The notes under the pieces are model-generated. The model saw only the letters and a list, made by a program, of their open reading frames with translations. It did not search any database and was not told where the DNA came from. The position numbers and the translations under genes are program-made. DNA of 60,732 nucleotides, counting the filler, from Platydemus manokwari (Eukaryota): assembly GCA_037951405.1 (NCBI GenBank). It is 5 parts of 5 records of this genome, joined end to end, with 100 filler letters (N's around TTAATTAATTAA, not from the genome) between each part and the next. Parts side by side here need not be neighbours in the genome. Positions count along the whole stretch, not along the records: positions 1 to 11,025 come from JBBMOY010965528.1; 4 more parts are not named here. One strand, written 5' to 3'. Position 1 is the first letter of the stretch, and every line of letters starts with the position of its first letter. Positions 1 to 60,732 of this stretch are shown one piece after another.

Positions 1-907
1 ATATTTATCATAATATCTTCCTTTTCTAAAGATACGTTGAAAGCACACATGAGCATCTGAAGCATATACAAAAAGGATAATTCTTAAATGGTTTTAAACT
101 ATTATAAACATAATTAATTTTTAATATTATTTCTATTTTTTTATCCCTATATTTTTATTCCTATACGAGTTTTTGTTCATTTTAAATAACTTTTAACTAA
201 AAACTTAAGAAAAGAGGTTAATGTCTAAATTAATTTATGTGTATCGATTATTAAATATATCTTAACTTCATTCGAAGGAATTTCATACATTTTAATAACT
301 TTTAAAATCTATTTTCTATTCATCAAAGATTGCAAACGCATAATCAAAATCGATATCTTCATCCTTTTCGAAAGCTACATATTGTTATATAAGCTGTTTA
401 TAATATAAAGATACAGAGTTAAAACTAAATGAAGCAATAATGTTTACTCGATTAAAATAAATAATTTAAAATACATATTAAATTTTAAAAATGTAGCTCA
501 GTTTGTAAGTACTTTGGCACCCTAAACATGAAAATATAATGTCAAATAAAATATTACCAACATACTATATAGTGACTTTTTAAATTTAAACAATATTTTT
601 TAAATTATTTATACTGGTTGATAATATGCAATTTATATAATAATTATAATCAATTATAATTTTAATTATTTTTTCAAATTAATAGTCAGATTGAGCCACG
701 ATAATCTGTAATTCATTACGAATTGGGTTTTCATGCTATAACGTAATTTATCCTAAAGGCAATACTGCGTTAAAATTTATTGTCTGTTAGCGCTTACAAA
801 TATGATCTGGTTCTGCCACAATATAATAATCATGGGTTTTGGATTACTTGATGAATTAATTTAAAAATTAGTAAATAAACGGATAGCTATTTTCTAGATT
901 TCTTTTA

Positions 908-965
908 GTCGTATCTGTCTCTGACCCGAGGGACTGGTGAGGCCTATAGTAAGGCGAAATATGAC
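908..965 (+). ncRNA. Type III hammerhead ribozyme-like motif with variant core (CUGGUGA)
   Basis: Stem III GTCGTAT(908-914)/ATATGAC(959-965); AUC cleavage triplet (cut after C915); stem I TGTCTC(916-921)/GAGGGA(928-933) with one G.G mismatch and loop TGACCC; core CTGGTGA(934-940); stem II GCCT/AGGC with loop ATAGTA; GAAA(956-959). Order and spacing match the type III hammerhead topology. Confidence 0.75.
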
Positions 966-1054
966 ACAATACGTATCATTAAACCACCATCATTATCATT
1001 GTAGCTATTGTTCTTGAAGGCTCCAAGAGATCGTCATATATATATATATATACA

Positions 1055-1107
1055 TATATATCTGAACCAGGATATTGGTGAGGCTTATGGAGGGCCGAAA
1101 TAGGAGT
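1055..1107 (+). ncRNA. Second, degenerate tandem copy of the type III hammerhead-like motif
   Basis: Stem I TATCT/GGATA around TGAACC; core TTGGTGA(1075-1081); stem II GGCTT/GGGCC with loop ATGGA; GAAA(1097-1100). The 5' strand of stem III is replaced by a (TA)n tract. Clearly homologous to 920-965. Confidence 0.6.
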
Positions 1108-1546
1108 AATTTTTAAACAAAGTTTATTTATTTTTATGTTTTGATCACTTAACAATATTTATATTTCGTATTCCATTGTTTATTTATATAAAAATCAAAA
1201 CTTCTCTTTCTAGAGCATTACTGAACGTTACAGAATATATTGAATCTTATATCCTATCTATTTTATTTTATTTAAACAAAATAATGACGAATATCTGTGC
1301 ACGTTGGGTTTATTATTTACAAAAGACTTTATACATACTACATACTTATCATAGAATTTTCCAACTTCATTATTAAATTTATTAAGTTTTTTAAATTTAT
1401 TTTTTAATTATTTATTTTTTATAAATGAAAAATTATTATATAAAATTAAAATTTAATTTAAGCAGTAACAAGAATCATAAATTATTTGATTTTGATCATT
1501 AATAATAAATATGATTTTCATCATGATTTATTGGAAGTAAATGTCC

Positions 1547-1549
<3 letters not shown>

Positions 1550-1579
<30 letters not shown>
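1550..1579. repeat. (TA)n microsatellite
   Basis: Direct reading. Confidence 0.95.
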
Positions 1580-1582
<3 letters not shown>

Positions 1583-2039
1583 AATAAATAATTGCTAAGA
1601 ACATTTTTTGACAAAAAACTAATGTCGCTAAACTAATGTTGCGTTTGGGGCTTGCTATGTTGTTTTAATTCTATCAGTCTCTTTTTACTATTATTGTTGA
1701 TGATCACTGTTGACTTAATCAGTCTCTCGTGATTCTGATCAAGCCCTAGGTACGAACTATTGAACCTATTTAATATTATTTTCGCCTCGCGTTTAATATT
1801 ATATGAAGATAATATCAAACGGCAACAATGATCAATTATTACTAAAACTATCCCTATGTCTATGTTAACAACTAAACTATCAATCTCTATCAGTCTCAAT
1901 TAAATAATAACTATCAAATCAATAACAAACTCGTGTTTTATAAAAATTTATTGACACAAATATTACGTAACAATTATATAAATTACTACAAACTAATATG
2001 GTTAAATAAAATTTCATACAAAAACTACGAACAACCTTA

Positions 2040-2412
2040 ACAAGCTTCTGGGGAAGATTTACGGTTAAAACCACCTTTCAAGACGTTTAAGATAAAACTC
2101 TATAATAAGACGATATACACGACTGCTATACTACTGATCAGTTGTTTATAGAATTAATCTAACTCACGTATCTTGGGGCATATACTTGAACAAAATGGCT
2201 TATATGTTTCTTCTTGGCGCAAATATAGATCAGTATCCGACAACGAGCAGAATGGATTTGAAAATTTAGCTTCACGTAGCAGACGATTTGAAGATACAAC
2301 TTCACACGATTTGGTTGTAACAGGCGGTAAGTTCGGAAATTATGACGCTTCTCCCCCTATTTATACGATTTGGGAGACGAATTTAATCGTCACGGTTTAT
2401 TGGCGAAAATAA
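2040..2412 (+). mobile_element. Degenerate Ty3/gypsy reverse transcriptase fragment
   Basis: Frameshifted remnants in expected order: GRF..TFQ, DDI (YxDD region), TYLG/HILEQNG (YLGH motif). Heavily decayed. Confidence 0.4.
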
Positions 2413-3039
2413 ATTAATTCCCTAAAGATTTTCCCTATAATTGTTTTAAAATAAAATTTGCTTGTAAAATTATATTGGCGGGATATAAATATTTCGATAT
2501 ATTTCTTTATGTTTAGTCTTGAAAAGGTGTAAAAATATTCTTTAACCGTAATTATTATTTTATGATAACAATAACTATCATTATTATTATCATTATTATT
2601 ACTATTATTATTATTTTTAATTAAAAATTTCTCAGAAGCCTGATAAAAAATATAATATACTGCTTGATTGATCAAGCTTTTCAAAAATTCATTAATATTT
2701 ACAATGCTTGAATGATCAAGCTCTAAAAATTCTAAAAATAACAACTACATTGTCACACTTGAATAAAAATTAATTACAAAATCATTACACCGAAAAACAA
2801 ATGCCATCAGGCATGAACATCAATTGTCAAGATTGTCTCATAGTTATAGATGATGAATTATTGTTATCGAAGAATTTTCCATTTCCCCAACATATGAGTT
2901 AATTAATTCAATATAAAATTGTTAACAATATTTATCAGTAACAAAATATTAATAATGAGAGATTTTATTTGATAGCAATTATAATTGGATGAAATAATTT
3001 ACATTAGGAAAGCGAAATTCAAATTTAGTGATTTTGGTA

Positions 3040-3779
3040 ATGATAGTTTATGTCTTATTGTTTCTTTATTGTGATTATTCGGAAGCAAATAAGTACCCCG
3101 TTGATTATAAACCATGCGGATCAATTTGTTATCATTATGTGGATCAATGGCAACAATTTTGTATGGCTTCTGAAAGATGTTACTCAGTCAATGGAAGATT
3201 GGCAATGGACAAGGAAATACAATTAATCAGGTCATGTTTAAAACTTAAGATAAGATTTTTTACAGGAATAACGGATTTGTTTAACGAACGATATCGAAAT
3301 AAAACTATGTGGATAAATAGCGATGAATCGTTGATTAAAAACAATAACATTTGGATTAGTTCTAAACCAGATAGTTATGATGGAGAAGATTGCACGAGTA
3401 GTGTAAATATAGGTCTTGATGATGTTAAATGTACTATATACACTCATATAATGTGTGTGAGCGTTAATTATACGAGAGTTAATTCAAAAAAATTTAAAAT
3501 CGATATCAAGAACATGTACAATAATGATAATGAAATAGGATGTTATAGAATAATCAAATCGAGAAGTAAATTGGATTGTGGAGCACTGTTAACGATTTAT
3601 TCAATTGTATACTCTTATTGATATTTAATTTTAGATGTCTTCAAGACGATAATTGCAAATCTTTCTACTACAATGATGCTGAAAAACGTTGTGTATTGGT
3701 TAAATATGCTATGAGCACTCTCCCAAAAAGTTGGAATAATGGCAAAGATTTTTGGCTAGGATATCGCATTAAGCATTAA
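3040..3779 (+). CDS. Secreted C-type lectin domain + C-terminal PAN/apple domain protein (exons 3040-3587, 3635-3779)
   Basis: ATG at 3040 begins a hydrophobic signal peptide (MIVYVLLFLYCDYSEA); CTLD motifs CY..C....GRLA, FFTGITD, W...KPD....EDC, LDDVKC......C. A 47-nt GT-AG intron (3588-3634) joins in frame to give CGALCLQDDNCKSFYYNDAEKRCVL, a PAN/apple signature. Confidence 0.85.
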
Positions 3780-4000
3780 TGGCGCTCATCATCTATTTAG
3801 TTAATCAAGCGAATCGATATTTGTTTTGTTGTAGTCATAAAACAAAAACTTTCATCAAATCATGACAATATTTATCCAGTTGTGTCATCATTGATTTTCA
3901 TGTATAACAATAAACAATTCATATTTTTGCAATCAATATTTTTGGATAAATTCCTTTTATTATAAGTGTGAGGATATCAAATTGAATTTGTTTTGAATTT

Positions 4001-4153
4001 AGTTTGATGTTAAATTTTATTTGATGTTAGATTTATTCGATGTTAAATTATTTGATGTTAAATTTATTTGATGTTAAACTTATTTGATGTTAGATTTTAT
4101 TTGATATTAGATTTTATTTGATATTGAATTTTATTCAATATTAAATTTTATTT
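4001..4153. repeat. Minisatellite, ~17-18 bp unit (TTTATTTGATGTTARA), ~8-9 copies
   Basis: Direct reading of imperfect tandem units. Confidence 0.9.
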
Positions 4154-5789
4154 ATTTTGTTTAAATAATTGTATTTGAATAGAATTGAATGTCTAGTCTT
4201 TTCAGTTCGTTTTCGATGCGTATTGTTTTATAAAATAGCAGCGGCTTACAATAAGAATAATTATTAAGTCAAATCAAATTTAAAAATTTAAACTAAGACA
4301 AACAGTGAAGAAAGCAAACAATTTCTAAAGATTTAACCACAATTTTACTCTGTTAACAAAGATTTACTTCTATTTAAACAAATTTAGATAAAAATCACAG
4401 CAATGATAATATTTATATTTACAATAACAATTGTTACTGGTAGCTCTACTGTTTTAAATATTTGAGTAATACTAAGATATTAATCATAATATTTGTCTAA
4501 TCAATATTTAATTTAAACAAAAATTTATAATTATTGAAACACATTTTTATAGGATTTTTGATAATTTCCATTTTGAAAAATTATATATAACTAACAATCA
4601 ATATTTGATTTTTTAAATCAATATTTAGTGTTATGATAGCATTAAGCCTATGATGACATTATTATCAACTTTAATAAATCTGAAATTAATTAATTAAATA
4701 AATAAATAAAATCCGAAACATCGGAAATTTCCTGAAACTAAATCAGTATCAAATGGTCGAACGAAGTTTGAGGGAAAGATGAAAAGAATATCAACAAAAT
4801 AAATAACAAGACACGGTAAATGGGTCTACTATGCCGCAATAAAAGTGAGTAGGTAAATAACGTTAGAAATACTGTATGGAACACGGATGTGTTATCCTCA
4901 ATTATAGAAAAATCAATTCTACACAATTTATGCTGTTATATTTTTTAAAATAAAATAGACAAATTAATTAAATAACTAAAATAATCAATACATGCCAGCA
5001 GATCATTAAATGTAATGCAATATATAGGATACAACCTAATAGAAAGGTATTTGCTGCTGAACTGATAAAATCAATCATAATTATAATATTAAATTTTATT
5101 AATAATAATAAATTTGGCCTGGCTCAAAAGTTTGATATTAAAAATTTGGAATTTTGGACAGATAACATCATTGGTTAATTTTTTGTCATCAAATTATTTT
5201 ATTAGAAATTTAATATTAGAGCCGTGTTGCATGTTTGTCGATCAGCCTATTTGGGCATGAAATAATAAATTAAACAAAAATTTATAATATAATTATATTT
5301 CAACATTATCTTTTTCCATATCTATGGTTTGCTGTGCAGGATAGACAATATATATTCCAGTTGCTATAAACTAACTTTAAAAAATGTGACATTGGTTTAT
5401 TTTACAACCGTGGATTGATTGCAGTAAACTTGGTGTTAAATAGCTCTTACGCCAGATTCGATCTTAAGTAAGACAAATTTTCAAAAATTGCCTAGTTCCA
5501 AGATTTTAATTCTCTACGAGTGTCACTCACATCGGCAAATTAATCCGCTATTAGCACTTGAACATTTTATCATCGCTTAAATTGACATTACTTATTCTTA
5601 ATCGTGTACACTAGTTTTGTTTTTACAACGCTTATTAATTATCAGTTTATAATCAAAGCAATTACATCAAATACAGAGATTAATACACAATCTCAAATAC
5701 AAAGGTTCTTCATGTAAACAGATAAGAGCTTGTAAAATCTTTTAGTTTTTCTAATACATATATTGTTATCTATTCTATTATTTATATTA

Positions 5790-6020
5790 TTATTATTAAA
5801 AGCGAATATCTGCTGCTATAAAAGATCTTTGCCAATCGCCTTTACAATCGCCTTTTGCGTAAAAATGAATCGACAGTGGGACGTATTAGAGACTAGCGTT
5901 TGTGATAATAAGTGCTACGATGTTTAGCAACGAAAATTTGCTTGCCGTGCTTCTCGACAGTATTGCAAAATTTGCATTTGATTTTTGAGTGAAGCCATGA
6001 ACTGCGCTATAAATTTCTTA
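5790..6020 (-). mobile_element. Decayed CGGBP1-like / hAT transposase N-terminal zinc-finger fragment
   Basis: Minus-strand translation KIKCKFCNTVEKHGKQIFVAKHRSTYYHKR followed, after a frameshift, by SFIAADIRF, resembling the CKxC...H..T..H finger and AFxAADIPL motif of CGGBP/hAT-derived proteins. Confidence 0.5.
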
Positions 6021-6066
6021 ATCTTATATACATTAAAATACATTCAGCTACCTATTAACACTGCTA

Positions 6067-6214
6067 TTTCCTTAACTTTTAATAAAATTTTAGACGTCTC
6101 TCATACAACTTATTAATAATATTAAAATAACAGATTTGTTTGTGTTTTTCTGAATTGTATCAAGGTCATAAGTTGCATGAAAGACGTCTAAAATTTTATT
6201 AAAAGATAAGGAAA
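6067..6214. repeat. Inverted repeat / MITE-like foldback (47-bp arms, 54-bp spacer)
   Basis: 6067-6113 is the reverse complement of 6168-6214 with 3 mismatches. Confidence 0.85.
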
Positions 6215-6496
6215 ATTACCTTTTAGTTTATCGAATTTCAATGTCGCTCAAATATTTTAATTCAATAATCAATGCATCTAAGTTTTATAAATGAAGAGGT
6301 TGGCTACAAAGCCGGATAATGTCAATAAATTGTCATTGGATTATTTTCGTTTTTCTTCTTCGTTTCTCTTGGCATTTTCTAGATCGGCATTTTGATAAAT
6401 CTCAAGATGTTGGTTGCCCTTTAGGTTGATGTACAGGATGCCGATGAGTGTGTGAACTGGAAGCTGTAGTGTCTTTTATATTTTATCTCAAACACC

Positions 6497-6592
6497 TAAA
6501 ATTCTTCTTGAGTACTTCAATAAAAAATTCGAAATGTTTTTAAAGAATATAATTAAATAAACTATATATATTTTTGCAATACACTCAACAAA
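6497..6592 (+). repeat. Dispersed repeat, copy 1 (homologous to 13085-13179)
   Basis: Shared core ATAAACTATATA(T/G)ATTTTTGCAATACACTCAACAAA plus ~55 bp of upstream similarity. Confidence 0.85.
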
Positions 6593-7543
6593 AGAATTAT
6601 TAGATTATTTATTAGATTACCATTAGTTAACTTTGACCAGAAAAGATTTATGTGATGATGGAATTAAAGTTTAGAAATCCATTAAATAAAAATATGAAAT
6701 TTTATATTTCATTCTTTCTCGCTTAAACTTAATTAATACTCATCACCAATGTTATTTACTTATTTAAATAACTCAACTTTAATAATAATAATAATTATAA
6801 TAATTATGACTCTACATACAAACACGGTGAGAGTTTAAATTTTCAACATACATACTCAGTATGTCGATAATTTCAAATTTCGTCGATAACAATTTGTGTG
6901 TTTTGTAAATTATTCACATGATTGTGAGTTATGCTATTGTTTAGGTGGGTTTGAATTTGAAACAATTTTAATAAATTATATATCAAATTAAAGGGAATTT
7001 AATAAAGAATTTAAATGAGAACATATAGATATAAATTTTCAAATTTTAGAAAATTCAATTTCCCATTAAGCTTTAGTAAATATTCTAACTTTTGTGGAAA
7101 ATCATTTATAGCATTTAATAACTGGTTTTCGGAAAATTTTTAAATTTTCTATAAAATTTCTTTTGTTTTTGTAATTTTCTTATTTTGTTTTTTTCAAAAA
7201 TGTTTAATAGATTTCTTTCTAATAGTAATAGTTTTATAAATATCTGATATAGAATCTCTACCTTCATTTGCTATAGACGTACATAGTTCCTCTGTATTAT
7301 TAATATTAATATGTCTATTTATTTGGTCAATATGTCGTTTAGATTTCTCATGATTTCTTAAACCTTGAATATTTTAAAAAAACTTTTAAAATTTCACTCT
7401 TTTTCGTTCATTTTTTAAGCATACTGTTTTTATAGTAATTTTCTTTTATTGATTGTTAGCTTAGAAGAGTTAATATTTGATTAATTTTGATTAATTTTGA
7501 TAAATTCTGATGAATTTAGGGTAAATTGTCTTTGTGATTTCGA

Positions 7544-7623
7544 TAGTAGTAGGATAGACCAGTATTTAGAGCCTATTTAGAAGGTTCAAGGTGTGGCTCT
7601 AAATACTTGTCTATCTACTACTA
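7544..7623. repeat. Near-perfect hairpin (30/29-bp arms, 21-nt loop) with AGTAGT...ACTACT ends
   Basis: 7544-7573 pairs with 7595-7623 with one mismatch and one bulge. Confidence 0.85.
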
Positions 7624-7699
7624 GCGTAAGCTTCTGTAGTGATTGCCTTTACTCCTTTTCCACTATTAATAGTACTGTCAAAATAGTGAGAGAAAATTA

Positions 7700-9815
7700 A
7701 TTGTTCGTTAGTCAATATCCAATAGAACTCGACAAGCTATGAAAAGGGCATCGACGCACAACATGGAAGAACCTCAAAATTGACAAACTGTGCACACACA
7801 AGTCGACACCATTTATGATCAAGTAAATCTTATTAGTGTAGATAGCCGACTTGCTGAAATTACTAAAAAAATTGGAAAAGTTTGAACGTGAAGCATGGTT
7901 TACTGATGTGGCATTCATATTGTATCTCGATAGAAACATTGTGAATAAACATTATTTTTTTTTATCAACCATGTCCTCATCAATGCACTAGCTGAAGATA
8001 AGCTTGATATTACTCCCTTTATCCCTATCAATCATTCTAATTTGCTTTCCGAATATTTTAAATAGACATTGGGTTATTTTTGTGTATAATAGAGACACTT
8101 TGGAATCTTTTATTATGGATCCACTTAAAACTGGAAAAATCTTTAAAACTGGCCAAAAATTTGAATATAAAATGAAACTATAACTTTCAGGTTAAATTTC
8201 TATTATTGACAATCTTCATGTCAATGTTTTCAGACAGAAAAATGGTTATGACTTTAGTTCATTTGTATGCGCATAAAGTTTACTTGTAAGTTATATAAGC
8301 CAGCAAATTATCAGAATTAAATGAAAATTCTTTGCCCACATCCGATAGAAAGTCTACCTTTTTCAGTGTGTTAAAGGGAATCACGTAACACAATTAGGTG
8401 GTAGTGGCAACATGAATAATAACGCCAATTATAGTAAACTAAATTTTAAAATTAACGTAAGTAATTTTAATGGATTTTCTAATCATTAGGACGAATAACA
8501 TATTGTTTATAGATAATACCTTAACCACTGCCATCTTCGATGAATGTACTGATTATTTGAAAAAGTTTTTTGATTTAGATAAACTGATTAAATCTTCCAC
8601 GATCTTCGTAATGTTTAGACCTCCAAAAGCTCGTCGACTGCTTTTAGTTCTTGACTTTGCCCGAAGTATTGTCTTTGTGCTAAATCCGATAACATTAATT
8701 TGTAATTATTGATTTATATTTTTTGGTCAAACGATCAATAATATCATCTTAGAACTACAGGGCTTGAACGAATCTTTCGTTGTTGTCCAATATGTCTCAA
8801 ATATTATAATAAAAATTTACGAGTTTTGAATATTTTTTAAACATGATTTTCAATTACTTGAATAATATGGGTGATTTTGATGATCAGTTAAACACCGACA
8901 ATGTTATGGAGAATAATGACAAAAAACAAAAAATATTTTAAAACTAATCAAGGAATAAGTATAATTAATCTAAGTTTAAAAAGTAGAATCGAAAAATTCC
9001 GCAAAAATATTAAAAAGTCAAGCACTCTAATTCAAATAAATTATTGAATAAAATCTTTAACTGCCTTCCTGATAAAACACAAAACCAAAATGATAACAAA
9101 ATAAACCATATTTATGAGTAAGGAAAGGATTCAATAAAAAATAACAGTTGCAACATGAATATGAGCTTTTTAAGCAATATGGGAAAGACTATTAATGATA
9201 TTGTTAACAATCCGAACAAAAAGCTACAAACCGTTTGCCATGATGCATGTCTGAACAAAATTCGATAAAAAAGTAGTATTGTAGTAATTAACCAAACTTG
9301 ATCACTGTCACCAGATTGCAATGATCACATCGATAATAGAGCGTAGAAAGATTTTTCTGGTGGACATGAAATGTCATATTGAAATACTACAAAACTTCTC
9401 GAGGGGTCAAACAAAAATAATATAATTCATTACACAATTTTAGAAATGAGCTAGCAAAATTGAAACCAGATTTCAATATTGAGCATTTCACATGTATTAT
9501 ATGCTCACTTGGCTCATTTCAGGCCTCAACAGAAGCAATTTTGGATAAATTTGGCGTGCTGAAGGATAACATCTGAAACCTGGACAAAGAGTTTTCAAAT
9601 ATTGAAAATTCGGCAAAAATTTGACATTTTCACTCGACCGATGTTTTATCTAATATTAAAAAGCAAAAATTATTCCTACCCATTGAAAAGCCGAGATGAA
9701 TGAAAGAAAAATCAAAATTTTCACAGGCTATGCCGATGACTCCACAAATCAAAACAGTAATCAAGCAGATCAAAATCAATCCAAATAAACAAAGCAAATT
9801 TGTATTTAAAAAAAT
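7700..9815 (+). mobile_element. Degenerate, internally deleted NeSL/R2-group non-LTR retrotransposon (Ulp1-like protease ... restriction-like endonuclease, 3' UTR)
   Basis: Ulp1/C48 motifs EAWFTDVAFILYL (~7890), RHWVIFVYNRDTLESFIMDPL (~8065) and RQKNGYDFSSFVCA (~8232, catalytic Cys lost); CPIC finger (~8785); CHDACLNKI (~9236); IFLVDMKCHIE (~9350); IICSLGSFQASTEAILDKFGV (~9495). The 3' part is homologous to 39727-40055. Confidence 0.7.
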
Positions 9816-11125
9816 CTCGTCATTCACATGAAAATGACAAATATGAGAAATAGCATTAATGACACGATATTGATGATTCCACTGATTATTGATAAAATAT
9901 GGAATGTCTTCAGATGAAATTTATTGATAAATCTCACGGTGAATAGAGAAGCAAAATTCGATAAATGATCACATTTGCAGTAATTATTAGGAGTGCTTGT
10001 TGAAATCTTTCTGCATGCCCATTATCTAATATATTACTAATAATATATTATAATAACATTTTCAGCAAACAATATTATTTATTTTTTCTATTATAAGCAT
10101 TAACAGATATTATCTTTCTGTTATTATAAAAGGAATGAATAGAAACTCAAATAATATCACGAGCACTTGCTCTATTGATGACCGATAAATTCAATGGAAC
10201 AGAATTTTTATTGAATAAATTTTTTTAATAAAAACAAACTAATTCATTTTATTTTCATTGGTTTTCAATTTTTATCAATTCGGCAGCATATTTCACGTTT
10301 ACTCGAATATAGAATTGGAGAACCAGCTCGATATGTTTCATACTGTTTGGTATTTTATTTATTCTTAAGATTGATAAATACTTCAGAGAATAACTGCTAT
10401 ATGAATGTTACTTTAACTTTTCTTATCCGCAAATAGAAATAATAAAGGGAGAGATTGTTCATGAAATTTGATAACGATGTTATCTTGCAGACAGTCTATT
10501 AAATGATTAAAAAGAACTGAATATTGTTACAATACCATTTAGATGTTTTATCGATTTACAATTAGAGGCGAGCAAAGTTTGAAAAATCACAGCCCATAAA
10601 CTGAATGAATGCTCATTGAACTCGCCAATTATAGTCCGATAAAAATAGCATTTATCCGATTACGTTTAAACAGTGATGACACACAACTAATATTCAAAAG
10701 CGCTTACTACAATAAAACAATATAATGATTTAAACGAAGTTAATGAGCTGATTGGTTTTTCACTTTCGTGACTTGTATCAGGTTGAGTTGATCGAATATT
10801 AAAAAAGTTTACCAAGTAACTGCTCATTATAATTGAAAATGATTATTAAAAAAATTTAATGATATATTGTAATGTTGTCGATCAATCAAGAACGCTATTA
10901 TTACATATCTATTAATCGCTGGAAGAGAATTTCAAATTTGCTTTCTCCAATTATACCAGGTTGAGTCAAAAGTTATTCATGTTTTTATGCAGGTATTTTA
11001 TTAACACAAATTGTTATAACGCTGANNNNNNNNNNNNNNNNNNNNNNNNNNNNNNNNNNNNNNNNNNNNTTAATTAATTAANNNNNNNNNNNNNNNNNNN
11101 NNNNNNNNNNNNNNNNNNNNNNNNN

Positions 11126-11193
<68 letters not shown>
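11126..11193. repeat. (AAT)n microsatellite adjoining an assembly gap
   Basis: Direct reading. Confidence 0.95.
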
Positions 11194-11194
<1 letters not shown>

Positions 11195-13084
11195 TTAATA
11201 TGATTTGTGACTGCAACTTTGACTGTTAGAAAATTTTGAATTCTTCTTTAATTTTATTAAGATGTTTATTATTATAATTTTGGCATCATTACTTGTTAAA
11301 AATTATATATTAATTATTATTATTAGTAATATTACCATGATTATATTGATAATGAAAGTGAATAAATTGAATTTATTGATTATTAAGGTATTTAATTAAA
11401 TAATTGATAAAGTAAAATATCAATCGTCAATTATGTGACAGCTTATATAAGCCAAGATCTCTCAGAGTAAATATTCAATAGAGATGTGCGTGAATATATT
11501 TTATTTATCGAATAAATCAAATCAAATAATTAATGAAAAAGTAAATTTTATTTTGGAACTTCAACGATTTGGTTATATTTATGGCTTCCGACATAAATGA
11601 GTGGCGGGGATTAAATTTCTGAGAGTCGTCATGAAATATAATACGTTATAATTTCACTGGCATTGCATGATGAGAAGGGGAATTCTCCAGCATTGCGAGT
11701 GAATTCAGAAAAAATTCTCCTTTCGAGAGACAAACAAATCTAAAAAAAAATTAATGTTGAAATGGAATTATCGAATATCTAGTATGTAATGAATATTTTT
11801 TGACTTTCCCCAAACATTTTGTTTAGTCATGTCTAGTCAGTTAAGATAAATTTGTTTTCGAGGATAGTAAAAACAGTCCTGAATATTGTTAAGCTGGTTT
11901 CATATTTACTTGCACGAATCGAATCGAAGTAACCGTTTTATATCTATATGGGTTTTAGATATTTACGTAGGTATGTTCGTAAGTTAAAGAAAAATAATAA
12001 TGATAAAGTGGACACTACATATCGAAAACTAATAAAAATATTGTAAATAAATTAGCGATAAACTAATGAAGCATTTCTAAATGTCAGGATGATATTATAT
12101 ACAGCCAATGATCAAAATATATCCTGATTAATTCGTATAAGAAATGAAGATAAGAACACCAAAAAATGTCCCACAATAAGTCGAAAGAATCACTTAATAT
12201 GTTAACAGATAAGATATCTTATATGTTGTTTGAGAAAGAAGTAGTAAGCAGAAAAGAAAATAAATGTACCTGCATAAGCATTAGACCGAAATGATCCCAT
12301 CAAACGGAGCTTGGTAATAAAAAACCGCACTTTTTTGACAAGATCATGAAGCATAATCATATCTAACTATCAACATTAACATTTGCTATAGTTAATTTTA
12401 TGTGACGTTGGATAATGCGCAACTAGTTACAAATCTGCGCTGACGTGAAAGTTTTTAAGAGTTTATGCGAATGAAATTACCAATGCAAGTGAGAAGATAA
12501 TCAAATTATTTTAAAATAATTTTTAAATCAAGCTAATAAATTAATTTATTTTGAATAAGCTTTTTGTATTTTATGCAATAAATTATAATCAAGATTAATA
12601 AAAGGTTCTTGTTTTAATATTGCAAAGCTAGACTTCATAATCTTCATTGTTTTGAATGATTATTTAAATAACCATTTGGCTTAATTTAAGTAAAGGGGTC
12701 TTTTGATCTACTTTCGAAATAATGAATTTTCGCGCGTGAAATAATTTTATAACTTAATTTTATATAAAATTTTGATGTTTGATTCATTCATATAATTCAG
12801 TTAATATCTCACTTTTTAGGTTTTAAAATTAAATTCCTATTCTATTCACAACACTTCTTTTCGAGTTTTTGAGTTTTTAAATTTAAATTTAAATTTTATA
12901 ATTATAAACTGAGTTAGTTAACTACAGAAATGTTTAATAATATCATTGCTTATTGTTATAAAATAATTGTGAAAATTTAAAGTATCTCTCTATTTGCTTA
13001 TAATGTTTAAAAAAAAAGTGTCTCGCTTATTTTCAATAAATTGCGATTAGACCTACTTTGATCCCTTTTTCAAATAATAAACTA

Positions 13085-13179
13085 TAAATTCTTTCTAATT
13101 ACTTAAATAAAAAATTCAAGATGTTTTTAAAGAATTTAATTTGATAAACTATATAGATTTTTGCAATACACTCAACAAA
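13085..13179 (+). repeat. Dispersed repeat, copy 2, ~175 bp upstream of the RING ORF
   Basis: Homologous to 6497-6592. Confidence 0.85.
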
Positions 13180-13353
13180 TTTTATTTTAAGACACCTTTT
13201 CTTAACTTTAGTCGACTATTTATCAAAACCTTAAGATTCACATATCAGAATTAAAATGTTTACTAAAATATTAAAATTTAATCTAAATTTTAATGTTTAT
13301 TTATCAAAAATTTGTTTTGATAGTAGCATTTAATTTTAATTAATCATCAAACA

Positions 13354-13782
13354 ATGTCATCAATCGAATGTTCGGTTTGTTTAAGTGATTGGAAAGGTTT
13401 TACATACCGAATGGGTCAATGCTTGCACGAATTCTGTCAACCATGTATAGACACATGGTTGAAGAACTCAAATAAATGCCCACTTGACAGATGTGTCATT
13501 GCTGAAATGTCCCTGCTTGATAGACCAGAAGGTGCATTGTTGAAACATTTATTGATATTAGATCCTGGATTGAGAGTTGTACAAGAACAACACAGATTAA
13601 GATTCGGAGATAATAATAATGGCTTGATAACTTTTGATATCAGAAATAATATCGTTGATGAAGATGAAGAAGAATCTGAAAATGATATTGAAGATGACCT
13701 TAGAAATATATTAGAGAATGAAGAGGATGATGATGAGAATGATAGTGACTTTAACAATGAAGATTGCAGTGATAGTGATTAG
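13354..13782 (+). CDS. Intronless RING-finger protein (C3HC3D type) with acidic C-terminal tail, putative E3 ligase
   Basis: CSVC-x13-CLHEFCQPCIDTWLKNSNKCPLDR (last ligand Asp), then a D/E-rich tail; AAACAATG start context. Confidence 0.8.
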   Translation: MSSIECSVCLSDWKGFTYRMGQCLHEFCQPCIDTWLKNSNKCPLDRCVIAEMSLLDRPEGALLKHLLILDPGLRVVQEQHRLRFGDNNNGLITFDIRNNIVDEDEEESENDIEDDLRNILENEEDDDENDSDFNNEDCSDSD

Positions 13783-14121
13783 GTCGGTTAAGAAGATTGT
13801 GACAGTGATATTGATAATAGTGTTTGTGAATAGGATTCTTTGGAAAGTGACTATGGGGATTGGATTGACAAGATGATTTCATGATTAGGGAAGATAAGAA
13901 TGGTGACAGTTAATGTAATAATATTGTTATGTCATGAAACATTTTGCAGTCGTGCGTGGATTTTTAGAGATAATAAATCTTAAAATACTTTTGTGCTACT
14001 TTTATAATTTGATTGTTACTTTTTATTGCTATGTACAAGTAAAGATTCGTTTAATAACCTGATTTTATCATTAATAAATTCAGATTACCAAGGTAATTAC
14101 AAACCCATTGGCCTAATTTAA

Positions 14122-14197
14122 TCCTTTCAATACGACTTTTGGCCAGTGAAAATATTTTTGTATAACTGAACTATATATCTCCGGAGTATTGAAAGGG
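14122..14197. mobile_element. 76-bp piggyBac-type non-autonomous element (MITE)
   Basis: TTAA on both flanks (14118-14121, 14198-14201); terminal inverted repeats (T/C)CCTTTCAATAC ... GTATTGAAAGGG. Confidence 0.7.
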
Positions 14198-14379
14198 TTA
14201 AATGGATTTATAAAATTGATTCCTTTATGGAATTTCGATTAATTGATGTGGTTCGATTTTAGAATACTTTTATTCAATGTCGTTGTTGAGAATTAGAGGT
14301 TGCTTAGCAATTTGGTATCAAAATATTAATAAATTCCTACATTTATGAAACTAGTTATTTATTATGATTATATATATCC

Positions 14380-15897
14380 TTGTCTACCCCAATATATTAG
14401 AAGAATTTTAGAATCATGGGACATATTTTTAATTAAGGTTGTCATATACAAATCGCCTTCTTTGCAGATAAGCCTCTGACTTCTCAGGAAATGATGCTTG
14501 TAGCTCTTTTCATTATTAATAAGATTAACTAAAAACCATATTAGTATTTTTAGATTTTTGAAATGAACATTGATCTGAAATTTGAAGTCTCTAAAGTAGG
14601 TTGTTCAAATTATTTCAAAATTCGTTTTCTAGCATTTTAGATCCAGTATGAGAATTTGGTAATTTTACATAAAGTATGTAGCTTCTTTTTTATAACTTTT
14701 CTATCAAAGCATTTTGATTTCTAATCATAGCATTTCAATCAGTTATTTTCTGAATGGTGAAACTCAGCTTGCTAACCTCATTGAATACAAATTTTCTCCG
14801 ACTTCATACAACCGATGATGTTCCAGATTTTTCTTCGTGACGTCAATTGCTAATTTTAAGTACATTTATTCGAACACAAAAGAGATTATTGATTTAATTG
14901 GTTTTGTTTATTCCTACAGATTAGTAAGGCATTGTTGACATCGAGATAATTACATATTGTAGGTTTTGATAGCTATTTTGACGGTATTGATGTCAGAAAA
15001 TGAAAGTAAAACGTCTGTGTTGTATTCTTTGAATTATCTCTGAACCTCTATTAGCGAACAAGTTAAGTCTGCCTTACGAATAATTTGCTTGAGGAATTCT
15101 TACTTCAATCAGTGTATTCCATTTCGGATTTCATTAGTGGTCTGGAGTTATCGGATTTAATTATTTGCCATTTTTTGAAACTAGAAACAGAACTGTGATG
15201 ATTTTTTTTTGTAAAATGGAATTTTTACGATCTCAATAAAATTATTGGTTTAAATATTTTCTGATAACTCGGAAAATTAATCAGAGTCTTGTTGGTGCAT
15301 ATGTTCCATATCATACTGGCGATTCTGGCTTAAATTTATTCCCTTGGTTCGATGACACATGTGTAGCGAATGAAGGAAATTATTATGGCGTCATATTTGA
15401 GACAACATAATTTCATTTATAGGGTCGAATGATATATCTTCGAATGCAATAAATATGTTCGAGCATTAAATATGTTCTTTCATTTTAACTGCAAATGTTT
15501 CACTGAATTGTGTAAATTTAAGCTCCTAATTCCTGTCACAAACGATGGGTTTGTTTTATTCATCGAAACATCTAATTTAATAAAATTCTGACTCAAAGAG
15601 CTAACTCTATATTATTGCAAGCTATAGATATAGATAGTTCTTTTTACCTTACTTCAATATGTTATATTTCGATGTGAATATAAAAGTAATCAGAATTTAT
15701 CGAGTCTGGATTCTTTGTGGTATGTTCCAATTATATATTCGTAATCTTGGCTTATGTTAAGCCGGATTATTAAAAGTAATATTTATCTTATACTTCCACA
15801 AGTATAAATATAACAATGACTTACCATTTTCTGAAATAATTTTGCTCAATTACAATAATAATGACGAAAATTTATAAATTTATTAAACCGAACAACA
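14380..15897 (-). pseudogene. Decayed leucine-rich-repeat (secreted/membrane) gene
   Basis: Minus strand shows an interrupted signal-like start (MLFGLINL*IFVIIIV), a GTAAGT donor (~15820) and LRR-like snippets LNISQD, SIACNNI, IKLDVSMNK..GIRSLNLHN, INLSQNRQ, QILILDL with many stops and frameshifts; internal duplication ~15290-15340 vs ~15690-15760. Confidence 0.35.
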
Positions 15898-16338
15898 TAA
15901 GTGATTTAAAAATAAATTGAGAATAAAAATTTAAATTTAAATGCCATTGTTGTAGGCTTTAATTTTTCAAGACAAAATAAATCGAATAATTTCAATGAAA
16001 AGAACATGGTCGATAAGTGAACGAAAATATCGCTTAATTAGTTTCAACATTTGACAAAATTCTGAAAATATCCTTGCATCGTGTATATCAATTACAAAAA
16101 TCACAACTCTGTTGTATGATGAATCCACATTAAAAAGAAAGTTTCGATTCTTTGAGAGTTAATTCCTGAAAACGATATGTTTATTTTGAATAGTTAAATT
16201 AAACCATAATTACTAAATAATTCTTTGTCGCAATAATGAGAGTATGGTTAACAGCCACTGGACAGGATCAAGATAAAACAATTATCGTATTTTCCGTAAT
16301 GAATCCTGTTGCACAGAATAGAAATATCGGGTTGTTTA

Positions 16339-16841
16339 TTTAGCTGAGAAGACTTTGTTTATTTTTGTCTGCAGTTTTTTGTTGCGTCTGTGTTTCTTTG
16401 ATTCTTTTGAGCTTTCTTTGTGATGTTTTTGTTGTTCTGGACTGTGTTGGTTTTTTAACGTTTTTTTTAACTGAAGAGAAGGAATAAATTAAAAATTAAA
16501 TCAATTATTTTATTCATTATAATTCTTGATATTTTCATTTATTATTATTATTATTTATGTTATCAAAGGTGATTTAATATTATTTATTTTACTGGTTAGC
16601 ATCATGTACGATGCTGCGCATCGATTTCTATAAATATGATGAATTGTCGCTCGATAGAAATGAAATCATCGAAATTTATCGATTTCCTTGCACGTATATA
16701 TCTGTATTCGCATGGATTGAAATTTTGTATCGTCTTATCAAAATCTTTGAATTGAATAGGAGATTTAAGGAAAAATTTCCTCGATGAACTGCTTATTTGA
16801 AGGAAGATTTTTGCTCTGGAAAAATTCAGTAATGTGGTCAT
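16339..16841 (-). CDS. Possible small two-exon basic protein (16841-16610, 16470-16339), function unknown
   Basis: 79-aa ORF plus a downstream K/Q/T-rich open segment behind a good acceptor (CCTTCTCTTCAG). The donor is weak and no domain is recognised. Confidence 0.2.
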
Positions 16842-17250
16842 AAATTATGACAATAATAAATTACTATTGTTGTTAAGTTTTGAATTACTTTAACGTAATT
16901 CTAACTCGACTCTAATCACTAAGTCTGATAAAGATTTATTTTAATTTCGGTAAACACAAAATTAGAATGTTTATAAGAGACAGATCTCGATAAAGTTAAG
17001 TAATAAGCCCCGGTACTTCTTCTTAATACTTTAGCTCAGAATGTAGTTGTGGTTAATATTACACTGCTACATAATACCTTTTCTAAATAGAGCACTGTTT
17101 TATTTTATTTTGTGAATTTATAATTATCTTGTATTTATTATATGATTGCATTTCGCTCTTTACTATTACTTATTGTGTGTATATAACTTATTTTTAGGCC
17201 GATATTATTATTTATTATCATTATTATTTTAATATTATTTATCAAAATAA

Positions 17251-17753
17251 AGTTACATTATCAAACAACAATTTAAATCTGAAAATGTGTGTTAACTAAA
17301 TATTTCACTCAAAGTCTCAAAAACAACAACAAATCTCTACGCAATTCACAAAGAAAATCATTGAAGATGGGACCAAAAAGACTGATTACTAAAATCACAC
17401 ATAAGCTAAGTTCTAAAGTTACCGACCAAAAAAGATTGGCAGGAATCCATGGAACTCAACCTCTTAAAAACATATTGGATGTGTCTGCTTGCTGTCACGG
17501 ATCTTCGGTTAACATTCGCTAAATTTGTTCGTGAATAGATTTACTTGAGATTTCCATTACATCTCTCATGCTATTGACGGATATTTGAGCTTGCTACCGT
17601 TTGTCGATTCTTAACTTCTAAATATAGTTTAATATTAGAATGAATTTGATTGGTTAACTTCACGTATGTTCATCGGGTTTGTGTGCATTGATCCTTTTTA
17701 GGGTTTTCCTTTGTTCTTGTGACCCTTTTGATTGATTTGTGATATACCTAGCA
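17251..17753. mobile_element. Solo LTR, family A copy 1
   Basis: Colinear homology with 23599-24089 (e.g. CATGGAACTCAACCTC, TGTCGATTCTTAACTTCTAAATAT); ends ACCTAGCA; 5' end eroded. Confidence 0.7.
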
Positions 17754-20700
17754 ATAATATTGATAGATCCTAAAATAAGCTTTATAAATATATCGCAGTT
17801 GAAATTAAAATAAAATAAGAATTAATAAAGACAGGCACAAAATATAAACGAAACAAAATTTTATGGCGAAAATAAGATACAGAAATGATTAATAGTAATA
17901 AAGCATCAGTGAATTACTAAAAATAAACTAAGATTACTTTAATAATTAAAAAGGGAAATGATTTTTTAAATGAATTATAATTTATTTAAAAATTAATAGT
18001 ATTATTTAATTTTATAATTTTTAAAAAAATTTACATTAAAGTAAAAAGTTCGTAAAACAGGAAGATAAATCTTATAAACAAAGAAATATGATCGATGGGA
18101 AGCATCACGAAATGATGTGAACGAAAATATTAGTATTTAATTAACCATGTAACTCTTTAAATGGCAAATCAATTACCCGAGATAATGAAGATAAGATTAT
18201 AGTTACATAAGCTATAAATATCTGTAAAAGTATTTTCCGTAGAGTTAGTAAATCACTAAATACACCCGTGCCTGATACCCGTGTATTTTGTGATAGCAGC
18301 CCGAATTAATCTCTGTGTTGATATTTTCAAGTTCAAGATTGTGTTTTCGTCAAAAAAATTAAAGGCAGTGTTTAAATTAAGGTTGTACTCATTGGGATAT
18401 ATTCTTTATAAAATATCGTGTTAAATATAGCTTTATAATTAGAATCAGTTATTTACAAATGTAATGTGATTCTGCATGATTGCAATCACTCAGATTATGT
18501 TTTAAGTTTATGTTTTTAAAGACCACACTGATTTTTAATTGCTCCAAACTAAACAATATTTTCAAACAAATGTGAATAAATTTTACTGTTATTATTATTA
18601 ATAATGTTATTGATAATAGTTTTATAAAACACAACTCATTATTTTCATTATATTTACTGCCTTATATTGATTATTATTATCGTAGAGATACTTGCAGATA
18701 AAAAAAAACAAATCCGTTCTGTAGCAAAAAACCAAATATTTAATAATAAGCTAAACTGCTTTTTATATATTGGCGTCTACAATGTTGTAAGTATTGTTGT
18801 TATGGTCTTGTGTATGAAATAAAATGTTTCCATATAATTTTATCACCAATATTTCTAATATCTAGTCATGTTATTAAAGATAAGGATATGGATATTGACT
18901 TAATCTTTTCAAGATTTTCCAATACCGTTTCGGACAGATTTAATTGATACGTCAAGTTTTGAAAAATAAAATATTAAAGCTAGAATGCAATCTTTTATGG
19001 AAATTTTTCCTAATCCAACCGAAATAACAGATTCCTATATAATTATAGTGAATAAAGTACTGATGTATTGATTTGTTATCATTTTTCAAAGAGTTACGAA
19101 AGATTGAAATCAGATATTGTTGATAAAATATTTGTGATTGTTTTCTGCTTGATATTTACAGTACTTAAGATTTAAAAAAGGAATTATAATTACGACTTCA
19201 AGCATTTGTTTTGCATTTATGGTCGAACACGAACCTCATGAGAAGTTTTTAAATTCTAAAAAATTGTTAAGAACAGTTATAAAAAATTATAAAGACATCG
19301 GAAAATAAAATAATTATATATTTATATTTTAAGCCAGAGAAGAAACATTTAAACGTAAAAGTACACTCAAAGCATGAGAAAGGGTGAACAATATTCACCA
19401 AAAATACTGAAATAAACCAATCAAGAAACGACCATTACTATTTAATTTTGGTTTGACTGTTCAATCCATTTGTGGCATTGAAAATACATAGATAAGAATT
19501 TTTTTAAGAGTTATGTTCTGTCTTATTGTGAACATTAAAGTTTCAAACTTAAAAATATGTCTATGATAATTACAAGATTCGATAATTAATAAGATTAATA
19601 ATAATAACAAATTGTTTTTGAAAATTGTGAATTACTGCACGAAATAACCTGGTGTATACAAAGAAGATAAGAATCATTTTTCAATGAATATTTAAATTTA
19701 AATTATCATATAGCTATTTTATGCTTTTAAAGCAATAAGATTTTAATACTTGATATTGATGCATAGTGTATTAAATAATTTTTATAACCGGTGGTGCATT
19801 CTTAAAACGATAATATGAATCTTGCCTATTGTTTTCTAAATGAAATGAAATGAAACTTTCCAAAAGGTTTTTAACATTCATTTTTCAAAATTTCTTTATA
19901 TTTTTAAGTTATATCTAGTAATTTTGACCGATATCTGAGTTGTTTAAATTCATCAAAACAATCATAAAGATAGCGATAACTACTGAAAAAGAAAAAGGCA
20001 GATTGATGGCCCCATTGTTAATGTTAGTCATTATGTTTGTTAAATATTAAACAAATGTTCGTTTAGAATGTTTATTCCGAAAATTAATTATTCTTTGAAA
20101 GTAAAAAGTTCTGAAAATGAATATTCTATATTTCCTCATTCTAGTTTCAAAAACTTAACATTGACTGTTTATTAATGGCTGCTTGTTTAATAAACTCAAC
20201 AAAATTATTATCGTTAGCTTTTATTTGATGTTTGACAATCGTACAAGAAATTGCAATTCGTTGAAGCCGGAAATATAATTTAATCCAACAATCTAGCTGG
20301 GCAGCAACTTATCAAAAACACCGGCCTCTTTTATTTTAATCACTAGGGCCACTTACAGTTCTCAAGCTGCAAGTCCTATATTAAAATCCAAAATGAATTA
20401 ATCAATATCAGAATGTGTTGAAATAAAATTTAGAAATTTCTCTTTGTGTGTGTGCGTGTGTGTGCGTGTATGTGGTTTGAATGAAATGTAAATATTAGAT
20501 GAAAATTTTATTTTAAAATTTTTTATATTTTAAACAATATTCTGATTAAGCTTTGGTTTTCAATTTCAATTGTTAGTTTGATAATAAAACTGAAAATATT
20601 TATTTATTTTTTATTTACAAATATTTTATTATTTAGCAATTTATCTGGAAAACTCCAATTAAAAACTACTAATAGCAATTCATGGTGGCTTCAATATACC

Positions 20701-21845
20701 AGATATGATTTTAATGAATAGTTTTTATGCTAATTTATCACTTGCTTGTGGAAAATTGAAAAATTTACTGGTATAAAATAATAATTTCGAGCAAAAAACT
20801 TTTCAATGTTAAACAATATTTTAAAATATTCATTCAATTTCATTGAATTTCGTGAGGGGAATTTTTCGTGATTTTAATAGATTTGCAATTTAATTTCCTC
20901 TCACAACGAAGAAATCTCTGTTGGAAATCTATTTTTAGCTTGGAAATCTTTGAGAATATCTACTGGATGAAGTGACGCTACAAGTAACTAATGAAGAATA
21001 TTTGCATAAATTCCGTACAATAATAAATCGCAACGGAAACGTTCAGTTAATAATTTAATTATATAGGCAAACATAAATCTTTAATTTGGTCCAGTTGTTC
21101 GGGATGAATGTTGTAGAAATTTTCTTTTGTTGGTTTACATTGGTTTTTACTGTCATAAATATATTTGTAATTAGGAAGGTTGGGTTTTGTCGAATAAATT
21201 TAAATAACATATCCCATTAACTAGGACAAAATGGGCTCCAGACGATTTTTAGGAAAATATCAACACAAAAATTTTATTCAAGTTTTACTTAAAATTAAAT
21301 TCAAATATTTAATTTTAAAATTTAAAAGTAATTTTTACTTAATGATTATCCGAAATTTAAAAAAAAATTATTAAAAATAAATTTTAAATTTTTTAAAATT
21401 ATGTTTTTAATTTATTGATTTGGTTTTGAAATTATTTTAAACTTCCTAAACAATTTTTAATATTCTTAATTTATTTAAATCAGAAAAAATTATATTTAGA
21501 TTTTAAAATTTTAAATGAATAATATAAGACTCCTAGTAGTAATTATTATATTTAATAATAATAAAATTCATTATTATTAATATTATTTTATATTGCAAAT
21601 TTCATTATTGTTATTATTTTCATTTCACTTCTTGGATAAGACCTACAATCCACTATTAAATAATTAATTATTGGAATAGTCGAAATCAACTCCAATTATC
21701 TCAACATCACTACCACTCATCATTTGACACCACTTACCTATTTTTTCTCGTTCACGATCAGTATATTTCCATCTTTTATTATTACAATCATTATTATTAA
21801 GCCACATTTATTTTTGTCGTAATATTTGTTATTATTAATTATCGA

Positions 21846-21880
<35 letters not shown>

Positions 21881-23598
21881 TCATTAATAATAATAAAATT
21901 TTACCAGATAAATTAAAATTATTATTCTAATTATTCTTAAAAAAAATAAGTCAATCAATTATTATAAAATTTTCGAATGTTTCCAATTAACCACTGAAGA
22001 TACAATTGATAAGAAAAGCACAAGATCAATGAACCGATTTAAACAAAATTTTCAACATTTTAGTCAACTATTTAAAGGATGACAGGACGATAAATGATTT
22101 AAATTTTCTATTTATTTTTTCATGAAAAAAATTTGTTTCAAAGCATTGTTGAAATAATAAAACTGTTAAATGTATTGGTTTTAGTGAATGTTATATACAT
22201 GTTTAGAGTTACAAATTCATAAAATACAAATTTAAAACGAATATAAGAACTTCGAAATATAAAAGTATATTTATTCGAAATATTTAAATAAATTATATTT
22301 TGATAAAATATACAAATTCTATTTAAAATGCTGGTACTAAATTCTGGATAACCAAATGATTGCTGACACCAAAATATATATCACAGTGGTATTTTAATAG
22401 TAAAGTAGATCTTGAAGAAATTAAAATAAATCTAGAGGAAGTTCAAAATTAGAAGAAATGGAAATAAATAAAAGCAAATCAAAGATAGAAAACAGAGAAT
22501 TGATAACGGAAGAAGTACGAAATAAAGACCAAGAAAGATAAAAACATCAGTGTGTTTGAATAAAAAAGAACGTTGAAATGGGTTATTGATTACAAGATGT
22601 AAGAGTTAGCAAATACAAGGAATGTGAAGAAATTCAAATATTTTAAATAAAAGATTATGAGATGATTATTAATTTGAAAAATGAAATATCTTGAAATCTT
22701 GAACATTGAAATTTTAGAAATTTAGAAATTTAAAATTATTTTGATTATGACGTTTAATATTTAACTTATTTAAGAATATTAGTTCAATCATAAGAAGATT
22801 TGTTTAAATATCTGTTTATTATAAATAGATTCTTATCTTTATTGATAAGTTAATTGATATTATTAACACTAACGCATCCTTAGACAGCCTAAATTGTTTT
22901 TATTTTGCATATTCATTGAAATAAATTATTTTCGTGTGTTTTCTTGAAGCATTGGCTTGCCTTATTAACTATATATCATCAACTAATTTGCCTTTGATTA
23001 ATAATTTATTTGAATTTACAATTCTCAATTTTACGAATATTAGCAGCTCATACATATGAATATAGACGGTCTCTTGATTCCTGCTTTAAATAATGTAAAA
23101 TAATATTGGTTTTTCATAAAACTTTTGTCACAATTTTATGTAAACAATACGTAACGCTTAATTCTTATCAATATTTTTATCTTCTTAATTATTAAACTTA
23201 TTTGATTAAAATGATGCTTCAGTTAATTCTTTTATAGGCATATTACATTTTTAAATTTTTTTTTAACTTTACTGTTTTAGTTCATGGAATTCAATATTAA
23301 CTGACTTCTAAACAAAACAGTGCAAAAATGAATAAACAATATATCTTGTGTTTATCAAAACATTCCTCTACTATTTAGTTAAGTAAAAAAAACCAAAACT
23401 AAATAAATGTTTTGCACTTTGAGCTAATAATTCAGCCATTAGATAATTTATCTTGTTTACTTTCATTTTGTAGATGAGTTTGCTTTATCACTTTTGTTTG
23501 AACTTTTATTTGAATATTATATACAATACGAAAATAAGTTTTTAAAAATTTACATAACAGATTATGAATTGTTTATATATATATATATATATATATAT

Positions 23599-24089
23599 TG
23601 CTGGGTATTAATCAGCAATTTAAACATTAAAATTATATTATCCAAAATGTTACAATCTCAATCACAACAACTACAGTTAAAACCTCTACTCAAATCACGA
23701 TGGTTTATCACACAAGATTGGATCAGCACCCAAAAGTCAAAGACAGAATAAGAAGGAACCAAATAGACTGGTCACTGAAAATCACACAAAGTTAAGCTTA
23801 TTGCACAAGTTACCAACCAAGCAAGGCTGGCAGTTACTCATGGAACTCAACCTCCTTTATAGACCTATTAGGTGTGTCTGCTTGATGTCACGGGTCTTCG
23901 TTTTCAATTCGCTGAAATTATTTCGTAGATCGGTCTATTTGCAGGTATGTGCCTGTCGATTCTTAACTTCTAAATATGGATTAATATTAGAAAGAATCTG
24001 ATTAGCCTACGGCACACGTGCTTATCGGATCACCGTGTGTCGACCCCATTTAGGGTTATTTCCTTGGTTTATTTGTGATCTACCTAACA
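23599..24089. mobile_element. Solo LTR, family A copy 2, inserted in a (TA)n tract
   Basis: TGCTGGGT...ACCTAACA imperfect inverted termini (TG..CA), flanked by ATAT on both sides; homologous to 17251-17753. Confidence 0.75.
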
Positions 24090-25215
24090 ATATATGTTAA
24101 AATTATTATTTGTTATTATTTTTTATTAATAAATTCCACTTAAAATAAATAATTTAATTAAATAATCGATTTGATAAAATTATTCGGAAATGTGAAGATT
24201 TACTTACATTGAATATAAACATCAAATTATTCGACNNNNNNNNNNNNNNNNNNNNNNNNNNNNNNNNNNNNNNNNNNNNTTAATTAATTAANNNNNNNNN
24301 NNNNNNNNNNNNNNNNNNNNNNNNNNNNNNNNNNNTGCAAACCATTGCATTTTTAAAACTATCCAAAAATGAATTAATTTATAAATACGAAAATAATAAT
24401 TTTTATTGAAATCATTTCGATAAATAAATTGATTTCTGTTATAATTTTTAAATTGATTTGAACATAAAATATTTTTTCTTTTGGCATAATAATGCCCGAC
24501 AATGGTATTTGGGAATTAGTAATAACATTCTAATCCAATTCTCAATATCTATAGTTAATGTTGTTCCGACTTAATTGTTTCAAAGATTAGTTAAATAAAA
24601 CGCTTTTCAAAACTCATTAGAAATTAAACGTTATTTATTTTATTGATTGGGAGGTAATTAACAAAGTATAGATTAACATCTTATCATGGTTATCGACTGA
24701 TAATGTGATAAAACTGTAACAATAAATTTTCACCAAAACAACACCTCTTCTAGGACAATAAGTATACTGTTAGATCATTTCTATTCTTCTATGTATCTGT
24801 GATAGACTAATTTCACAACCAGATCAGTTAAAATATGATTTTCGATCGTAATATTTATTTATTTTATGTAATCAAATTATGAAACATGATTTGGCTAAAG
24901 AAATCATAATAAAAATTAATTTTTACAATGGTAATCCTAATTAAATTTTGCTACGTGTTTTTTGTCTTCGCTGATTGTACTTATTTAAAACTTAATAAAC
25001 TGACATTCAAAACCACCGCTCGAACTGAATTGTCGATATTTACATAAATAATTTTACAAATCAATCTTATAACTTCATAAAAATTAAGATAGCGCTATTT
25101 GATAGACATTCATAGAACTAAGCACACAAATAAAATACTGATTTATTTATTATTTATTAACTCACCTTTGAAAGATCAGTTAAGGTAAAGCAACAGATTA
25201 TGGCATTTCATATAT

Positions 25216-25638
25216 TTATTCAAATGAATCATCGGATTCAAATGATAACTGCTCCTTGCTTTCCATCCACTTGTTAAAGTCGCCGAATTCATTATCACCG
25301 GCCTTCAATGTTGATTCAAATTTATGATCTGTAATTTTTTTGGAATCATTTTTACCTTTGGAATCATTGATGAAATCATTATCAAATTTTTTCAAACTAG
25401 TGATAGGAGTGGATTTTTGAGAAACAGATCTTGAAATAGATTTTTTAAATGGTTTTTTAACAAATCTTTTATGGTGATCTACTGATTGGTTCTGGTTAGA
25501 ATTTTTCAAGATAGACATTGTATGATAAAGACTGGAACGCAATTCTTTGATCATTTCAGAGTTTCGTTTTAATTGAGCTCGAATATCCGTCATATTCTTC
25601 GTCAATGCTCTCGTTGTTGAATTCCATAAGTGTTCCAT
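25216..25638 (-). CDS. Hypothetical 140-aa protein, N-terminal coiled-coil and acidic C-terminus
   Basis: Unusually long ORF for this base composition with protein-like composition; lies between a plausible acceptor (25707-25708) and a consensus donor AAG|GTGAGT (25164-25165). No domain recognised. Confidence 0.5.
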   Translation of the reverse strand: MEHLWNSTTRALTKNMTDIRAQLKRNSEMIKELRSSLYHTMSILKNSNQNQSVDHHKRFVKKPFKKSISRSVSQKSTPITSLKKFDNDFINDSKGKNDSKKITDHKFESTLKAGDNEFGDFNKWMESKEQLSFESDDSFE

Positions 25639-26085
25639 ATGACGTAGTTAATTATGAAAATTATTCACTTGTTCGATTATCAGTTCTGGTTGATTATGCT
25701 TGACAACTATGGAATTTTTATTTAAATTTATTTTTCATTGATTTATTGAAATTTACTGAACTATTCATTGGAATCTCTGCTGATATTTTAAATTATACGA
25801 ACATCACTTTAAAAATCAGGTTTTCAATATTGGGATAAAATAATTAATCAGTGATTTGTTACTATCAGTCAGAAAGTACTTTCAATTAGTTTACTTTTTA
25901 TAAAGCTCGCTATATATAAAAATTAAAGTTATCAAAGTTACACTTTACATGTTAATATGGAATCCAACCAAAGATACAATTATACCAGTTGCCAGTGATA
26001 CCATGTTATGTTAGAATGATTTTTGATTAAGTCTTGGTAGATTCCAATTCATAAAGTATCAAATTATGCACTGTGAATTCAACAT

Positions 26086-26137
26086 TTTATCTGATGTTGG
26101 TGAGTAGAAAAAACTACGAAATATGTCTATTGATGAA
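26086..26137 (+). ncRNA. Minimal type I hammerhead ribozyme-like motif with variant core (UUGGUGA)
   Basis: Stem I TTTATC-T-GATG(26086-26096)/TATT-GATGAA(26128-26137); core TTGGTGA(26097-26103); stem II GTAG/CTAC with A6 loop; GAAA(26118-26121); short stem III TATG; GUC triplet (cut after C26127). Confidence 0.5.
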
Positions 26138-27449
26138 CTTTGAACCCGGTCGATGGATTATTCAATCAAATGTACAATCATGGTAAAAATTACTGTGGTT
26201 TTGTCCATCTAGAAATTACTATCCGATTATATTATCCACTTGATTAATAGATGATGTATTCATGTTTTATTATTGCGTGTAAGTTCTCTGAGCTTATTCA
26301 AATACTATTTATCATCCCTTATTCAATTATTGTATACACAGAAAAGCATATTAATAACGATTTAAATCTTGAGAGTTACTTTATTTTAAATAATGATAAA
26401 GAAACCATCTAAAATTAAGAGATTAATTAGAGTCAATTAGATATTTCTGACAGATTTCATCGATATGAAATGAAACCTTGAATTCATCAACTCATAAATG
26501 TTGTTTACGCGAGTTTTTGTGCTTATATCTTTCTGTTAAATTTTGCTATCATTTGTACATTGTTAACACCTATTGCATCAATATGTGGCCCACATAGTTA
26601 ATTAGTTTTTATCGGACTTAATACGATCTAATTCAAGAAATAAAAGTAATTTAATCTTTTTTCTGTGCGAGTTATCTTGAAAACGATTTATCCACCGTGA
26701 ATCATTCAATTAATTATAAAATAATGATCTCTGCCCACACATATGTACCAAGTACTGTTCAGTTGATTTGGTATAGTTTCCGGTCTGAATTCATAAATCA
26801 TCGATTTCGTTTGTAAAGGTTGAAAGCTTTAACTTTCGCTAAAATAATAATGAAGTCTTGTACTTTACTAATGGATTATTAGCATTACTTAATGCCATGA
26901 TGTCTTGAAATGTGTTTGATGACATTCTAATCGCAGTTTGATGATATAAATCGATAACTTGAAAAGTTCTTTGCAATACTTTTGCGTAATATGAAAAAAT
27001 GTATTGTTTATTTTATTGAAGACATTAGTTGATGAATCAAGTCTACGAGAAAAGGTGTTATTTGCCAATTCAGAAATCTCCCCAATATTTCAATGAAGGT
27101 TGGATTATAAATATCATAATCGAATTATTAAATACGAATAAAAACCAAAAAAAAGTATTATAATCATGAAAATTAGATCATAGTTGATGAAAATTAATTT
27201 TCCAATATCAATAAATATTATTATGATAATTTATCATTTCCAATCTAAACAATATTCTCGCCAATTACGGCTGGTCTGTTTTATGAAATGAAGATAATAA
27301 ATTTTGAAACGAATATTTATTAATCCACAGTTTACGTTAAATGAATTAGTTTGCAATAATTCTATTCCATGATAGCACAGCTACTAAAGATACGATCATA
27401 TGCTAATTCTCATCAATCGGCCGGATGTTTAGATCGCCATACACTGCCA

Positions 27450-27455
27450 TATAAA
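27450..27455 (+). promoter_or_regulatory. Putative TATA box of the Ig/LDLa gene
   Basis: GCCATATAAACAC ~45 nt upstream of ATG 27499. Confidence 0.45.
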
Positions 27456-27498
27456 CACAAAGCTCACCACAAATGAATATTTTCATTATTATAATTAA

Positions 27499-30400
27499 AT
27501 GAAATTTTACTGGTCATTAGCTTTCGTGCTGTTATTGTATTTATCATTTCTGGAGGCTCAGGAAACTGGCCATGAAGTTCAGTTGGGTTCTACTGTCAAT
27601 CTTCAATGTAAACCAAGTTCCACCCATCCATCTGCTCCAACATCGTATCAGTGGTTTGGTCCACAAGGCCAACACTTGGGCTCGAACATACATTTAATCA
27701 TTCCGAATTTTGCTGCAGAGCATCAAGGAACTTACACATGTAGAGCAACTCAAATTATCGATGGTCAACCTGCCAGCAGTTCAAAATCAATACTTGTGAG
27801 ATTAAAAGGTAAGATTAATAACTGAAATTGTATTGAAGATGAAATTTTATTTACAGTGGGCATTGAGTACCCTCAAGTGTCTGCGCCACAAGTATATAAT
27901 ACATTCGCGTCTGGAATATTATTTCTTTTATGTAAATCGTCAAAAGGACCAGATCAAGAGTTCAAATTTGAATGGATAACTCCAACAGGAGAGAAACATC
28001 CCACTCCTTCATATTTCAAAAACCAAATCAATCTATACGATGCTGGTCGATACACGTGCAGAATGACAAGACTATCTGATAATACCGTTGCAGAGGGTTA
28101 CACGATGGTATCAGTCAATCGTTAGATTAGTATTTCTGTGTCCATAAATTAATGATAATCTTCTTTGTAGAACTTCCCATAAAAGTGGAAAAAATATCTG
28201 GATCAATGAGCATGGGACAAACAGTGTCGATGAGATGTGAAATTGATAAGGTAATCACTGATAACAAGGTTTATTCGCAGTTCAGTTATACTTGGGAGAA
28301 TCCATCGAATCAAATAATTTCAAATAATCAAATCGCCGAAATAAGACTCGATGACCCATCCAAATTTGGGGTTTATAAATGTAAAGTATCAGCTGTTGCC
28401 ATGAATCCACCTTACAGTCAATCACAGAGTGTTGAAATTAGGTATGCTCAAGATTCTAGAAATGGTGGCGATAGAAATTCTGGAGGTAAATAAAAATATA
28501 CGTTTCATTGCTATAGTGATATACATATTAATATTCATAGGCCAAACTGTCACAACTTATACTGGAAGTTTCACAAGTAATCCTACCACTGTCAGATATT
28601 TCCAACCATTGGAGTTGACTTGCAACATTAACCCACCTTTGGCTGATGTTTCATATCAAATCATTTTCAATAATCAATTCTTAACGTCATCTAATAGATA
28701 CAGTATTGCTCGATTAGGAAAAGAAAACCTGGGAATGTACCAGTGCAATATTCAAGGAAAAGATTTTAGAAATGGTCATTTAGTCAATTTGAAAGCAACC
28801 TTTACGTTACAGCCAGAGTTTCGAACGGGTTCGAAAATTGGTGAGAATGAACAATTGAAAAATTATATATTATTATCAAATATTATTAAGAATTATCGGA
28901 ACCGCCTGGACCACAGATTTTTGTCCGTAATGGAGATAAAAGAGAACTGCATTGTGAAATTCCTGCTAATGCAGGCTTGCAAGGAAAAGATGCTGTTTGG
29001 TACTTCAATGGAACGGAAATAACACCAAATGATTTCACCAGATACAATTTACAAGTTCTCCCGAGATTATATGTGAGTATTGTGGTTTTGAGAAATATCC
29101 AATCTAACAATGAGGGCAAATACGAATGCCGAGTTCGTGGAGAAATGAAAGAAGCCTACATTTTAGTTATGGCAAGTATGAAACAACTTTTAATATTTGT
29201 TGTCTAAACCAACTTTATAAAATTTCATAGCTTGTATTATTTGCTGACCGCGTTATCTGAAACCTAATGGAGTTCAATGTTTTTGCACTTTAATCATTTT
29301 CGGAACGTTAATCTCTTTCAATATTGTCTTTTTGAGTTATTTAACACTGATAGACCTAACAAGGCTAGTTTCAGGAAATAACTAACCTGTTATAAGAAAG
29401 GTTGTTTTATTATTAATATTACGAAATGTCGAAAAACCCACTTGTTTAATTAACAACATTCATGAAATATTTGATAATATTTTATTATCTTCTAGGATCT
29501 AGAAATATTGAGGTAAATCCAGCTGACGAAACTAGAAGAGTTGGTGATGGTCGTCCGGTAGAGTTTCACTGTCGAATTGATGGCTATCAATCGAAAAATA
29601 GAGACATAGTCTGGACATTTATAAGTAAAGAAACTGGTCAGGTGACAAGTTTGGACAGTCGTTGGAGACGCATAGATGATCAGACAGCAGATGAAACTAG
29701 TTTTGTTATTATCCAACAAGCTGAAGAGCGTGATTCTGGAACTTATATTTGCACCGAACCACAATCTAGAGATACCGCTCGTGGAGTTTTAAATGTCATT
29801 AATGACTGTGAGAAGCAATTGCTAATTTTTTTTATTTTGTTATTATAATGATAATAATAATTACTGCAATATTTGATATTTAAAAATTTTCTTTAACAAT
29901 TACAGTAAGAATTGTGGTGACCCCACCAATTATCAGGCTGAGAGCTGGCCAGACTGCACAATTTCAATGCTATACTGTAAATCCTGGTAGAACAGTGTCA
30001 TATCCAGATTTCTTTCAAGCCAATGGCGGACGAGCAGCCGACAATCAAAGAACAACAGTAGAGCGACTGGAACCAGGAAAAGTACAACTAACATTCCGTG
30101 CAGTAACAACAAGTGATAATGGAACGAGGTTCACGTGTCGTCACGGTCGATCAATGGCTGATGCTGTTGTTTTAGTTTCACCGGTTTGTGCAGCGGGTTA
30201 TCGATTATGTCGTAATGCTCAATGTATTAATTCGGCGAAATTTTGCGATGGAAGATATGATTGTTCCGATTCATCTGACGAGGATCCACAATTTTGTAGT
30301 AATGGTTTCGATATTTTCTATATTGAATTTCTCATATAAATAAGGACAATGTGATCCACTGTCCAAACCTTGTAAGGAGCATAATGGGCAGAAACCTACC

Positions 30401-32289
30401 AATGATATTTATCAAGCTCATTGGAGTTGTGATGGAGAAGATGATTGTGGCAATGGATATGACGAAGCACGATGTTATGGTAATCAATTGTAAAATACAA
30501 TATTATTATATATTATATTGATTTATTATTGAGGATATTATTTATTATAATGATAGAAAATTTAACTAAGAAAAACTCATTCTATTCTATTGTAGATACA
30601 AATTTATATTTTCTCGCTACAAATATTCTGGTGTCTTAATTGGTTGAAATAAATCGAATTTTGTTTAAAGGTTTAAATTTAAAATGGAGTATTAAGGAGA
30701 AAATGTTAAAAAGATTAAAGTTCATCTAAAATTAAACAATTCGATGAATTAAAACAATGGATCACTCTGTCAATGATATGTGTCATTGTTTTGCACAGCA
30801 GATAGTTAACCGTGTTTGTCAATAAATCGAATTTTCTCTCATAAATTATACCAATACTTTATTATTAATAAAATAAATATCATTATTAATATATTTCTGG
30901 TTGATCTTGATCTTAAGAGATGTTAAAAATAGAAACGACCATGAGGGTTCTTGGGAAGTTAACAAATGTTTGAGAGAAATCTTTTTACTCTTTAAATGCA
31001 TTTCGCTATTGAGACCATCATTAAAGAATTTAAAATGTGGCCAACACTTATTATTACCGATATTATTAGTATATGCAATATATTAGTCATAAAATCGAAA
31101 TTAAAGTAGAATATCCTTCTAACATATAGATCAGATCATTTGAACAATTTCCCTACTGCTTAAAATATATTCAAAAGATGTTTCAATTAAAATTATAATT
31201 TATAATATATTTAAATGTTATATTTATTGGAAAGATGTTCTACTGGATTCCTATGACAAGCGCACAGACACACACACATATATATATATATGCGTATGTG
31301 TGTAGTTATTTAAATTCTTTTAACTTTTAATGTTTGAGATTTGAATAAAATATTTAATTTTTAAACTCGATTTTTAAAATTTTATATATTTTTAAAATCC
31401 TTGCAGTGTTTATTATATTATTGGCGGATTATATGAGGTTATCTGTTAGTTGAATGATTCTAATGTTATAATACAGATATTTGAAATATATTATGTTTGT
31501 TTGGGATTTTCGGTTTGAAAATTCATTTATTCAAATATATCAAAATATTATTATTAATAATGGCTCTATTATTATTATCACAAAAACATAACAACTAAAT
31601 GATTCTAATTGTTTTTACCGAAAATATTTTTCAAAACATTTAAAAATACAATATATTTTATTTACCATTTCATTGTAAAAATCCATATGATATTGATACG
31701 ACAACATTGTTTACGCAGTCATTGTTGCTTAGGAAACGTTCTTCAATGTGGAGGTCTGACTCATCGGTGTAGCGATGGAACTAAAACAATTCCAAAAGCT
31801 TTTCTCTGTGACAAAGATAGCGACTGTCCAAATGGTGAGGATGAAAGCAAATGCGGTATGTAATTCAAAAATGAAAATAGTAACAATAATAATAAAAATA
31901 ATAATATATTAATATATTGGTATATAATTAATACGAGGTTAATGCTAATACCACTAAAGAATTTTCCTTCAGTTACACCAGCGATCATTCCGGAACCAAC
32001 GTCGTCTTATTTGGTAAATGCTCGCCGAGGAGAAACAGTTGAATTCACATGTCAAGTAACAGGTTATCCATTACCAAGAATTATTTGGCGATTTAATTGG
32101 GGTTGTTTAACGGATGAAAATAGAATGACTGTGTCCGAAACATACCAAAATTGTCAAACGACTATAAGTGTTTTAAGAATTTCAAATTTCCAGCCTGGTG
32201 ATGACGGTATTTACAATTGTGAAGGCCTATCTGGTGGTAAACGAGCATGGTCCAAAGATTATCAATTAATGATGAATTTGCGAAACTGA
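27499..32289 (+). CDS. Secreted perlecan-related protein, SP - Ig x7 - LDLa x3 - Ig, ~917 aa, 10 exons
   Basis: Exons 27499-27808, 27857-28120, 28171-28485, 28541-28840, 28891-29175, 29496-29807, 29906-30298, 30345-30479, 31733-31855, 31973-32289 splice in frame, all with phase-1 GT-AG introns. Signal peptide MKFYWSLAFVLLLYLSFLEA; Ig C...W...D/xGxYxC motifs; LDLa CDGxxDCxDxSDE motifs; last Ig has RGETVEFTC..G.P.P.I.WRFNWG, like the perlecan Ig that follows the LDLa cluster. Confidence 0.9.
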
Positions 32290-33471
32290 TATCTGGCTCA
32301 GAATGTTAACTAAATATACTTTAATTTCTTACGATAATCTGATCAACGGTTTTCAGCTAAGAAACTATATTGATAATTTCTTAAATTAAATATTATCATT
32401 ATTATTATTATTATTATTATTAACCTCACAAAATTCCGTAATTAATTCTTTAAATATCTTGGTTAAAATTCGAAAATTTGGCTTTACATATTTTTCTGAT
32501 TAAATCTATTCACAGCAATGAGTTTATTTAATATGAATATGTTGATGAATATGTTGTTCATAGATTTACTATATCCTGTGGGGTTTCCAGGTGTAGTATG
32601 AAGTCTGATAGGAGAAATTTAATATTGTAGAATAAAATTAAGTGTCTGCACTAAAATATGTTCGAGCAATTGCGATTCAGAAATAATAACAAATAGAATG
32701 TAATTAATAAATTATTTGATGGCTTGGAATTAGAGAAGGCTTATATTTAATTTAACAGATCTTGAATAATTTAGGAACGGGTTTAACAAATCCATTTGGA
32801 TTGGAATGTGCGAATCGATTTCGATTTGCAAATAGACAGAAAATACCAATTCGAAAATGTGTAATCTTGCTTATCGATATTAAAATCAACCTAATTTCGA
32901 GCTATATAAAAACTATAATTAATTATTATTCCTCAATGAACTATTATTGAGTTTTCGTTTCGAGCATATTAAGAGTGTTCAAATTATTGTCAATTAATCC
33001 AATAGGTGAGCTCGGTCAGAATAATGTTACCCTCTTTAATTTGAACTTCAGAACTCAAAATTCACCCTAAAATAGTTAAAATAGTTTATAAAGGACAGAA
33101 CAGTTTTAGTTTTCAATCACTGAAAAATCTTGAGTTCGAAATAGTCGCTAAGGTTATTTTAAGAAACTAGAGAAAATTCTTTCGAGTAATTACTGTTAAA
33201 GGCGAATCAGTAAATTTCATACCATATTTAATCATAGAATTATCGCAAATTCTTTAAATGACTTTTAATTTAATTAGTCATTTATTAATAACAATATTCG
33301 CACTTATTTGGTTTGTCCTATATCCCTCATGTGGACACTTAGCAACAATATGCTTGAGTAGCGGGTTACTCTTAGCCGGTTAATTTACCAATTACTGTTG
33401 TTCTTTTGCATCTTGTTCACATTTTCGGTTTCCTAAATAAATCTTATTAATCTTAACCATTATTATTATTA

Positions 33472-34019
33472 GAAAAAAGAAATTAAGATTTATTTCCCAT
33501 AAACATAACAATCTTGGTGATGCGATGGCACAAGTCTTCACATCATTTTTAGAATATATACATTTCCGAAGTCTTCGGATATTTCCTTGAGAAGGTTTTC
33601 TACTCAGATTCCTTATGGTTCTTGTCGATTCTCTTTCAAATCATTGCTACGTCCAGTGAGTTGTTTGAAGGCCCTGTTCCATGATGGGTGCTTGAGGTTT
33701 CGCATATCCGTGTGATTTGGGCTTGGTCTAGGCCGATGTTTGAGGGAACTCCATTGTTCTTTGAGTCCCAAGATCCGAGCACTCCGAGGCAAAGTACGTC
33801 TAAGCTGCCTTCAAAGCGAGTCTTGGTCTTGATATCGGAGGCGATTGACCTGTATTTCTCTGTGCTTCTCAAAATTGTCGGCAAAGTCGAATAGAATTTT
33901 CAGATCCACAATACCAGGTGTACCGGTATGAAATGAGCTTTTTTTGTGGATGCCAAGCCAATAGAAATGTTCGTCTTTCGTAGCAAACCAATCAGACAAC
34001 CAATTTTCGACTTCTGCGT
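33472..34019 (-). mobile_element. 3' end of an R2-group (NeSL-like) non-LTR retrotransposon: restriction-like endonuclease + 3' UTR
   Basis: Minus-strand IVDLKILFDFADNF...KYRSIASDI...VLCLGVLGSWDSKNNGVPSNIGL matches the RLE D..PF...KY...GxLGSW motif; frameshifted; AATAAA then (TAA)n at the 3' junction; cut by an assembly gap. Confidence 0.75.
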
Positions 34020-37000
34020 NNNNNNNNNNNNNNNNNNNNNNNNNNNNNNNNNNNNNNNNNNNNTTAATTAATTAANNNNNNNNNNNNNNNNNNNNNNNNN
34101 NNNNNNNNNNNNNNNNNNNATAAATAAACTATCTATATTAGACGAACTACAACCGAAATTTGAAATATAAATTAAATTCATGTCCGACATAATAAAATTT
34201 AATGGTGGTTTTGATTATTGGCAATGAGTTATTTATAGTCATAACAACATGTATGAATTTATAAGTCAATTCGTATCTATTTAAGTCCCAGTGTGGTTCT
34301 ATATTCATAAGACAACAGATGATATTAAGAAAGAAATAAGCATAGAATAGTTAAAGCATGCATAATGAAAAAATTATAGACTACTAGTGATAAAGAAGTT
34401 TAATCCCATATTGAAGAAAAACTTCAATAGCTCCATCTCAACGAAAATCTTACCCAACATTTTAAAAATGAAATTTTACAATAAAAAAAATCTCAAATCA
34501 TTACACTGATCAATCCAATTATCACCGTTTTACTATCGTAACCAAATAATATGAGAATATGTGTTATATTGTGTAAAGTTTTATGTATCACGTGAACATT
34601 TTATTTTGCAAATTTTTGTAAACTTTTAAATGTCTTTTAAAATCATTTGAGAAAAATTTTTGAAAAATTTTAGTGAAATTTAAAATGTGACGTTTAAAAA
34701 TTTATTTGCATTATTAGAATGCATTCCAAACTTTATGATTATGTATTTTGTGTCGAACAACCCGTCTCAAGGAATTCAGGTAATAAATATAAATTGATAA
34801 GTCACACCGCACACTCAGTAAAACCGAAACAGGAAATAATATTTTGGCTCAATCCACAACTAATATTGAAGAATACTGATGGTCTCTACCATCGAAACAA
34901 ATTGTACAAAAATGGAACTTCACTAAAACCGATAAGCGAGAATTGTAATAGGCATAAATAATATTTTTTGACTAGTTATAAATATGTATAAAGATCCTCA
35001 TGTAATGCGAAGTCCACATCTTCAGCCCAATTATTAGAAAAGATAGTGGGTATCTTAATTTTTAAATATATTTTATCTACATTGGTCTTTGTTAACATCT
35101 ATTAATATTTTAGTTTAAATTTGTGGAAAAAGGATAATATTTTAAATAACTCAGGAGTATCTATTATTAAAAAAACATACTTTTTATTTGATTCACGAAT
35201 TTTAATGTGTTTTTATATGTCTTTTATTATTATTGAAATGTACAACTAAAAGTTGATATGTATATATTTCAATCTGTGTATTTTAATTTTATCTATAGTT
35301 AACTTAGAATATTTTCGTAACAGATATCTCTAAAATCATTTAACTTAATTTTTTTTATTTTTCCAGCAGTCTCAGGAGAGACCTGAGGTTGGTTGGAAGT
35401 TTTTTTTTAATTTTAAAATTTGGTTTTATTAGCTGGTTCCTCTTGCTATTGGTGTTTCTTGTTTTAGCATTATACTTTGCTAATGAATTGAGGAACAAAA
35501 TCACTTATCCCACATAAAAAATTTAATTTTTTTTATCTCAAAATCATGCATTAACGAAAACAGAAATTTTGTTAAAAAGAAATCATATAGTTAATTCTTT
35601 TGGATAATTATCCTTACTAATTTACCTCTGAATGTAAGATTAGGAATGCTATGTAACTATCAAGTAAGTCAAACAAATAAATAAATACAGGAATATAAAA
35701 TTTAAATGAGAATTTAATTCTTCGAGATAAATTTTAAATTTCTGTTGATCAATCTTCAAGAGCAACTTCTCTTGAAATATAAGTTTTTTAGGGGAATCTT
35801 AAATTCATTATTCGAAAATGACAAAACCAAGAGGCATCTATTATAAGAAAATTTCCCATTGGCAGTCAGAAGCGTTCCTTGCATTTCAAAAGTACTTATC
35901 TCGAAAAATATTTTAGCTCAGAAAAATCCTTAAAAATTTCACTAAGTAAACGACAGAGTCATTATTCATTAAAATTCTTCTTTAACAATGGTCAGTAAAG
36001 ATGAAATTCATCAGTTTATAGAAAATTTGCAATAAAATATTTATAAATTTAAACACGGCATTAAAATAAGTGGATTTATAGGTTATAAGAACATCAAATA
36101 TGTTATAAGCACAGCAAAATATTTAAATAAATCCTGAGACATAATTTTCGAATCTCTGAAAGCTTCAGATTTTGGAGATATTTTCAAAATACTGAATATG
36201 TGGAGGAAATATCAAATATGATGAATTTTATTTTATTAAATAAATAAAATGAAGAACTAGGAGAATTAATTGATTGAATTCCTGGGTAAAACTAAAGAAG
36301 AAGTCGATTATGAAATTAATAAGAATTTTAAAAGGAAAAAGATTGTTAAAATTTTAAAAAAAATTATACACGGGAACAAATAAGTTTGTTATTATTGGAA
36401 TATTTGAATTTTTGGAAAGTTATAATTGTCCATTGTATTTAATGATGATTAAATTATGCTCAAATGGAAATAGAGGCGATAGAGAAGATATTTTGCTTGT
36501 CAGAGGTGAAAAAAAGTTAACCATAAAATCTCTAGAATTCTGTATGCTAGAAATAACTTTAAATTCAGAAAGTGAATTGCAACTGTAAGAATAATTACAA
36601 AGTGATGATGTAATTCAATTAAATATTTAAAATAGATTGACAAAGACAATTGATATTGTTGGGTTGTGATAGATGTTTGTATGATATTCCAAACAACTCA
36701 ACAGCGCGAGTTCCATTATGCCTATATTTATTAAAATTAAGTAATCACGAAATAATAACGCACAGTAGTTTTTATAATATTTATTTTTCCACTAAATAAT
36801 GATTTTACAACAATAATTTCAAACAAATTAACTCAATCGAGACATTTTTATATTAAACAAGATGGTGTAGTAATCTTGCCGTGATAGCAAGAACTCAACT
36901 GTAGATCCTAACAATTTATTTATAGATTTTATAATGTGACTAAAATATGTGATCCTTTTGGATATTTTTATTTTATTTATGATTTTAAAATTATCAAATT

Positions 37001-51116: not shown

Positions 51117-51600
51117 ATGGCAACCACGCACATGGATGCGATCTTGAGTAGACTTGTGCCCGAAAAGTACATACTAAGCGACGATATCGAACAGTTAATT
51201 AAACGCTGTAATCGATGTTTTGATATCTGTAAAACAACCAATTAATGAGAAATTTGGTTATAATTGCCTTGTTTCAGAGGAAATAAAGGAGTATGACCAA
51301 AGATTGCGAAAGGCCTTAGGAAAAAATTGATCACTGACTCAGGATTGGCTAAGAGCTATTCAATACGCCGAAGTTTTCTTCGATGGAATTGAAAAGATGA
51401 CATTATGGCACATAAAACAACGAAAGAAGATCTAGTGGCATTCCTGGCAGTCCATTGCTCAGAGGATCCGGAATTGGAGAAAGAAATAAAAATGAATGAT
51501 ATCGTTGAATTACCGAAGATTAAGACGGTAATTAAAAAGTTAGATGAAGTACGTGAAAACCCAATCATAAACCAAAGGTGCAGGTAAGGAGAATAGAGAC
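51117..51600 (+). mobile_element. Decayed Ty3/gypsy gag-like ORF
   Basis: LSRLVPEKYILSDDIEQLIKRCNRCFDICK* then frameshifted KEDLVAFLAVHC.EDPELEKEIKMND; resembles a gag N-terminus (PExY...DIE.F...C.R.F); adjacent to LTR sequence. Confidence 0.5.
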
Positions 51601-51800
51601 CAGAAATAGCTAAAACTGTAACAAAATAGTTTATTTAAGATTGTTATTATTTTCGTTAGGAATTTAAATAATTTTTAAATGATAATTTCAGATAGAAAAT
51701 ATATTGATGTTTGAAAATATGAAAGAGAATTTGTTTAGATATATTGATTGGTTATACTTTTGTAATTCTTAAATCTTTTACAATTTATATTTTAAGAAAT

Positions 51801-52222
51801 TGTTGTCTGAGATGAAATTCTACCCTTGTTTAAGCACTCTGAACATTTGTATGTACATGCATAGCAATTAGTCGAGCATAGAGATGTTCAATGGTAAACG
51901 ACACTTGAAAAAAGGAAAATATCTACACAACAACGCACACATAGGGATTCACCAATCACACTCATGCAAAACTTAAAAACCTAATAAGAACATGCAAAAG
52001 TAAATATGGAATCAAAACATGATACAAGATGACACAAAAAATTACATTCAGGTCCCGAATATAAAAATCGATGTAAAAATGGTCAAGTGCCAATTAGGAG
52101 CCAAGTTTTGGTTGATATTTTGTGCAGTGTAGTTATGTGTACTGATTAGTACAGAAGAAAATATATTATTAGCCATCTATTTTGGAGTCAGAGTTTAATT
52201 AATTGTTCAGAAGATCCCAACA
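51801..52222 (+). mobile_element. Solo LTR, family B
   Basis: TGTTG...CCCAACA termini, internal TATAAA, homology with 44395-44585. Confidence 0.55.
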
Positions 52223-53524
52223 AAATAATAGTAACAATCGATTTTAATTGAAACCTTTAATGGTCTTTGTAAAAGCCAATGATATTAAATTTTTAAGATG
52301 AAATGAATAAAATTAATCGAAACATTTTTTAAATTCTCAGAAAGCAGATGAGAACAATAATCTTTTAATAAAATAATTGTGTTTACTTTTCAATTATTTG
52401 TAAGTAGTTATCGAATGAATACATTTTTAATTTTATTTTTATTTAAAATTCTGTTTTATTTGCAGAAATATTTTATCGATAAATTTGTTCTAAATGTAAT
52501 CGTTATCTCAAAAGTTATTTATAAACAACAAATTATAATTTTTATAATCAAATGTTAGTTCAAGGTCATTATTTTATAAAAGTTATTACAAAAATATAAA
52601 TTTATTATTATTTATTTAATATTTGAACTTATTCAATTCATAATTTGTTCTGATAACCACAAAAAATTATATAATACAAACTCAATGAAACCATAAAGCG
52701 ATCCGAAATTTGTAACAAAATAAAGGCTTCATTGAGGATAAGAATATCAAGCAGTATGAATTGCTTATTTTCTGTGCTCTCTATTATTTTTACAAATAAG
52801 TTAATCTGGATTTCAATACAAACCAATAAGATCTTGTACAAATATCGATTTAAAATATTAATAAATATTGACTTTCACTCAATATGTATTCGTTTGATTG
52901 TAAAAATCATATTAAAAGATGAATCGTTTTTCTTTATTTCGTTGCATAAATTGTGGACTTCAAATCGATCAATGCAAAATTTAGTAAGGCACCTTTCAAT
53001 GAAAAGTGTAACTAAAACCAATTATGTAAATTTCGGAAGATGTATTTGAATCAACTAATCTGTTTCCATGGTGATTTTTGAATTAAGATTTATTCTTAGA
53101 TTTTATTTTGATATATATTTTAAATCGATAATAAGATAGAGAGAACAATGAAGATGAAGACAACCATATAGACGGTTTCCAGTACATGGATTTTGAGTAT
53201 AAAGAGAATTGGGAATGAAAATTTATGTAATACACAGAAAATTTAAAACAAGAAATGTAATCAAAGTCAAAGATTTTTAAAAAGTCGATGTTATAAATAA
53301 TCTTTAATGGTTTTATATAGAATAAATTGTTTTAAACATCTTGGAAAAATTTAGAAACTTTTCATCAAATATAATTTGAGGATTCAAGTTCTTCAATTCG
53401 CTTTTAATAAAACTTTAGCTAATATAATAATAATAAGGATAAAAATAACTATAATAACAATAATTATAATAATATAAGACTATTATTATAATGTAAAATT
53501 ATATATATTATTATTATTAAATAA

Positions 53525-53808
53525 AACAATAATAACAATAATAATAATAATAATAATGATAGTAACAAAAATGATAATAATAATANNNNNNNNNNNNNNN
53601 NNNNNNNNNNNNNNNNNNNNNNNNNNNNNNNNNNNNNNNNNNNNNNNNNNNNNNNNNNNNNNNNNNNNNNNNNNNNNNNNNNNNNNNNNNNNNNNNNNNN
53701 NNNNNNNNNNNNNAATAATAATAACAATAAAATTAACAATAATAACAATAATAACAATAATAATAATAATAACAATAATAACAATAATAACAATAATAAC
53801 AATAATAA
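53525..53808. repeat. (AAT/AAC)n microsatellite spanning an assembly gap
   Basis: Direct reading; accounts for the poly-Leu and poly-Ile ORFs in the track. Confidence 0.95.
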
Positions 53809-56800
53809 TCTTTCAAAACCAAACTGATTTAATGGGAAAATAACTGGTAAAAGTTACATTAAAGTATTTCTCTATTTTGATACATTATTTTCTAATCAAT
53901 GTCATCCATAAATTACCATCCACATTTTATAACCCACAAAAAATCCGACTGAGAAATAAAGGTTCGACTTTTAATTAACATTTTGTGTTTCGTTCTTAAA
54001 TATTCAAATAGTAGGGGTTCATTAGCTTTTGTAAATACATCATTGATCAAAACTGAAATCAAATAACTGTCTTAGTATGAAACCGAAATGTCAAACATGT
54101 CTCTCATGTAATCATTTTAAAGTTTGCCTGGTATAAATTCCTCGATCACATATTTTTAGAAGTGTAAACAAAAATAAATATCAAGAAATAAGTTTCCACT
54201 GACAAGAATCGCAAAGAATAAAAAACAATTTTTCATTTTCTTTACTTTCATCCATATTAAATTTTAAAAAAAAATGTCAATAAAAGTCTCTTTAATATTC
54301 ACAGTTTTCCAAACCATATTAAAGTTCATAATAACCAAATAACCGAGGCAATATTTTTATCTTTGTATCTCAAAACGAGATGGAACATCGTTTGGTGATA
54401 TCACCTGACTGTGAACATTAAGATCTCAATTAATTATTCGAAATCTCAAAATAATCAACCAATGATTTATCATCTCATATTAATGAATTATTCAATAGAG
54501 TGTTGTTAACTCAATCTTCATCCATACAATCGAATTCAAAACCATCTAGTTAAATAATATGATATCAATTTTTTTTTCTCAAAATGAATAATCTGATAAT
54601 TATTGGAATCAATAAATTGACAGAATTCACAGAAAAAAATTCCAGTAAACGCACAAATATGCACGTCAATATTTATATGAACAATTTTTTAATCGATATG
54701 ATGCGGTTTTTTTGTATTAAAATGAGTCACGTTATTTGTTGCATAAAACCATATCTCGAAGAATCTGATCAATCGAAATTATCAATGTAATTTATTGTAA
54801 AATATATAATCTAGTGGAACATTTAAATATGTGTATACACCTATTATATTATAAAATCATTTAATAAAATCATAGACAATTATAAATTTTCGATTTTAAA
54901 TTTTAATTATATTACATTTATTATTCACTCATTAACTCGAAATTTATATCGTATTAATCATCAATTTTTGAATTCATTAAACAAATTTTAAAATCTAAAA
55001 ATTCTAAATAAATTCATTATAGAAAAATTTATTTAAAAATGAAACAATATATTTTTTTGATGAAAATTAATGTTGACGTAATAAAACTGAAGTATTATTG
55101 TTTATAATTACTGATGTACAAAAGAGTTTCTATATTCTCAATGATATACATACATTAAAGTTAAATAACGTACATACACACAGACTCATTCAATGACAAT
55201 GCCAGTTTTCACGTAGAAAAATTTACATACACACACATTTTGAAATACACGTGTACAGAGTGCGTCGATAGATAATTTTACTTTCACATCATCAAGTATC
55301 CGTTAAGTAAACAGGGGTTCAAATCCCTTTCAATTTCATTAAGTTATCATAATTCAATTTCATAATTATAAGCAAAATCAATTCTATCAAATCTTTTTTT
55401 TACATCACCATGGAAATAGTTGTAGAAATGTGCATCGATTTTCATCGGGTAACAAAAGCTAACTCGATATATAACAAGTATTGTGATTTTATGAAACACG
55501 AAAAAAAAATCGTTGTCACGAAGATAATCAATGGTACAAAAATGTAATGTTTGAATAAAATCAAGAAAAGAAAATACAACTACTGATCAATAATTTTTGC
55601 ATAATAAATTAAAAGTATTTCTTGACCATTAACAAGACCAGCATTTCTGAGAGAATTATAATCTACTCGAAATTTCTCAATAGTTACTATATAATTAAAC
55701 TAATCATTAAAATGAAGAAAATAATGACTAAAACTAGACTAAAACATGAAGAAATTATTATCAATAACAGTCCAATAATTGTCTATTACAGAGAGAGATT
55801 AATTTGACTGACACAAGATTTTGTAAATTATAGAATTTGAAATTATCTGTGAACAAATTCATTTGAATTGAATTCATTTTGTCGTTTATTTCTTCATGAC
55901 CTTAATTTTGCCAATATTAAACTGACAATGGATGGATCGATGGATACTTTGTTCCATAATTAACTTCACTCACAACAAATCATACATTGAAGTCCAAGCG
56001 AAAAATCTTGAAGATCATTTTGATAAATATTATGATTAAATTAAACCGTATACATTGTAAAGATGCTTGTTGCTTCAATGTTTATTATAAACAATAGAAA
56101 AAAGCTGTCTTATTAATGTATTTACAAGCATTATGCATCTAGATTTTTCGAATTAATTCTGAAAATTCTGAATAAATGGAAAAAATAGAGATTTTCTGTA
56201 AACTGTATCAACGAACACGTGTATTGGGAACAGAAGTATCTCTGAGATATTATTTCTAAGCTATTCACCAAACATTACATCGTATACTTTTATTCATTAC
56301 AAAGCTTTGAAATAGCAAAGCAATTTAGTAGTGGCTTAAAAGACAAAAAATGTTGAAAAGAAAAGAAAATATTTCCAAACCAAATATATATATATATATA
56401 TTATATATAATTAATAATTCTGAAAGATTTTTGATATGAAAAATATTCATACAATTACACCCAAAAACAAATTCTTAAAACCGGACATATATACGTCAAA
56501 ATTACGTAACACATATTTGTTAAGTAATTTCAAATATTTGTTTTGTTGAAAACAAGATCTCAAAAACCGATAATTCATTTGAAATCATAAATTTTCTGGA
56601 CGTTTCTAGTTTGGTTTCCGTCCAGATTGACTATGTTGGTAAATGTTCAATGAACAGTGGTTATAAATAAAAAAAAATTACAAACCACACTTTCAATAAA
56701 TAATATTAATTTGTATTGAATAATATTACTAACAAAACAAAAACACAAAGTTTATGCTGCTCAAAACAAGCATGCCAAGTGGTAAAAAAAATAGGACATT

Positions 56801-58619
56801 GGTAAATGATTTGTTGAATTGTATATTAGAATTCGATAAATAAAATCTGTGACTCTAAAAATGTCAAAGATATAATTTGCTATCGTTATCTGCACTAAAA
56901 GCTAATCAAATCATTTCGTATTCTTGTTGCAGAATTCCATATTGATAGAAATTATCGATAGAAATATCAATTATTAACTCAACGAAATATTTGTCCCAAA
57001 GCTTTCTCAAATATCTCATTGTTCAAAATGAAATAATCATTTCTAACTGTAAAACCAATTCATAATTAATATTTTTATCATCATCATCTAATTGTTTCAA
57101 TAATTTTTTCTTTTTTGGAAATGGTACATAATTTATGTCTTATCACCATTAAAACATTTTTCATCATTTTTTGTTGTCATATTCCCTATAGTATTATTCA
57201 AACCAAATTTTTAACTTTCTTTTCTCCATTTATTATCACAATACCACCAATTGATGGATTCTTGAACGAAATTTCTCGAGACAGAATATCAGCATTTGGT
57301 ATTATGAAATAATATTGTTACATAATTGTACCAATGAAGTAAACAAAAAATATTTTGGATGAGAAACGAAATCAGTAACTGGGAAAATAATAATAAACTC
57401 ATCATGGTAGCTAGTCTATTTTGATTACATAAACAACATCCAATTCAGATAAACTAATTAATTTTCAGGTCAATCAAAGAGCATCCTCAAATTTTACATC
57501 CAATACCAATATGTGCACAATTCACACATCGCACGTGGTCGGGTATGCATTAGCCCAATAACCCATTCTAACCGTACACAGGACACATAGAAACAAACAC
57601 ACTGTCAGTCAGCTTCAAAAAAGTAAAAAAAATTATATAAAGACCTATCAAAAATGAAAATTCTTTTTTTCAAATTTATAATCACCAGAGAATGTAATCG
57701 ATAAATGAATGAAATATTCTTAGATATGTATAATTATGTTATAATTAGTCGAAAGACTGACACATTCAGTTCATGAACTGGTATGGGTTTACTAAATATT
57801 TATTCCATGTCACATTAATTTACTGGTATTGAAATATTATTTAAAAAAAAACCCAATCCCCTAAGCTAAAGTCCATTCGAATCCATGATATAAATTCTAA
57901 TAAAACAATGCCAGTATTAGGTTTCAAATAATATAATTAATAATTAACGGTAACAAGTAATTCGCAGAAATGTAATTGAAAAAATTAATTTTAGACAACT
58001 TCTAACCTGTTATAACGCCTAGTTCTTTCAAATATAAAAACTCTTGTCACATTTATGAGTAATTAAAAATGTATCAACGAATACAAACAAGCATTTGTTG
58101 ACACAGTGAACGGGATTCTGTCATTACGGGGCATTGTTTAAACAACCATACTGGAATATGATTCGTTAGTGGAACAAAGTAAAATATGAGTCACAAATAA
58201 AGCTCCCTCGTATCAGATTCGTCTAATTGATAGCATCTGTTATAGAAAAATATTAATCGTCAGCTAACAAATTCCTTTGTTAAAAATTATGAAATATATT
58301 TTCCTTTTACTTTTCTTTCGAATATGAATAGCCAAAATAAATGCTAAATAATGATTTTGAAAAATTTTGTAATCCACACAACAATTCATTTTTATACATA
58401 TTATATAATAAAACAATTGATATTTAGAAATTGAAATAAAAAATTTAAAATGTACAATTATAAATATTCACAAAAATCGTAATAAAAATAATTATTTAAT
58501 GTATCAATATTAATATTTCGTGATTGATAACTCAAATTATTTCGATATTAAAAACAGAGATTTTGCTAGCAGCGTGGCAAATATTTAATCATCTGATTAT
58601 CGATTGCTTTTCTAATTAG

Positions 58620-58653
58620 CCAATCAGAGTTAAGCAACGTCATTCTATAAATA
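58620..58653 (+). promoter_or_regulatory. Core promoter of the MXD/Mxi gene: CCAAT box, CRE half-site, TATA box
   Basis: AGCCAATCAG (CCAAT 58620-58624), ACGTCA (58637-58642), TATAAATA (58646-58653), ~65 nt upstream of ATG 58717. Confidence 0.55.
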
Positions 58654-58716
58654 TTAATGCAATGTGATTTCAGCATTATTTCCTTATCGAAATTATTTTG
58701 CATTTGAATTTAAAAT

Positions 58717-60533
58717 ATGGCAGATACGAATGGTTTATTATTACTATGGAATGCTGCTGTTGAACTAGAAGGTTCTGGTGAGTTATTTGTTATTAAAAAT
58801 TCATTTGATTATCGAATTCAAATGTTGAATATCATAAAGAACATTATTTTTTTCACGTTTAATTCTGTCATTTTGATTACCATTTTTTTTCATAAAAGAA
58901 ATCGAACAAATGATTTTACAAGCCAGGACACGACGGAATAATACGTTAAAATTACTTAAATCTCAAGATTTATCTATTCATAATGGAAAGAAATCTCAAA
59001 TTCCTATAAGGTATAAAAATTTCTTTTCTTCCAATTTTCGATATTATTTATTTAATGCTTTAATTTGATGATGAATTTTCATTAGTCTTGATGAAATTGT
59101 TTGGTAATATTATATATTTTTTTGTGGAAAGAAATTGTATGTTAGAATTAGAAAAAGAAATAGTTGTTAGGAATTCAAAGCAAATATTTCTGAGAACGAA
59201 TTTTAATCTTGTTTAGTAAAAAAATATTTAGTAAAAAAGCTATTTATTTATTTATCGTTTGTTAAATTTCGTTCAATATATATATGTATTATTAGAACAA
59301 GCATAATTTTCAATTGTAATTCTAATAATATTCTAATAAAAAAACACTATTCTACATTAATAACGTTTCTTAACGTTTCAGACATTCACACAACGAATTG
59401 GAAAAATGCAGGTAATTTATGTTTCGGATTATTTTTATCGATAATGTTCGACGAAATCGATAATATATATATATTTTTTCATTGGATCGTGTGTGAAGCT
59501 GATAATACGTATGAAATTCATTTATCGATTATTTGTTAGCTAGATAGAGAGTGTAGAATTTTAAACTTATGATATCTGCTTGTCGGAGGTTGAATAATTA
59601 TGACACCCAACATCATTTAATTATATAATGTAGTTTAATTCGCTTTATAATTCGAAATTAATTGGGTTTTATTTGTTTAATTCTATTCTATATATTGTTA
59701 GTTTTTTTTTTCGACCTATAGCTACTTTTACAAGTTTGGTGTAATTATGTCGAATATTTCAGATTGTATGCTAATCAACTTATATCCAGTCTAAGAAATT
59801 CTCTGAGAATCCGTGTATGGAGAAATTAATAATTCTCTCGACTTAAGTTCTTAGCATAATCTTTCAATGTGTAAAAAATACAATAAACACGGGTTAAAGA
59901 TGAGAAAATTTCAGCTTTGCACACGTTGCTTTCGGGCTTATTTTTAATGATTGAAGAAAACACTTGTCATGATATTGTTATATTATTTTTCCATTAGACG
60001 AGCACATCTAAGATCATGCATGGAAAAGTTAAAGAAAGTCTTACGATTTGACCAAGATTCCGTACCCTGTAGAATTACAATGCTCAATGTTCTTAAAAAG
60101 GCGTCTACCACTATTTATGTACGTTTAAAATTTTGTTTGATATATTATTATTTTTATTATTATTATTATTATTGTTATTATTAGTAATAGATTCTATTTA
60201 AATTCTTTCCATTTTTTGTCATCCATCTCTTGTCTCTCTTTCACTGATTCTGCTCTAGTGAAATTTTCGTTTTCTTTTTGATTGTTTTCATTGGTGAGAT
60301 TGATTTATTATTTATATTTTTCATCTCATTCAAGACTCGCGAACGCAGCATTCATTCAATGAATATCAAAGAAACAATGGCTAAAAATCGTTTCGTAGAA
60401 TTGACTAATAGACTTAACAATTTGCAGCGACAATATAAACGTTTAAAAAATATGCAAGCCATTTCTTTGGAGTCATCGAAGGCAGAAAGAATGCGAAATT
60501 ATTCCGAGTGTTCTGTGTTGACGACATCTTCAG
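58717..60533 (+). CDS. mxi1: Mad/Mxi (MXD-family) Max-dimerising bHLH-ZIP repressor; 3' end unresolved or beyond the window
   Basis: Exons 58717-58777, 58899-59010, 59382-59411, 59998-60118, 60335-60533 splice in frame: SID-like LLLLWNAAVELE; basic region RHSHNELEKCRRAHLRSCMEKLK; helix 2 RITMLNVLKKA; zipper; ERMRNYS motif. The symbol indicates family, not proven orthology. Confidence 0.88.
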
Positions 60534-60732
60534 GTTGGATTTTGTTAATTTTAACTTTCATTTCCATTAACCGTTTTTTGTTTGTTTTTTTGGTATTTTT
60601 ATCATTATCTTAGCGATTTGTTATCATCGATCTATTGATCTGTACAGTTCATTATTGATATTGCTTTGATCTTTATTATATATTCTTATCTATCATTCTA
60701 AAAATGATATAATGGTGAGTTGAATTTGCAGT

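What the first reader, a model, noticed from the sequence alone, without database searches (positions are those of the whole stretch)
908..965. Intact-looking type III hammerhead ribozyme fold with a non-canonical A6G core
Seen: all three helices, an AUC cleavage triplet and GAAA are correctly placed; loop I starts with UG and loop II ends in A, as expected for the loop I-II tertiary contact. The core reads CUGGUGA rather than CUGANGA, and stem II has an extra G. Known: standard hammerhead descriptors require CUGANGA, so this copy would be missed, and most reported animal hammerheads are type I. Inference: an overlooked self-cleaving RNA family in this genome.
Basis: partly seen in the sequence, partly recalled or inferred. 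Interest (0 to 1): 0.8.

Follow-up and report, generated by a model that had tools for sequence, protein, structure and literature searches.

The report
Decayed hammerhead ribozyme copy in repeat
The hammerhead-like fold at 908-965 is real, but it is a mutated, probably dead copy of an ordinary (canonical-core) type III hammerhead ribozyme carried by a short repeat that occurs many times in this probably animal genome; it is not a new ribozyme variant.

Summary
The motif is at 908-965 (+) as described. A relaxed hammerhead descriptor finds only this site in the window, and 2 of 300 shuffled windows give any hit.

It is not intact. It has G at core position 6, one mispair in stem I and two in stem II. 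Its lowest-energy fold is not the hammerhead, and Rfam gives no hammerhead match even at E<=10.

Laying one public run's contigs on 600-1400 placed 724 contigs there; pieces at 80-90% identity cover about 815-1024, so that stretch is a repeat. The other copies mostly read:
- A at 937, giving the core CUGAUGA;
- C at 932, which repairs stem I;
- G at 952 and C at 954, which give stem II GGCC/GGCC;
- C911 with G962, where this copy has G-U.

With these ten letters the 58-mer's lowest-energy fold is exactly a canonical type III hammerhead, 17 of 17 pairs. A second, truncated copy at 1057-1106 agrees with the majority at five of the nine comparable sites (920-965) where the first copy deviates.

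The "A6G core" and the "extra G" are therefore private mutations. The family is real but canonical. Type III in an apparently animal repeat is moderately unusual. No RNA data were available.

The parts
908..965 (+). Decayed type III hammerhead ribozyme copy ('copy A'). Layout: stem III 908-914/959-965; C915 = position 17 (the would-be cleavage site lies 3' of it); stem I 916-921/928-933 with loop 922-927; core 934-940 CUGGUGA (G937 = position 6); stem II hairpin 941-955; GAAA 956-959.
   Evidence: Sequence. It is the only hit of the relaxed descriptor, and 2 of 300 shuffles give any hit. It has three non-pairs plus G6, and the hammerhead fold scores -5.1 against an MFE of -17.1 kcal/mol. No Rfam hammerhead hit.
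815..1024 (+). Copy of a dispersed repeat that carries the hammerhead in its middle. It probably continues upstream of 815 with a 13-nt deletion relative to the other copies (inference).
   Evidence: laid 724 contigs of run X1 on 600-1400 at 80% likeness or more. Contig pieces cover 815-960, 818-1008, 864-1008, 865-1024, 866-1018 and 882-1024, with 24-32 differing letters each. 34 contigs share a common loose-end consensus just before 815; its GGGTTCTGC matches window 808-815, after which 13 letters are missing here.
1057..1106 (+). Second, 5'-truncated and decayed copy of the same hammerhead ('copy B'). Stem I remnant 1057-1074; core UUGGUGA 1075-1081; intact stem II hairpin GGCUU/GGGCC 1082-1096; GAAA 1097-1100. 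Only 2 bp of stem III remain.
   Evidence: Local alignment to copy A scores 48 against 28.9 +/- 4.5 for shuffles. TGGTGAGGC occurs exactly twice, at 935 and 1076, where 0.28 matches at <=1 mismatch are expected by chance. Over 46 ungapped positions, 35 are identical to the family majority and 32 to copy A. B agrees with the majority at 948, 950, 952, 954 and 962, where A deviates.
1036..1061 (.). (AT)13 microsatellite between the two copies. It abuts and overlaps the 5' edge of copy B, a few nucleotides from the position equivalent to the cleavage site.

Best explanation
Window 908-965 is a mutated relic of a canonical type III hammerhead ribozyme. The ribozyme sits inside a short, AT-rich repeat that has many copies in this genome.

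In the family's better-preserved copies, the transcript is expected to fold into three helices around the CUGAUGA / GAAA core and to cut itself 3' of the C that corresponds to C915. This is how repeat-borne hammerheads process their RNA in retrozymes, SINE-like elements and satellite transcripts. That step is inferred from the sequence, not shown.

This particular copy has drifted from the family majority at 10 of 58 positions. Three kinds of change are damaging:
- A6 to G in the catalytic core (937);
- C to G at 932, which breaks the second pair of stem I;
- G to A at 952 and C to G at 954, which break two of the four stem II pairs.

It now prefers a competing fold and is most likely inactive or nearly so. 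The neighbouring fragment at 1057-1106 is another dead copy. The 'non-canonical core' is decay, not design.
For: One search gives the letters of the other copies at the sites where this copy is odd:
- 937 G>A: 37 contigs, 626 of 713 depth units.
- 932 G>C: 39 contigs, 674 of 820.
- 954 G>C: 208 of 282, plus G>T 54, which would still pair as G-U.
- 952 A>G: 187 of 294.
- 911 G>C: 88 contigs, 5846 of 6435.
- 962 T>G: 290 of 365.
No variant is listed at core positions 934-936, 938-940 or 957-959.

putting the 10 majority letters into 908-965 gives an MFE structure (-19.2 kcal/mol) identical to the canonical type III hammerhead. All 17 pairs are standard, the core is CUGAUGA, GAAA is present and C is at position 17. 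The window copy has 3 non-pairs and misfolds.

The pair 911-962 is C-G in the family and G-U here. Both sides changed and pairing was kept.

Copy B inside the window independently shows the majority letters at 5 of the 9 sites in the block compared (920-965) where A deviates, and it keeps a perfect stem II with one-sided changes.

the motif is not a chance hit; this copy fails Rfam.

Against: - I never saw a whole sequence of another copy, only per-site letter counts from contigs. Whether any single copy combines all the canonical letters is therefore inferred, not shown.
- The contigs come from one run that is probably the source sample.
- Depths of contigs are not copy numbers.
- No RNA run holds the region, so transcription and cleavage are untested.
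- Both window copies carry G at position 6, so a small G6 subfamily cannot be excluded.
Confidence: 0.85

Rival explanations
1. One reading: an active, overlooked hammerhead variant whose core tolerates or prefers G at position 6, defining a new family.
For: All three helices can be drawn and the other core letters are right. Both window copies carry G at that position. Rare natural core variants that keep some activity are known (PMC3088659).
Against: About 88% of the depth at 937 reads A. This copy also carries stem I and stem II defects and misfolds. Copy B additionally has U at position 3 and no stem III. A and B share only 2 of A's 9 deviations in the compared block, which is about what chance gives. 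A6 changes give low activity (PMC3088659).
Confidence: 0.05
2. Chance resemblance: an AT-rich genome produces a relaxed hammerhead-like pattern with no ribozyme ancestry.
For: The descriptor needed three relaxations. Across a scan of many windows, a rate of 0.007 per 11 kb would still yield false hits.
Against: Every deviation from the hammerhead consensus is 'corrected' in the majority of paralogous copies. A second copy lies 140 nt away.
Confidence: 0.01
3. The repeat family carries a hammerhead-shaped sequence that is never used as a ribozyme, for example because it is not transcribed on this strand. The motif would then be an inherited fossil in all copies.
For: No RNA evidence. Many copies vary at stem and core sites: 956 G>A in about 20% of depth, 952 A in about 36%, 928 G>A in about 14%.
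Against: Within the family, variation is concentrated in the loops (924, 945, 948, 950). Several stem variants keep pairing: 943 C>T, 954 T, and 911/962 in this copy. The majority sequence is a flawless hammerhead, which would not be expected to persist without a functioning source copy.
Confidence: 0.09

Closest known systems
Type III hammerhead ribozyme (Rfam Hammerhead_3, RF00008), as in sTRSV, viroid-like RNAs and plant genomes
   Same: Open stem III, with hairpins on stems I and II. The family-majority sequence has the full consensus: C3 U4 G5 A6 U7 G8 A9, G12 A13 A14, A15.1-U16.1 and C17. It has 6-nt and 7-nt loops that could make the loop-loop contact. A stable 7-bp stem III fits monomeric cleavage.
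   Different: The window copy has G6 and broken stems I and II, and gets no Rfam hit. The host looks like an animal and the context is AT-rich. Plants and their circular RNA pathogens are the usual home of type III (PMC7761336).
Plant LTR retrozymes (type III hammerheads in long terminal repeats)
   Same: A type III hammerhead embedded in a multi-copy non-coding repeat. Two hammerhead copies lie in direct orientation nearby.
   Different: No tRNA-Met primer binding site in the window. The two copies are only about 140 nt apart, not 600-1000. The sequence is AT-rich rather than >55% GC. No LTR structure was seen.
Metazoan non-LTR retrozymes, Schistosoma SM-alpha, and the interspersed hammerhead repeats of Aedes, Nematostella and Xenopus
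   Same: A short, AT-rich, multi-copy animal repeat with an internal hammerhead. [quoted passage not shown]
   Different: Those carry type I hammerheads, often with a weak stem III that needs dimers (PMC7229834, PMC7761336). Here the topology is type III with a strong stem III. No regular tandem array was seen in the window.

Membership tests
Hammerhead ribozyme (this copy, 908-965) | Core C3 U4 G5 A6 N7 G8 A9 | tested here: not met
   934-940 reads CUGGUGA, with G at position 6. The strict descriptor gives 0 hits.
Hammerhead ribozyme (this copy, 908-965) | G12 A13 A14, A15.1-U16.1 pair, H at position 17 | tested here: met
   GAAA at 956-959, U914-A959, C915.
Hammerhead ribozyme (this copy, 908-965) | Three helices without multiple mispairs; pairs next to the core intact | tested here: not met
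   The core-adjacent pairs are present (U916-A933, G941-C955). However G917/G932, G942/G954 and C944/A952 do not pair, and the hammerhead fold scores -5.1 against an MFE of -17.1 kcal/mol.
Hammerhead ribozyme (this copy, 908-965) | Match to Rfam Hammerhead_3 covariance model | tested here: not met
   No hammerhead hit at E<=10 on 1-11025 or on 880-1130.
Hammerhead ribozyme (this copy, 908-965) | Site-specific self-cleavage | not testable with these tools
   No RNA run holds the region. Raw reads were not available.
Hammerhead ribozyme type III (the repeat family, majority letters) | Full consensus core, three uninterrupted helices, open stem III | tested here: met
   The majority letters, placed in 908-965, give CUGAUGA...GAAA, 17 of 17 standard pairs, and an MFE equal to the hammerhead structure. 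Caveat: these are per-site majorities, not a sequence seen in one copy.
Hammerhead ribozyme type III (the repeat family, majority letters) | Covariation supporting the helices | tested here: inconclusive
   One double change keeps the 911-962 pair (C-G in the family, G-U here). Copy B has A-U where the family has G917-C932, but that A lies in the (AT)n run. Wobble-compatible minor variants occur at 943 and 954. No full alignment of copies was obtainable.
LTR retrozyme | Hammerheads in long terminal repeats, tRNA-Met PBS, polypurine tract, 600-1000 nt between ribozymes | tested here: not met
   No PBS match at up to 2 mismatches. The copies are about 140 nt apart.
Non-LTR (metazoan) retrozyme | Tandem repeats of about 150-450 bp, each with a type I hammerhead; circular RNA products | tested here: inconclusive
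   The topology is type III, not type I. Two copies lie in direct orientation, but the second is truncated and no tandem period was detected. Circular RNA is not testable here.

The most novel reading that the evidence does not exclude
The repeat family itself may be an undescribed kind of animal hammerhead element. It would be a short, AT-rich, non-LTR repeat that carries a canonical, monomer-competent type III hammerhead. That would be a third combination, beside plant LTR retrozymes (type III) and animal non-LTR retrozymes (type I). The similarity of copy B starts within a few nucleotides of the cleavage site, which hints at re-insertion of self-cleaved RNA.
Probability: 0.3. Interest if true: 0.55.

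Novelty: new member of a known kind. Interest (0 to 1): 0.3.

Why it matters
For this locus it matters little. It is a dead copy, of the kind genome-wide hammerhead screens routinely discard.

At family level there is modest interest. The literature I read places type I hammerheads in animal repeats and type III in plants and viroid-like RNAs, with only a passing mention of type III elements in insects (PMC7761336). A multi-copy type III element in an apparently animal genome would add a data point on how hammerhead-bearing mobile elements are distributed, and possibly on how they move between kingdoms.

There is also a practical lesson for this scan. An 'odd core' in a single copy should be checked against its paralogues before it is called a variant.

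Tried and rejected
- An alternative register, with CUGA at 921-924 and GA at 939-940 and a hairpin inserted at position 7. It was suggested by the UCUGA shared between copies A and B. Rejected because it leaves no room for stem I in copy A, and because the family majority restores the ordinary register.
- A type I reading using the downstream ACGUAUC at 970-977 as the stem III partner. Stem I then cannot form.
- The minus strand. It shows no fold signal (z = -0.06).
- Fetching real copies from public collections. Two metagenome scans and one viral scan found nothing. The single genome-contig hit (L001, a betaproteobacterial MAG) is a chance match with no hammerhead by Rfam.
- Fetching copies through spurious ORFs. 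The ORFs over the element are under the 40-aa minimum.
- Identifying the organism:
  - The word search with the lectin-like ORF found nothing.
  - Exact look-ups found no record.
  - Only an atlas feature match (C-type lectin clusters whose commonest phylum is Arthropoda; mixed PAN/lectin clusters listed under Mollusca and Platyhelminthes) and a PAN_1 Pfam hit point to an animal.
- A literature string search for the ribozyme sequence found only unrelated PCR primers.
- Three key papers were not held: RNA 2010 16:1943, RNA 2011 17:21 and RNA 2012 18:871.

Full report
**What is there.** The stretch 908-965 (+) reads GUCGUAUC UGUCUCUGACCCGAGGGA CUGGUGA GGCCUAUAGUAAGGC GAAA UAUGAC. In hammerhead numbering:
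- 908-914 pairs with 959-965 (stem III, 7 bp, including U16.1-A15.1 and a G911-U962 wobble).
- C915 is position 17.
- 916-921 pairs with 928-933 (stem I), with G917/G932 unpaired. Loop 1 is UGACCC.
- 934-940 is the core, with G instead of A at position 6.
- 941-955 is the stem II hairpin.
- 956-959 is GAAA.

It finds this site and no other on either strand of the 11,025-base piece. Only 2 of 300 dinucleotide-preserving shuffles gave any hit, and a strict descriptor gives none. The motif is not a chance pattern at the scale of this window.

**It is not intact.**
- In the normal register stem II has two non-pairs (G942/G954 and C944/A952). The 'extra G' is what remains when the helix slips by one base to avoid them.
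- ViennaRNA gives the hammerhead structure only -5.1 kcal/mol. The minimum-free-energy fold is -17.1, and in it the 5' strand of stem III pairs with the mutated core.
- Rfam release 15 gives no hammerhead match at E<=10, either on the whole piece or on 880-1130 alone, where the filters are laxest.

**The decisive evidence: it is one copy of a repeat.** One public run (X1, contigs; it holds 64% of the sampled words of 1-6000) was laid on 600-1400 at 80% likeness or more. 724 contigs were laid. Pieces at roughly 80-90% identity cover 815-960, 818-1008, 864-1008, 865-1024, 866-1018 and 882-1024. So about 815-1024 is a multi-copy element.

The table of 'other letters' shows what the paralogues carry at exactly the positions that make this copy odd:
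- 937 G>A: 37 contigs, 626 of 713 depth units.
- 932 G>C: 39 contigs.
- 954 G>C, plus a G>T minority that would still pair.
- 952 A>G.
- 911 G>C: 88 contigs.
- 962 T>G.
- Loop changes at 925, 945, 948 and 950.

No variant is listed at the other core positions apart from a minority G>A at 956 (G12).

I put those ten majority letters into 908-965. The result is a 58-mer whose minimum-free-energy structure (-19.2 kcal/mol) is exactly the canonical type III hammerhead. Its features are:
- stem III GUCCUAU/AUAGGAC;
- C17;
- stem I UGUCUC/GAGGCA;
- core CUGAUGA;
- stem II GGCC/GGCC with loop CAUGGAA;
- GAAA;
- 17 of 17 standard pairs.

The pair 911-962 is C-G in the family and G-U here: both sides changed and the pair was kept.

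**A second copy in the window.** TGGTGAGGC occurs exactly twice, at 935 and 1076, where 0.28 matches at <=1 mismatch are expected by chance. The region 1054-1146 aligns to 913-1013 with a score of 48, against 28.9 +/- 4.5 for shuffles.

Over 46 ungapped positions, copy B (1061-1106) matches the family majority at 35 and copy A at 32. It carries the majority letter at 948, 950, 952, 954 and 962, which is five of the nine sites in that block where A deviates. This is an in-window check on the contig-derived letters.

Copy B keeps a perfect stem II (GGCUU/GGGCC). However, it has U at position 3, G at position 6 and only 2 bp of stem III, so it is dead too. Its 5' edge abuts an (AT)13 run.

A and B share two minority letters (G at 937, T at 945). 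With nine deviations in A and eleven in B over 46 sites, that is about what chance gives. I do not read it as a G6 subfamily, but I cannot exclude one.

**How it most likely works.**
- Shown: the sequence family and its canonical consensus features.
- Inferred: better-preserved copies, when transcribed on the + strand, fold and cleave 3' of the C equivalent to C915. This would leave a 2',3'-cyclic phosphate and a 5'-OH, and would process the repeat's RNA. Plant LTR retrozymes, animal non-LTR retrozymes and SINE-like or interspersed hammerhead repeats work this way (PMC4918200 abstract; PMC7229834; PMC7761336; PMC3088659).
- For this copy: it differs from the majority at 10 of 58 positions, with damaging changes in the core and two stems, and it misfolds, so it is most likely inactive. 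Perreault et al. report low activity for a natural A6C variant and cite the classical mutational analysis for this position. [quoted passage not shown] That describes this locus.

**What kind of element.** There is no tRNA-Met primer-binding site and no tandem period around the ribozyme. The spacing between the two copies is about 140 nt, and the sequence is AT-rich (21-33% GC across the piece). It is therefore not a plant-type LTR retrozyme.

It resembles animal hammerhead repeats in size, base composition and copy number, but its topology is type III with a strong stem III. The animal elements described in the papers I could read carry type I.

The host is probably an animal:
- ORF 3570-3776 has a PAN_1 domain.
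- ORF 2998-3618 looks like a C-type lectin by atlas features; those clusters list Arthropoda as commonest phylum, and mixed PAN/lectin clusters list Mollusca and Platyhelminthes (a lead only).

PMC7761336 mentions type III-bearing elements in 'bacteria or insects' without detail. I could not establish whether this family has been described, because the organism is coded and three key papers were not held.

**Limits.**
- I saw per-site letter counts, not whole paralogous sequences. Whether intact copies exist is inferred.
- The contig depths fall about six-fold between 911 and 924. This may only reflect the 80% likeness threshold acting on this badly diverged copy. It could also mean that many copies diverge near the cleavage site. 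The tool warns that depth is not copy number, so I draw no conclusion.
- No RNA run was available.
- No copies were found in the metagenome or viral collections. The one genome-contig hit is a chance match.

**Verdict.** This is a decayed member of a canonical type III hammerhead repeat family: a new member of a known kind. Interest is low for the locus and moderate for the family if the host is indeed an animal.

Noticed in passing
window 6067-6214: A 47-nt inverted repeat, 94% complementary, with a 54-nt spacer. It forms a long hairpin. Rfam gives only sub-threshold miRNA-precursor matches (MIR6224 at 30 bits against a gathering score of 171). It looks like a MITE or foldback element rather than a known miRNA.
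   Followed up: no
window 3998-4153: A 17-nt tandem array (TTTATTTGATGTTAAAT, 9.4 copies, 86% matches), just downstream of the lectin/PAN ORFs.
   Followed up: no
window 2998-3776 (+): Two adjacent open frames. One is C-type-lectin-like by atlas features but has no Pfam hit and no word-search relatives. The other has a PAN_1 domain (E = 3.5e-05). They are probably exons of one fast-evolving secreted lectin/PAN gene of an animal.
   Followed up: partly
window 911-924 (depths): Summed contig depth drops from about 6400 at 911 to about 990 at 924, close to the predicted cleavage site at 915/916. Separately, the similarity of copy B begins within a few nucleotides of the equivalent position. This could be an alignment-threshold artefact, or a sign that many copies start or end at the ribozyme cut.
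   Followed up: partly
window 795-815: The consensus that 34 other contigs share before 815 (ending GGGTTCTGCGTGGATTTTTA) matches window 808-815, then has 13 letters that are absent here. This copy of the repeat therefore seems to carry a 13-nt deletion, and the element extends further upstream than 815.
   Followed up: no
window 1036-1061 and 1550-1579: Two (AT)n microsatellites about 500 nt apart, (AT)13 and (AT)15. The first separates the two hammerhead copies.
   Followed up: no
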